From Setoptus koraiensis (lineage: Eukaryota > Animalia > Arthropoda): DNA of 64,000 nt. Numbering within the stretch: position 1 is the first letter of the stretch; the number at the start of each line of letters is the position of its first letter. Location: contig CM106585.1 of the NCBI GenBank assembly GCA_048013815.1, positions 12,648,001-12,712,000 on the forward strand, in the 5' to 3' direction. The translations under genes were made by a program, and so were the position numbers. Below are positions 1-64,000 of this stretch, in pieces. The notes below the pieces were generated by a model that did no database searches, had not been told where the DNA came from, and saw only the letters and a program-made list of their open reading frames with translations.

Positions 1-249
1 ATATCGACAAAATCACTCTCTTGATAGTGCGAATCGACAAAGTCACTCTCTAGATGCTGTCCACCGACAGCGAACCATACTCTCGACAAAATCGCCTCTC
101 GATGTTGTCGCCGTTTGTTATACGATTTGTGGTCGCTCGCTTTATTATTATCGTGTGTGTATAAACATATTTAAACAGGGTACTACTCGGGCCGCTGACC
201 AGTGCGGCCCCGGTTCGTCGACGGGCCGCCGCTTGTCGGGCGCGCGCGC

Positions 250-1545
250 TCACTCCTCCTTGTCGGCGGCGTCGTCCGCGCCGCTGTCCGAGGCCGCAAC
301 GGGCGCCTTGGTGGTGGACGAGGCCGTCTGTTTCTTCTTGCGCTTGTTGCTCCTTGTCGCGGACGTTGAGCCCGTTCGACCCCCAGACGACGACGACGAC
401 GATGACCCGTTGGTGGAGCCAACACTTCCGGTGCCAATGCTCGAGCCAGACGATGATGAGCCCACGATATTGGCCGCTTTTTGCAGTTGCTGCTGTTGGC
501 CCGCGAGAGATGTTTGCAGTGCGAGCGCTCTCGAGTTGTCAATGGGCTTCATAATGTACCACTTGTTGTTTATTGATGCCGCTGCCAGGCCGCTAAAGTC
601 ATCGGGAAAACTATTTTTTTGTTGTATGTCGGCCCCTTCGAAGCCGCTCGACGACGACTGCTGGCTAAATCCGCCAGTTGTGCCGCCAAATCCGCTTAGC
701 GCGCTAGAGCCGCCATTTCCGGCGATTTGCGACGACGACGATTGTGTAAATTGGCCGCCCACGCCATTAAGGCCAATTAGTTGGCCAGTTGTATCAAAGG
801 CCGAGCTAGAATCAATTTTTTCTTGGCTTAGTCCGTCTTGGCTGGAGCCGAATGAGCCGGCCCCTAGGCCGGCCAAATTTGATGATGACGACGATGAGAA
901 TGTATTAAATGCCGATGATTGCGGCACCACCGATGAGCTTTGCAATTGTTGCTGACGAAAGAATTCCTGTTGCTGGCTTACCGGTTGTTGTTGTATGGAT
1001 TGTTGCTGGAATTTACTAAATCCCGTTTGTAGCGTTTGCGGTTGTTGCGACGATGATATAATCTGATTATATGAGCTAGTCTCACCTAAGCCGCCAATAG
1101 TCTGTTGTTGCGGTACGGCCTGGCTAGAGAAGCTTTGTACGCGTCTGAAGCTAGACTCTTGGCTGGGCTGTTGGATTATTATTGGCTGTTGTTGTTGTTG
1201 TTGGATGGTTTGCATACGACTAATGAACGATTGCAATTGTGTAGGTGTCAAACTATTTAAAAATGATCTCATTGTTTGGAATGTTTGCTCGTTTGCGCTA
1301 ATGGGTACAATTTGCGGCTGTTGTGCGGATATTTGGCGGCTAGATTGAAAAAAGCTATTAGAGTTGCCTGAGGGCAGCGAGGAGGCGGACGACGACGAAA
1401 AGAAGCCCGCCGATCCGGGCGACTGGCCGCTACTGGACAGGCTCGACTGCCTGATCAGTTGGGCCTGTTGCACGGGCGACAGCACCGCCGATTGGAGCCG
1501 CTCCGACTTGAAGGCCGACGTTTTGCCCCCGAAGCCGCCGGTGTT
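250..1545 (-). CDS. Orphan secreted Gly/Ser/Gln-rich protein, exon 3 (to stop)
   Basis: Acceptor atgacag|AAC ACC GGC extends the 411-aa ORF (250..1485) 5' to 1545, and in-frame stops lie just upstream of the AG. Ends TGA at 250-252. The same bases could instead be a GA|GTGAG donor to an exon outside the window. Confidence 0.85.
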   Translation of the reverse strand, partial: NTGGFGGKTSAFKSERLQSAVLSPVQQAQLIRQSSLSSSGQSPGSAGFFSSSSASSLPSGNSNSFFQSSRQISAQQPQIVPISANEQTFQTMRSFLNSLTPTQLQSFISRMQTIQQQQQQPIIIQQPSQESSFRRVQSFSSQAVPQQQTIGGLGETSSYNQIISSSQQPQTLQTGFSKFQQQSIQQQPVSQQQEFFRQQQLQSSSVVPQSSAFNTFSSSSSSNLAGLGAGSFGSSQDGLSQEKIDSSSAFDTTGQLIGLNGVGGQFTQSSSSQIAGNGGSSALSGFGGTTGGFSQQSSSSGFEGADIQQKNSFPDDFSGLAAASINNKWYIMKPIDNSRALALQTSLAGQQQQLQKAANIVGSSSSGSSIGTGSVGSTNGSSSSSSSGGRTGSTSATRSNKRKKKQTASSTTKAPVAASDSGADDAADKEE

Positions 1546-1763
1546 CTGTCATTACGGTTGCATCGTTGTTGTGTCGATATATGTTTGATATATGTCGATG
1601 TCGTCGGCAATCGGCGATCGATCGGTGATTAATTGGTGATGGACAAAACAACAAATTAGCAGAGCGTCAGTGATTTAATTAGCGACATGCAAATGAGCTC
1701 TCGTTTGAGCAGTTTTATTGACGAGAGTGCCGGGACAGCGCCGGATATACTTCAGATAGTTAC

Positions 1764-1810
1764 CTGGAACGAAGTGGACAGGGATGAGCCGCCGATAGGC
1801 GCCAAGCCAC
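1764..1810 (-). CDS. Orphan secreted Gly/Ser/Gln-rich protein, exon 2 (47-nt micro-exon, GGLAPIGGSSLSTSFQ)
   Basis: Acceptor acaatag|GTGGC and donor TTCCAG|gtaact. Phase 1 in and phase 0 out joins exon 1 to exon 3 exactly, and the amino-acid composition matches the flanking exons. Confidence 0.75.
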
Positions 1811-2071
1811 CTATTGTTGTTTGCATGTTGATTGCGCATGTAAACACACATGTAGTGGACGACGGCGTAAATTCGGAATACGGAATAGGCGAATAGGAAG
1901 CAATTTAATTTATTAGTCGGCATAATGTGGCAACAACAGCAACAACAACAACAACAATTAGCGGACAATGATGCGCGCTGCAAACCAATGCAAGCCAATT
2001 AGCCTGGCTCTCGCTCGGCCATTGGTTGCGTAATTGCTGCTGCTGGCTGGCTCACCTGTTCTGAGACTCAC

Positions 2072-2450
2072 CTGAGCTGCTGAACTCCTCGTTTAGGGAG
2101 CTGACGGCTGAGCTGGGCAGTTGTTGCGATTGCTGCACAACCCGACGCGACGACGATGATTGTTGGCGAATAAATTGTTGTTGTTGCTGCGGCGTCAATT
2201 GTGAAAATTGTTGTAGAAACGATGAGCTGCTTGTGGCGCCCGTTCCGCTGCCGCCGAAGCCTTGCCCGCCGAACGAGCCAAATCCGCTGCTGAGCCCGCC
2301 GAACCCGCTGCCGCCGCCGGTGCCCTTAATGCCCTGGCATCGGACAAGCGGCAATATGTTGCCCAGCGAGCCAAGCGTCAAACAGGCCAGGCAAACGAAT
2401 GCAAAACGTGGGGCCCAGCTTGCGGCCGCCGGCTCTCTTGTGTGGCCCAT
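2072..2450 (-). CDS. Orphan secreted Gly/Ser/Gln-rich protein, exon 1 of 3 (signal peptide; total model 573 aa)
   Basis: ATG at 2450. MGHTREPAAASWAPRFAFVCLACLTLGSLGNILPLVRC-QG looks like a signal peptide and is followed by a G/S/F/Q-rich tract. Donor TCAG|GTGAGT after 2072 (phase 1). Exon lengths 379+47+1296=1722 nt close the frame. Confidence 0.8.
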
Positions 2451-2853
2451 CTGTGTTGTTGTGAGTGTATTTGTCTGATGCTGTTTGTATTGTTGCGCAA
2501 CACTCGACGAAGCGACCCACTGGCAGATGATCTGGCTGTAATGGTTATGTCAATGGATGTTGTCGCGCTTTATGTCAGCGTATTGATTCGCATTTATGTC
2601 GGCGTGTCGATTTGTATTTATGTCGGCGTATTGATTTGTATTTATGGCTTAAGTGAGCTGGGCTGTTTGCGTTTGGTCGGATTGTGCGTTCGGCTGGCTA
2701 CACTTGGGCTGGCTAATCCGGATAAATTTATTAATTTTCGTTCTATTTACGTGGCAAACTGTCTGTCTGTTTATTTATTTATGCAAATAAGCCGGGCAAC
2801 AGTGTGTGTGTGTGTGATGTCACAATTGTCGAGCTTCTGAAAGGTGCCGCTCG

Positions 2854-2861
2854 TTTTTATA
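2854..2861 (-). promoter_or_regulatory. Possible TATA box (TATAAAAA) for the secreted-protein gene
   Basis: TATAAAAA on the minus strand ~410 nt upstream of the ATG, in otherwise GC-balanced sequence. Motif match only. Confidence 0.3.
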
Positions 2862-4305
2862 GTGGCTTCTCTGGGATAGTCGCGCTCAACTCGCCACTGT
2901 AACGAGATGAGCCAGAGAACCCAGAGATACGACAAGCTGGCGCTGAGAGAAGCTGGCGATGAGAGAAGCAAGACGTAGATTGTGCAAGATAAAGTTTTAG
3001 AGCGCAACAATTGCGACAGTCGTCTAGTCGACAATAGTAGTGAGTGGCATAACATGCTGCAGGCCCGACAAACGATAATGACAACGATAATCCATTGGAG
3101 CGTGAGATTATGTAAACGAGCGATCAAATTACCTATGCCTCACAAGTGCCAGCGAGTGAGCACAGTGAGAGGCCCCTCGCCGTCATATCAGCTAATAGCA
3201 ATAGCTGGTTGGTTAGCTCGCAAAGGCTCTGTCAGCGCCAGCGAAAAGGCTAAGCGTGCAAGATGGCGTGCCTTACCTTGATTTTCGGTTAGTTAGCTCG
3301 TTTGTTTGTTTGTTTGGCGCTGATTGGTTTGGCTTGCTGCTGGCGACAGTCACCACGTCACCAGTTGATCGTCGCTTGTGTGTGTGTGTGTGTGTGTGTC
3401 GTAATGGCGACAAGGTGAGTTATTGGCGTTATCAGGAAGTGGCGCCAATTGAATCAGCTGACTCATTGAGACTGTTTGTCGTTGTCAGTGTGTGTCGGCG
3501 GCTCCGAGAGCTGGCAAGGCGAGTGAGCCGAGCTGTTGGAGTGGCTCGACAACGAGCGAAAAAGAAGCGCTAATTTCACCACAACACCAACAGCGATACC
3601 AACAACGGCAACCACAACAACGGCAACCACAACAACGGCAACCACAACGCCAACAGCGACAGCGACACCAACAGCCGTTCGTGATATTATTTAAAGCGAC
3701 CCGTTGCCTTGGCGCTTCCTTCTTAATTAGCGCGCTGACCAGCCACTCAACTGTTGAATATCAACAGATATCCAACAGAATCAGTGCAAGTGCCGGGCGT
3801 CGCTGGCGAGCGCGCAGCGGGCCCATTAGGCTAGTTGGCCGGCCAATCAATTATTCATGATGACCTTTTACTCTTTCTGTCGCTCTTTGTGTCTCTGGCC
3901 GCTATTGGCTCTCTGTCGCTGGCTGGCTGGCACTTGCTTGCAATCAGCGCCACTCAATTTGGTCACTCTAACAAACTCTCGCCAGCAAACTCTCGCCAAC
4001 AAACTGTAAAGCGGATAAACTTTTGAGAGGCACACACACACTCGAGTCAGCGACGACAACAACCAAACAGCAACAACCAAACAGCAACAACCAAGCAACA
4101 ACAACCAAGCAACAACAACACGGCCGAACAACAGCAACCATTGCGAAACAGCCTGCTGATCGGGCTGCCTGCCTGTGTGTTTGTCGTCTTGTTGCAACCA
4201 ATCACAACACGGCCGGCTTGCTTATTATGCAAATTAGATGATGGCGCCTTGAATATCCATGCTCGTTGAGTATCCGTGGCTCGCCGAATATCCATGGCTG
4301 TCGCT

Positions 4306-4333
4306 GTTGTCGTCGTCGTCGTCGTCGTCGTCG

Positions 4334-4374
<41 letters not shown>

Positions 4375-4387
4375 GCTGCTGTTGTTG
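4306..4387. repeat. Compound (GTC)n(GTT)n microsatellite
   Basis: Directly visible trinucleotide run. Confidence 0.95.
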
Positions 4388-4892
4388 AATGCATATCAGA
4401 CACAACAACGCGTGTTTGATTACTAATGCGATTCTTGCATGTGATGGCACTGCGCTCAATGGCAACACTTGTTGCCGTTGTTTGTGGTTGCCTTTTGCCT
4501 GAGACAGTGCACACCATTGTGGCTCGAATCGAGCGAGACACACTCGACGGCGAGACAAGTCGACAGCGAATTCGAGAGAATTCGAGAGACAGCGAGAGAG
4601 AGAGAGAGAGAGAGACGCGAAGTGACGAGAAGAACAAAGGTGCGACCAATAAAGCGCGACAACAGCGACAGCCGAACGCTGATTATCGCAGGGCCAGGCC
4701 CCCGCGCCGACACGACCAATGCTGATCATCGATTCGATACTCGCGTCGTCTCTTTATTTTGCCCACTTTATCTGTTCGCTGCGCATTATCTCTCGCATTC
4801 GTATCTGTTCTCCGTTCTCTGCTGCTCGGGTTGCTCGGGCCGCTCGGCGGCCGCACTGACAGTTTTGAGTTTGGAGCTCGCGAGCAACCGAA

Positions 4893-4976
4893 ACGCCAAA
4901 CGAGACGCCAAACGAGACGCCGAACGAGACGCCGAACGGGACGCCGAACGGGACGCCAAAAGAGACGGCGAACGGG
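4893..4976. repeat. 12-bp tandem repeat (ACGCCRAACGRG) x7
   Basis: Seven consecutive degenerate units. Confidence 0.9.
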
Positions 4977-5235
4977 CGAGCAGAAGGGCAACAAACAAAG
5001 AGAGCAAATATTGATTATTATTCGCGATTCGCGAATCGCGAGCGCTCAATATTCTTTAGAGCTCATCGCTGGCCTTTGTTTGTGGCAGCGATCGGCTCAG
5101 CGCAGTTGATCGGCGCCCGCCAATCGGCCGTCCGGCCGGCCGGCGAAACCCGATCGCTCGCTATCAATCATGCACAATGTTGCCACTTACCTGTTTGCGC
5201 ATACCCGGCCGCCGTGGGCCGTTTGTGCCGGCCGG

Positions 5236-5299
5236 TCTGGCCAGTATCTGGCCAGTATATGGTCAGTATATGGTCAGTGTCTGGCTAGTATCTGGCCGG
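5236..5299. repeat. 11-bp tandem repeat (TMTGGYYAGTA) x~6
   Basis: tctggccagta tctggccagta tatggtcagta tatggtcagtg tctggctagta tctggccgg. Confidence 0.9.
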
Positions 5300-6708
5300 T
5301 CTGGCGAGCCGCTCTGGCCAGTATTTGGCGAGCTGTGAGTCGCCACTGGCCAGAGCTGAGTTTGAGTGTCGGCGAGTTTGAGTTGTCAGTTTGAGTTGTC
5401 AGTGTCAGTGAGCTTTGCGAGTGTCAGCGAGTCTCAATGAGCGCCAGTGAGTTGTGTGGGCCACATCCATGGCGGCCGAGCGCTAAACCATTTTCAATTT
5501 GTTGCTCTCGTTGTTTGTGTCCATACGGCCAGCGTCCGTCCATTCGGACACTTAAACTGCGCTGGCTGTCAGTGCGGTCGCATGGACACTGTTGTTGCAT
5601 GGACACTGTTGTTGCGTGGACACTGTTGCGTCGCTCTCGACGACAGTGACGGATAAACAAATATGATGGGCACTGACAACTTGTGAGTGGTCACTGGCCA
5701 GCTGAGAGCGGCTCTCGGCAGCGACACTCATCATGCCCTAATGACAGCCAACAAACAGCCCACTTGCGGCCACATTATTAATTAATTAATGCAACATTCG
5801 TTTGTATCACACAATACATGTTATACTTACAAATGTTACAAAACAAATATTACAACAACAACAACAAAAAACTGTACAAACACAACACTCACAGTTTCAG
5901 CAAACAGTTTGCGTAATAGTTCACTAATTGTAACATACTTTGTGCCGTGCGTTTGTTGTCGCTGGCCCGTTGTCGCTGGCCAGTGCGTGCGCAGCCCAAT
6001 CTCACCTTGTGCCGATCGCCTTGACAACCAGCTGACACAACAACCAGCTGACGCAACCGGCTGACATAACCAGCTGACACAACAAGTTGACACAACAAGC
6101 TGACGCAACCAGCTGACCACCCGAGGGCGCCAATCGGCTGCTCGCTGCACAAGTTGTGAATCGCAAGTTGTGAATCGCAAGTTGCGCAATCACAACAATA
6201 ACAATAAACACACGTCATGGCAGCACATGATGCACCTGTCGGCCGCTGTCGCTTAATTAATTAAAAGCGAAATCAAAATTGAAATTAAAATCAAATTTCA
6301 ATTAGCTCATCGCTCATGCTGCCAATGGGCTGCCAAACGGCCGGCGGCTCGCTCGAGATAAGATCCACTTTGGGGGTGACGATGTCATTAAAATCCGCGC
6401 AATCGCTGCGATCGTTGCGCCGACCGCAACGGCAACAACAACAACGACGCCGATAACGACAACCATTATGATATCAGTGATATTAATAGCTGGCTAATGG
6501 CGGCCGCCGCCGCCATGTCGTGGGCGCTGCCCGCCAGGGGAGGGGCGCCATCTCGCGGCGGGCGTCACTTGCGAGCTTATAAATGAAGTTCGTTCGGGCA
6601 CAATGATTCACTCAAAACTTGCCACTCACAAGTCTTGCCGAGTCAAAAGTGAGCCAAAAGTGACTGACAAACAACAGCGAGCATGCCACACCAAATTGCA
6701 ATCGCAAT

Positions 6709-6816
6709 GTTGTTGTTGCTGCTGTTGTTGTCGTTGCTGTTGTCGTTGCTGTTGTCGTTGCTGTTGTCGTTGCTGTTGTCGTTGCTGTTGTCGTTGCTGT
6801 TGTTGTTGCTGTTGTT
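6709..6816. repeat. GTT-rich tract with six perfect GTCGTTGCTGTT units (6730-6801)
   Basis: Directly visible. Confidence 0.95.
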
Positions 6817-9800
6817 GGTTGTGCGGTGGCGGCGGCCGGTAACGGAAGGCAGTTTAGGCTGGAGGCAACAAGTGTTTGGTTGTGCTCTCGTTGTTGTTGG
6901 CGCCTTTTGTGGCCAGTCATAGTTCACTAGTCTTGTCGGCCTAATGGTTGTTGTCGCTGTTGTTGTTGTCGGTGTCGCCGTTGCTGTTGCTGTTGAACTC
7001 TCTCAGCTTGCAAGCAACAACAAGCGATCATTAGTGGCTAGTTAGTTGATTGCCTGTTGCCGTTGTTGTTGTTTCATTGCATCATTGCGCGCATCCTTTT
7101 GCGTCGTCGTCGTCGTCGTCTCCGGCGCGCCGCCAGACTCAATTGCGTCACTCGCCAACACGAATGACGCATCGTGACTAATTAACTCTCTCTCTCTCTC
7201 TCTTAACTATTATATTGCGTCAATTGCAACCATTGCGCCGACCATTGTATTGTGCCGCTGACCACCGCCATTAGCCACTGGCCTCGGCAAGATGCTGCTA
7301 TTATTGCGCAATATCCACGCCATGTGCAGTTGTCGTTGTCGTTGTCGCTGTTGTTGCTGCTGCTGCTGCTGGCAGCCAAAAACAACGACAACAACACTGA
7401 CCACTGGCCTGTGTGCAGCCATTAAAAGTGACTAAGAGGCAACAAAAAGGCCAACAAATCGGCCAGCTCTCGGCCGGCAAATCAACAGGTGACATTGATG
7501 AGCAATGTGTGTCTTATGGACACTCCTGATTCGGACACTTGTTGTTCTCATGACCAGCGTGCGACTCGGCGCCGCCGTCCACCGACTTGGTTGTTTTTGT
7601 TGGTCTGGCGGCGCTGAACAGATTGCGCTCGACATACTCGCCTACCTCACACCGATATGCCCCACACAATGCCCCTCACAATGCCCCACACAATGCCCCG
7701 CTCGTTGCTCGTACCTCGTCGGCGCAAAAGTGCCCACGCTGACACTTGTGAGCCGCGGCATCACCGAGCGGCATCATCGGGCCGCATCACCGAGCATCGT
7801 CATGCCGCACTGTGCTCATCGGCTGCCAACAGCGGTCAGCTGACTGTCAGAGGTCGCAGCGGCAATAATTACATCATAATAATAATAGCGCAACGTCGGG
7901 CCTGAATAATTATCTCGCTTATTAGGTGTGTAATGGCTTCTCTTGAACTTCTGCTCGCTCCGGCCAGTGTGGTCACTACTCATGTTGTGTTGCGCAATAT
8001 GGGTTGTTGTATCGGCTAGCTTGGCTTGGCAATTATGAGGCACAGTTACAGGCAACATGCACACACAGTTGTGACAACGATGACAACGGCTAACCAGCTG
8101 TACTCGATATGGCGTCCGTTGCATCATTCGCCACTGACAGCATGGGCACACTGCGAAATCTGGACATATCTGGATATATCTGGATATATCTGACAGTCAG
8201 CTGACTGTCAGCTGGATGTCAGCTGGCTGTCAGATACATCATAACGTATGGCCATACAATATGGCCATATACACATGTAATGCGGCAAGCCCCTGTCACA
8301 AGCCAGTCAGCTGATGCTGGGGTGAGCTCATAGCGGTCACATGACATGTGAGGATATATGGACAGTGGAACGACTTTGCCATTAATTATCAATCTGGCAC
8401 ACAAACGTCAAATGGCAGCCACCAGTTGAGTTGGTCAGTTGCAGTTTGCGTTGCCGCTAATATTTTAATATTATCATTATAATTACTGTTATTGTTGGTG
8501 GCCGGCCGGCCGAGCCAACGAAACCAAACAAGCCGAGCCAGCAAAACCAAACAAACCGAGCCAACAAAACCAAACGAACCGAGCCGGCAGAAAGCGAGCC
8601 AACAAACCCAACGAGTGCCATCGGAGGCAATAGGTTGCGCGCCATTAGATGGCATCATAAATCATCAAATAATTATTATGCAACCATGTTAATGCCGCCG
8701 ATAGACGGGCTGGCTGTTGCGTAATCGCAACTGCGGATCATGGCGAGCTAAAGGGGGGCTAGTTATCATAAAGTAAACTTATCAAGCGCAAATCTAACAC
8801 AATTCTGCAAAAAGCGACTCGACTCGCAAATAGCAAATAGCAAATACTGACAAGTATTTGTGCTCGGTGTGTTTTGTTGTTGTTTGTGTTTAATGGCATC
8901 GCCAATGGGCCAGGCCAGTGACGAAAATGGCCACTCGATGGCCGGGCAGCTATTTTTTGAATGGCTGGCCCGAGATTCAAAAAATAGATATGTTGCCAGG
9001 TAGCCGGCAGGCTGCTATGCGCCGGCTGTGTCTTAATGTTTTTAATGTTGCTGTTTCATGTTGCTGTTGTTGCTGCCGTTGTTGTTGATGATTATGATTG
9101 CGATTACGCATTCCAACGCGGCAACGGCAGCCGCGGCAACAGGTTAAGCAGCCAGCGACGTCTCAATAATGAAAAGAACAGGCTGACTTAATGAGTTGCA
9201 AGCTACATCAATAACTGGATCGGCCGCTCGCTCGCTGGCAGCCTGTAACTCACAGCCAGACGATGTCGCTGTTGTTGCTGTTGCCGTTGTTGTTGGCATA
9301 ACTCACCTGCCGAAATAACTCACCTGGCGAGCTGGCCGGGCCACTTGACAGCTCTATTAGCGCCGCACTATCCATCAGTCAGCTGATGGTATCAGTCGGC
9401 TGGCATCATTTTGGCGCCGCTGCGCCACAGCCAGGCACCCACCCAAGCGCAACAGGTGAGTTTGTAAGACGGCCCGCAAAAAGAATTTCGCGAAACAGTC
9501 GCTGCCGGCCCGACGGCCGGCTCGCCCGCAAATGCTAATGCAAACAACCGATAAACAACCTTGTTGCCTCGCTCGACTTTTGTTGCCGTCGTTGTTGTTG
9601 CCGTCGTTGTTGCTGTTGTCGTTGTTGCTGTTGCCGTCGTTGTTGCTGTTGCCGTCGTTGTTGCTGTGATTTTGTTGCCGTCTCGTTCGCTGTGATTTCG
9701 CTGCTCGTTCGTTTGCTGCATATGATACATATAACAATATCTGACTGCGCCATTTGTGTGTCTATTTGCACCGCAACCGCGATAATAAAAATGATGATAA

Positions 9801-11725
9801 ATAAACATGTACACAAATTGCCTGGCGAGCAATATGAACAACGGCAATCGCCCGTCGCCATTGCGCTCTTACCCGTTCAACGCGCTCAGCGCGCTACCCG
9901 CTCGAGACGCCGCCCGCTCGAGACGCCGCCCGTTCAGCGCGCTACCCGTTCAGCGCGCTACCCGCCGGAGGCGGAGGCCCAACACTGACTCTGGTGCCCG
10001 ATCGCTCGAGAGCGGGCATCAGCGGCACGCACCGAGGGCAGCGGCACCGACCGAGAGCGGGTACGGACCGCGGCCAGGGCCAGACTGCGGCCAGTGAGCA
10101 GCGAGCCGGCAAACCGCACACACATGCACCGTACCTGTACTTGTTGTTGTTTATGTTGCGCTCACATGAATTCATGTTGTTGGTCATTTGGTTACGCTCT
10201 GATGGTCGCTCTGATGACGGGCGATTGCGCAAGACTTAGGTGTTGATTGGCTCGCCGTTTCGCGGACGCAAACTGTGCCCAGTTGCGCAAGACGGTCGCT
10301 GGCCAGGTGAGCCCGGGTGCGCCCGGGTGCGCTCAGGTGCGCTCGGTCGGGCTCGGTCGCCGCTCGGTCGTCGGGCGAATATTCCGTCCAGTCGGCGGCC
10401 AGTCGGCGGTCAGTCGGCGCCCGGTCGGCGCCCGCTTCTTTTTGACCCGACGCGCTCGTTGCGCCGCGGCCAGCGCACCAGCGCCAGTGACAAGCGAGAT
10501 GATTATCGTTGTTTGCATCATTAGCGCCGCAAAGATCAACAAACGACACTTGTTTGCGGTCGCCGCCGACAGTCCGCTCGCCGGCAGTCCGTTATGCGTC
10601 ATTCCGTACGCCGACAGACCGTTATCCAACAGTCCGTTGGCCGCCTGTCGGCGGATCTCGCAGCCGCACCGGCAAACAACCGGACCGGCGAACAACCCGG
10701 CCGGCGAACAACCAACCAGATCAAACCAGATCAAACAACCAGAACAAACAACGGACAGCGGAGATAGCAACATCCGCAACAATGGCAGTGGCGGACCGAC
10801 ACACAAAGAGATGAATATCGCAACGGCATCTAACGAGACAATCACGACTTTGCCGTCGGCGCCAGTAGCCCGAGCGGCGCTCTCGGCTTGCGGGCCACTT
10901 GTTGCTCGTGTTCGTCACATAAACCGCTCACAAACGCACACTGTTCAATGAACAGTGATGGCGTCGGGCACGCGCCAACGCAAACACGCCGACGGTTGCG
11001 CGGCACGGGATGCGGGCGGATGTTTGCGCGGTCGGATATGCTGCGGATGCGGTCGAAAATAGTAACGGGATCGTATTGCGCAGTTTGATTGTCGTCGTTG
11101 AGCGGACTTGTTGTTTGTGCGCCCACAAGCGGCTGTCAGATGAGACGCCCAACGGCCAGCTGACAGCGTCCGTTTGACAGCGTCCGCCTGACAGTGTCCG
11201 TTTGACGGCGTTTGTTGACAGCGCCCGTTCGACAGTGTCATTGGTCACTGGCAATTAATTAACGGCACACACACACACACAAGCGATAACTGTGAGCCTT
11301 GACCAGCGGCGCACAAAGGCCGCCATTGTCAAGACTTGAACGGTCTTGATAACGGTGGAGACGACGACGGTCAGCACAGATCGTTAATTTATTGCCCATT
11401 ATTGTGTTGTTGTTGTTGTTGTTGTGCGATGCGTCACTCGGTTGGCCGGCTCGCATCGTCGGCCGACTCACTCGCGAGTCGCGAGTCGCGACTTGCGACT
11501 GGCGGCAACAACTCACACCCTGTCGAGTGTGTTGCGCAATCGTCGAACACTCGTCGCATTTAGTCACAGGAAGTGTGTTGCGCAACAGCGACACCGACGA
11601 CGACAGCGACGGCAACAACGACGGCGTCTAGAGTCTAGACAAATAGGCGAGTGTGCAGCCGAGTTGACCAGTTCAGTTGCTGTAGCGGCCAAAAGTGCGC
11701 ATCAGCGGCCATAAAGAAGCGCATT

Positions 11726-11759
<34 letters not shown>

Positions 11760-12122
11760 TTGTTGTTGCCGTTGATGCCGTTGTTGTTGTTGTTGCCGTT
11801 GATGCTGTTGTTGCTGTTTTTGGCGTTGTTGATGTTGCGATGCGATGCGCCACAAGCGAACACAGTCGAGCCGATTTGTTGAAAAAGCCGCGCTACGCAA
11901 GACACTGTTGTTGCGTAACGCGGCCAGTGTTGCGCAACTGGCTGCACTTGAGCGGCCACAGCGGCGGCCGGCCAACAGAGAAAATTATCAGCGCAGCGTC
12001 GGCTGATGATGGCGCCGCTCCGCGCCGCGATGCGCCCGGCAACGTAAACGGGTTTAAGCGGCGCTTCCTCATTACGCTCCGGCTCGGCGCTGGCCAGACG
12101 CCGGAGCGGTCATCGGTCGCTC

Positions 12123-12191
12123 ATGTTGGCGTTGTCGTTCATGCTGGCGTTGTCGTTCGTGTTGCTGTTGTGGGCCGAAGACGAATCCAAG
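12123..12191 (+). CDS. ed: Candidate echinoid exon 1 (signal-peptide-like MLALSFMLALSFVLLLWAEDESK)
   Basis: ATG, hydrophobic 18-mer, strong donor AAG|GTGAGC (phase 0). Weak: the hydrophobicity comes partly from an 18-nt duplication of TTG-rich sequence, and GTGAG donors are common in this window. Confidence 0.3.
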
Positions 12192-13833
12192 GTGAGCCCG
12201 GCGCAACAGCGCCGTTTTTTATTCTCTTTGGCCGTCTGTGCATGTTGTGCGTTCACGTTGGCGCAACATCGTATGGCAACAAATAAGTATACTGTGTATA
12301 CATGTTGTGACGCAACAGCGCCAGCAGCAACGACAGCAACAACGCCAACAACGACAGCATCAACGGCAACAACAGCATCACCAACAGCGGCGATCATTCG
12401 CCGATCATGATGGGCGCGTTGGCTTCTTCGCTGGCTTCTCTTCGCTGGCTTCTCTCGGCTGACTTGTTGTCGGCCAAGAGAAGCCGCTCACCGGCGGCTT
12501 CTTCGCGCCAACTTGTTGCTGTTGGCCAGTGGCAAGGGCAGCTCGCCAACGAACGCTCAGCGAAAGAAGAAGCTTCGCCGCGCAGTGACGCGGCGATGAT
12601 GCGGCCGCTGTCCGCTCAACTTGACTTTGCGCTGTCGCTCGATGGAACGCAGACGCTGCAGACGACGCCAGTGAGTCATGGCCGGCGAATCATGCAAATT
12701 GCACATTGGCTGTTGCGCAACGTAGCCCAATGTTACGTAATGTGTGTGTGTGTGTTGCAACAACGCCACACTGCTGCCAGACACTTGTTGTTGTTGTTGT
12801 TGTTGTTGTCGTTGTTGTTGTTTTCGGCCAGCGCAAGACACTGCATCGCAGCACAAGACACCGAGGCAGCGCGAGACACGGCAGCACTAGACGGCGGCAC
12901 TGTAAAATGCAAATTGTGCAAACTGCCGACATGGCGCCAACATTGCGCAACACTTGACGGCCGCCAGCTCGCCTGACGCAATCCTTTTGCCAGTGGCCAG
13001 TTGTCTCGCGGGCAACAATAGCAACAACAGCGGCAGCAACAACAGCAACAACAACAACAGCGACAGCGACAACAATGGCCACAATGGCCGCGTCGCTGTT
13101 GCCGGCGAGACGGGCCACCGTTGCCGGGCTGCGGCCACTCTCAAAAGGAGCGACCACCACCTCCGCTGGCCACTATAAAATAACGAAATGAACGCCGCCA
13201 CACAACATTTACCTGGCGTGTGTGTGTGTGCCTTACGCAACATTACGCAACATTGCCAACATTGACAACATTGGCAACATTGGCAACATTGCCAACATTG
13301 CCAACATTGCGCAACACTGCAAATCACGGCTGTGACGCAACACGGCCGTGTGAGAACGAGTGTGCTGATCAGGTGAATCACTTAGGCGGCCACAATGGCA
13401 CCGACAACAACCGTTTAAGCGATACGTAACAGTTTAAGCGGCCAATAAAAGTCGGCCAGCTCAATATGCATAGGCGATTCGCGCATTCTCGCCGCCAGTC
13501 GGCCGGCGCAATTAGGGCTCATTGTCGACACGGGCTCTAAACGATTGCGCAACAATCGCCCGATCGCTCGGTACCGTTCGCTCGGTTGCGCCGCTCGCTC
13601 GGTTGCGCCGCTGCGCCGGGCCGCTCGCTCCGTCGTCGGGTCGGCCCGTCGCCGGCGTCGCCGGCGTCGCTGCGCCAGCGTCACGTGTGCGTCTGTTGCC
13701 CCGCTACCTGCATGAACTGGCCCGGTCCGCGGCCGGCCTGCGAGCGGCCCCTGCGAACGGCGCGCACCCCGAGGCGCTGTTGCGCAACATTTTATTCAAA
13801 TGTCCGAAGCGTCCGAAGCGTTCGAAATGTTGC

Positions 13834-13916
13834 AAAGTTCGGCGCGCTCGAAACGACGCAAGTTCGGCGCGCTCGAAACGAAGCAAGTTCGGCGCGTTCG
13901 AAATGATGCAAGTTCG
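13834..13916. repeat. 25-bp tandem repeat (AAGTTCGGCGCGCTCGAAA core) x3
   Basis: Three adjacent units, no spacers. Confidence 0.85.
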
Positions 13917-15521
13917 TCGAGAATCGTCTGTCCACTTCGACGGGCTCGCCAGCGGACAGGTTCTCATGTCGCTGTTGGCGAGTCCACTTTACGACTTGTC
14001 TGCCGCCAACACTGTTGTCCGGCCGGCCGGCGGTGCGAGCCGATCTCGAGCTCTCCGATTTCCAGCCCGCAACCTGCAGGCGAGCTAGCGAACAGCTAAA
14101 TCAGTTTGGGCTGTAACTCGATTAGGCTGAGCAATATCGAGTCATCATCATCATTATTTTCATATAGTGCGCTCGTTTCGAACGCTCCATCCATTTATTT
14201 ATCCATTTATTTATGCGATCGCTGGCCAGATAAGAGCGGCGCTTATCTCGTCTGGGCTTAGCGCCGATTATGGCCACTGGACGTACTGGGCCATACAGAG
14301 ATGGCCGTCGGACGGCCATTGGGTTGGCCGAAGTGCGCCGATTGTGGCACCGTGCAAAGTGACTAGTTGGGAGACAGTTAAATCCGAGTCAAATAAGGTT
14401 TTCGCATCTTTTTGTTGGCCCAAAATTGAAGGTTGGCTCGCCAAGCGAAGGCGCCAGATAAATGCGCCGATAATTTATTGTTGTCTGTCTGGCATCGGCT
14501 CGCGCCGACTCGCGCCAACTCGCCTTATATCGACTGTTTATTGTCGCTGGTGGAGCGGCTGTTGCGCCAACACCGACCAAATAACGCCAGAAAATGCCAA
14601 ATAATGCGCTAAAAAGCCAAATAATGCGCTAAAATGCAAGAAAAAGCCAGAAAAAGCCAGAAAATGCAGGAAAATGCGGGGAAATGCGAGAAAATGCAGG
14701 GCGAGATGCAACAATTTGATTTGTTTAATAATGGCATTACATGCATTACGAGCCGGCAAGCAGCGAGTCGCTGCTGTCAGTCGTTAATGATGACGGCAAA
14801 ATTGGAGCGATCCGTCAGTTGACTGTCAGACGACAGGTTGTTGTTGTTGTTGTTTCCACTGGCTTGGTGCCTGCCGACAGCCGACAGCAAACAGCCCGTC
14901 CTGTCCCGTCACACAAACAACCTGTCACGATCAGCAGGCAACCACTTGTGTGCTGTTGTTGTTGTCATTTTGGCCGCTTGTGACAGGTGAGGGCGCCCGA
15001 TTTGTTGAGAGTCTTAACGACGTTAAGTTAACGCTTCCACAATGCTCACAATAGTCACATGATGCTCACTACAAACTTACGTAATATTTGTGTGTGTCGT
15101 AATAATATCAGTAATATTCGCTATTGCGCGACTCAAGTGTTACGACACACACACACACACACATTACGGCACTCTGACACTGTCAGAGCACGAGTGTGCC
15201 GGACACCAGAGTGTCGTAATGTGTGTGCCGGACAACGGTGACTCGACGCGATGACCACTTGACCAATACCGTTTGTTGTCGTCAAAAGTTGTTTGTCGGG
15301 CTCGATTGTTGCGCTTGTTGGCTACGAGCGCTGCTAACGCTCATAACGCTCGTTGGGCTGTCGGCGCGCATTGCGCTCGTCGCGCTCATTACGCTCATTA
15401 CGCGCTCACAACAATGCAAATCGACGGACACCTCGCCGTCGCTGACTCACCGAGAGCCCTGACCAATTAATGGCCGACACTTGTTAGGGCGCGCCCCGTC
15501 CGCCGTTGCTTTCGTTGTGTC

Positions 15522-15535
15522 GTTGTTGCTGTTGT

Positions 15536-15600
<65 letters not shown>

Positions 15601-15614
15601 TTGTTGCTGTTGCT
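15522..15614. repeat. (GTTGCT)n microsatellite
   Basis: Directly visible hexamer run. Confidence 0.95.
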
Positions 15615-18600
15615 GGTGCGAGCTTGCACCACTCACACCTATTTGTGTCTGTCGACTAATCGTCTGGATCGCGCGTGCTGTTGCCAGCAACAACAGCAAC
15701 ATGAGCGTCAACAGCAACGCCAACGGCAGCTCCAACAACCACGCCAACAACGCAACCAACAACAGCGGCAACAGCAGCAGCAACAACACCAACAACACCA
15801 ACAACAACAACAACGACAACAACAAGGTTGCAAACAACACTTGCTCGGCGGATCGTCTTTCCACTTGCTCTATTGGCGCTAATGTCGACAGCACGATAAT
15901 CAATCTTTGCCATCGCTGGCTGCAGCAACAGCTCGCCAATTGCCCAACAGCAAATGGCCGCTGTTGTTGTGTGTGTGTGTTTGCCGGATCGGTCGCCATG
16001 GTTACCTGTGTCCTGGGTTACCTGTGCTCTGGGTTACCTGTGTTCTGGGTTAGCTGTGGCCCGCCGATTGGAGGCGCGCCTCCTCTCCCTGACTATGTAT
16101 CGCTGTGCGCAACAACAGGCTAATTGTTGGCTGGCGCTCGATGTTGTGCTGGCCCGATCGATTTGCGATCGGGCTGGCGCAGCTCGCATGCGGCCGCTCG
16201 AATTTCTCAAAATTCCGACCCATCGAAGCCGACCGAACTGAACCGACCAGAACTGAACTGACAGGCACAGGCGCTCGTAGGCAAATAATTCGATTCGACG
16301 GCAACACAATTGCAGCCAGCGCAACAAGTGCACAGCTGTAATTATCCCGTGTTTGTGTGTGAGAGCGTACCTGTTCGAACATGCAAGCGAGCGTTCCTGT
16401 TCGAACGTGGAAGCGAACATGCCTGCTCGAATGGAACAGCGGCCAGCGTGCCCAACAAACGCTCTGTGAGCAGTAATGGTCCCTGCGCAGGGCACACACA
16501 ATCTAATTACGATCTGTTCGGGTGCTGGCTGTGCCTATAATGGCCCCGCGCTGGCTCTTGGCCCGGCCGCGCGACGCGAGACTCAACGCGAGACTGGACA
16601 CTGGCCGCTCGACGCTCGAGATTAATGACCAAAGTGAAAGTGGCTTCTTCGGCCATCCTCCGGCCATCGCTTCTTGCTGGCTGCTGGCTGACCATTTGCT
16701 GGCCGTTCGCTGGTCATTTGCTGGCCGCTGGTCGGCTGTTGGCTGGCCGTTGGCTGGCCGCTCGTTGGCTGGCGCGTCGCGGCAGCAAATTGCAAAATTG
16801 TTGCCGTCGGTGTGTCAATCACCTGTAATTTGGGCTGTCTTGTTTTGGCGATACAACCAGAGCCAAAACAAGCCGGCCAGAGGCTGGGCGCAGCGCGTGT
16901 ACCGAGCGCGTCATTCGCGGCATTCACCAGCGCCGACTGGGCGAAGATGCTGCTGCTCTCAAACGCTGCGAAAGAATAAGATTGCGTCAATGAGCGCGAT
17001 GGGCGCAATTGACGCAATTTTGCTGGCTGTTTCATCGTCAGCAAATCGAGCGCGTTTTGCGATTCGAAGCAGCACACTGGCCATTTTAAGATTCGGCCAT
17101 TGGCCAGTCTGTTGCGTAAGCCAGATGAGCCGTGCCTGTTGCGTAATGGCTCGTCTTATTTGCCTGTCTGGGAGCGACAACGCGCCAACAGAGAGATTGT
17201 GTCATAATTAATGGTCAGGCGGTTTGTTTGCAAGTGTTGCCGGTGCAAACAGCGGCCGGCGTTGGTGCAGCGGCCGGCGTTGGTGCAACGCGCCGCCGCC
17301 GAATAAATCAGCCAGCACAACAAACGCCACTTGTTACATAACCACTTGCTGGCATCACCTGGCACCGGCGCACCATTCCAATATGGCGGCTACTGTCCAA
17401 ACACATTATTTACGACATAACAGCAGCAGCGTTGTTGCCAGTTATAAATAAATAAACTCGCTGGCGTAATTAATTGTTGCGTTGCGTTGTGTTTGCGTTT
17501 GTGAGCCAGGCAATTACGCAATTTTGAATTGGTCACTCATGATCGCGGTCGCTGGCGCAACCTTGGCCAGCGCCGCATAAACTTGATGAAATAATGATAA
17601 TAAAAAAAAAAATAAAAAAATAAAAAACCTTTAAAATCACGGCCATTTCGCCGTGATTTGATGCCGTCATTTTGTTTTGCTACACTGACCCGCTAATCAG
17701 CTGTGCAGCTAATGCTGCTCATTTGCGTATGGCGCGCGTATCGCGCATTCGCATTGCGTGCTGCCCGCTGCGCATCACAAGCGAGCTGGTCAGCTGGTAA
17801 CTGTCAGTTGGGCGCTGCTGTCACTGGTGCACCGCCAGTCACTGACACACCAGTCACTGGTGTGTCACTGGTGACCAGTGACACACCAGTGCAGACGTCA
17901 CTTTGGCCTAACAATTGTGTTACTGGCAATTGTTAACGATTGTGTGCCAAAGTGACAATTCCTGCGCTCTCGTGCGTCTGACGCAGCGTCAGCTGACCGC
18001 TGTCAGTGGCCGTTGCAGCTGACTGTCAGTGGCCGGTGCACTGCACCGGGTGCAGCCAGCCGCTGACGGCGGACATAAACTCCGGGCCAGGATGCGGACG
18101 CTGCACGACGAGGAAGCGAAAGCGGCGGCCCTGTCATGACCTTTGCCTTTGGCAGCACGCTTACGCAACGAGCGCCATTAGCATAATGGCAGTGTGTTGT
18201 CGGCTGTTGCTGTTTGCTGTTGTTGTTGTTGTTTGCTGTTGTTGTTGGCAGTGGCTTTGTTTTTCGTGTCGTAATTGTTTGTCGTGGTTGTTGTCGTTGC
18301 CACAGCAACTGTTTTGCTGGCCTGGCTCGTCCTGTTAGCATGCAGATTGCACAGGCAACAGTCGCAAAGTTTGCCGCTGTTACGCAACGACACATTAAAC
18401 AAGCGCACGTATGATACACTTTGCAGCTCATGCAGGTGAGTGTCATCTTGGTGGCGCTGTTGCGTTGCGTCATGTACGACATGTCGCCCCCGGCCATCGG
18501 CCGCTCGGTGCGCCGTTGACGGGGGCGCGTCGTTCGTGACCGCGGCCCGAGCGTGGCCGGGCCGCCGCGCCGCCGGACAGCGACAAACAACGAGCGACGA

Positions 18601-21138
18601 GCAACGACAAACAACGAGCGACAAGCAGCGACAAACAACGAGAGACGAGCAACCACAGACGACGAGCGGCCAATCAGGTAGCCGGGGTCGTGGTCGGCAC
18701 TGTGTGGCGGCATGACAGTGTTTGCTCACGTTGCATTACGTAAGTATTGCGAGCATATTGGCAGCAGCAGCAGCGGCGTCATTGGCAGCAGCAGCGGCAG
18801 CGGCAGTACTCATGCGGGGCACAGCGTGAAATTTGAAATTTTGAATGATACACTCACCTGTGCTATCATTGGCCCATTGCCAGGCTATGCAAACTCTTGC
18901 ATCATAACAAGCTACAACAATAATAGGGCGATTGCGTAAGTGCGATCGTGATTGCGCATAATCAATTTGTCCATTTGGTCGCATCCATTTGGCCGGCCCG
19001 GCCCGGCAGTATTGCGCAACTGCCATTGCGGGCACGTCAGCCAGTAGTTAGCATCAAGTGCACTTGTTGCCCACTGCTCAGTGTGTGCCCTACTAGCCGC
19101 ACCGTCCATTGTTTTAGCGGCTGTCAGTTGCGGCCAACTGACAGCCACAACAACGCCGCTTGGGCTGCCGTTTGCGCATCTCTCCCCTCTCGCTCTCCTG
19201 TTGTATGTTGGCCACAATTTACCTGTTGGCGGGGGCGACAGGTAAATTGTGGCCAACAAAATTGTGGCGAAATTCGAGCGCCGCTGCGTTGTTTGCATTT
19301 GAGACAGACGACGGCACGACCGTCAGATAGGCATCGGCCGCGGCGCCGCTCGTTTATTTCGCTCGACATGCGCTCCGACTCGGCTCGAAATGCGCCCGAA
19401 CTCGGCTCGAAATGTGCCCGAACTGCGCTCAAACTGCGCTCAAACTGCGCTGCCAAATCCGCGCTCGACATAGGCAAGCGTCACGTCGAGCGCAGTGGGT
19501 CCCGTAATTGAACAATCACCGATTGTCAATCGGACGGGCCAACGAGACAAACGGCCGATCAGATAAACGCTATCTCGGTGCGCCATCTGCGCTTCTGTGC
19601 GGCCGTGCGCTCGCGCCAGCGAGCCTCCGAACCGTCGGCGGTTCTCCGAAGCATGGCCGTGCGGCGAGCCTTCGAAGCGTCGCCGCACGAGCTGCCAAAC
19701 GGTGACACTTTGCCGCTGATTGATTGGCCAGCGGCGGGCTAATTGCCACTGCGAGCCGGGCCGCCAGAGTCCGACGAGCGCTCCGACCGGCAGAGTCCGA
19801 CGACGGGGTCGGGCGAGCAGCGCCATCGGTGCGTTCACGCGGGCAAGCGAGCGTTTGGCCGGCTGCATTTCGCGCTGCGGACGCCAGCCACCGGCCAAAT
19901 ACCAGGCGAGGCATTTGGCGGCCAAATACCTCGCCAAATACCTGTGTCGCGCAGGCTGGCCGGTTTGGCCGCGAAATGTGGCGAATCCAACGCTGGCTCG
20001 CTTTTATTTTATCGCTTTTACTGCGGCGAGTGGTGGCAGCTCGGCCGGCACTCACATTGGCGGCACATTCAGGGTTATGTGTGGCGATTATTGAGATGAC
20101 GGAGATTATTTCGCGCGTCGGCTGTGCAACTAATGCGATTAGGAGCTTCTTCTCGGCGCTAGCAGCAACAGCAACATCGGCAACAACAGCAACAACAGCG
20201 ACGGCAACAACGGCAACAACAGCGCCAACAACGGCAACCACGATGCCTAATCCCCGGCTAACAAGCTAAGCCGGCGGCTCGAATATCAATTCGGTGTCTC
20301 CTTGAATTGATATTCGAATTCGCTCGAACAGGCAGCAGCGTTCGAAAATAGAAATGTGTGCGCCGAGCAACCTGTTGCATGCTCGCCAGCGCCAACAGGC
20401 CGGCCAACAATTAAATTAATGGTTGTTCAACATGCTGCCAGCATCGCCAGCGACACACGGATAAAATGGATAAATGGTAGCAGTGGATGCTTGAGTTATT
20501 GGCCACGCTTGCGGCCGCTCTCTACATCCATGAGTATCTGCGAATGCCTGCGAATATCTGCGAATATCTGCGTATATCTGCGAATATCGGCGTGTATCGG
20601 CGTGTATCGGCGTGTATCGGTGGATGTGCGAGGCAAGGTTGCGAGCCGGGGGCCGCAGCCTCGCGACTTTCCAAGGTTCGCAGCGACCGGCCTGGCAGTG
20701 GCAGCGAAGGCTCGCCCGAGCTCGCTGGCAGCCAAGATTTATGGCCGCTCTCGGCGAAGAAGCGACCATTAATCCAGCGACCGGCCGCCAGCTCACCTGT
20801 TGCGCCGGCCGGCGCTTCTTCGCAATGTCGGCCGCGCAGTTGGTGGCGCTGCCAGCGGCCATCTCGCCACTGTTACCGTGGGCAGGCCACTTCTGGTGGG
20901 TTCGGGTTCGGCTTCGGTGTGGCTTCGGCGCGGCTTCGGCGCGGCTTCGGCGCGGCTTCGGTTCGAACGGATCGCTGAATCGTGGTTACCGCGGTGATAG
21001 ATGGCCGCGCGGCCAGCACGTGCTCGCCCGGCGGCTTGTGCCGACTCTCACTCGACTGTGACCCGATCGCGACTCGATTGCGGCTCGATTGTGACGGCGA
21101 GGCCGGCGACCGCGGCGTCGCGCAACTTCGAACCCTCG

Positions 21139-21196
21139 AAATTCGAACCTCCTGAATTCGGAATTCTAAATTCGAACCTCCTGAATTCGAAATTCT
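21139..21196. repeat. 29-bp direct duplication rich in TTCGAA/GAATTC
   Basis: aaattcgaacctcctgaattcggaattct followed by aaattcgaacctcctgaattcgaaattct. Confidence 0.85.
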
Positions 21197-24124
21197 AAAT
21201 TGCTTCGCGCCGCCCCGAGCAGAGCCCTCTTTTGTCACCGGCGCGAACAACATTGTTGGCCGGCCCGCGAACGGTGCCGTGAACGCCAGCCATTGTAAAT
21301 CAATTGTGTCAATCGCTGTCAATTGTGATTCGTAAATCGTCCATCGATGTAAATCGTCCGGCGATGTAAATCGTCGATCGCCGCCAATGGCGCATCGGCG
21401 CAACTGGCGCATCGGCGCAATCGCCGCAAACGGCGCGATCGGCGCAAATGACGCAAGTGGCGCAAGTCTGCCAACGGACAGCGGGCATGAGAAAAGGGCA
21501 AGTGGCCATTATAAATCAACCTGTTGCATGCCCGGCGAGACAGGCGGCCAACAATGGCCGCATTGACATTTGATTAATTGTTTGCCGTTTAGCCTTGCGC
21601 TGGCGCTCTGACGCTTTAGCGAGATTTAGCGCGATTCGGCGAGATTTGGCGGCCGACTTAGCGGCCAGCATTGGATGCGGCGGTCAGCTTCGAATGCGGC
21701 GGCCAGCATTGGACGCATCGCCGGCGCCCAGAAATACGATCCGCTCAAGGTTGCGTCAGCGGTCAGCCGTCAGCCGACAGCAGAGATTAGCGGCGATCGC
21801 GGCCGGCCGGCGACGGGCCGCACCATCGATCAATCACCCGCTCGGAATGCCTCCGATCGGGCGGCCGCGGTCCGGCCGGCGCAGCCCGCTCACCGCGGCT
21901 CACCGAAACTCAGCTTGTTGGGCCGAGCGCGGCCAAAACCAATAGTGATGATTATCTGGCGATGATTGATTTTGGCCAATTTCGCCAATTGGCCAACTGC
22001 CACAATGGGAGTCCCATTGTCCGGCGCTGTGTGTTTTGCGCGCCGTTCGCGTCCCGGTTTTGAGCGCCGGTTTTTGTGCGGTTTGCGCAGTTTGCGGCGA
22101 TATCTCGAGTTTGTGCCAGATTTGGAGCGTCGAGGGCGCGCTTATCATCGTTTAGCCAACAATAACAATATTAAAAAGTCGACAGCCACCAAACTTGTTT
22201 TGTGGCGAGATCATCGATAACGACGATAATGGCCAATGTTTGGCCAGTCGGCGCAACGTTTCCCAACGCGAAATTTCCGCTCAATTTGCGCCGCCGCTCG
22301 AATTGCGCCGCCGCTCGAATTGCGCCGCCGAGCACAATGCAAGCCAACTAATCCAAATCCATCATTCGGCCGAGCCAATGATCGATGACGGATTCCTCGG
22401 AAAGGCGCCTCGCCGGCGCCACTGTGCCCGGCGAGTGTCTCTGCTTTATGCGCTGCGCGCGCGCGTTACGTAAGCCTCTCTCTGGGTTGTTTGCATCACA
22501 CTGCGCCGCCGCTGTCCCGTCAGCGGGCCGGCCCGACGGCCAAAATGATTCATTACGCATTGTGTCATTATGTGTAACAAGACAGTCTATTTTTAGCGTA
22601 TCATTAACGGTGACACACAGCGAAATTGCCTTGCGTTCCAATGAACTCGGCACTGTCGTTGAGCCGCAACCATTGCGCCCCCCAGTCACTCTCAATTCGA
22701 GAGTCTCAAGTGCAGCAGCACTTGTCACACTCACCTGTTGCGTCACTGCGCACTTGTCAGCTGTCAGTGCAACAGGTGATCTAACGGGCACTGCATCTAA
22801 CGGGCCACTCGCTGCATTCGGCGCTGCCAGCCAGCGCCGAACAGCAACAAAAACAATCGGCTGCTGACGACCAGAGAGAGAGAGAGAGAGAGAGAAAAAC
22901 AAGTGACAGGTGTAACGGTAAATCCCGAGCGCCGCATCGTGTGCGGTCAGCGGCTCGCCGCGGCGTGTACTTAGCGCCGGCTGTTTTGTTTAGTTTTGTT
23001 TAGTTGCGCAACACACACACACACACACTGTTGCGTAATTGTCGCCACATGTAACCATACCTGTTCGCCTGTTGCGTAATCTGTAACTGTCAGTGTCGCC
23101 TTGAATCACCTGTCAAGACGACACAGCAATCGGTTGTGTGTCGCTGCTTTTTCATGGCTTCGCCACTCTGTGCCACTTACACGGACAGTGCAACTGTCAG
23201 CGATAATCCGACTGAATGCAGTTCGCGGATTGTCCGCAAATCGCATGCGCCTCGCATGTGTCCTATGGTCTCGCCAGCGCATAATGCCCCCATTTTTGGC
23301 CCGTGGGCGCCCTCTCTGGTCGCTTGTGAGGCCTTAGTGATTGACCAAGTTGGTCAACTGGTCAAATGGTCAAGTTGATCAAACGTTCAAGTTGGTGCGC
23401 AACTTGCACAGTGCGCCGGTGTGTTTGTCGGAGCGGCCGGCTACAGCCGGCGCGTTTGTTTGAGCCGCCCGACACATTCCGCCGGCTCAGCAAACCCGGC
23501 CGCTCAAGCCGGCTCAGCAAACCCGGCCGCTCAACGAGCTGCGTCCGCTCAAGACGCGGCGCCCGCTCGGCAAACTGCGCCGTCCGCCCGTCCGCCGACC
23601 AGTGTCAACAAAGAGACGGTTTGGCGAGTTTTCGGGCCGCTCACAATCGCACTCGGGCCGACATTGTGTTTGTTCTCGGTGGCGCGCATTACACCGGGAT
23701 GTTGTCGGTGGCCGGCGTGTTTGCTTTGCGCGTCGGTCGCTTCGGTCGCTTCGATTGTGTCCGACGCGTCGGTTAATCCGGGTCCGCGCCAACAAACAAA
23801 CACCGATCGCGGATTAAGAGTTTACAAGCGAGCGTCAAGTTCGGCCGGCACTTGTCGCGTTGGTTTGTTTGCCGTCTTATTGTTTGACGAGCGAGATTTC
23901 GCAGCCAGCAATAACAGCGATAGTAATAAGAATTTCCACGCACAGATATGCCGGTCGGCGACACTTTCTTCGGCTCGCCAATGTCATTCGCGAACAATGT
24001 TTGCCCATGTGCCGCCTTGTCGTCCGTTCGCTGGGAAGCTCCCACACAAAGCTTAATTATTGTTTGGTCGTTTCGCGGCTACTCGCCGCGTCCCCGCCAC
24101 CTGCCGGCCGCTCACTGCGAGATT

Positions 24125-24220
24125 GCGCATTGAGCGGGTACGGGATGGCGCATTGAGCGGGTACGGGATGGCGCATTGAGTGGGTACGAAGTGGCGCGGG
24201 TACGGGATTGCGCGGGTATG
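24125..24220. repeat. 23-bp tandem repeat GCGCATTGAGCGGGTACGGGATG x3 plus partial copies
   Basis: Units at 24125, 24148 and 24171. Confidence 0.9.
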
Positions 24221-24413
24221 AGCCGATTGTGTCGGGCGTCGCGGCCGTCGGAGGTGCCAAGCCAGGCGACAAACCGATCTATATTTGGCCGGCCAGCTCA
24301 ATCTTTATCGACAGCAACATGTCACCGACGTCGAGTGTGAGATTGGGCTCACGACGCCGAACGGATAATCACATGCGACAGGCCGTTGACATACGCAACT
24401 GGGCCGACTCACT

Positions 24414-24485
24414 GACAGCTGGCTCGCCGACAGCTGGCTCGCCGACAGCTGGCTCGCCGACAGCTGACTCGCTGACAGGTGACAG
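24414..24485. repeat. 15-bp tandem repeat GACAGCTGGCTCGCC x4 (each unit carries CAGCTG)
   Basis: Units at 24414, 24429, 24444 and 24459. Confidence 0.9.
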
Positions 24486-25999
24486 ATCGATGTGGCTTGT
24501 TGCGCAAGCACTGTCACCGGACAGTTACTTGCGAGTCTTGCGAGCTCCAAGTAAGTCACTAGGTGACAGACGACACTGACAGCGGGCAACACTGACAGCG
24601 GACAGCGGGCAACACTGACAGCGGACAGCGGGCAACGTGGGACAACGGTGTGCGGGGCCCGCCAGCGCCGCTGCCACTTTCGGTCGCCTGTCAGCTGTGA
24701 CAGAGGGAGCCCACTTGTCACTTGCTGCTGCTGTCGCTGTCGAGTGTCACTCTGTTGCAACCAGTGCCAACGTTCGAGTTGATTACGTAACAAGGACACA
24801 CAGAGTGTGATTGTTTGCAGCGATTTGTATTTGCCCATGATTAACGGTGCGCACCGTTACTCCACACTCGGGCCGGTCGATTTTTGGTGGCGGGCCGGCG
24901 CCGATCGAGAGTCGGACGGGCGACCGTTGCGCCGCTGGTCGCCAATCCACTCTCGACGGGCCAATCCGACTCTCGATCGCATCTAGAGTCGCCGCGGCAA
25001 AGCTACTTGAGAAGTTATCTCGAGGCATCGGCTCTCTCATCAATCGATTACAAGCCGCCAGCACTCTCTCCGCCGCCGCCGACCGTTTGCCGAGACCACT
25101 TGTTGCCCGGTTGTTGGCGTGGTTGTTGGCCGGTTGTTGCCTGGTTGTTGCCTCGGTTGTTGCGTGGTTGTTGCTGATGCCGTTACGATTGCCGTCGCTG
25201 ATGGCGCGCTTGTCGACGGCTCGGCTGACGATTGAGCGATTGCGAAAGCGGCCGACAGCGCCGGCGCGCAAACAAGTCGGGCTCTGGGCTACTGCGCTCG
25301 GGCACGCAACGGCCGGCCGGCCGGCCGGTCGGTCGCTGGCCCGAGCGCAATCAGCGGCGATCCGCTCATAAATTTGCCTCACAATTTGCTGCTGTCCGCC
25401 AGCGAGCGCAAACGCAAGTATCCACAAATCGGCGCACAATTTCAACATTTGGCCATTTCGACATTTAGCTCACTCAATCGCTCACTCGGTCGCTCTGTGT
25501 GTCCGATGATCATTATAAAATGATGGCGCTTCGTCCAATCGTCCGACGGGCCGCTGCGAGACTCGCCGAGACTCGCCAAGACTCTCGACGAGACTCGGCC
25601 GGCCACGGCGAGACGCTTAAATTAAGTGCCAGCCCATCAATAGGTCAATCGTCGCTGACCACTCGACCGCTAGTCGGCTCGCTCGGCGCTCATCGCCACT
25701 GGCCGGCCGCTAATAACCCGTCAATGGCGTTGCGGCAACCGTTGACGGTGATCGGCTCGCCGTGTTTGTGGCGCCACAAAACAAATTGTAGCCGCTCGCT
25801 GCAATTGAGTGTCCGCTGCAATCGAGCGTCCGCTGCAATTGAGCCGCTCCGGCCAGTTTAATTCAATTTCGGCGAGCCAACTCTCACCTATCGCCTCGCG
25901 TCGTGTGCCGCTGCATCCGCCGCCGCTCGTCACTCTCTCCGACCCTGTCCGGCCGCGACCGTCCGGCCGCGACTGTCCGGCCGCGACTCTGCCCGACAG

Positions 26000-26057
26000 A
26001 TCCGAGCCGATCCGCCAAAGTTATCGCCCGTTATAAACATAAACTCGCCACTGGAAA
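26000..26057 (+). CDS. ed: Candidate echinoid micro-exon (IRADPPKLSPVININSPLE)
   Basis: gacag|ATC...GAA A|gtgagt. Phase 0 to 1 would join the 12123 candidate exon to the phase-1 acceptor at 30315. No recognisable homology; supported only by splice signals and phase fit. Confidence 0.25.
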
Positions 26058-27095
26058 GTGAGTGGCGTTCGTTGATCCGTCCCGACGGCGCGCTGTCTGG
26101 CCGCCACTGCGGGCCGGTTGGCCGCGCCAAGCCAATGAGCGGCCAACGAGTGGCGCTCGGCCGGCCAAACCGAGCGCCGTTATTGAGCCATCATGCGCGA
26201 ATGCGTCAACTTGATGCCGCCGTGAATCGTGCCGAGCGGGCCGCGTCATTGCGCGGCGGGCACCTCGCCCCACTACCAAATACAAGCTACCAAACGCAAA
26301 CCACCAAACACAAACTACCCAACGTGTACCGCCAAATCTACCCAAATGCGCAAAATACCCGCCGGGTGCGAACGAGCGGGCCGGGCCGGGCTGCGCTAAT
26401 TGACGCGGCGTCTAATCGACGCGGCGTCTAATTGCATCGTCGCAAATTTGTCGCCCGAACTGGCTGGCGAGCCGCAACACAAGCAACACAACATGGCGGC
26501 AATTACACAACAGTGCGTTGCGTTGCTGGTTGCGCAATTACCATTGTAACGATGATACTGGCAGCGTTGTCGTTGTCGTTGTGGCTGCAGCGGCATTGTT
26601 GTGCGCACTTTGTCAGTTGGTTGGTTGGCTGTTGCCGCAGTGTGCTGTTCAATTGTGCGCTCTAGCGGCGGATCGGGCGACCGACCGAGCGGCCGACCGA
26701 CGGCAACCGCGAACCGTGATTTGTTGCCGGTAATGTCATGTAATGTTACGCAACGCTGGCCGGTGCGCTCATGTAACATGAACATGTTAAATAACAAACT
26801 ATCCACGCATCGGCACATTAGTTGCGCATGTGCCATTTGCTAAACTCAAACACTATTTTTAATGTTGTTGTTGCCACTAAAAACAAGTGAGGAGAATTGG
26901 CCAAAAGTCAACAACACACACACACACACACACACACACTTGCGATAACTCTGCGATAAACGACAAGTGCTTGTTATATTACGCAACAGTCGGCATCAAG
27001 TTGCGCGCTACCTGGCGAGTTGGGCCGCCATAAAGGGTTCGCTTGCGATAGCGCAGAGCCCATAAAGCGGCCAGTGTTGTTGTCGTTGTTGCTGT

Positions 27096-27144
<49 letters not shown>

Positions 27145-29316
27145 GCCGTTGCAAAGTGGCCATTATTGGATGCGAGCCGATGCGAGCAACCGACAACAGC
27201 GCTTCATGCTACAATTGTTGCGCAATTGCCGTCGCTGTTGTCGTTGCTGTCGTTGTTGTTGTCGTTGTTGCTGTTGTGTGTACCACAAATTGGTAGTATG
27301 GAGTGGATACGCCACATTAGCAGCCACATTAGCAGCCGCATACGGACAAGCGCAACAAGTGCGCCACTTGTTGCCATTGCCTCTGCCGTGCCCACAGCCG
27401 CCGCCGACGCAGCCTGGCGCGATCGTTTGTCGCGCGGCCTTGAAATCGCCCCGCGCTCGCTATACATACAATACACGTAACACAAACATATTACATAATA
27501 CACATTACATAACACGCATTACATAACACACAAGCAACAGACAAACAGCGACCAGCAAACAAGAGAAGAGCACAAAATGATTGCAACAGACGCGTCCACA
27601 ACGCGTCGTTGTGACAACCAGCTCATGCTGGCCACATCAACTGTGCCGCTGTGCCGGCGCTTGCGCCAGTGCGTGGGAGTCACGCGCTCCGTTTGTGCGC
27701 GCAAGCTGTCACGAGCTGACCAATTGCTGAGCAATTCTTTTCATTCTGTCAGGCCCACAGAGAGGGCCTGCAGCGCCAGCACATCGATCAGCATTACATC
27801 ATCAGCTTACATAATATAGCAAACGCATACACAATACAAGGCAAACCAATGAAAACTAATGTAAACTTATGTAAACTAATGCGCTATTTATAGGCTCTCA
27901 GCGTAGCGATAGGCAGCCAGAAATGGCCCGAGATTGACATGAATTTCTGCGAATTTCCCCTTCGAATTTCGACAGAATCTGTTGGCGGAATTTGCACGAA
28001 ATGACAAGTGCGCACTCGCATTCAAATGATTGGTCAGTGTGTGAGTGAGCCAGTGTGGCCATAATCATCGTACATTGGTCTGGCCATTCGATATGGTGTG
28101 AGTGGCATCGCGTGCGCCTCAAATCGTTCATTTGCGACTCTCCAATTGAGAGTGTCGCGCCAACGTTGTTGCAACCTGTTCCACTTGCGATTACGCAACA
28201 TCATTATCGTCATCGTCGTCATCAGCATCATCATCGGCGTCGTCATCGGCGTCGTCATCGGCGTCGTCATCGGCGTCGTCATGATAAATAATCGCTAATA
28301 ACTGGCCGAGCAGCAGCAGCGCCAGCGCCAGTTAGACATCGGTCGGTGATTAGTTGTTGCGCCATCGGTCTTACTGGGCGCCACAATTCTGACAGAAGCG
28401 CCATCTGAGTGTTTTTGTGCCGACGCCGCAACGGCCTGTCGTTGTTGTTGTCGTTATCGTTGTCGTTGTTGCTGCTGTTGTTGGCGAGCTAGCCGGGCCA
28501 GGCCAGCAGTGGCCAGCAGAGGAGCCGGCCGGCCGGCGTTGCGTCATCAGGGTCGCCAGCGAGCCGATGAGCAGTGTTGTCGTATGGCAGCAACTGGGTT
28601 GCGCAATAGCCTGTGCGATGGCTTGTGCGATCGGTTATGCAACACACACACACACACACGCTTGAAATAAAGCAACATGCGATTGTGTAATAGTGTGGTA
28701 ATGGCGCAGCGATAGCGTACAAGTGCAAAACAAACAGACAGAACTCGTTTTGCTGCTCACCTGTCGCTGGCTCACCTGTGGCTGGCTTACCTGTGGCTGG
28801 CGTGCCCGTCGCTGTTGGCCAGCCAGCGCGGTAGTCATGGCAACTAAGACAATGTGTGTGTGTGTGTGCCACGGCTACCTGACGGCTAGCCAACTGTTGA
28901 TCTAGTTTGCATAATCCCCGTGCTCTAATTTGCATGCCATTACAACTCAGCTTGTGTGACTTGATATTTATATCAAACGATCCGCTGATAAATGCCCGGC
29001 GCTAGGATGCTGGCCGCTGGCTGGCCGCCGACGAGCAACAAGTGGATTGTTGCGAGCGACATTCGGCCGGCTCAGCCGATTCGGTTGACTCGGCTGTCTC
29101 AGCTGATTCGGTTGGCTCAGGTGAGCTCACCTGAGCGGGCTCATCTGTTGCCGCTCGATCGGCCGATCGGATCGCCGGCGAGCAGCAACGATTCTTATCG
29201 CGTCGCTGTCGCTGTTTGTCGTCTCTTGTTGCTGCAACTGTCTCACCTGTCTATTGTGTTTGGCCGACCGCTAACAATTGTTGGCAGTCTCGCCCAGATT
29301 ATTGCCACCGCCAGTG

Positions 29317-29340
29317 GTTGCAGTTGCAGTTGCAGTTGCA

Positions 29341-29434
<94 letters not shown>

Positions 29435-29455
29435 TTGTTGCTGTTGCTGTTGTTG
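29317..29455. repeat. (GTTGCA)4(GTTGCT)n microsatellite, ~23 hexamers
   Basis: Directly visible; longest simple repeat in the window. Confidence 0.95.
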
Positions 29456-29872
29456 CCGATTGTCTTGGCGATGCCGCGAACCGATAACAATAACAGTTGT
29501 GCGAAATACAAACAACAACAGCAATATTTGTTTGTTTTTCTCGGCTTTTTGCTCCAGTTGCTAATTCACAGTTGCGACAGCACAGTTGCGACAGCACAGT
29601 TGCCACTGGTCGCTCGGCCGGCCCCTTGGACGCCATTGGCCAAAGTGAGCGATAATGATCGATTATCGGCCGGCGCAGCGCACAGTAGCCAGCCGCGCTG
29701 AGCTCAATTGTCTCATTGTGCAACGCGACCACAATTACCTGGCGCCTCGTCTTCATTAGCGAGCGCCGGCCCTTTGCCGGCGCTGGCATGATTAATTGAT
29801 ACCCTGAGTTAATTTTTGCTTTTGGCCGGCGCCGGCAACCGCCGATTTGTCCGCCCGCAGTCCATTGAGCGG

Positions 29873-29950
29873 TCGATTTGTGCGTTCGAGCGAGCGCTCG
29901 ATTTGTGCGTTCGAGCGAGCGCTCGATTTGTGCGTTCGAACGAGCGCTCG
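29873..29950. repeat. 25-bp tandem repeat TCGATTTGTGCGTTCGAGCGAGCGC x3
   Basis: Units at 29873, 29898 and 29923. Confidence 0.9.
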
Positions 29951-30314
29951 GCTCAAGGGGTTGCGTTCGCGACTCGCACAGGTAGCCCGTCGCAGTTATC
30001 TCTTTGTTTCATCTCGTCGTCGTCGTGGAGCGTCGTAACGGCGCGCTCGCAACAACGTTGTTGGGCGCAGTTTTCGCCCCTGTGCGACTATCACTAACGA
30101 TAAAAATTGTGCCAACAGCGCCAACAATGCCGATTATGTCGATTATGCCAATTATGCCAACGATACCACTGATACGTAATGCTAAAACAATATATTAATA
30201 ATCAATTCAATCTTGCCGCCCGCTTCCGATAATTACCCGTCCGATGCCAATTATGCGATCCCAATTATCCGATCGCAATTATGCCGTTATCCGATTCGAT
30301 TGCTCGGCCAACAG

Positions 30315-30635
30315 CGGCGCCCACTCCCCCGCTCATCGCCAACTTGGACGTGCCGGCGCGCGAGGGCGTCGAGTACCAGCTCAACTGCTCCAGCTCAAAC
30401 GGAAATCCCGACCCCAAAATCACCTGGTACAAGAACGGCATGCAACTGGAGGGCGCCGGCAAGCTGATCAGCTCAGAAATGGAAACGGTCAACGTGCTGA
30501 CCATTGTGCCGCGCATGGAGGATCACCAGGCCCATTACAAGTGTCGCATCAGCGGCAAGGCGCTCGAGATGTTCTCGCAGAAGAGCCCCAATTACGACTC
30601 CGGCTACGAGATGGAACAGAAGCTGCTCGTCGAAT
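30315..30635 (+). CDS. ed: Echinoid, Ig2 exon
   Basis: caacag|CG...GAA T|gtaagt, phase 1-1, 321 nt. APTPPLIAN...YQLNCSSSNGNPDPKITWYKNG...VLTIVPRMEDHQAHYKC matches the recalled Ed Ig2 pattern (ELTCSSIGGSPDPTITWYRE...LSIIPRRADDGAKYKC). Confidence 0.9.
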
Positions 30636-31335
30636 GTAAGTAGCGCGCCATTGAGCGCAACGTGCGCAATTTCTCTGTCTTTTTCAGTAAATCGCAAATT
30701 GCAAATCGCATGCGCGTCACTTGCACCGGAAGCGCGCATCCGCCCACACAGCGGCCGAGCGCGGTCGCGCTCGGCTGACCGCGCAGCGGCTGAGTGACGC
30801 GCGGTCACTCAGGCTGAGTGTGTCATAATTTACTCATACAACTACTAGTAAATTATAACAGATTGTGGTGCCGCGACGAGGCCCGACTCACTGGCAGTGT
30901 TTGGCGGCGTTGTCGCCGTCGCTGTTGTTGCGGCGGATAATTACAACAGCGACAAGTGCGCCGGGTCGCGTGCTTGGCCATAATTCAGCGGCGTTGTCAT
31001 GCGTATGTGGCGGCTGCCGGGCCGCCAGTCGGCCCCGCAGCGGGCCAATCAGTTTCGCGGGATCGCGGTCGGACCCGCGCTCTGCTTCGAGCGCGGATCT
31101 CGGGTGCGGGTCTCGGGTGCGGGTGGCGAGTGCGACTCGCAAACGGGCCACAGTTTGGAGCGGCCGGCCATCAGGCGGCCCGGGTAACGGTCGCTCAGTC
31201 CATTAGTCACTGTTGCCGTTGGTCGCTAATGACTGTTTGTTTGCGAGCCCATTTGCCGCAGACGCTGGCCGGCCGGCCGGCCGGCCGTCGGTGATTAAGA
31301 TGCTGGCCCGGCCGCAGCGACATTTGTGCGTTTGT

Positions 31336-31406
31336 GTCGCCACTGACCAGTCAATGCGTCGCCACTGACCGGTCGATGCGTCGCCACTGACCGGTCGATG
31401 CGTCGC
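31336..31406. repeat. 22-bp tandem repeat GTCGCCACTGACCGGTCGATGC x3
   Basis: Units at 31336, 31358 and 31380. Confidence 0.9.
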
Positions 31407-34400
31407 GGCCAGTTGACAGAGCCGGTGTGCTCGACAGAGTGCCGTTGACAGTCGACGTGATGGACAGCACACAAAGGGCGACAGAGGGGCCAGGTGTCAA
31501 CAGAGCGCCATGTTTGTGTTATGTAGAGATAATTGTTTGGCGGGCAGTAAACGGCTGATTGCTAAAAAGACTTTTTAAAAAAGACTGGCCGAGCACAGGC
31601 AAGCGCAGGTAAGCACAGGTAAGCGCAGGTAAAGTCGGGCAAACGGCGATAAACGCTCGGCGCACTGTGGCCGTCGAGCGCTCGTCTCTACCGAGCGCAG
31701 GCGGCCGGAGATGCCGCGCTGACAGGCACTAAAAAACGGCCCGTCGCATTAATTGTGTAAAGCTTGCGACAATTGTCGCCAAATTGCCGCCGCTGGTCGG
31801 CCGGCCCGACCGAGCGCCGGCGCCGTCCGCTGACCGCGCGGCCTCTCGGGCGGCCACTGGCCGGCAATTGCCGCCGTCGCGGCCCAAATTTCGTGCCGAG
31901 CAATTGCGTCAACACTGTTGACTAAACAGGGACAATGGCCAATTGCGGCAACTTGTCGCTCGACGCTGTCGCTCGATGTTGTCGCTCGACGCTGTCGCTC
32001 GACGGAGCGACCGTTATAATTGGCGCGGTCGCAGTTGGCCGGCGTGCGGCTACGCAATGTTGTGTCGGTCGGCCGCCAGTTGTCACTTATTATCGCCCAG
32101 ATAAAGACGTCATTAGGGCATGTCAGGTGGTTAGCTCGGCCGTTTGTTTGCGCTGACAGCCACTGATTGCATCAGTGGCCGACTTTGCGCCGCGGCGCTG
32201 TCACCGCTGGCCGGCACCGCTGGCCCTCGCATCTCGCTGTCGCGGGCAGCTGCAATATCTGGCCGCATTATCTGGCCGTAATGGCTCGTAAAACCGGCCC
32301 GAAACGAGCAATGTAAATAGTGCAAACCGCGCCAGACGCATAAACAAACGTCGTAAATCGTCGAGTGGTCGCCGCTCGTCCGGCCAACGGTCGCCACCGC
32401 AGCGCGGACGGCCCACTTTGGACGGGCCGCCTTGGACGGGCCGCTTTGGGCGGCCCGTGCGGCCGGCGCGGCAACCCGCGGCACCGCCCTATTGGCCGAG
32501 CAGCCTCTGGTCACCGGAGTCTGGTGCGCCTGTGCGCGTGGCGGGAGCAAAGGCTTGAGCCGGGCCCCCGCTCGCCGGCTCGCTCGCGTTCCAACGGCCG
32601 GCGCAGTGTGACGACGGGCACAGTGTGACCACGAGCACAATCTGACCACGAGCACAATCTGACAGTGAGAATCCGACTGTCAGATGCGACGGGCCGACAG
32701 CGCCATGTGTTGCTGTCGCCCGCGAGCGTGAGAACCCGATCGCGCTGCCATCTGATCACGACGCCCCGTCTGGCGCTTGCACGAGCAGCGCGCGTCACGT
32801 GAGCACCTCAGACTCTGGGGCTCGGAGGGCACGCGGTGCACGCGACACACGCACCGCCAGTTGGCCGGGTAAAGCGGGCTGCCACGGGCGCAATTAACCG
32901 TTGGTAGCCACTGGCAGCGTCGGCAGCGTCGGCTGCAGCGCCCCTTGGGCGTCCACTGCGCCAACAGTTGGCCGGTCGGGCCGGCCGCTGCTCGGGCAAC
33001 AGATGCCGTCCGTTGGGCTGGTTCGCTCGCTTCGGCGTTCGAGCGCTCGGTTCTCACACGAACACCCGAACGCCTGCATGCTTCGAGCGTTCGCCGTTCA
33101 CAGGTGAGCGCGCGACCGTTCCCATGTTCGGCCGTTCGAAGCCGCGAACGTTCGAAGCTGCGAGCGTTCGGTGCTTCCACCGTCCAACGCTCGCTCGCAA
33201 CTGGCCACGGGGGCTCAATCGATCGCTTCAATTGATTGTGTGCGTGATATCGTATATTCGTCAGCTTATCGTCGGCTCAATGGCGGCTCGCAGCGGCCAA
33301 AATCACGACCGGCCCGAGCACCGTGTCGTTCGCGCCGACCGGTCTCGGCGGCACGCCCACTCGCTCGAACACTGGGGCCCGGCCGTCGCAGTTGTATTAT
33401 AACAGCAACTTGTATAGCAATGTGCGAGCATAAAATAATGCTGCGTTCATTATTTCATGCTCGTCATTAGGCTGTCGTTCTGGCCGGCAGAGTGCGCTGT
33501 CGGGTTGCGATTTCGTCCTATCCAGCGCGACTTGCAATACAATACTTGTAGATGCGGCCACCGCTGGTACTACCAACGTTGATGTTCAATGTTGTCGATA
33601 TTCAATCTTGTTGATATTCAATGTTGTTGATGGCACGGCCCGTCATCATCGCCCGTTGCGGCCCGTTTAGTGGCCGGCGCCCGATGAGCTCTCATCGTGA
33701 GCTCATCATTTTATGACGGCGATGACGAGCATGTGTGATAAATGTGACCATAACTAACTAGACCGGTCACAGTGTGATTGCGACCGGTCGAAGCGACTTT
33801 TCGCCTCGGCCCGCTCACCTGTTGCCGTCGCTATCGCTGTTGCCGTCGCTGTTGCCGTCGCTGTTGCCGTCGCTGTTGGTGTTGCGCTTCTGTGGGTCGC
33901 TCGCACACAGTCAGTATCACCATTATGTAATAATAATATTGCGTAATAGTAATGTTATATAATTGTAATATTAACAGTCTGGCAAGAGTCATTGCGCAAC
34001 AGTTGTCAGTGGGCAACGCAGTTGGCTGCCGCCTTGGCGAGCCGGATCACAGACGAACCGGTTGGAGAGCCGGAGCTGGCGAGCGAGCGGCCGTCGTCAT
34101 AGTGTTAAGTGTCGCGCCTACCTGTTGCCAGTTGCCAGTCGCCAGTTTGCAGTGGTCAGTCGGCATTCGTCGGTTGGCAGCGCGATAAAGCGACCAGGAT
34201 GCGGCCAACGGCACGCTACAATGCATGACCAACATGATATAATATATACACAACTGACACAATATATGCAACTGCATATATATTATATCGGCTGTAATGT
34301 ATACAACTGATATAATATACGAGTGATATTATATGCAACTGATGCAATATTTGCCATTTCGCTGCAAAGACACAGCGACGAGCAGCAGCGAAGCCAATTA

Positions 34401-35698
34401 AATGTCGGCTAACGACATCGCAGGTCGCCAGCACACAAATCGGCGAGCAAAATCACCTAACAGTTATATCTATTAGGTTGGCCGGCCAGTAATCGATTTG
34501 GCCCCGAGCCACTGGGACACTCTTCTCACCGTGGACCGGTCAGCTGACGAGAGCGCCGACACGGACTCTCAAACTGTGACTCTCACACTGGACAAACCAA
34601 TCAGGTTGCCGGCAACAGGTTGCAGATCGCAATCGCGCCAACAGCCACTTGTGCAGTGTGATGCCACCATCCCGTCGGCCGTCATGTCACCGTAATTGCA
34701 AACGAAATCGCCACTCCCGTCGGTCTTGCCAATGCAAACGAGCCGCTCTCGACGACGCTCGCTCTCGACGACGCTCGCTCTCGACGACGCTCAGTCTCGA
34801 TGATTTAATTGTCCGTTACATCGCGCTGTGTCATAACGCACTGTATCATAATGCATTAGGTATGTGGGGCTCCATGTTCATTATCAGTGCGGCACCACCG
34901 ACCAGCTGACACTCATGACAAACAGCTGGCGATGACACAAGCGCGCACAGCTGACAATGACACAAGCGCGCGCAGCTGATCGCCGGCAAGCTTGTCACAC
35001 ACTTGGACACTGGTCAATGTGCACTATAACATATAGTGACACAAGTATAATACTACTACCACTAGTGCTACTAGTAAACAAAGTCAGCTGATGCCCAAAT
35101 TGCTCGAATTGCTCACATAGTGCATTGCTGAAATGAACTGGTCAGCAGCATCGCGATGACGCAACCATCAGCAGCAGCAGCACAGTGTATAAATAGTGCT
35201 GTCGCTAACGAGATCTCGCAACATCTTGTCGCCCACAACAACTTGTTTCCATTGGCTCACTGTAACAGACGCAGTCAGACAGACAGAGCAGCCAGAATCA
35301 GATATTGCGCAACTATAATTATATATAAGCAGTGATTATATAACAAGTATTGAGTGATTATATAACAAGTGTGTGCGCTGTGCCAACAGTGTCGTGTCAA
35401 GGTAAACCAATAGCGTCGCTAGTTAGCGAGCACTGGCCTGGCGAGCTCACAAACCAGTGAGCCAGCAAATTTGGCCAACTCATAATGTCATTAGGAGGCC
35501 GCTTATTATCGCTTGGCATCTTGGCAAGTGTTGAGCGGCCGCCGCCCCCACGATAAATGGGCCACACAAATGTGTATGTTTGACATCGAGCGGGCGCCCT
35601 CTAGCGGGCCGGCTCAGCCCGCTGATTGGCGATCGCCGGCCAACTGAGCGGTCAGCAAATTATTTGCTGGCCAGTAATTTGGCCGGCCTAATAGTTTG

Positions 35699-35701
<3 letters not shown>

Positions 35702-35740
<39 letters not shown>
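35702..35740. repeat. (TG)n dinucleotide microsatellite
   Basis: Directly visible; many shorter CA/TG runs elsewhere. Confidence 0.95.
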
Positions 35741-35741
<1 letters not shown>

Positions 35742-37380
35742 GCCGTTGTGAGTGTCCACCGTACACCGTAAACAACATTTTATCAACAATTGGCTGTGTC
35801 ACAACTAATTAAAGTGTCACACATTTCGCACAGCGATTGGCACAGACGAGCTTGTTGGCCGCGGCTCGGCCATCTCGCTGGCCAGTGACCAGCATTGAAT
35901 TTGGCACATCTTCTGGCGTGATGCAGCCGCGTTAGCGGCCGTGCGAAGGGGCGGGTCGCCGCCGGGCACCGAGTGGCCCGGTGCACACACGGTCAGCGGG
36001 CACGGTCCCACGGTCGCTCCGGGCGCCTATGATTAACATGTGTCGCGGTCGGTTCGCTCAGGTGATGCTGGCAGCGCTTGTGCGCGCTCTGGCAGCATCA
36101 CCTGAGCGATTCTTTTCTGGCAGCGAATCGGGCAGCGAATCGGGCAGCGAATCTGGCGAAGAAGCCAGAGAAGCGGCAACGGGCAGCCCGACGTTGCGAG
36201 CAGATCGCTCCATCGCGGCGCGCTGGAACGCGCTTTATCGGGCACAGCATCAGCGGGCAGCGACGGCGAACGTCGGCCGTTGGCCGTTCAAACTTCGAAC
36301 TTCGAAGCGACTCGACGCGAGCAGCAGATTCGACGCGAACCAGCAGAAGAGGCAGCGAACGAGCGAAGAGGCGATTCGACGCGAGCGCCAAGAAGCAGCG
36401 AACGAGCAGAAGAGGCGATTCGAAGCGAACGAGCAGCAGAAGAAGCGTCCCGAGCGAGCGTCAGACGCTCACAGACGGAGCGAAAGCAAACAAGCCTGCC
36501 GTTGCACTTACCTGTTGATTGTGTCTGTGTTTACCTATGGCCGCAGCACGACGACAACAACAACAACAACAACTTCTTTGTTCCATCTTCGATTCGGACG
36601 ACAACCGCTCATTATAGCTACGGGCACACACAAATCCTTGGCTCTGCGGCGAATCTTCGCTCTGGCTGTGCGGCGAATATTCGCTGGCCGCTTCTTCTCG
36701 GGCTGCTTGTTCGCGTTCGCGGATCGAGGCTCGCGAACGCGATAAAAATAAAACCAAAAGTCGCCACTTCAATTGTGCGTGTGTTTGCGCACAGAATTCG
36801 CCCACTTTTGCCAGTCCGGCAGCGGGCCATCGGGCTACGCGGGCCGCCAGTTGGCAGCCAAAAAACAGTTGGCCAATCAACAGTTTGCAGGCACAAGTTT
36901 GCGAGCAGCCAAAACGGGCCAAATTGCGCACAGGTGAGCCGCTCGTGCGCCGCCCGGTTCGCATCTGTACCTCTCGGTATACGTATACCGACCTATACGG
37001 TATAGGTCGGCGTATGTGGGTATAGTATGGTGGCGCGCCCACATACAGACTCTAGCATACAGTCTGAGCTAGAGTGGCGCTGCCCGGGTCGCCGCGGCCG
37101 GCCCGCCGGCCGGCCCAGAGAGCGGCTGTTTGCGGCGACCATTCAACGCCGGTCAGTTGGCCGACAGCAGCGCCAGCAGCAGCAGCGGCACGTATTGCCT
37201 TCGGCCATTTTGTGCGCGTTGCCGTGGTTGCCAGCGCGCTCGTTAGGGCCTCGCACGGGCGTGTTACCTGGCGGGCGCACAGGTAAATCGGAGCGGAGCG
37301 CACCTATCATTTACCTGTGCGTGCTGGTGCCCGGTGCGTGACAGCAGCGAGCTGGCACATTCTTTTTGTTCTGCCTCTCG

Positions 37381-37471
37381 GTGCTTCTTTTCGCTTCTCG
37401 GTGCTTCTTTTCGCTCATTTCTGCTTCTTTCTGCTTCTTTTCGCTCATTTCTGCTTCTTTCTGCTTCTTTT
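37381..37471. repeat. 10-bp-periodic pyrimidine tract (TGCTTCTTTC-type)
   Basis: Nine degenerate decamers with strong purine/pyrimidine strand asymmetry. Confidence 0.85.
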
Positions 37472-39145
37472 GTGCGCCAGCCAGAATGGAGGCCGCTCGG
37501 CTCATTGTGGGCTTGTTCTCGGCCCGTCCGCGGCTCGTTCTCGGCTGGCAGACAACAACGCCGAGAACAACGGCGAGCGGCTCGTTGCGGGCGACGCGCC
37601 CGACACCAACAGTTGGCCGGCCCCGCGAACAAAGAAGCACGCGAAAACAATTGAAACATGCACGCGCGTCCATTGTTTGGCCGTTCTCTGGCCGTTTATC
37701 TCCGCTTTTGGGCATTGTTATCCTGGCACGATGGCCGTTGTTTGTTGGTCGGCAGGGCCGGTAACAGCGTCACGTCCAACCGACGCGAGATTATTGGAGC
37801 GGCTCGGCTACCCGTCTACTATACCCACATATACCGGCGGCCGTTGCCGGGTAGCCGAGCCGTGCACGCCAGGCCCGACCGACTGACCGACATTGGCGCT
37901 GACAAAAAACGCACATCCACGCCATATTGACGCTTATGAGTCTTGCGTTGCGACATGTGTATAAATATGGCATATTCATACATGCTGCGGCTTGCGTATT
38001 GCGGCAAAATAGCGTGGCAAAATACTGTGGCGAGCATATGAAAATGTATGAAAAATGTATGAAAAATGTATGAAAAATATACGAAAAACACATGAAAAAC
38101 ATAGGCAAAACAGAAACAAATGGCGAGCCACTCGCGCCTCGGCCTGGCCGGTTCTGGTCCCGTGGCCACACACAAAATCGCCATCAGCCGGCAATTGACA
38201 AGCCAGTACCGTTGATACTGTGTATCAATATCGGCGCTGTGGCGATCATATGATGTGACAATCATATGATTCATGCGACAACAAACAACAACTGCTCCAC
38301 TTTTGACAGTCACTGTCAGTGCGTCAGCTGACTCAGCTGACAGTTCATGCTGCCTAGGTTGCCTTGTGAGAGATTGTGTCGCTGCCTTGAACTGCCTCGG
38401 CGTGCGATACCCATAATAATACACAGGCCGTGTTGTGTTCGCAAGTGTCAGTTCGAGTTGGCCAGAGATGCGAATTGGCCAGAAATTGAATGTGACAGCG
38501 AGCTGTCACATTTGTCCGCAGCAGCGGCGGCGTTGTCTGCCGAGACAATCGCTCGTCGTTCCCATGCCCGTGCGTCTTCCTCTGGCAAATCTGGCAAATC
38601 TGGCAAATCTGTCGCTGTCCATTGGCCCGCAACGTATTGCGCAACATGTTGTGTTCGGTGCCGTACTGGGCTCGCGGCGTCTGGCCCGTGTCCATGTGAG
38701 CAACCTGTTGCCGCTTGTTGCACTTTCGGCGAGCGAGCCGTTCGGCCGATCGATTCGGCCAACCGCAGCCAGTCCGTTTGCCGATTTCGCGCCGATTCGG
38801 CAAATATTCACGCCATTAGAACAGGCCATTGTGGCCCAATTTGGTTCTAATTTGCATGTGATTGCATGGCGGCCGCTTGGCCGATTTGTCGCTCCCATCA
38901 TGGGAGTCCCATGCCCGGTTCGCAGCGCTCCGTCTAGCCTCCGACCAGCTCCAATCAATCGAAAGCCCTTCAATCACCGACTAACGCCAATCTCCCCTCT
39001 CTCCCTTCCGTGTCGCAATGCCACCATCGCCGGACGCCTTCACGCACTATCATTTGGATCATTTGGATCACTTGGATCATTTGGATTATTTGCAAACTAT
39101 TGACCATCGTCGACCGTTTTGGGCAATTATCGATAAATCGCGCAG

Positions 39146-42100
39146 ACGCGCCCCGCATCAGCGTGGGCCCCGCGAACCCGCTGCGCGTCAACAAGGGCAC
39201 CGAGGCCCAGATGAGCTGCCAGGTGAACGCCAATCCGCCCGTCAGGGGCGTGCGATGGTTCAAGGACAAGAAATTGCTCACAAATCAGTACAATTACACT
39301 GTGCGAAACGCCAACAAAAACGACACCAGTTTGTATTATTGCGAAGCGGACAACGGCGTGCCCATGCCCGGCCTGGCGCCCCTCGCTAACGCCGCCAACA
39401 ACAAGGACGGGCCCGTCACGCGGGCCGGCGGCTTCTTCCAGGAAATGTTCGGTCAGCTGCTGGGCGACCAGCAAGACGGCCAAGAACCGACGTCGCCCAC
39501 AGTTGTCCGCATGCCCATGCAACTGGTGGTGCTGTACCCACCCACTGTGGTAGTGAGCTCGGACGCGCCCGATTACAACGAGGGCGACACTATCACGCTC
39601 GATTGTCAGGTTGACTCGTCGCCGGCGCCCCAGCGCGTAGTGTGGACCAAATCGGACAGTCAGCTGGTGTTTGACAAATACGAGAACCAGTATCAGATGA
39701 GATTGACGTCGGCCACCGCCGACATGGCCGGACAATACGAGTGTCAGGTGTTTGTGCGCATGGAGCCCACACCGCTCGCCAGTAACCAAAATGCGCCCGC
39801 CGACAGCCAGCTGGTGAGCGCAACCGGACGGGTACAGGTACGCGTCAATCACAAGCCCGGCAAGGCGGAATTAATCATTGGGCACAGCAGCGGCAGCAGC
39901 AGCACCGGCAACAACGGCGGCGGCCCCACAAACGGCACAAACGGATACCCGGCCGCGGGCTCGCCTTTGGTGACTGAATCGGGCCGCCAGACCATACTGA
40001 CGTGCAAGGCGTCGCCGCCCGGCTACCCGCTGCCCCAGTACGTCATTCAGAAGAGGGTGCCCAAGGGCGCACGCGAGGTATCGTTCATGTCCCAGAGTCA
40101 CCCCATTGTGTCTACCACTTACGCCGACGAGGGCGTCTACCTGTGCCGGGCCAACAACTCGCTGGGCGTGTCGAGCGAGGCCGAGGCCGAGCTCATAGTC
40201 AACGAGGCGCCCTCCATTATTATCGGACCTAACGCGCAGGACGTGCGCAAACCGGGCGAGCGGTACCACATAACTGTACGGGCCAAGGGCAAGCCTAAGC
40301 CGCGCGTCACCTGGTACCACAGCAACAGCGAGACGGGCAAATTGACGCAACTGATGAGCACCGCAAACAGCGGGCCGGACAACTTGAGCGGCGGCTCCGG
40401 CGCCGATGCCAGTGTGGCGGCTGTGACGGGACCCGCGGGCGCGTACGAGCAGCTGACGCCGTCCACGTTCGTCAGCGAACAGGGCCGCTACAAGGTGGAG
40501 ACCAAGTACAACATCGACCACGATCCCAACAGGAAAAATCTGCTGAGGCCCCAATACGAGGTGCAAACGACACTGACGTTCGAGTCGCTCACGCTGGACA
40601 ACAGGGGCAAGTACGTGATCCGGTTCGACAACGGTCAGTCGAAGTCGGCCAGCGCCGAGCACGAGCTGCACATAGATCACGCGCCCCTATTTAGGCAGGC
40701 GTACGGGAAACAGGCGTTCAATTTGAACGACCAGGTCAACCTGAAGTGCGTGGTGTCCGCGTACCCGAAGCCCGAGTTTGCCTGGTTCAAGGACGGCCAA
40801 AATCTGGAGCTGGCGGCCCGCTACTCGACGAGCGTCGCCGATCTGTCCGACGATTTGTGGGAGTCGACGCTGACCTTTGATAGGGCCCAAGAGGACGACT
40901 ACACCAATTACACGTGTCACGCGCACAACCAGATCAGCGCCAACCAGCAGCAAGAGGCCAAGCAAGACAACAACAACAACGAGGTCAAGAGCGTCATTAG
41001 GCTGGTGAAAAAGTCCGCACCGGAAGCGCCAACAAAGTTGTACGTGCTAGATTTGTTGCAAGACTCGGTGACGCTGCACTGGACGGCGGGCTTCAACGGA
41101 GGCTTCGAGGACACAAACTATTTTGTGTTTGCGCGAGTGTTGGGCGCCCCAGGGCCCCAAGCGCCAAACAAGCAACAGCCGTATAACAGCAACAACAACA
41201 ACAACAACAACCTGTTGCAGCCCATTGTTGGGTCGCGCAACAACGCTGACACGATGACGCAACAACAACAACAACAATATTCAAATGAGGAATTGCAAAT
41301 AGAGTACGACTGTCAACGCAGCAACCCGTGCGCCGTTAGCTCGCTGCTGCCCCGCCAATCGTACGCGTTCAAGGTGAAGGCCAACAACCCCATGGGCGAC
41401 AGCAGCTACAGCAACGAGGTGGTCATCACCACCAAGGCCAACGTGTCGCAAATACCGCGCGTGCTGGACGCCACCTTTGACCAGTCCATGAACAAGGTGA
41501 TATTTACCATAGAGCCCGGCTCTGATTACACCAATCTCAGCGCCAAGGTCGACTACCGGTACACGCTGCTGCCCGCCGCCGGCCCGACCGCCGCCACCAC
41601 CACCACGCTGGACTCAGCTTCCGGTCTGGAAATACCCACCGTGGCGGCCAGCTCCATCAACTCTGTCAACCCGAACAGCGGCGATGCGCACAGACTGACC
41701 GCCGCCGCAACGCAACCCCCAGCCGCACCCAACAACGAGTGGGCCTTCCTAACCCGGGTGCCCATCATCAAGGAGACCCAGGAGGCGCTGGTGGACGCGC
41801 CCGCGCAACCCGTCGAAATGCGCATTGCCATCTGTGTCGGTCAGAGCGAGCCGTGCGGCCCGGATTTCCTGGTGCGCATGCAAGAGCCCGTGCGCGGCCT
41901 GTTGTGGGGCCGCGACAGCCGGGTACTGTCGATGCCCTTCCTATTGTCGATAATGTTTGTGATAATTATAATAGCCACCATGGCCACATTTTTGCATTCG
42001 GCGTGCACGCGTTGCGTCACAAACAAGGCCAAACAGCACATGATGGGCGACAGCGGCAACGCAAAGGGCCTCGGACCGGTCGCAAACGGCAGCGCCGGCG

Positions 42101-42562
42101 CCCCGGACCAAAATCCCGACCGACAATCGGGGGGCACAATAACAAACGGTCACAACATAACGGGAATAACAAATCACGGGGCCGCCACTAGCGCCAGCAC
42201 GGACAGTGGCACCGACAGCGACACTGGCGGTCAAAAGTCCAACACAACTAGCACAACCAGCACCAATTTGATTGGTCAGACGGCAACAAACGGCTGGCCC
42301 GTCACTAGCCACCACCACAATCAGCTGATGAGCCAGCAACAACAACAACAAATGCTGCAACAGCAGCAACAACAGCAACAGCAACACCAGCAACAACTAC
42401 AACACCAACAACAACAGCTACAACAGTCCATGGCGGCCGAGCCCTCGAGTCCGCTGGGCGCCCACCAGGGCGACATGTGGCTGTTGCAGCAGCAGTATCA
42501 GCACGAGCTTGCCATCCAGCAGCAGGCGGTTTACGGCACGCTGACGCGCAACGGCGCCATAT
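39146..42562 (+). CDS. ed: Echinoid, 3.4-kb exon (Ig3-Ig7, FN3, degenerate FN3-like region, TM, most of the cytoplasmic tail)
   Basis: cgcag|AC gives VE-Y-APRISVGPANPLRV (Ed: YYPRVEVGPENPLRV). Also HKPGKA (HRPGQA), SPPGYPLPQY, VSAYPKPEF, WTAGFNGGF, YAFKVKANNPMGDSSYSNEV and TM LSMPFLLSIMFVIIIIATMATFL. Donor ATA T|gtaagt. Confidence 0.95.
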
Positions 42563-42593
42563 GTAAGTACCCGGCGTTAAACGCTTATTAGCG

Positions 42594-42617
42594 TTAATTA
42601 ATTAATTAATTAATTAA
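42594..42617. repeat. (TTAA)6 run inside the last echinoid intron
   Basis: Directly visible in the 160-nt intron 42563-42722. Confidence 0.9.
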
Positions 42618-42722
42618 TTTTGTTTGTAATTGCAAATTGCTAATCATCTCTCTGTAAAATGTCTCTCTCTGTATCCTTCAAATATTACGTAACGGATGTA
42701 ACCGCGCGCGATATCACAACAG

Positions 42723-43198
42723 ACTCGTCCTACGCCAGCTACGCGCCCTACGCCCCGGACCCGCCCGCCAACTATGCGCCCTACGCGCCCGAGCCACCCT
42801 CAAACTACGGCCCGTACACCTCGGATCCGGCCGCCGGCTACGCCCAGTACGCACCCGACCCACCCGCCAGTTACATGAGCCCCGGCGGAAGTCAGCATCA
42901 CCAACAACAACAACAGCAACAGCAGCACGACAACGATATGATGCAACAGTCTCTGTATAATGATTATAATCCCATGATGCAACAACAACAACAACAACAA
43001 CAACAGTCCCTGTACAATGATTACAATGCCACCACAAGCCAGCCAGTGACAACAGCAACCGGCGCAACAACGGCAAGCCAGGCAGCGTTACAATCGCCAA
43101 CAACATTGGTGCAACAAGCGGATATTTCCGACTACGGAACAACAACTGGAGCGCCGTCTAGAGGCGCCGCTCGCCTCATCAGGGAGATAATCGTTTAA
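42723..43198 (+). CDS. ed: Echinoid, terminal exon ending in the PDZ-binding motif IREIIV
   Basis: acaacag|AC, phase 1. Exons from 30315 sum to 4214 nt (+1 upstream base = 1405 codons). C-terminal EIIV is the diagnostic Ed PDZ ligand and separates it from Fred/Sns/Hbs. Confidence 0.93.
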
Positions 43199-43897
43199 TA
43201 CTCACACACCACACCATGCCGATTGACTGTAAATATTATATAATGTGAAGAATATATAATAGTTTCCAATTGCACACAAACACTGTACACAAATGCCTCA
43301 CTACACACACACTGTACACTAAATATAGTTTATGGTGTTTGTGGTGCGGCAAGGACGATAATTAGTGATTTACAAACAACAACTATTGTACAACTGTAAT
43401 AGGATATATTGATGATCCACCACCGCCACCGCCACCACCGCCACCAGCGTAAATTGTTATCAGCGCGCCACTGTTGTTTTGGTGGCCGTTGCAGGCCTCT
43501 ATTGTTGTTGTTGTTGTTGATGATATTAATATATATGGTTGTTGTTGTTATTGTTGTGGCCAGTAACGCACATTGCACAAATTGCAATTGCGGTTGTTGT
43601 GGCCACAATTATTATCCCTTCAAACGAACTCAACTCAAACTCACTCTCATCTCTGCTGTTGGTATCTCATCTCTGCTGTTGGTATCTCATCGCTCTCCCT
43701 CTCTCTCTCTCGACACAACAACCAGCATGTAAATAGACACACAATTATTAGACAATTACGCACAATTGAGTTGTGAGCACGCCGAGCAGCAGACTGTAAA
43801 CTTTAATTGGATACCCACACCTAATAGTAATGCTATGTTTTCTATGTAATAGACGCACCACTCCAAACGAATTTTTACATGAAATTAGACACAAACA

Positions 43898-43918
43898 AAT
43901 AAAGTAAAAATAAATAAA
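43898..43918 (+). terminator. Putative polyadenylation signals for ed (three AATAAA)
   Basis: AATAAA at 43898, 43909 and 43913, at the end of an AT-rich ~700-nt stretch after the stop codon. Confidence 0.45.
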
Positions 43919-44220
43919 ATATTCCGCTCGCGTCCCCCGTTTCGTCTGCACTAATTAACCGGCAACTAATTGCCGCTCGCCGGGCTCGCTGGGCTCGTTG
44001 GGCTCGTTGGGCTCGTTGGGGTCGCTGGCCTCGCTGGCCAGACAATAAACTGAGCGAATTCGCTCAATTGTTCGCCATGCAGCTTGCCATTTCGCCTTTC
44101 GCCGTCCGCCGCAGCGGCTTGTGCCGGCATTCAACAGCCTCACCTGGTCAGTGGAGACTCTTGAATCACGATCGATTGCGTCATATTCGTTAATTGGTCA
44201 TCATTAATTAATTACGGTGC

Positions 44221-44280
44221 GCACAACAAATGTCGACAGCGCACAACAAATGTCGACAGCGCACAACGAATGTCGACAGC
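44221..44280. repeat. 20-bp tandem repeat GCACAACAAATGTCGACAGC x3
   Basis: Directly visible. Confidence 0.9.
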
Positions 44281-45640
44281 GGCGATTTTGTGGTCCGAGG
44301 TCCGTAGGCGCACACTGACCGGCAACATTGTCGATGGGCGCTGTCGTGGTAACGGTGCTGTCGCTCACTATTGTTGTGCCTGTCGCGGCCGGTTGTGGAT
44401 GGTTTTTAATTAGATTACATCATCGTCGGCTCTCACTCGAGTGTATATCGAGTGTGTGTGTGCGAATAACGCAAAGTGCTGCGCTAATAATATAAATAAA
44501 TACAACAAATGTGAAATGGCAAGCGCGAAACGTTAAACGTGAGACACAAACTCGACGACGGCAAACATTGGCTCGCCAATATCATATTGCCATTGTGTAT
44601 TGGATGTATGGATTGGTGGTGTTGTTGTTGCAAACGACTCATCAACTTAACTGTATCACTGCAACCATTTCTGGCTACACAAACACACAAATGCTCGCTT
44701 GTTTGCATTGGCAATTTGTGTTTGTTGACTTGTCATTGTTGATTCGCTGATTGTGTCGACGGGTCGACGCGATCATCGCGCGCCCAGCTCGCCGCGTTTA
44801 GCCGTCGTGTTGCGGATCAACGTTGGCTTCGTTCACCAACAGCAGCCTCGACAGCAGCCTCGACGACAGTCGACAACAGCCAACAGCAGCCGATAACAGT
44901 CGACAACAGCAGCGAAGCCGGCCGAACGCGACCAAAGTGGCGCTAGCGGGCCGGCAAGCGTGACCGAGTAGCGGCACCTTTTCTAAATAAACAATCGCCG
45001 CTTCCGAGCTCGCGGGCGCTCGTCAATGGGGCGGCGCGTCATTAGCCGTCGCGTTGCCCGGCAGCGCCACTGCAAACCGTTGACAAGTTGTCGATATCGC
45101 TTCGCTCGCCCGCTCGCTTCTCTCGCCCGTTCGCCTGTCTCGCCGGCTGGCGCCTCCGGTTGCTCCGAGCGCGGCCGTTGGCCCGTTGGCCGTTCTTCGG
45201 CTCGGTCGAACCGCTTCGCACAATCGGAGGGATGGCCAGTGACCGACAGAGCCAGTTACTACAGGCACTATTGTTGTGCCTGTAGTAACAGTACGGCCCG
45301 CACGCCCCCGGCCCGGCGCTGGCATCGGTGCCGCGCCGATGCAGGCGACGGGCGGTGCCCGGCTGGCGCCGCCGCTCGTTCGTTTATGGGCACACAAGCT
45401 CATAAAGCTCGCGAGCCCATAAACGATGCGGGCAGCGAAGCGTTCGCGACCGTCGCCGTCGCAATTATCTCGCGCGAGCGTCTGTTGGCGTCGGACACTT
45501 GCAAATGACGATGCAAAATGCTGCACGGCGAAGACGCGCCGAGTTAGAGTCTGTAACTTGGCGAAAATCAACACGCACGGCGCAAACTGGAGCACTCACA
45601 CCTGTAACTAGCAGCGCATGTTTCGGTGCTGGTCAGTGCC

Positions 45641-45700
45641 GGTCATCGCTGGTCATCGCCGGTCATCGCTGGTCATCGCCGGTCATCGCTGGTCATCGCT
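45641..45700. repeat. 10-bp tandem repeat GGTCATCGCY x6
   Basis: Directly visible; the last base alternates T/C over most of the array. Confidence 0.9.
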
Positions 45701-47315
45701 GGCCGGTGCCGGTAAGTGCCGGACGCTGTCGGCAACAAGTGATTCTCGGAAGGCGCACTCCGAGAGGGCGCATTCCGAGAATCACTGGCTTCGCTCTGGC
45801 TGTTGGGCCGGCCTTTGGGCTTGTCGGCCCGTCAGTCCGTCCGCTTGTGGGCCGCTGAAACAATAGACCGGACACACGCACGGCATGCGCACGACGGGCG
45901 AGAACACAATCGACACTCGAACGTCGCTCCGCCGGCCACTATCTGGCCGGCCCATCTCGTCAGTGGCGCGAGCTCACTGGCTCCGGCCACTTGAGCCACT
46001 CAACGCCAAACAAGGCCATGTTTACCTGTGCACAGCACTCACCTGTTGGGCTCACCTGTACGCAGTGGCCTGTCGGCTCACCTGTCGTGTGCAGCCGATC
46101 ACCTACTAACATAGCACTGCCATACAGTAAGTAAGGGCTACTATGGGCACTACTATACACCGCTATGGTGGTGCGCACCTGTTGCGCGGCGCACTAATTG
46201 TGTGCGAGCCGCTAGCGGGGCGAGTGGCCGCTTTGCGAAATTACTGCGCCGCTCGATGGGAAATTCTTGGAAAAAGTGAGCTTGAGCCACTTGCCAACAT
46301 TGTGCTCGCCAGGTGGACTCACTTGTTGAGAGTCTCGAGTTGAGAGTCTCAAGTTGTGAGTCTCAAGTTGCGACTCGCACCTTGCGAGCGGCACTGCGCC
46401 GAGACTCGCGCGACGCACTCGGCCGGGTCGCTCAGGTCACCTGAGTCAGGTGAGCTCGCGCCGGACTCAGCGAGCACAGTCAGCGAGAGTGCGGCTCGGG
46501 TTGCCGACTCGGCGACCGCTGGCGGCGACTCGGCTACCGCTGGCGGCGACTCGCCGCCAGCGAGGGGGCGAAGGGGCGCGAGACCCGGGCGAGACTCAGG
46601 CGAGGTTGGGGGCGGCCCGGCGCGAGACCCACAGTTGAGACCTACAGTTGAGACCGACAGTTGAGACGCACGGCTGAGTCGGGCTGAGCCGGACAGACAG
46701 CGCGAGAGTATCATCGTCGTCTAATGAGCGAGCCGTGATTGCGGCAATGTTGCGCGTACACGCCGCGGCACATGCTACCAATTTTGGCCGTTAATTGGAC
46801 ATTTGTTGTCCCGATTGATCGGTTGTTGGCGCGAGGCGACAATTTGCTCATCAAATGACCTATTGCAACGAAACGCTGGACGACAGGCCGAAATTTTGGT
46901 GCCCAAAGCGACGCTCAAAGTGACAGATGGTGGCGAGATCGCGCCGCCGCGATTGAGTCTGTCCGTTTGTTTCAGCGCAGTGTGTGTGTGTGAGTGCGCC
47001 GTATCGAGTGTAATAATATCAGTATATGTCAGTGTAATAGTATAGTGTCGGTTTGGTCGACAACGAGTGCATCGAGCTATCATAACAACGACAACAGTAC
47101 AGCAAACTGTACCAACTCAACACACAACAAACTCATCACAAGTAGCAGCCAGACAGCAGCAGCAGCAACAGAAGCGATCTCGCCAACAGCAGCCGTTACA
47201 GCAGCGCGACGCCAAGACAGAATTGCGTAGCTAGCAGTGGATAGACCGATCAAACACAGTGTCCACAGTGTGCAATCAATTCATCGCGACAAAACCGAGC
47301 CAGCAGCACCACCAC

Positions 47316-47390
47316 ATGCCCAATAATCGCATGCCCAACAATCGCATGCCCAACAATCACATGCCCAACAATCACATGCCCAATAATCGC
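47316..47390. repeat. 15-bp tandem repeat ATGCCCAAYAATCRC x5 just upstream of the integrin start
   Basis: Five units, each beginning with ATG. Confidence 0.9.
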
Positions 47391-47458
47391 CCAATTACGA
47401 CACGACGATGATGTGACCTAATGTGCGCCAGTTACCTCATCATTAGCTCGCCATCACA

Positions 47459-50284
47459 ATGATCATACCAGACCAGTTAGCGGCGCTGTCGGTGGCGTGC
47501 CTCGCCGTGGCGCTGGCCATCCGCTTAGCGCAAGCCTACAATTTAGACAGCGAATCAGCTTTAATATTGGAGGGCCCACAGGGCTCCTATTTCGGGTTCA
47601 GTGTCGCCCAGCACGCCATTGTGGGCGCGGCGGCGGCCGCCGGCCGGGACCCGCCGTCAACATCGGACCCGCAACTCAATTCCACACTTCATTTCAAATC
47701 ATTCACACTGGTGGGGGCCCCGCGCGCCGAATCCAGCCTAGTTCACAATCATTTTATCACTAGCGACAGCAGCGACTATTCGCTGCTCGTGTCGAGAACA
47801 TCCAGCTACGACAGCTCGGCCTCGCTCATCCAGGACCCGGCTGGCGCCGCCGGTCACCAGGCCCAGCGGCCCGGCGCCGTGTACAAGTGCGAATTTACGC
47901 ACCCTACCCAACAATGCACCCAAATAGACTTTGAGCAGCCCATAAGCGCCGCCGCGGCCGCCCTACACCAAAAACAACAGCAACAGTACGCCGGCCAGGT
48001 GCGTGCCCGCGACCTCACCGGCCCGCCAGCCAGCGCCCCCGCGGGCCAACTGTTTGCCTCAAACATGGACCCCAAAGTCAACAAGGACAACCAGTGGCTG
48101 GGCGTGTCCGTCAAGAGCCAGGGCCCGGGCGGACTGGCGCTCGCCTGTGCCCACCGACAGGTGCTAGAGGGACCCGACTACAGGTGGGCGCAGGGCGTGT
48201 GCTATTCGTTAACGAAGAATCTCACCATGCACAAACAATGGGAACCCTGCCAGAACCGGCCCGTCAACAAGGCCCACGAGGAGTTTGGGTATTGTCAGGC
48301 TGGCACCAGCAGCGACATTAGTGACACCAGCGACATTGTCATCGGGTCGCCCGGCCCGTACACGTGGCGCGGAACCGTATGGACAAACTCCATTCAGTTC
48401 GGACTGCGCGACGACAAAACCTGGTACATGGCGCCCGTCATAGATCAGGAGGCCCAAGTGGACAAGTACAGCTATTTGGGCATGAGCGTCGTGAGCGGGC
48501 GCTTCTTCAACAAACAACAATACTTCGTAAGTGGGGCGCCGCGCGCCAACGGAACCGGTCAGGTGCTGTTCATGACGAAACGCGACAGCCAGTTTCGGCC
48601 GAAAGATTCCACGTTCAAGACGGAGCTCAAGTTGCACGGCGAACAGTTTGCCTCGTCGTTCGGATACACCCTGGCCAAGCTAGATTTCAACGGCGACGGA
48701 CAGCTCGATCTGGTGGTGGGCGCCCCCTTTTACTATACCAAAAAGGAGGGCGGCGGCGCGGTGTACGCGTACGCAAATCAACAGGGCAAAACGATGCAAT
48801 TGTCGGCCAAACTGACCGGAAAGCCCGAGTCGCGCTTCGGGTTTGCGCTAAGCTCGTGCGGCGACCTCAACAAGGACAAATACGAAGATCTGGCCGTGGG
48901 CGCCCCCTACGAGCAGGGCGGCGGCGCCGTCTACATCTATTTCGGCTCCGCCAAGGGCCTCAAGACGCAGCCGGCGCAAATCATCAGTCCGGCCAGCATG
49001 CAAATACCCATTCAGACGTTCGGTTATTCGCTGTCGGGCGGCCTAGACATGGACCGCAACGACTATCCCGATCTGGTTGTTGGCTCCTATTCGGACGACA
49101 AGGTTGTGGTGCTGCGAGGCAGACCCATAGTGCAAATAAAGACCAAAATTGAGGGCGATCTAGGCCGCATCGACCCGGACAAGTCCGTGTGTGACGGCGA
49201 CAAGAGCCCCATGCCATGCTTTAAATTTAACGCCTGCTTCGAGCTGGACAACAGCAACGCTGCCCAGCAGCAATCTGCCAAGCAACTCGCCGGACCAAAC
49301 GCCTCAAACATCAAGCTCATGTACAGAATAGAGGCAGAGACCTTCACGGGACAAAAGTTTTCCCGGGTCAAATTCCCCGAAAGTCTCAGCAGCGAGAGGC
49401 CAAACATTGTCGAGAAGGTGGTCAACTATGTGAATAATCGCAACAAGAAATGTTACACGCAAAAGGTGTACATTGAAAACAAACGAGACATTCAGTCGCC
49501 CATACAATTCAAATTGTCCTACTCGTTAATTCCGACAGAGCGATTGTCGGCCGACTCCAACACACACAGGGCCGACTATATGCCGTCGCCCATATTGAAT
49601 CAAGAGGAGGCCCAGAGGGTGTTTGTGGCGCGCTTCATGAAAGATTGCGGCTCCAATGACATTTGTGAGAGTTATCTCGACATGGATGGCCAATTAACAC
49701 TGCCAAAGGAGACGCTGGGCCTAAACGAGCCCGGCCGTGTCAGCGAAAAACAGGTCAATGTCACACTGAGGCTCAAAAACCAGGGAGAACCGGCCTATGA
49801 TACACAATTGTTTGTTGAACATCCGGACACAGTTAGCTACTTCGGTGTAAAGGTACTCAAACATGCGGCAGTTGTCGAATGTCAGCCCGTCAACAAGACA
49901 ATGATCAAATGTGATATGGGCAACCCCATGCCGGCCAATAGCGTTAGCCGTTTGGTCATGAGCTTCAATACTCACAATAATGCCGGACCATTTGATTTTA
50001 ACATATTTGTAAATACTACCAGTACTAACAATCCTCAAGGTAAAACAACGCTTAAACTAAGCGGAATAGTGCCGAAAAAAGTCGAAAGGCCAATAGCGAC
50101 ACCGGCGCCTCCGCCAGAGATTCGTGATGTGGACGATCCGCCAGCATGGGTTGTGATATCATCTATATTGCTTGGTATAATATTATTAAGTTTGCTAGTC
50201 TATATATTGTACAGATACGGATTTTTCGAACGTGCCAACAAGCATGCCTATCAGCCGACCGAGACCGAAGATAGATTCGGTTGA
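47459..50284 (+). CDS. mew: Integrin alpha subunit, laminin-binding alphaPS1/mew type; intronless, 941 aa
   Basis: Signal peptide then YNLD. FG-GAP repeats. alphaPS1-like KDNQWLGVSV, GYCQAGTS, GSPGPYTWRG, VDKYSYLGMSV, EAETF..KFSRV, RDIQSPIQF. Ca sites DFNGDGQLD, DLNKDKYED, DMDRNDYPD. Genu CGSNDICES, TM and GFFER. Confidence 0.95.
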   Translation: MIIPDQLAALSVACLAVALAIRLAQAYNLDSESALILEGPQGSYFGFSVAQHAIVGAAAAAGRDPPSTSDPQLNSTLHFKSFTLVGAPRAESSLVHNHFITSDSSDYSLLVSRTSSYDSSASLIQDPAGAAGHQAQRPGAVYKCEFTHPTQQCTQIDFEQPISAAAAALHQKQQQQYAGQVRARDLTGPPASAPAGQLFASNMDPKVNKDNQWLGVSVKSQGPGGLALACAHRQVLEGPDYRWAQGVCYSLTKNLTMHKQWEPCQNRPVNKAHEEFGYCQAGTSSDISDTSDIVIGSPGPYTWRGTVWTNSIQFGLRDDKTWYMAPVIDQEAQVDKYSYLGMSVVSGRFFNKQQYFVSGAPRANGTGQVLFMTKRDSQFRPKDSTFKTELKLHGEQFASSFGYTLAKLDFNGDGQLDLVVGAPFYYTKKEGGGAVYAYANQQGKTMQLSAKLTGKPESRFGFALSSCGDLNKDKYEDLAVGAPYEQGGGAVYIYFGSAKGLKTQPAQIISPASMQIPIQTFGYSLSGGLDMDRNDYPDLVVGSYSDDKVVVLRGRPIVQIKTKIEGDLGRIDPDKSVCDGDKSPMPCFKFNACFELDNSNAAQQQSAKQLAGPNASNIKLMYRIEAETFTGQKFSRVKFPESLSSERPNIVEKVVNYVNNRNKKCYTQKVYIENKRDIQSPIQFKLSYSLIPTERLSADSNTHRADYMPSPILNQEEAQRVFVARFMKDCGSNDICESYLDMDGQLTLPKETLGLNEPGRVSEKQVNVTLRLKNQGEPAYDTQLFVEHPDTVSYFGVKVLKHAAVVECQPVNKTMIKCDMGNPMPANSVSRLVMSFNTHNNAGPFDFNIFVNTTSTNNPQGKTTLKLSGIVPKKVERPIATPAPPPEIRDVDDPPAWVVISSILLGIILLSLLVYILYRYGFFERANKHAYQPTETEDRFG

Positions 50285-51994
50285 TCATCCATCTCATCAT
50301 GGTGCGCTTAGTCCTATTCTATGCAATTCTCACATGAATGTAATTGTATAATAATAATGATAATTTTGTCCCTCTCTTTATGCAACAACCTCGCCAAACA
50401 AACTCACAAGCAAAACTAATCAATAATATACTCCATCACCGACGTAACTAAACTCAAGATTCTCTCCGTCACACACTCACTGAAATGTACACATATACAT
50501 CACACAAACAAACGACACTACCAAAAACGTACAAGCTTACTAATGTATATCCGATAGAGGACCAACAATTAGATTATAATTATTATAATTTTATAATTTT
50601 AAAATTCTACTTAAACTACCACTATTATTTACAATGTAATTATCACGCAATTAACAATGTGTGAGTGTAGTTATCATCATATTGTAGGCGGCGTCTGGGA
50701 CTAGTTGTTGTCGTTGTTGGCACGACCGTGCCTGATTGTTGTTTTATTTCTCTGTTTGCAATAGTCAATTTGGTGGATGTTCAGTGGATATTTGACAACG
50801 AGTTTTTTGGATTGTCAAGAGTTGAAACGACCAAGACAGCAGCTTGTTTGGCTGAAGTATCGCTCGGCGATGGGGATTAGAACGTTGTCAGAGCTTGTTG
50901 CCGCTCGCAACAAGGTATGGAGAGATGTTGGTGTTGAAGTTGATAATGGCGTCCGTTAGTAAGAATAACTAGCTAGCTATTGTGGGATAACAGATCTATC
51001 GTTGTACCCTGTGCATGGTATGTGTGTAATAGGCCCGGTTGCGTTGGTCACTGATTATGTGAGAATTGCTGTTATTGCTGTTGCATAATAATAGTAATAA
51101 TAATAGTACAACAATAATCAATAGATATTGATGATGATGATGATAGCAAGTTTCCGCCTACAACTGAATTTGCACCGCCACCAGCACCATTGGCATTCTC
51201 ACCTATTCTCTTTATCCAGCAGTTATCTCGCTTGTTGTTGTTGTTGTTGTTGTTTGTGGTTGTGGCAATAGTCGGTTCTGGTCGCGACCGCCAGGCGTCG
51301 CATGGGTTTCACTTGACTGCTTATGCCGATGATTGACAACTGCTGGGAGCGGCGCGAGCGCCGCCACCAGTGCGCGATCCCAAGCTAGTTTGGCCAATGC
51401 TGCTCTAATGTTTACATGTCTAACGCAGGGCTCGCAGCGTTGTGAGCAGCGTCGATTCGACTCACAGCACACATACGCACGCAGTTGACAGGCTTGCTCT
51501 TGGTATAGTTGTCGTGTGTGTGTGTGTGTGTTTTTGCCCGTCTGTGTGTACTGTTTGTTTACTTTGTTAGTGCAACATAGTGTGCAGTGCAATGGCAGCA
51601 GCAGCAGCAGCACCACCACCACCGAAACACACACACACACACACAGACGCACACACACACACACAAACACACACACATAGAGGGGGGAGCAGACACACAG
51701 GCAGACAGACGGGCGCGAGTAGCGAGGAGAGCAGGAGCAGCACGAATAACTGGTAATACTGGCTACAGTGAATAGTTCGCATTGTACAACTGCGAACAGC
51801 ATAGAGAAACATACAGAGAGACGAGACAGCGACAGAGGGGAGAGAACGATTCTATTGGACAATGGGAATAGCCAGCTCGAAAATTCTCTAATTATTACCA
51901 GCTTGTGTGTGTATAATAATTCTATTATTTGTGCCCAAAAGTTCCACGAGTGTTCTAGAAGGAAAAGAACAAAAATTGTCCTTGTTCGCCACCG

Positions 51995-52002
51995 TATAAA
52001 TA
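51995..52002 (+). promoter_or_regulatory. Possible TATA box upstream of Pellino
   Basis: TATAAATA ~220 nt upstream of the ATG. Motif match only. Confidence 0.25.
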
Positions 52003-52217
52003 TACGCTCATTGGGCCCCACTCGTCCCACTCAAACAGACGCCACGGCTAGCTCAACGACGGGCGCCAACAAACGGCAATCATATCCACTTCGAACAGCC
52101 ATAGATCACACTCATTATTTGTAGTATACCAAGCATCCGCAGCAGTAGCCGCACATCGGGTTGACCACATCAAATCGCAGACACAGGCCGCTGGTCGATC
52201 GGCCACCATCAAAATTC

Positions 52218-54170
52218 ATGTCAGAACAACAGCTCAAGGAACAACAGCCCGTGGTCTATGGTGAGATTGTTATACTTGGCTACAATGGCTCGCTGCCGCA
52301 CTCAGACAAGAGCAAACGAACAAAGAGCAAATTTTCGCTCTGTAAGAGGCCCACGCCAAACGGAATCAGAAAATCCAAGCATTACATTGTTAAGCAACCT
52401 CAAGCAACCAAGGCAATACAAGACAAGGAACTGCATTCAATATCCTACACAATATCCAGGAGCCAGGCCATCATTGTTGAGTACCAGCAGGACCACGAGA
52501 CGGACATGTTTCAAATTGGACGCTCCTCGGAGAGCCCCATTGATTTTGTAGTCATTGACACTGTCAATCATTATCCTCAAAATGTAGGCAGTAGTAGCGC
52601 CAGTCAGTCGGCCACATCAGCGTCAAACGGGCAATCGGGGCAAGCGGGCGCCGCCGCCGCACCAGTAGCGGCAGCATCAGGATTAAACGGCCAACAGCAC
52701 CATCACAAACAGCACATTAATAGTGGCAGCAATCATTGTGGCAGGGAAAACAATCACGATCCGTATAGAAAACATTTTCTTGCATCTCATCACTATCATC
52801 ACAACAACAATAATCACTCAAATCATCATATATCATCATCAAGTCCAGCTCAGAGCACAATCTCAAGATTTGCCTGCAGAATATTAGTTGACAGAAAACC
52901 ACCATATACAGCCAGAATATATGCGGCCGGATTTGATTCGTCCAAGAATATTTTCTTGGGCGAAAAGGCCACCAAATGGGAACAAAACAATGAGATAGAT
53001 GGACTTACCACAAATGGTGTACTTATCATGCATCCCAAACGAGGCTATTTTGCTGAAACTAATCATGCCCACAACAACACCACCGCCACAACACCATCGG
53101 AAACAGTGAATCGATCAAATTTAGATACATCAACTACTACTAATTTAAATAACAACAAAAGTATAATAGAACAAACAGGTGATCATTCATTCAACTTTTC
53201 CAGTCATATTCCTCCAACGAATAACAATAACAAAGACAATAGTAATGTTAACCAGAACCTCGGTTACAATGATAGCCATAATTTAAATAATAATAGCAAC
53301 AACAATAGTGTCCACAACGACTCAACAAAGGCAATCAACATCACCACTGATGCTGCCAATCCATCTCAGGAAAACAATAATATTATTATTAGTGGTGCCA
53401 GACCAAATCAACTTCATGACACCAATAATAATGACAATAAGCACAATCAATTGTTAAATAACTCACCATCTTGTGGTATATGGCGAGAGGTTTCTGTCGA
53501 TGGTGGAGTCTATGCCATTAGAGAGAGTCGCTCGGCCGCTCAAAAAGGTACCAAAGTTGAAGGCGAAACCAATGTATTGCAAGATGGTACTCTCATTGAT
53601 TTATGTGGAGCAACATTGCTTTGGCGATCAATGGAAGGTCTCAGTCAATCACCAACGAAAAAGACATTAGAAAAAATGGTAGACAGGCTAAACGCATCTA
53701 GACCGCAATGCCCTGTTGGATTGAATACATTAGTGATACCTAAAAAGCCGATCTCACATAACGGCCATCATCATCGAGATCATCATCCACCACCTTATCC
53801 AGCGTGTGACCTAGGTAGCGGGCATCAGCCTTATGTCTATATTAAATGTGGCCATGTGCAGGGTTCGCATGATTGGGGAGCCACCAAACAACCAAACCAA
53901 CGAACTTGTCCAATATGCTTCTCAGTAGGACACGTAGCAAAATTAACTATGGGTATAGAGCCAAGTTTTTATGTTGATTGTAATGCGCCAACTCACGTTT
54001 TCAATCCATGCGGACATATGGCTAGCGAGAAAACAGTTGAATATTGGTCCACTGTCAAAATACCTCACGGTACTCACTTTTTTCACTCTATTTGTCCATT
54101 TTGTGCCACGCCAGTAGCCACCAATGAGTCTAAATACACAAGGCTCATATTCCAAGATTATGTTGATTGA
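52218..54170 (+). CDS. Pli: Pellino E3 ubiquitin ligase (FHA + RING-like), intronless, 650 aa from the first ATG
   Basis: YGEIVILGYNG, DMFQIGRSSESPIDFVV, STISRFACRI, ARIYAAGFDSSKNIFLGEKA, DGLTTNGVLIMHP, NVLQDGTLIDLCGATLLWR, RPQCPVGLNTL, CGHV, CPIC, CGHM, CPFC. The track starts at TTG 52161; first ATG is 52218. Confidence 0.96.
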   Translation: MSEQQLKEQQPVVYGEIVILGYNGSLPHSDKSKRTKSKFSLCKRPTPNGIRKSKHYIVKQPQATKAIQDKELHSISYTISRSQAIIVEYQQDHETDMFQIGRSSESPIDFVVIDTVNHYPQNVGSSSASQSATSASNGQSGQAGAAAAPVAAASGLNGQQHHHKQHINSGSNHCGRENNHDPYRKHFLASHHYHHNNNNHSNHHISSSSPAQSTISRFACRILVDRKPPYTARIYAAGFDSSKNIFLGEKATKWEQNNEIDGLTTNGVLIMHPKRGYFAETNHAHNNTTATTPSETVNRSNLDTSTTTNLNNNKSIIEQTGDHSFNFSSHIPPTNNNNKDNSNVNQNLGYNDSHNLNNNSNNNSVHNDSTKAINITTDAANPSQENNNIIISGARPNQLHDTNNNDNKHNQLLNNSPSCGIWREVSVDGGVYAIRESRSAAQKGTKVEGETNVLQDGTLIDLCGATLLWRSMEGLSQSPTKKTLEKMVDRLNASRPQCPVGLNTLVIPKKPISHNGHHHRDHHPPPYPACDLGSGHQPYVYIKCGHVQGSHDWGATKQPNQRTCPICFSVGHVAKLTMGIEPSFYVDCNAPTHVFNPCGHMASEKTVEYWSTVKIPHGTHFFHSICPFCATPVATNESKYTRLIFQDYVD

Positions 54171-55195
54171 TTGGAGGAAGGAAAAGTTGTCGGATAATTG
54201 ATTAAAGATAACTATCATCAGCTGGATCACTGCAATCTGATATTACCATTGGAGAAAAAATTTAAATGCGACGTTGATCGAACAATTGAAGTTTTTCTTT
54301 CCAAACACACTAGTAACAAGTGCCGTTGCGTGGGTCAAACAAACTATCATTATGCCAACCTAGACAGATCTTTGCTCAACTTGATATCTTGCTCATGCCA
54401 CACGTTTATCACGAGTTATGTCATAGAAATACACAATGGCGTATTATTCCGTAGCGGTCCACAAAACTATTGGATGTAAACTTTTGACTGTTCTGTAAAC
54501 AAAAACATGAGAATAAAAGTATGGGAACTATCTCATATTATGAATGTGTATAACTTCTACGACTCGCGTTGGCATATGACGAAGAAAACAAAGTCAAACT
54601 GAATATTATCAGACAGATAGACTCTTAACCCCGGTAATAGTTCATTAACATCGCTTTTGTAATGTAGTATTACTGATATAATGATATAAGCATACAGCTT
54701 GTGTTAATGAACAGAGAGCTTTGCTGCTCCGAGTGATATTATCCTGTTCATTTTTTGTTGTTGTTGACAATAGATTATACATATAGATTATTCATTTTAC
54801 ATTGATGAGTAAAGATAAATAATAGATGTCAGTGATGATAGTCTACTATCATCGCTGCGAAGTTATTTTTCCATTGTTTTGGTCATGGCTGACTTGTTTT
54901 TATGTGGAAAACGTTCATCATATTTCATTTGTTCGGATTTTCAATCGAAATTTGCTCTACAGTGGCTGATAGACGGCATTGTTGCTAAATTTATCTCGTA
55001 TTATCTTTTTCCTAACTAAATAGCCAAAACTGAAATTGTGATGAAAATAGAAAAAAAAAGTGAGCCTTCATTTTAAGTGCCAGTAAGCTTCAAATGTATG
55101 AAAGACCACAACTAGTGACAAATCATAGTTGCGATTAGTCAGAGAATCACTTATTATCAACATATATTCAATTTTAATATTAGGAATAAGCCAAA

Positions 55196-55290
55196 ATGTC
55201 GCTACTGGACAAGGAAATCGCTTTAATCAAGGAAACTTGGGCACCTGTCAGCAAGGACAAAAAGAACGGAGGTGTTCTCTTGTTTAAACT
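55196..55290 (+). CDS. Globin (single-domain, hemoglobin-like), exon 1 of 2
   Basis: MSLLDKEIALIKETWAPVSKDKKNGGVLLFKL covers helices A-B with the A12 Trp. Donor CT|gtaag at the ancestral B12.2 position. Confidence 0.92.
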
Positions 55291-55390
55291 GTAAGAAGCG
55301 CCAAAAATATTGAAATATCGAATATTCATTTGAAAGTAACTCTTTTAACATTCTACGCCTTTATCGTCATCCTTATCGAATCTCCAATAG

Positions 55391-55781
55391 TTTTTTCACT
55401 AAACATCCGGAATACATTCCGTTATTTACAGATTTTCACGATTTGAATCTAGAAGATTTAGCTGATCACAAGAAACTTGTTAGCCATGCACTGAGAGTAG
55501 TGAATGCCATATCAGGAATTGTTGATATATTGGACGATGATTCTAAATCTACGATCATTATTGAAAAGTTGACTCAGCTGGCCAAGAGCCATTCGAAACG
55601 ACAAATAGATGTTGAGAAATTTCGCAATTTGGGCTCCGTTCTCATTGATTTCCTGAAACAAACCAATTCGGACCATCCAGACCAAGATGCAATGGTAAGC
55701 AGTTGGAGCAAATTGTATGGAGTCATATTGAACATTGTCGAGAAGGAAGCCAATAATGAGAGTAGTGTTGTAGATGTATAA
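55391..55781 (+). CDS. Globin, exon 2 (161 aa total)
   Basis: caatag|T TTT TTC ACT AAA CAT CCG gives FFTKHPEYIPLF (C2 Pro, CD1 Phe), distal His in KLVSHALRV, proximal His in LAKSHSKR, G5 Phe, and H-helix SWSKLY. 95+391=486 nt. Confidence 0.93.
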
Positions 55782-56164
55782 AGTTGTAAATTTAAGACTA
55801 AATGTTGTTGTTATGTCATATGCTAGTAATAATAAAGAACTCTAAATATATTAAAATAGCCCAAGTAATTATAACTTAACATTATATACGTACTAACAGA
55901 CAGGCATGAGGGTTTAATCACTGTTAATTTAAGCTTATCATTATTATGCCAATCAATGCAATATTCGATAATTTGTTTGTTTGTTGTTTGCATCTTGTCT
56001 AGCGCTCTATTCATTCATTTAAAATATATTCTTGCTTTTATACATAACCAATGATATTAAAAATATATATGTAAATATTTAAATTAAATAAAAGTTATAT
56101 TTACAATGATTGTCGTCATCAATTTTTACATCTACTTCTACTTTTACATCAATACAGCTAGAGA

Positions 56165-56677
56165 CTAACTGTATTGTACACACTGGTGTACCTCCTCTTC
56201 CTTTTGACAAGGTACACATTCCACAACGCAACAGAATCTAAACTTACAATTGCAAGTCTTTTTGACAATTGTCTTGGTGGTGTGTATTTTGTATCCACAA
56301 TCCGTGCATAGTCGCTCACAAGAATTTCTTTCACTTTTGCTCACTTCATTACCGTTAAGATCTTTCTTTTCCATGCTACAAAATCTGCCTAATGTGCCAT
56401 TCATGCCCAATTGCTTATTCTCGTAACAGTAGTCTGGCGATGCCTCTAAGAAGGCCAGTTTGTTTTTATCTAGGAGGCTCAATTGTTGCGACAATGCTTT
56501 TGGATGTAGCGTTGCTTGCATTGACACTGGGCCCACTTTGGCGGCCAGCCTATATTGTTTTCTTAGATAGTCAACAATTTTCGATAGATTTGCCGGCTGT
56601 TTCCAGCAGGTTTTAGTGGTGCAACTGCCCGACACACCGTGACATTTGCAGTGCTCCTTCATGGTATGACTGAAAGC
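56165..56677 (-). CDS. Wnt8: Wnt8-type ligand, exon 2 (415 aa total)
   Basis: tttag|GCT gives AFSHTMKEHCKCHGVSGSCTTKTCW, LEASPDYC, GTLGRFC, SERNSCERLCTDCG (Wnt8-specific pattern) and CNCKFRFCCVVECVPC. Confidence 0.93.
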   Translation of the reverse strand, partial: AFSHTMKEHCKCHGVSGSCTTKTCWKQPANLSKIVDYLRKQYRLAAKVGPVSMQATLHPKALSQQLSLLDKNKLAFLEASPDYCYENKQLGMNGTLGRFCSMEKKDLNGNEVSKSERNSCERLCTDCGYKIHTTKTIVKKTCNCKFRFCCVVECVPCQKEEEVHQCVQYS

Positions 56678-56794
56678 CTAAATTATTTATGAGAGAGAGA
56701 GGGAGAGAGAGCGACATAGTTATTAACACGATCTGTTGCTAGATGACTCAATGATAATTGTGAGTATAGTAGCACTAGCAGAGATAATAATTAC

Positions 56795-57529
56795 CTGTCG
56801 GCCTGCTTCGTAGTTCTGCAATATTACTGCCCGACCCTCGGCGCCATTTGGCACTATGTCGTCCAAGAACCATCTCGAGGCGGACAGACCTCTTCTGATG
56901 CATTCAACTCGTTGGGCTTGATCTCTTGAGGTGCGTTCGATGTGCGATGTCGGTTGTTCAGTGAGCATGGTCTTGGAGCAATTCTGTTGGACGGCAAGCA
57001 CCACACCAGAGGATATTATGGCCCTGACAAAGGCTGCCTCTTTATTGTTTGGCACGGACACATTGGAATTGGGTGAGAGAATATCTTCAAACATAGTCCT
57101 GGGGCAATTCCAGCGATCCCATTTAAATTTGTTGCGACACTCATCGAGTGCCCGCTGCAAACCGATGCTCATGGCGCCCTCGTAATAATAATAATCAAAG
57201 TCTGTATCGATATTGACAGCGTTTGATTGCAAGGTTAGCTCAATTTTATTTGACACATCCTCTTCCGGTTGAATGCCGGCGGTGTCCATGGGTGAGTATT
57301 GTTGTGCACCTGTGGGTACTGTTGCTGTTGTAATGTGTGTGGCGTGATTTATGTGTGTTCGTTGACGTTGGCTCACATGATGATGGGACGACGGATTTGT
57401 TGACGAGAATAAACATGTTGCATAATTTGTTGAATAATAATAGAACAATATTGTTGTGATAAATAAATAATAATAAAAACGATTAGTTGATATGGGCGAT
57501 GCGGGGCACATTTGTAGTATTGGTGTCAT
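56795..57529 (-). CDS. Wnt8: Wnt8-type ligand, exon 1 of 2
   Basis: Hydrophobic leader. ECRNKFKWDRWNCP (Wnt8 ECKxQFAWERWNCP), KEAAFVRAIISSGV, QNCS and QNYEAGRQ|gtaatt (phase 0). Confidence 0.9.
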
Positions 57530-59549
57530 TGTCGCTGTGGCTATATTGATGGCGCTAGTGCATGCAATTATGGTATAATTTGGCTCGATTGTAATTTGTG
57601 TTTGGTTGCAACTTAACTCTTCGTGTTTGTATGCGCTAGTGGAGTGGTTGCAAATGATGAATTTGTTTGAAATAATGGCTTAAATCAGCTCGCTCGTTGA
57701 TCGCTGGAGTCGTAATGATTGTTGTCGTAATGGTTGCGGGCGCATCATTCAATCGCTGTCAGTTTGTGTTGATTGATTTCGAGGATTTCGTGGTGATTGT
57801 GGTCATGTATGACACATGCATTCTATGGCACGACGGCATTAAGACGGCACAACATGAGCGACGATATTTGAATGACGAAGGTGAATGTGCGAGCGAAAGT
57901 AGCGATGATTGATTGATTGACAAATACAACACGATGATGATGGTGCCTCTGCGCTCGTTCCGAGAATGACAACAAGTTGTCGCCGTTGTTAAAGCTACTT
58001 GCTGCTGACTAATAAGCGGCTATAGAGACGCTATGACTATAGCGCCGCAGCATAGATGCATAGGTAGCATAGATGCGCCGGAGATATGTTGCTGGTGGTG
58101 GCACAAACGGCGCATTTGTAGCGCGAGCGGGGGCAGGCACCAATCGGCTACCACAATCGGCCAAATACTGCAGCATTTGGCGGCTCAAAACACCGCACAG
58201 CCGAGCGGACAAGGCGCTTTATTTTGTCGGATTGAGCCTGAAGATAATGAGCTCTCTGTGGTGTTGACAGCGGACTGTCACCGGCGCGCCATATCTTCGA
58301 CAGCGATTCTGCTGATGAGATGTTGTTGCAGCAATTGGCAGCCACTACAGACGGCGGCGATAATCGCATGCTTGATAATTATGCCTTGATTAGCATATCC
58401 GAATCACGTATGACTGCGCTAACTGCGATTGTGACTAGGCGCTGTGCAAACAGCGCCAACCGTTTCACACTCGGCCGCGAGATGTTGTTGTTGTTGCTGT
58501 TGCTGCTGTTGTTGCGATATAAATCAATCAACTGCGCCGATGCGCCAACAATAAACAAAGTCAACAATCAACTTTGCAGCCGCGACAGGTATCGACGAGC
58601 TGTAGTGCGGCCCATTGAAACAAGTAGCCGCTCCCGGGTGACGCGCCGCACGCTTACGCGGGGCCGCCGGACACAATCGGTGCTCGGTGTCGGCAATCGC
58701 CTTTATTTTGTACGGGCCGCTTGAACCTGTCGCCTGGCGGTCTAAGTCGGTGCATTGCTCCCTGTTTTCGTGCCCGTGCCCACGACAACAGCAGCGATAA
58801 TCCGCGAGCGACTTTGGTTCGGACATTAGACAAAATTGACAAAATTCGCAGAATCGATTGACAAAATGGCCACAACGTGGGGCGCGCTGTGCTGCCCCGG
58901 CCCTCAGCTGACCAGACTGGCCAGGTATTGTGATATTGGTATAGGCTGGTCTGATGCGGCGATGCTGGTCGACGGACTGGTTGCGGCGAGTGGCGGCCGC
59001 TGGCCGGACACGCCGACACGTTGCGCGGTTCGTTGGGGCGAATTCTTTGAGCGAAGCCGCGCACAAGCAATTCTCGACGAATTAACTTTTACCTTTGCAT
59101 TGAAATGAATAAATAAATAAATGAATTGACCGGTTGTTTTGATTTAGCCGAACGAGAAACAAAGCTGGCCAACGGAGACAGCAGCGAGTCAGCGTTGGCA
59201 GCAAAGTTCAGCGGCGACAAGCAACGCTCGACCATCACAGGCCGCAATTACCTGGTCAACGGGTCGCCGGGTTGCTGGATTGCTGGATTGGTAGTGTAGC
59301 GGCGCACATATGACAGTCATGCTTTTGCAAATGGCTGAGTGGCCAATCTAAATCACCTATTGGCCAGTGTCGACTTTGAGATGCCGACTTTGCGCCAACG
59401 GCCAGCGGCTCGACATTTATCCGATCGTATCAACAAATGCATCCAAAAGTGTCCATTCCCGTTGCCGCCGCTGCCAAGTTACCCAACTTGAAAGGTGCCA
59501 AACGCGGCTTGACCTCCACCAGACACCTCAAGTCCATCCTGAAGTGTTC

Positions 59550-59648
59550 CAAGTATCCACAAAGTATCCACAAAGCATCCACACAGCATCCACAAAGCAT
59601 TCACAGAGCATCCACAGAGCATCCACAAAGTATCCACAAAGTATCCAT
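59550..59648. repeat. 11-bp minisatellite (AAAGYATCCAC) x9
   Basis: Nine adjacent units in the divergent intergenic region between Wnt8 and the GPCR. Confidence 0.92.
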
Positions 59649-61263
59649 GTGCCATTCTTCGACCACTCACTTGCAGCTATTCATTCGCCAAATATTCACC
59701 GGAAGTGGTATTCACGCCTCAGCGTGAATACAATGCAAGTGTCGTTGAACACACACACGGTGACATTACGAGCCAAGTTAACTCTCTACCATTTACAATT
59801 TGTAAGAATTAATTAGAATAGTCAGATTAGAATAGTTGAATTACACAACTAGCGCCCTGCAATAAGATGTCATCCGAGTGCGTTGTACCAGTGCAAAACG
59901 TATCTGGCCGCCGTCACAATCTGCAACCATGCAGTCCCATGTAACAGAGTCCATTAGTCATGGAATCAAACGGCCGCCAGTTAATCAGTCAATAATAGCA
60001 ATCGCGATTGATTGTTTGTAAGTGCCAGCATCATCACTATGAATCTTGAAGCAAGACGACACTGTTGCAACAAGACACACTAACTGTCCGTATTAATTGT
60101 TATTACATGTCACTAATCATAAAACAGGAGCAGCAGTGTCGAATCAGCAGATAAAACTCGCTGTCGTAGATAATTCAATCACACATTGTCGTGATTTTTT
60201 TTTCTGTGCCACTGCTGTAGTATAAACATCACTGCTGCTGTAGATACAACCATGGCGACGATGATGGTGATCAAATCAATCAGATCAGATATTGAGCTTA
60301 TTTAGTCGGCAACAACAGTTGATTGATGCCTACAAAGTGCGATATTATTATTAATTATTGTATATTATTTATGGTTGTTGTATCACTCGAAACACACACA
60401 CACACACACTAAATGGGTAGAGAAAACTCGTATTGAACTCGGCGTGCGGTAGTTGTGGCCCGATGAGATGCTCATCGCACATATACAACAAGTGTGACAT
60501 CAAGCAATGGTCTTACTATTATTTTTATACTTACTCATTACAATAGGGTCGATGTCATAGATTTGCATAGATAGATCTGTATTTTCCAATCGCTCTCCTC
60601 TGGCACCACAGCCATTACTACCACAACATTGCCAACGATTTTCCGAACCAGCTTTTGATATCAGCTTGCTGCACTAGAAGAAGATAAGACGTTTCAAATA
60701 TACCCTATCATCACTAATAAAACATGACAAGCAATATTTACACTCTCACTCTAACTGAGCTTCTTTAGAAATAAAAGATTTAGAGAATAAAAAAATAATA
60801 TAAACACATCATTACAAACGTTGCCACTTCAAGCACCATGCTTTTCATCGGGTCACCAATCGCACTATAGATTGTTCACTCATGACAAGCTCATTATCAT
60901 CGGCTTTGATTATTAATTATTATTTAATTTAATATTATGCAACACTGCGATAGAGATTCCTAATGTTAGCACCATGAGTAACGATAATAATAATCATTAG
61001 TGTATTAGTGAATATTGTGAGATATTACCAAAATGACCACTACCGTACTATACCATATATAGTAGATGAATTATTATTAATTAATATTATCATTTGCGCG
61101 CGCATATAAACGCAATGCCACGTGAATAAATCACCAACACACCTTGAATATTATTAGTATTTTATTATTATTTATTATTTGCTGTTTAGCCATTTACCTT
61201 GGGCTACCCAAACATTTGTATCATCATTTTATTATTATAGCAAATTATTTTATTATTATTATA

Positions 61264-61657
61264 ATGTCCAATATATCAATGTCGGAAAACAGCGTCACAA
61301 CAACGACTAGCATGCCGCTTCTGTCGTTGTCGGAAACAATAAAAATTGATCCACAGAATATGGATTTTTCCACATTTCGAGAGATTTGGATTAGGAAACC
61401 GTGGCCAGATATAATCTTAAGAAGCCTATTTGTGGTGCCCATACTATTAGTGGGACTTATCGGAAATTCAGCCATCATATATTCTGTTTGCAAATTCAAA
61501 GCCATCAGATCAAAACCAACAAATTTGTTTATATTGAACATGGCCATAGCTGATTTAGCGGCAACCATTGTTTGCGCTGACGCAGCTTTGATATCGGATA
61601 TTTACCAGAACTATGTTCTTGGAGCATTCATGTGCCGATTCGAGGGATTCATTAAGA
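61264..61657 (+). CDS. Class A (rhodopsin-like) peptide-type orphan GPCR, exon 1 (N-term, TM1-TM2, start of TM3)
   Basis: GLIGNSAII (TM1 GN), TNLFILNMAIADL (TM2), LGAFMCR (C3.25). Donor AAG A|gtatgt. First ATG is 61264; the upstream TTG-started frame is ATT-repeat-derived. Confidence 0.9.
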
Positions 61658-62420
61658 GTATGTATTAAGAGTAGAGATAATCATTAGTTGTCACTTTTCT
61701 TTGCCCCTATCTGTCTATTGTAATCAGACATCAATTGTTGTAATGGTGCCAGCATATTATTTGAATCTATATATGCAGCGCAAACACTGACACGTTTATC
61801 AATTCAGACATACACATACCTTTTTATTCTCTCATCACGAGAGAGAATATATCAATTATGTGACAAACAGTAAACAGAATAATCAGCAAAAATATGACAG
61901 TGACAGGCATTCAGTTCAGGCCAGCTCAACAGGTAGAAACGGTGGTCAGTATGCATCACAGGCAAACTGACCACCATTGACCAACAAGAATAGAGAGAGA
62001 GGGATTAGTGTATAATGGGTGATAAATAATAGCAGTTGGAGCAGGAGTGAAAATATTGCCATCAGACGTATACATATATCGACAACACGTGGATACCGTG
62101 CGCGAGCGAGACCACCCCGCAAGAAACTCAATTAATTATACATTCACATACCCTAGGTTACCATGTCAGTGGCTCTCTCTCTCCATCTCTCTCCTGTCAA
62201 ATCCACCAGCCCTGACCAGTGTCCGTCAGTCTCATTTCGATAGGCCTACAGTATCTTTTCAGCTAGATTGACGATGAGATTTCGTTGAGAGAACTAATGG
62301 GAGATTTTGTCACCAGTCATCACCATCAGCGATACTGACTATTTATTTATCTTATTTGTTTATTTTCAATGTTTCATCTGAAAAACACACCAAAAAAACA
62401 AATCATGCTTGGCTCGGCAG

Positions 62421-62642
62421 TCACTTGTTTGCTTGTCAGCATACATTCGTTAGTTGTACTATCCTATGACAGGCTCATTTCGATTGTGAAACCTTTCTGG
62501 CCAAGATTCACTGTTTATAAATCTCTAGTTGCTATTATTATAATTTGGATTGTCTCTATGATAATGGGATCACCTCTAGCATACTGGCGCAGATTGCGTC
62601 AGCGACAATGGAGAGACTATTTGGAGGTCTGGTGTTACGAGG
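62421..62642 (+). CDS. GPCR exon 2 (TM3-TM4, ECL2)
   Basis: ggcag|TC gives ITCLLVSIHSLVVLSYDRLISIV, TM4 IIIWIVSMIMGSP and ECL2 RQWRDYLEVWCYE. Donor G|gtgagt. Confidence 0.9.
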
Positions 62643-63129
62643 GTGAGTAGAGCTTAAACACACATGACACCAGTCACAAACTGTGTCACTAGCTTCCGGT
62701 ATGACTCATCATGACACAATTCTTTCATCAGACGGAACAACCGTCTGATCGTCAGGGCCTCCTTTCGCCCAAAAGAAGCCGCTCATGAACCGTTAGATCC
62801 GAGAGTTTAAATCGCAATCATAGATTAGAGTGCCAAATTCAAGAATATATCCGAGAGTCTATGACCGATTGAGCTTTAATCTCTCTCTCTCACATCCGAG
62901 ATGTTGACCTCAACCTTAACCTCTGACCAAATCTTTAATCTTCAGCTTATATTCAACCCGACGCTGAACTTTGACTTCTTCAATCGAAAATTGAACCCGA
63001 TCATGAGGTTGCTGCTAGCATGATAGCTCCAATCACAGCAGCAACCTTAGGATCGTTTCATCTCTATTATTTGACCTCTAATTAATCACATCTTTTGTAT
63101 AACATAACTCATTGTCTTGTATGATGAAG

Positions 63130-63416
63130 ATGTTCAATTCACAAAGTATTATTGGCTTGTGATTACAGGTTTCCTGATATATCTGCCTATGGCCACAATG
63201 ACGATAGTATTTATTGTCATATTGGCCCAAATGGATCGATTTGAGGCCAATCTTAGAAGATCGTCTACTTGCGCTTTGCAAGGCAATAGTTCAATGAAAA
63301 TAACTTATAGACGCAAGATCATTAAAATCCTGTTCATTTATTTGTTGACCTCAATAATTTGCTGGACCCCATTCCAAGTTACTGTGTTCTACAGGCATTT
63401 CAGAAAGGATGAAATA
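63130..63416 (+). CDS. GPCR exon 3 (TM5-TM6)
   Basis: gaag|AT gives DVQFTKYYWLVITGFLIYLP and RRKIIKILFIYLLTSIICWTPFQ. Donor ATA|gtaagt (phase 0). Confidence 0.88.
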
Positions 63417-63541
63417 GTAAGTTGAGTGCCGTGAGGAATAACCGAGATTAAATAGACACTGACGCGGCCTCATCACGAATTGCCTTGATACAAAAAACTT
63501 TTCTTTCTTTGAACTTTTCTACATTTATCATCTCAATGTAG

Positions 63542-64000
63542 CTGTCGCCTTGGTTCTTCGAGACATGCTTTTTCTCACAATTGTTTGCCTCCCTCAGTAG
63601 TGCAATGAACCCGATTATATTTGGCTTTCTCAGCGAACCATTCAGAAAGATTCTATCTAGATCAGTAATGTTTAAAATGTTCAATAAAATACGACCAAAT
63701 GAAACAAAGAATATCAATAACAACAACAACAATAATAATAATAATGATAATAACAATACTCATCCAAGGATAACAACCAACAACCGATTAGGGGCACGCG
63801 GCATCCATCAAGGAGTTGATGGCAGGGGTGATGGTAAAAAACAGAATATAAAATCATTACGACGACATACTCAGGGTAACATTAATGTTGGAAAATGTGT
63901 AGATAGAATTTCAAACGTTTCAGCCAAGATGCCAGGCAGCAAGAGCAAATTGGCCAGTCTCAACACCTTAGGATTGGTGATGCACAACAATGATAAATTA
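63542..64000 (+). CDS. GPCR exon 4 (TM7, helix 8, Asn-rich tail; 3' end outside the window)
   Basis: aatgtag|CTG gives LSPWFFETCFFSQLFASLSSAMNPIIFGFLSEPFRK. The frame stays open to base 64000, so it is absent from the ORF track. Confidence 0.9.
   Translation, partial: MSPWFFETCFFSQLFASLSSAMNPIIFGFLSEPFRKILSRSVMFKMFNKIRPNETKNINNNNNNNNNNDNNNTHPRITTNNRLGARGIHQGVDGRGDGKKQNIKSLRRHTQGNINVGKCVDRISNVSAKMPGSKSKLASLNTLGLVMHNNDKL

What the first reader, a model, noticed from the sequence alone, without database searches (positions are those of the whole stretch)
50042..50150. Short-legged integrin: alphaPS1-type subunit with the entire calf-2 domain missing
Seen: one uninterrupted ORF runs propeller, thigh, genu (CGSNDICES) and calf-1 (ending FVNTTSTNNPQGKTTLKLSGIV), then only a ~25-aa Pro-rich linker (PKKVERPIATPAPPPEIRDVDDPPA) before the TM Trp897. 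There is no intron in which exons could hide. Known: integrin alpha legs have thigh, calf-1 and calf-2. In laminin-binding alphas calf-2 (roughly 250-300 aa in alphaPS1, from memory) carries the furin site that gives heavy and light chains, and it packs against the beta leg in the bent state. Inference: a single-chain alpha with a leg one domain shorter and a flexible tether, implying altered bent/extended activation and possibly a co-shortened beta subunit. I know of no described natural integrin like this.
Basis: partly seen in the sequence, partly recalled or inferred. Interest (0 to 1): 0.82.

Follow-up and report, generated by a model that had tools for sequence, protein, structure and literature searches.

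The report
Gall-mite integrin missing its calf-2 domain
This mite's laminin-type integrin alpha chain really lacks the whole membrane-nearest leg domain (calf-2), and 33 related mite sequences kept by selection lack it too, which breaks a published rule that integrin leg domains never vary in animals.

Summary
Window 47459-50284 (+) is one intron-free 941-aa ORF. It encodes an alphaPS1-type integrin alpha with signal peptide, propeller, thigh, genu/calf-1, a 25-aa Pro-rich linker (residues 872-896), a TM helix starting at Trp897, and a GFFER tail. Pfam finds no calf-2. An AlphaFold model matches alphaV residues 1-738, which I recall as the end of calf-1, and has no further fold.

It is not an artefact. 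The 33 closest homologues (48-86% identical, one named Aceria tosichella) have the same ~210-aa gap. They form one clade (support 100) at the place expected for eriophyoid mites. One of them sits on three independent metagenome assemblies. No calf-2 coding sequence exists anywhere in the 64-kb window.

The gene is under strong purifying selection (dN/dS 0.08). Linker length is fixed at 25-26 aa in 33 of 34 sequences.

Eriophyoid betaPS orthologues (~790 aa) keep their I-EGF modules and beta-tail domain.

Among 72 diverse alpha representatives, only this clade lacks calf-2 cleanly. A 2017 paper calls the number of integrin leg domains invariant from sponges to chordates.

No RNA evidence was obtained for this species.

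The parts
47459..50284 (+). Complete single-exon CDS (941 codons plus stop) of a calf-2-less alphaPS1-type integrin alpha subunit
   Evidence: ORF list; Pfam; PDB sequence matches to alpha6, alpha5 and alphaV; orthology tree
47459..47533 (+). Signal peptide (residues 1-25), ahead of the mature N-terminus YNLD
   Evidence: AF2 helix 3-21 followed by the conserved (F/Y)NLD start; inferred, no signal-peptide predictor was run
47534..49120 (+). Seven-bladed beta-propeller (residues 26-554). It has three conserved Ca-binding loops (409-417, 469-477, 530-538) and fast-evolving low-complexity inserts in the first ~200 residues
   Evidence: FG-GAP hits; invariant D/N columns; model 27-557 superposes on propellers at rmsd 2.3-3.5 A; dN/dS 0.017 for 201-554 against 0.28 for 1-200
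49121..49645 (+). Thigh domain (residues 555-729)
   Evidence: Pfam Integrin_A_Ig_1 555-721; model 27-728 aligns to alpha6, alpha4 and alphaV headpieces
49646..50071 (+). Genu (CGSNDICES) and calf-1 domain (residues 730-871)
   Evidence: Pfam Integrin_A_Ig_2 730-862; last beta-strand at 864-871; model residues up to 872-876 align to alphaV residues up to 737-741
50072..50146 (+). 25-residue Pro-rich linker (residues 872-896) where calf-2 should be. Its first part aligns with the first strand of calf-2 and its last part with the pre-membrane AYPD...PLW segment of full-length orthologues
   Evidence: Alignments; AF2 pLDDT below 50 for 876-892; 25/25 residues identical to the sister species; length 25-26 aa in 33 of 34 clade members
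50147..50215 (+). Transmembrane helix (residues 897-919, starting at Trp897)
   Evidence: AF2 helix 896-919; aligns to the alpha5 TM segment
50216..50281 (+). Cytoplasmic tail with the GFFER membrane-proximal motif (residues 920-941)
   Evidence: G921, F922, F923 and R925 invariant across 17 sequences; TM plus tail 45/45 identical to the sister species at dS 0.51

Best explanation
This is the orthologue of the arthropod laminin-type integrin alpha subunit (alphaPS1 / vertebrate alpha3, 6, 7 group). It comes from a gall/rust-mite (eriophyoid-type) lineage.

Shown:
- One in-frame deletion of about 210 codons at the base of that lineage removed the calf-2 domain and its furin site.
- What remains is a single-chain subunit: propeller, thigh, calf-1, a 25-residue Pro-rich tether, TM, GFFER tail.
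- Selection maintains the gene.
- The tether's length is fixed across the clade.
- The partner-type betaPS subunit keeps a full-length leg.

Inferred:
- The short alpha still pairs with the full-length beta through the head and through the TM/GFFxR clasp.
- The tether acts as a spacer that spans roughly the height calf-2 used to fill beside I-EGF4 and the beta-tail.
- The calf-2/beta-tail lower-leg contacts, the furin processing, and any calf-2-dependent partner binding (such as the tetraspanin site seen on human alpha3) are gone.
- The bent, auto-inhibited state is therefore probably weakened, and control of adhesion is left mostly to the beta leg, talin and force.
For: Architecture:
- Pfam finds thigh and calf-1 but no calf-2.
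- Human alpha5 residues 792-1032 have no counterpart.
- In the AF2 model (pLDDT 80.5) the last strand is 864-871, residues 876-892 are disordered, and the TM helix is 896-919.
- Model residues 27-873 align to alphaV 1-738 in full ectodomain structures.

Real and clade-wide:
- P0001-P0033 all lack PF20806, while every full-length non-clade hit has it.
- The genu-to-GFF distance is 190-193 aa in the clade members carrying both motifs (31 of the 33 homologues, and 191 in the window protein), against about 400 aa elsewhere.
- The short forms are one clade with support 100, sister to Trombidiformes alphaPS1. No full-length sequence groups with them.
- P0005 is a single ORF on three independent metagenome assemblies, with a convergent gene about 220 bp downstream.
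- Contigs from another run of the same sample span 49853-50318 without a gap.
- tblastn with 10 calf-2 queries finds nothing below E=0.75 in the 64-kb window.

Functional:
- dN/dS is 0.079 overall, 0 in the linker (25/25 residues identical) and 0 in the TM plus tail (45/45).
- The Ca-loop residues and GFFxR are invariant.
- The linker motif and length are conserved.

Beta subunit intact.

Background:
- Calf-2/beta-tail contacts restrain activation (PMC2733745).
- An engineered alpha5beta1 without the alpha lower leg is expressed well and has changed equilibria (PMC5331762).
- CD151 binds alpha3 calf-2 (PMC13684518).
- 75-84% of eriophyoid genes are intronless (PMC7738191; bioRxiv 10.64898/2026.08.24.746826).
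Against: - There is no transcript evidence for this species. Three RNA runs held no reads of the gene and are probably host-plant libraries. The only hints are 'RNA?' contig runs holding 10-19% of sampled words, and the Aceria tosichella UniRef entries, whose transcriptome origin I did not verify.
- Pairing with betaPS, laminin binding and the conformational consequences are all inferred.
- I could not inventory the other alpha or beta genes of these mites. A second, shortened beta, or a full-length alpha paralogue too divergent to rank in the top 120 hits, is not excluded.
- The beta sequences come from clade relatives, not from the window's own genome.
- The spacer argument rests on textbook per-residue lengths and a remembered calf-2 size, not on a model of the heterodimer.
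Confidence: 0.8

Rival explanations
1. Assembly or annotation artefact: calf-2 is encoded in a collapsed segment, a hidden exon or an alternative 3' end.
For: A donor-like CAAG|GTAAAA lies in the coding sequence at about 50037-50045. No RNA reads were obtained to rule out splicing.
Against: - The same architecture occurs in 34 sequences from many assemblies.
- One homologue is a single ORF on three independent metagenome assemblies.
- Contigs of another run cross the site.
- No calf-2-like coding sequence exists anywhere in the window.
- The downstream neighbours are unrelated genes: Pellino here and a convergent gene 220 bp away in L002.
- The in-frame linker and TM are perfectly conserved at the protein level while synonymous sites differ.
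Confidence: 0.02
2. The short gene is a lineage-specific extra copy or a decaying relic, and a normal full-length alphaPS1 elsewhere in the genome does the work.
For: I could not list all alpha genes of any eriophyoid genome. The stem branch of the short clade is long (0.63 substitutions per site).
Against: - dN/dS is 0.079, with saturated synonymous divergence.
- The clade sits exactly where the orthologue is expected.
- No full-length sequence among the 119 best hits groups with it.
- The Ca-binding loops, TM and GFFxR are conserved.
Confidence: 0.06
3. The short alpha is functional but has been repurposed. It no longer works as a conformationally regulated heterodimeric laminin receptor. 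For example it may be constitutively open, pair with a different beta, or act without a beta.
For: - The domain that contacts the beta-tail is lost, and so is the furin site.
- The flexible tether uncouples the alpha ectodomain from its TM.
- Other proteins in this genome are reported to have lost core domains (unchecked notes).
Against: - The propeller is the most constrained part of the protein (dN/dS 0.017).
- The TM/GFFxR clasp residues that serve alpha-beta association are kept.
- A full-length betaPS is kept in the clade with NPxY motifs and the DRRE motif.
Confidence: 0.12

Closest known systems
Arthropod alphaPS1 (Drosophila mew) and vertebrate laminin-binding alpha3, alpha6, alpha7
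   Same: - It is the orthologous group by tree.
- The best PDB sequence match is the alpha6 headpiece, E 5e-83.
- It has the propeller with three Ca loops, the thigh, the genu, calf-1, a single TM and a GFFxR tail.
   Different: The whole calf-2 domain (about 210 aa) is absent, and with it the dibasic furin site that makes the heavy and light chains. The surface that binds tetraspanin CD151 on human alpha3 is also gone. A 25-aa disordered Pro-rich tether takes its place.
Engineered 'semi-truncated' alpha5beta1 (beta lower leg present, alpha lower leg removed; Li et al. 2017, PMC5331762)
   Same: The legs are asymmetric, with a complete beta leg. The construct expressed and purified well, which shows that heterodimers tolerate a shortened alpha leg.
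   Different: The construct is a soluble laboratory protein that lacks both calf-1 and calf-2 and the TM. The mite protein is natural and membrane-anchored. It keeps calf-1 and carries a length-conserved tether.
Full-length mite orthologues (Halotydeus destructor P0034, Tetranychus urticae P0062)
   Same: 44-49% identity over the shared domains. The residues on either side of the deletion are homologous: R-x-A-E-L before it and AYPD...PLW after it.
   Different: They have 17 and 25 coding exons and an intact calf-2. The mite gene here has one exon and no calf-2.

Membership tests
Integrin alpha subunit (no I-domain) | N-terminal seven-bladed FG-GAP beta-propeller with Ca-binding DxDxDG-type loops | tested here: met
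   Pfam FG-GAP 6.7e-27; invariant D/N columns at 409-417, 469-477 and 530-538; structural match to integrin propellers with Z 47-53
Integrin alpha subunit (no I-domain) | Thigh (Integrin_A_Ig_1) and genu/calf-1 (Integrin_A_Ig_2) leg domains | tested here: met
   Pfam hits at 555-721 and 730-862; model 27-873 aligns to alphaV 1-738
Integrin alpha subunit (no I-domain) | Calf-2 (Integrin_A_Ig_3) as the third leg domain next to the membrane | tested here: not met
   No PF20806 hit at E<=1. Only 25 residues lie between calf-1 and the TM. No calf-2 coding sequence in the window. It belongs to the family by descent but departs from the canonical architecture.
Integrin alpha subunit (no I-domain) | Single-pass TM followed by the GFFxR motif | tested here: met
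   Helix 896-919; GFFER at 921-925, with G, F, F and R invariant across 17 sequences
Integrin alpha subunit (no I-domain) | Forms a non-covalent heterodimer with an integrin beta subunit | not testable with these tools
   A full-length betaPS orthologue exists in the clade. Pairing itself was not tested.
alphaPS1 / laminin-binding subgroup | Orthology to arthropod alphaPS1 | tested here: met
   The clade nests within acariform alphaPS1 sequences with support 100. The one clade member with a named species is annotated Integrin alpha-PS1, Aceria tosichella.
alphaPS1 / laminin-binding subgroup | Furin-type cleavage in calf-2 into disulfide-linked heavy and light chains | tested here: not met
   The dibasic sites of full-length orthologues lie in the deleted block of alignment A1, about columns 1219-1460. 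The linker has no RxxR site.
alphaPS1 / laminin-binding subgroup | Binds laminin | not testable with these tools
   Inferred from orthology only.

The most novel reading that the evidence does not exclude
A whole superfamily of animals (eriophyoid gall and rust mites) runs its laminin-type integrin with unequal legs. The rigid calf-2 domain of alpha has been replaced by a 25-residue tether of fixed length, beside a full-length beta leg. This would be the first natural exception to the stated ~600-million-year invariance of integrin leg domains. It would imply that the calf-2/beta-tail clasp, furin processing and a tightly packed bent state are dispensable for an essential adhesion receptor in vivo.
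Probability: 0.55. Interest if true: 0.8.

Novelty: new variant of a known kind. Interest (0 to 1): 0.7.

Why it matters
Integrin structural biology treats the three-domain alpha leg as fixed. Li et al. 2017 (PMC5331762) state that the identity and number of leg domains are invariant from sponges to chordates, and they tie this to leg packing in the bent state.

This clade is a natural deletion experiment kept by selection. Calf-2 is gone, calf-1 and the beta leg are intact, and the tether length is conserved. It gives a direct way to ask three things:
- what calf-2, the lower-leg clasp and furin cleavage contribute to assembly, export and activation;
- how much of the bent/extended switch the beta leg alone can carry;
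- how far genome streamlining in the smallest arthropods reaches into core cell-adhesion machinery.

Tried and rejected
- **RNA read support.** The one read-laying run used three RNA runs that share a species label with a DNA holder. They held no reads of the gene, only partial low-complexity matches at 47301 and 51105. They are probably host-plant libraries, so there is no cDNA evidence either way.
- **Exon-skipping origin.** I mapped the exons of the Halotydeus and T. urticae orthologues. The 3' breakpoint lies 4 codons inside an exon that follows a conserved phase-0 intron (before A-x-T-K-AYPD). The 5' breakpoint lies inside an exon in both species. Clean skipping of the T. urticae exons would leave about 45 linker residues, not 24. 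A simple exon-skip or cDNA-recombination origin is therefore not supported, and an in-frame genomic deletion, possibly stepwise, fits better.
- **Other short-legged integrins.** Of 72 cluster representatives with a calf-1 match and a downstream GFF, three non-mite outliers (P0275, P0263, P0353) turned out to be partial gene models. Each still carries half a calf-2.
- **ESM Atlas search** of the C-terminal part returned only ordinary integrin fragments.
- **Other eriophyoid alpha paralogues** (alphaPS2 type). I could not retrieve them.
- **Eriophyoid beta gene in the metagenome.** The locus (L036) is cut after 373 codons. The full beta architecture was therefore read from close relatives 75-89% identical to it.
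Full report
**Observation**

The window holds one uninterrupted ORF, 47459-50284 on the + strand, of 941 codons. Pfam places three FG-GAP repeats, Integrin_A_Ig_1 (thigh) at residues 555-721 and Integrin_A_Ig_2 (calf-1) at 730-862. It reports no Integrin_A_Ig_3 (calf-2) even at E<=1.

- the genu motif CGSNDICES;
- the end of calf-1, ...LKLSGIV;
- a 25-residue linker PKKVERP...DDPPA, residues 872-896 (nt 50072-50146);
- Trp897 opening the TM segment;
- GFFER in the tail.

Against solved structures the best sequence matches are alpha6, alpha5 and alphaV. Human alpha5 (8oxz_P) aligns to query 204-830 with its residues 181-792, and resumes at query 879-927 with its residues 1032-1080. About 240 alpha5 residues have no counterpart.

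**Structure**

I built an AlphaFold2 model from a 72-sequence alignment (mean pLDDT 80.5, pTM 0.71). Its last beta-strand is 864-871. Residues 876-892 have pLDDT below 50. A helix spans 896-919.

Structural alignment puts model residues 27 to 872-876 onto alphaV residues 1 to 737-741 in complete ectodomain structures such as 3ije, 4g1m and 1jv2. From my knowledge of the alphaV structure, calf-1 ends at about residue 738 and calf-2 is 739-956. The model therefore stops at the calf-1/calf-2 boundary.

**Not an artefact**

- A search of 5.8 billion proteins returned 33 nearest homologues (P0001-P0033, 48-86% identical). All lack the calf-2 Pfam family. Full-length hits from other mites, ticks, spiders, horseshoe crabs, crustaceans and insects all carry it.
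- The distance from the genu motif to GFF is 190-193 residues in the clade members carrying both motifs (31 of the 33 homologues, and 191 in the window protein). It is about 400 in the others.
- One homologue (P0005) is a single ORF on three independently assembled metagenome contigs of 29, 58 and 149 kb. A convergent gene lies about 220 bp downstream.
- P0001 lies on a genomic contig from yet another run.
- Contigs of a second run of the source sample cross 49853-50318 without a gap.
- tblastn with calf-2 segments from ten full-length orthologues finds nothing better than E=0.75 anywhere in the 64-kb window.
- The neighbouring genes are unrelated: an Ig/FN3 adhesion molecule upstream, Pellino from 52161 downstream.

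**One origin, orthologous position**

In maximum-likelihood trees the 34 short sequences form one clade with support 100. The label needs one change on the tree, against about 24-30 in shuffles. The clade lies within acariform alphaPS1, sister to Trombidiformes (Halotydeus, Dinothrombium, Leptotrombidium, Tetranychoidea), with Sarcoptiformes next out.

The window protein and P0001 are sister to the other 32, which include Aceria tosichella. The deletion therefore predates the deepest split sampled. No full-length sequence among the 119 best hits groups with the clade, which argues against a hidden full-length co-orthologue.

The single-exon structure fits published eriophyoid genomes, where 75-84% of genes lack introns (PMC7738191; bioRxiv 10.64898/2026.08.24.746826). 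The Halotydeus and T. urticae orthologues have 17 and 25 coding exons. Earlier unchecked notes of this scan also call the genome gall-mite-type.

**Selection**

I compared the window gene with its sister-species orthologue on L001.

| Region | dN/dS | Note |
|---|---|---|
| Whole gene | 0.079 | dS about 1.2 |
| Propeller 201-554 | 0.017 | |
| Thigh | 0.035 | |
| Calf-1 | 0.044 | |
| Linker | 0 | 25/25 residues identical |
| TM plus tail | 0 | 45/45 residues identical, dS 0.51 |

Across the clade the linker keeps a motif, KK.E......PP.YPE.P..(D/E)PPAW. Its length is 25-26 residues in 33 of 34 sequences.

**Anatomy of the deletion**

The short forms keep residues that align with the first strand of calf-2 (R-x-A-E-L-x-L-R-G in full-length proteins). 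They also keep the pre-membrane AYPD...P-L-W segment. Everything between is missing, including the dibasic furin sites.

The 3' breakpoint lies four codons inside an exon that follows an intron conserved between Halotydeus and T. urticae. The 5' breakpoint lies inside an exon in both species. Clean exon skipping would leave too long a linker. An in-frame genomic deletion is the simplest origin. This is an inference.

**The beta subunit**

I scanned metagenome contigs for the back-translated YYLMDLSxSM motif. This hit a beta-integrin gene on the largest contig of the same metagenome that carries the short alpha P0005 (L036, partial, 373 aa).

I then searched with a full-length mite beta (L097). 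The result, together with a tree, defines an eriophyoid beta clade of 21 sequences with support 100. It includes L036 and the named Fragariocoptes setiger protein KAG9508444.1. Most of its members are about 790 aa. The two scanned with Pfam (P0141 and the F. setiger protein P0128) have hits for the betaI domain, I-EGF_1, EGF_integrin x2, EGF_2, Integrin_B_tail and the cytoplasmic domain. The clade members carry 45-46 cysteines after the betaI domain (one has 44), against 45 in other arthropods. They show no clade-specific deletion in the leg.

The co-shortened-beta idea is therefore not supported for betaPS. A second beta gene was not looked for.

**How unusual**

A phmmer scan of 1.84 billion cluster representatives gave 72 alpha subunits with both a calf-1 match and a downstream GFF. 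The distance from the end of calf-1 to GFF is 225-350 residues in nearly all of them. The only clean exception is the eriophyoid representative. Three other short outliers are partial gene models that still carry half a calf-2.

Full-text searches found no paper linking eriophyoids and integrins in substance, and none describing a natural alpha without calf-2. Li et al. 2017 state that the identity and number of leg domains are invariant from sponges to chordates (PMC5331762).

**Mechanism**

Shown:
- the domain architecture;
- conservation of the head, the TM and the GFFxR motif;
- a disordered Pro-rich linker of fixed length;
- an intact beta leg.

From the literature:
- Calf-2 contacts the beta-tail domain, and locking that interface blocks activation (PMC2733745).
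- An alpha5beta1 without the alpha lower leg is well expressed but needs 3.6 kcal/mol more to open (PMC5331762).
- CD151 binds human alpha3 only through calf-2 (PMC13684518).

Inferred:
- The short alpha pairs with full-length betaPS.
- The 25-residue tether reaches about 78-90 A if fully extended, by standard per-residue lengths. That is enough to bridge the roughly 45-50 A I recall for calf-2, so calf-1 can stay in register with the beta leg.
- The lower-leg clasp and furin processing are lost.
- The receptor is probably biased away from a tightly bent, auto-inhibited state, with regulation left to the beta leg, talin and force.

I put about 0.9 on the evolutionary and structural claim and about 0.45 on this mechanism.

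**Limits**

- There is no transcript evidence for this species. The three RNA runs I laid held none of the gene. Only 'RNA?' contig runs hold 10-19% of the sampled words.
- Other alpha and beta paralogues of these mites were not inventoried.
- The beta sequences come from relatives of the window's species, not from its own genome.

Noticed in passing
window 47459-48058 (residues 1-200): The first two propeller blades carry three low-complexity inserts, roughly residues 55-75, 93-135 and 160-200. Other arthropods lack them. AF2 models them poorly (pLDDT below 50) and they evolve fast (dN/dS 0.28 against 0.017 for the rest of the propeller).
   Followed up: partly
P0003, P0005, P0010, P0019, P0024, P0028 (alignment A1 columns ~940-1030): Six of the seven members of the other short-alpha subclade shown in alignment A1 carry a 40-70-residue Ser-rich insert in the thigh. 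The seventh (Aceria tosichella P0027), the window protein and P0001 lack it.
   Followed up: no
window 50037-50045: A good splice-donor look-alike (CAAG|GTAAAA) sits inside the coding sequence just before the linker. The downstream frame is perfectly conserved at the protein level, so it is probably not used. No RNA reads were available to check.
   Followed up: partly
P0137-P0173 (eriophyoid betaPS tails) and window 50219-50233: Eriophyoid beta tails read WKCLTMWKDRRE where other arthropods have WKLLTTIHDRRE (His to Lys next to the clasp Asp). The alpha tail has GFF(E/D)R rather than GFFKR. This may be a re-tuned inner-membrane clasp. However, Halotydeus also has GFFER together with a canonical beta tail.
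   Followed up: no
window 52161-54170 (+): This is a single-ORF Pellino E3 ligase of 669 aa. The FHA domain matches in three separate stretches and the RING lies at 510-669, so the protein seems to carry large internal inserts compared with the Pfam models.
   Followed up: no
window 56723-57529 (-): A 267-aa ORF matches only positions 23-155 of the 305-position wnt family model. It is either one exon of a Wnt gene or a truncated one.
   Followed up: no
window 39010-42591 (+): A 1193-aa single ORF encodes an Ig-superfamily adhesion molecule with several Ig domains and an fn3 domain, about 5 kb upstream of the integrin gene.
   Followed up: no

What the first reader, a model, noticed from the sequence alone, without database searches (positions are those of the whole stretch)
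56870..56985. Wnt8 with the conserved CxC...WxWGGC hairpin replaced
Seen: QNCSKTMLTEQPTSHIERTSRDQAQRVECIRRGLSASRWFLD stands where Wnt8 has KNCSxGxxxxCGC...WxWGGCSDNxxFGxxxSxxFVD. The CxC pair and both Trp are gone, the two outer Cys (residues 184 and 210) remain, and the other 18 Wnt8 cysteines and the acylated Ser (CKCHGVSGSC) are intact. Known: in Wnt8 structures the outer Cys pair with the two CxC Cys, and this hairpin is among the most conserved Wnt elements, implicated in Porcupine/Wntless handling. Inference: the two orphaned Cys form a new disulfide closing a novel loop, so this ligand may be acylated, secreted or received differently (compare the divergent fly WntD).
Basis: partly seen in the sequence, partly recalled or inferred. 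Interest (0 to 1): 0.75.

Follow-up and report, generated by a model that had tools for sequence, protein, structure and literature searches.

The report
Mite Wnt8 lacking its first hairpin
A mite's only Wnt8 signalling gene has replaced one of the three "fingers" that Wnt proteins use to grip their secretion carrier with a short plain loop, yet selection has kept the gene intact in two species, so it tests naturally whether that finger is needed.

Summary
Window 56165-57529 (minus strand) holds a two-exon Wnt gene. In an unbroken exon, the hairpin-1 ("W-loop") sequence CxC...WxWGGC is replaced by 25 polar residues between Cys184 and Cys210. Twenty of the 22 Wnt8 cysteines and the acylation motif CKCHGVSGSC are intact.

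An independent assembly from a second species has the same replacement, the same intron position and the same globin neighbour. dN/dS between the two is 0.14 (exon 1), 0.06 (exon 2) and 0.22 (the new loop), at dS of about 0.8-1.0. This rules out an artefact or a recent pseudogene.

It is the genome's only Wnt8-type gene. The sister clade and Sarcoptes Wnt-8 keep CxC and (F)xWxGC but carry 28-118-residue inserts between them, so the loss is derived. Wnt1 and one other Wnt in this genome have also lost both tryptophans. Wntless and Porcupine orthologues are present.

AlphaFold on exon 1 alone predicts helix-loop-helix in place of the hairpin.

A new Cys184-Cys210 disulfide is plausible but untested, and so are expression and secretion. 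The comparison with fly WntD does not fit, because the acylated serine is kept here.

It is a new variant of a known family and moderately to highly interesting.

The parts
56795..57529 (-). Exon 1 of the Wnt8 gene (245 codons from the first ATG; ends ...NYEAGRQ before GTAAT)
   Evidence: ORF list and translation. Pfam wnt 63 bits, profile positions 23-153. Top structural hits are Wnt N-terminal domains. The start codon is tentative.
57413..57529 (-). Putative signal peptide (MTPILQMCPASPISTNRFYYYLFITTILFYYYSTNYATC), tentative
   Evidence: Only a moderately hydrophobic core (Kyte-Doolittle 1.54 over 11 residues). No signal-peptide predictor was available. The second species' contig ends before this point.
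57104..57145 (-). Conserved DECRNKFKWDRWNC block with the first Wnt8 disulfide pair (Cys131, Cys142)
   Evidence: Alignment with Wnt8 proteins and PDB Wnt8 chains.
56900..56980 (-). Replacement of hairpin 1 (W-loop): Cys184-SKTMLTEQPTSHIERTSRDQAQRVE-Cys210, with no CxC and no WxWGG
   Evidence: Conserved in L014 with one in-frame 2-codon indel. dN/dS 0.22, one-sided Fisher p=0.017. AlphaFold predicts helix, short loop, helix.
56678..56794 (-). Intron, 117 nt, phase 0, GTAAT...TTTAG, with an in-frame stop
   Evidence: The same position in L014 holds a 131-nt GT...AG intron, and the two sequences look unrelated by eye, no alignment run. Exon 1 ends ...NYEAGRQ and exon 2 begins AFSHTMKEHCKC, which together match ...NYEAGRQAVKRTMRRKCKC in the intronless relative P0001.
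56165..56677 (-). Exon 2 (170 codons plus stop): lipidated thumb, NC-linker and C-terminal cystine-knot domain, 16 cysteines
   Evidence: Pfam wnt 130 bits, profile positions 154-304. Translation. dN/dS 0.06 against L014.
56621..56650 (-). Acylation motif CKCHGVSGSC (hairpin 2); the acceptor Ser codon is at 56630-56632
   Evidence: Identical to the motif in the vertebrate-type Wnt8 rows P0010 and P0014.
56216..56248 (-). Hairpin 3 tip CKFRFCCVVEC (tandem Cys kept; the canonical Trp is Phe)
   Evidence: The mite relatives have F or Y at this position.

Best explanation
This is the single, functional Wnt8 orthologue of an acariform mite. Other notes of this scan call the animal an eriophyoid gall or rust mite; I did not test that.

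In the common ancestor of this species and at least one other, hairpin 1 (the W-loop) was replaced. The lost parts are the inner CxC cysteines of its two disulfides and the WxWGG motif, whose tryptophans plug into Wntless. In their place is a 25-residue polar segment. AlphaFold predicts that it lengthens the two flanking helices and joins them by a short loop.

The two remaining cysteines (184 and 210) most likely pair with each other, so one new staple replaces two old disulfides (inferred). The lipidated thumb, the NC-linker and the index finger are intact, and Porcupine and Wntless orthologues exist. The ligand is therefore most likely still palmitoleoylated, carried by Wntless through hairpins 2 and 3 only, and received by a Frizzled CRD in the usual two-site way (inferred).

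The loss is the end point of a trend in mites. Other acariform Wnt8s have Phe for the first Trp and 28-118-residue inserts in this hairpin. In this genome Wnt1 and one more Wnt have also lost both tryptophans.
For: - Gene model and family.
- Wnt8 assignment: the best PDB hits are Wnt-8/8a. The nearest named proteins are cuttlefish WNT8 and Sarcoptes Wnt-8. In the tree, window+L014 (100/98) is sister to a clade of six unnamed proteins (100/97 together), and that group is next to Sarcoptes Wnt-8.
- Only Wnt8-type locus in the 48.8-Mb assembly.
- Same replaced loop, intron position and globin neighbour in an independent contig of another species.
- Purifying selection: omega 0.14, 0.06 and 0.22 at dS 0.8-1.0.
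- Derived state: the sister clade and Sarcoptes keep CxC and FxWxGC with inserts.
- Other paralogues: two are canonical, and two have lost WxW but keep CxC and the distal Cys. Halotydeus Wnt-1 is canonical.
- WLS orthologue at 330 bits with the Gly229 region identical. PORCN orthologue at 113 bits.
- AlphaFold on exon 1: pLDDT 82.5, helix 52-79, loop 80-88, helix 89-112. The top 10 fold hits are all Wnts.
- Role of hairpin 1 in WLS binding. LRP6 uses the N-terminus and NC-linker, not hairpin 1.
Against: - No transcript or protein evidence: no spliced product was found in the protein collections.
- The signal peptide is weak and unverified.
- In human cells, W150A or W152A in Wnt3a drastically reduce surface delivery and abolish carrier-mediated release. 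A Wnt without the motif might therefore be poorly secreted unless the mite system differs.
- The disulfide is inferred only. The model gave no coordinates, the loop has low confidence (pLDDT about 57), and exon 1 was folded without the rest of the protein.
- Only two species show the state.
- The Wnt8-level node of the tree is weakly supported (71/65).
Confidence: 0.7

Rival explanations
1. Neofunctionalised ligand. Without hairpin 1 the protein no longer uses Wntless in the normal way. It might stay cell-bound, act only at short range or in an autocrine way, or act as a decoy or antagonist, so its job differs from that of a canonical Wnt8.
For: - Hairpin-1 Trp mutations drastically reduce surface delivery and abolish carrier-mediated release of Wnt3a and Wnt5a.
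- The authors of that paper suggest that direct WLS-to-Frizzled transfer could still allow autocrine signalling.
- The stem branch of the window+L014 clade is long (0.52).
- Other notes of this scan report a widely remodelled Wnt pathway in this genome (unchecked).
Against: - The thumb, index finger and linker are under very strong constraint (omega 0.06).
- The acylation motif is identical to the vertebrate-type Wnt8 rows of the alignment.
- It is the only Wnt8 in the genome.
- An earlier study found little effect of W150A on secretion or signalling.
Confidence: 0.17
2. The two leftover cysteines do not pair with each other. They stay free, pair with other cysteines, or form an intermolecular bond giving a covalent dimer.
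For: - In the AlphaFold secondary structure they sit about one helical turn out of register (Cys73 and Cys99 of the exon-1 piece, with the loop at 80-88).
- Cys210 is shifted 3 residues from the canonical position.
- From my memory of MacDonald et al. 2014 (J Biol Chem), which I could not read here: single unpaired Wnt cysteines give covalent oligomers.
Against: - Both cysteines are conserved across a divergence of dS about 1.
- The mature protein has an even number of cysteines, 20.
- All other cysteines have their canonical partners.
Confidence: 0.25
3. Decaying or unexpressed pseudogene.
For: - There is no expression evidence.
- The N-terminal region is odd, AT-rich and low in complexity.
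Against: - Both exons are open in two species, with omega 0.06-0.14 (p below 1e-17).
- The GT...AG intron is kept in both species.
- The only indel in the loop is in frame.
Confidence: 0.04
4. Assembly or sequencing artefact, or an alternative exon that supplies the canonical hairpin.
For: None was found.
Against: - An independent assembly of another species has the same sequence state.
- The loop lies in the middle of one continuous exon.
- No WxWGGC-like or CxC-like coding piece belonging to this gene exists anywhere in the window in six frames; the one regex match, at 50385-50402, lies about 6 kb away.
- There is no second Wnt8-type locus in the assembly.
Confidence: 0.02

Closest known systems
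Canonical Wnt8 (Xenopus Wnt8, PDB 4F0A/8CTG; human WNT8A, PDB 7KC4)
   Same: - These are the best sequence and fold matches.
- Same helical N-terminal domain, acylation motif, NC-linker and cystine-knot C-terminal domain.
- 20 of the 22 cysteines are shared.
   Different: - Hairpin 1 is gone: no CxC, no WxWGG, no predicted beta-hairpin.
- The hairpin-3 Trp is Phe.
- There is a pre-domain of roughly 70 residues between the putative signal peptide (1-39) and the Wnt core.
Other acariform mite Wnt8s (Sarcoptes scabiei Protein Wnt-8, P0169/P0015; unnamed clade P0001, P0003-P0007)
   Same: - They are the closest relatives in the tree.
- They share the KFKWDRWNCP, NYEAGRQ and PDYCYENKQLG blocks.
- The hairpin-3 aromatic is F or Y.
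- Hairpin 1 is already atypical in them (first Trp is Phe; GG is AG, RG or QG).
   Different: - They keep both CxC cysteines and the FxWxGC end.
- They carry 28-118 extra residues between these.
- The sister clade is intronless.
Drosophila WntD (Wnt8/D; PDB 4KRR)
   Same: It is a divergent arthropod member of the Wnt8 group, and it is matched by exon 1 (E 9.5e-9).
   Different: WntD is described as not lipidated, whereas this protein keeps CKCHGVSGSC. WntD's own hairpin-1 sequence could not be displayed here, so that point was not compared.
Engineered hairpin-1 mutants of Wnt3a/Wnt5a (W150A, W152A; W177A, W179A)
   Same: They lose the same Wntless contacts.
   Different: The laboratory mutants keep the hairpin and its disulfides, and in one study they are secretion-defective. 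Here the whole element is replaced and the gene is maintained by selection.

Membership tests
Wnt family (Pfam PF00110) | Profile match above the curated cut-off | tested here: met
   63.4 bits (exon 1) and 130.3 bits (exon 2) against a cut-off of 20.3. The two matches cover profile positions 23-153 and 154-304.
Wnt family | Full set of conserved cysteines (22 in Wnt8) | tested here: not met
   20 of 22; the CxC pair of hairpin 1 is absent.
Wnt family | WxWGG motif of hairpin 1 (Wntless interface) | tested here: not met
   Replaced by ...DQAQRVEC... There is no aromatic residue in the 25-residue loop. The motif's role is taken from PMC13434646.
Wnt family | Acylation motif CHG(x)SGSC with the acceptor serine on hairpin 2 | tested here: met
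   CKCHGVSGSCTTKTCW is present and is identical in L014. Actual acylation cannot be tested here.
Wnt family | Hairpin 3 tip with an aromatic residue followed by tandem Cys-Cys | tested here: met
   FRFCC: Phe in place of Trp, as in the other mites.
Wnt family | N-terminal signal peptide (secreted protein) | tested here: inconclusive
   The hydrophobic core is only moderate. There was no predictor, and the start codon is not verified.
Wnt8 subfamily | Groups with Wnt8 proteins rather than with other Wnt subfamilies | tested here: met
   The best PDB matches are Wnt-8/8a. The nearest named proteins are WNT8 and Wnt-8. The tree places it with mite Wnt8 (88/92) next to cuttlefish and vertebrate-type Wnt8 rows; the deepest node is weak (71/65) and only the exon-2 region was used.
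WntD-type (lipid- and Wntless-independent) ligands | Absence of the acylated serine | tested here: not met
   The serine and the whole motif are present. WntD is described as unlipidated in PMC7458405.

The most novel reading that the evidence does not exclude
In this mite lineage the hairpin-1/Wntless interface has become dispensable. Three of the five Wnt loci scored have lost the WxW motif. Wnt8 has gone furthest: it has deleted the whole beta-hairpin and swapped its two disulfides for one new Cys184-Cys210 staple, while remaining a lipidated, Wntless-carried, Frizzled-binding morphogen. That would make it a natural minimal Wnt. It would also bear on the published disagreement over whether hairpin 1 is essential for secretion.
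Probability: 0.4. Interest if true: 0.75.

Novelty: new variant of a known kind. Interest (0 to 1): 0.6.

Why it matters
Hairpin 1 is one of the three contacts through which Wnts bind their carrier Wntless. A 2026 study found that its two tryptophans are essential for surface delivery and release of Wnt3a and Wnt5a. A 2021 study found little effect.

A Wnt8 that lacks the entire element, including two near-invariant disulfides, and is still under strong purifying selection is a ready-made natural experiment. It shows which parts of a Wnt can be removed, and it suggests a simplified scaffold for engineering. It also adds to signs, some from other notes of this scan, that Wnt signalling is rebuilt in these tiny-genome mites. 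I found no paper describing eriophyoid Wnt genes or a Wnt lacking this hairpin in the library searched.

Tried and rejected
1. Is the new loop a remnant of the relatives' long insert (TEQPT against TNQPT)? Local alignments against six inserts were no better than shuffles (best p=0.055 before correcting for 12 tests). Not supported.
2. Compensated frameshift. The other two frames of the loop DNA show no CxC or WxWGGC remnant (ORF list; six-frame regex). No evidence, but old events would be erased.
3. Alternative exon or second copy. None in the window or the assembly.
4. More carriers of the state. Word-based protein searches with exon 1 and exon 2, and the exhaustive representative search with exon 2 alone, gave only one close relative. 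Two metagenome scans found nothing.
5. Wntless co-divergence. The pocket residues M101/M103/F107 are L/Y/M, and the IHQNGGFT/Gly229 region is identical to human. There is no clear signal, as expected, because two paralogues still carry WxWGGC.
6. WntD hairpin comparison. The PDB alignment did not reach that region.
7. The papers of Janda 2012 and MacDonald 2014 are not held.
8. A search for relatives of this genome's Wnt1, to see whether its Trp loss is shared, returned only Halotydeus and a frog Wnt1.
9. The Atlas search with the Pellino ORF gave no taxonomic information.

Full report
**Gene model.** The minus strand of window 56165-57529 carries a two-exon Wnt gene. Exon 1 (57529-56795, 245 codons from the first ATG) ends ...NYEAGRQ. 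A 117-nt intron follows (56794-56678, GTAAT...TTTAG, with an in-frame stop). Exon 2 (56677-56165) begins AFSHTMKEHCKCHGVSGSC. Both exons match Pfam wnt, at 63 and 130 bits, and the two matches abut in the profile (positions 23-153 and 154-304).

**The observation.** Between Cys184 and Cys210 lie 25 polar residues (SKTMLTEQPTSHIERTSRDQAQRVE) where Wnt8 proteins have xGxxxxCxC...WxWGG. The Wnt part has 4 cysteines in exon 1 and 16 in exon 2, so 20 of the canonical 22. The acylation motif is intact. One correction: Cys210 lies 4 residues before the conserved glycine of the next helix, not 7, so it may be the old cysteine beside a 3-residue deletion or a new one.

**Reality and selection.** The exhaustive representative search with exon 2 found one close relative, P0002 at 91% identity. 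Its contig L014 comes from a different sequencing run. It holds the same arrangement: exon 1 with ...QQNCSKTILTEQLYTDRTSRDQAQRIECIRRGL..., a 131-nt GT...AG intron at the same codon, exon 2, and a globin gene next door as in the window.

- The two species are well separated (dS about 0.8-1.0), and the two intron sequences look unrelated by eye (no alignment was run).
- dN/dS is 0.14 for exon 1, 0.06 for exon 2 and 0.22 for the replaced loop.
- One-sided Fisher tests give p = 4e-18, 4e-25 and 0.017 respectively.
- The only length difference in the loop is an in-frame 2-codon indel.

An artefact, a recent pseudogene and a retained intron are therefore excluded for practical purposes. No other Wnt8-type locus exists in the 48.8-Mb, two-contig assembly. 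No coding piece for a canonical hairpin belonging to this gene exists in the window.

**Identity and polarity.** The best solved-structure matches are Wnt-8 and Wnt-8a. The nearest named proteins are cuttlefish WNT8 and Sarcoptes scabiei Wnt-8. A maximum-likelihood tree of the exon-2 region puts window+L014 (100/98) as sister to six unnamed proteins, P0001 and P0003-P0007 (100/97 together). This group sits next to Sarcoptes Wnt-8 and among Wnt8 proteins, although the deepest node is weak. All of those relatives keep CxC and FxWxGC but carry 28-118 extra residues between them. The ancestral mite state was therefore an expanded hairpin, and the state here is derived. I could not show that the new loop descends from the insert.

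Other notes of this scan call the animal an eriophyoid gall or rust mite. My own data say only that it is an acariform mite with a very small genome. The nearest named relative of its Wnt1 is from Halotydeus.

**Context in the same genome.** Five Wnt loci were scored.

- Two have a canonical hairpin 1: ...NCGC...NWNWGGC and ...DCACD...NWVWGGC.
- Wnt1 keeps CVC and the distal Cys but reads QQQQQHCGDN where Halotydeus Wnt-1 has DWEWGGC.
- A fourth keeps CGC, has an insert of about 80 residues, and ends DLPGCNHN.

So three of the five have lost the WxW motif, and only Wnt8 has also lost the disulfide cysteines. A Wntless orthologue is present: 330 bits to human WLS, with IHQNGGFT including Gly229 identical and the Met101/Met103/Phe107 positions L/Y/M. 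A Porcupine orthologue is also present (113 bits).

**What the lost element normally does.** In Wnt5a-WLS and Wnt3a-WLS structures the first Trp of WxWGG enters a hydrophobic cavity of the WLS luminal domain. The second Trp packs on TM2 and a lipid head group. In a 2026 study, W150A or W152A in Wnt3a and the matching Wnt5a mutants drastically reduce surface delivery and abolish release. A 2021 study saw little effect of W150A on secretion or signalling. In Frizzled-bound Wnts, hairpin 1 packs against the lipidated hairpin 2. LRP6 is engaged through the N-terminus and the NC-linker, not through hairpin 1. A PORCN docking study notes only that a closely apposed hairpin 1 hinders entry of hairpin 2.

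**Structure.** AlphaFold2 was run on the Wnt part of exon 1 alone with an 18-row alignment. It gave mean pLDDT 82.5 and pTM 0.76. It predicts a helix through the NCS cysteine to residue 79 of the piece, a 9-residue loop of low confidence, and a helix from residue 89 through Cys99. In other words, it predicts a helix-loop-helix in place of the beta-hairpin. The ten best fold matches are all Wnt structures. Coordinates are not returned, so the Cys-Cys distance is unknown.

**Most likely mechanism.** Shown: a conserved, selected Wnt8 without hairpin 1; thumb, linker and index finger intact; carrier and acyltransferase orthologues present. Inferred: the two leftover cysteines form one new bond; the ligand is still acylated; it rides Wntless through hairpins 2 and 3; and it binds Frizzled as usual. 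The main rival (about 0.17) is that loss of the Wntless contact has changed its secretion range or its role. A pseudogene or an artefact is unlikely (0.04 and 0.02).

**Novelty.** I found no paper on eriophyoid Wnts or on a Wnt lacking this hairpin. Among 50 near-full-length Wnts retrieved, the only other one without CxC looks like a mis-spliced model. I rate this a new variant of a known family, with interest 0.6.

Noticed in passing
L004:1060-2133 (G000:C2:1807134-1808207): This genome's Wnt1 keeps the CxC pair and the distal Cys of hairpin 1 but reads QQQQQHCGDN where Halotydeus Wnt-1 has DWEWGGC. Both tryptophans and the GG are lost, inside a His/Gln-rich stretch.
   Followed up: partly
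L012:1534-2259 (G000:C2:17004464-17005189): Another Wnt paralogue keeps CGC. It has an insert of about 80 residues in hairpin 1 and ends DLPGCNHN, with no tryptophan.
   Followed up: no
P0001, P0003, P0004, P0005, P0007, P0169: Related mite Wnt8 proteins carry 28-118-residue low-complexity inserts between CxC and FxWxGC of hairpin 1, and the first Trp is Phe. The hairpin tip is a hot spot for change in mites.
   Followed up: partly
P0006 / L022:30-767: A relative close to P0001 reads CKCMWPSMGANC in place of CKCHGTSGTC and TTTTGC in place of FAWAGC, so both the acylation motif and the W-loop are degenerate. The contig is cut at the 5' end. A frameshift or a decaying copy is not excluded.
   Followed up: no
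window 55196-55781 (+): A two-piece globin gene lies tail-to-tail with Wnt8. The same Wnt8-globin neighbourhood is present in L014 (Pfam Globin called at L014:1679-2005).
   Followed up: partly
window 52161-54170 (+): The Pellino E3 ligase ORF (669 aa) is far longer than the 458-490-aa Pellino clusters it matches. It carries long Asn/His/Ser-rich low-complexity stretches.
   Followed up: no
G000:C2:5875704-5877039 (L016/L017): A second, weaker WLS-like_TM (PF06664) locus sits in a 459-aa ORF with a poly-Gln run. One further matching piece contains three stop codons. It may be a TMEM181-type relative rather than a second Wntless.
   Followed up: no
window 56216-56248 (-) and relatives: The hairpin-3 tip Trp of the WCC motif is Phe here and in Sarcoptes, and Tyr in the sister clade.
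   Followed up: no
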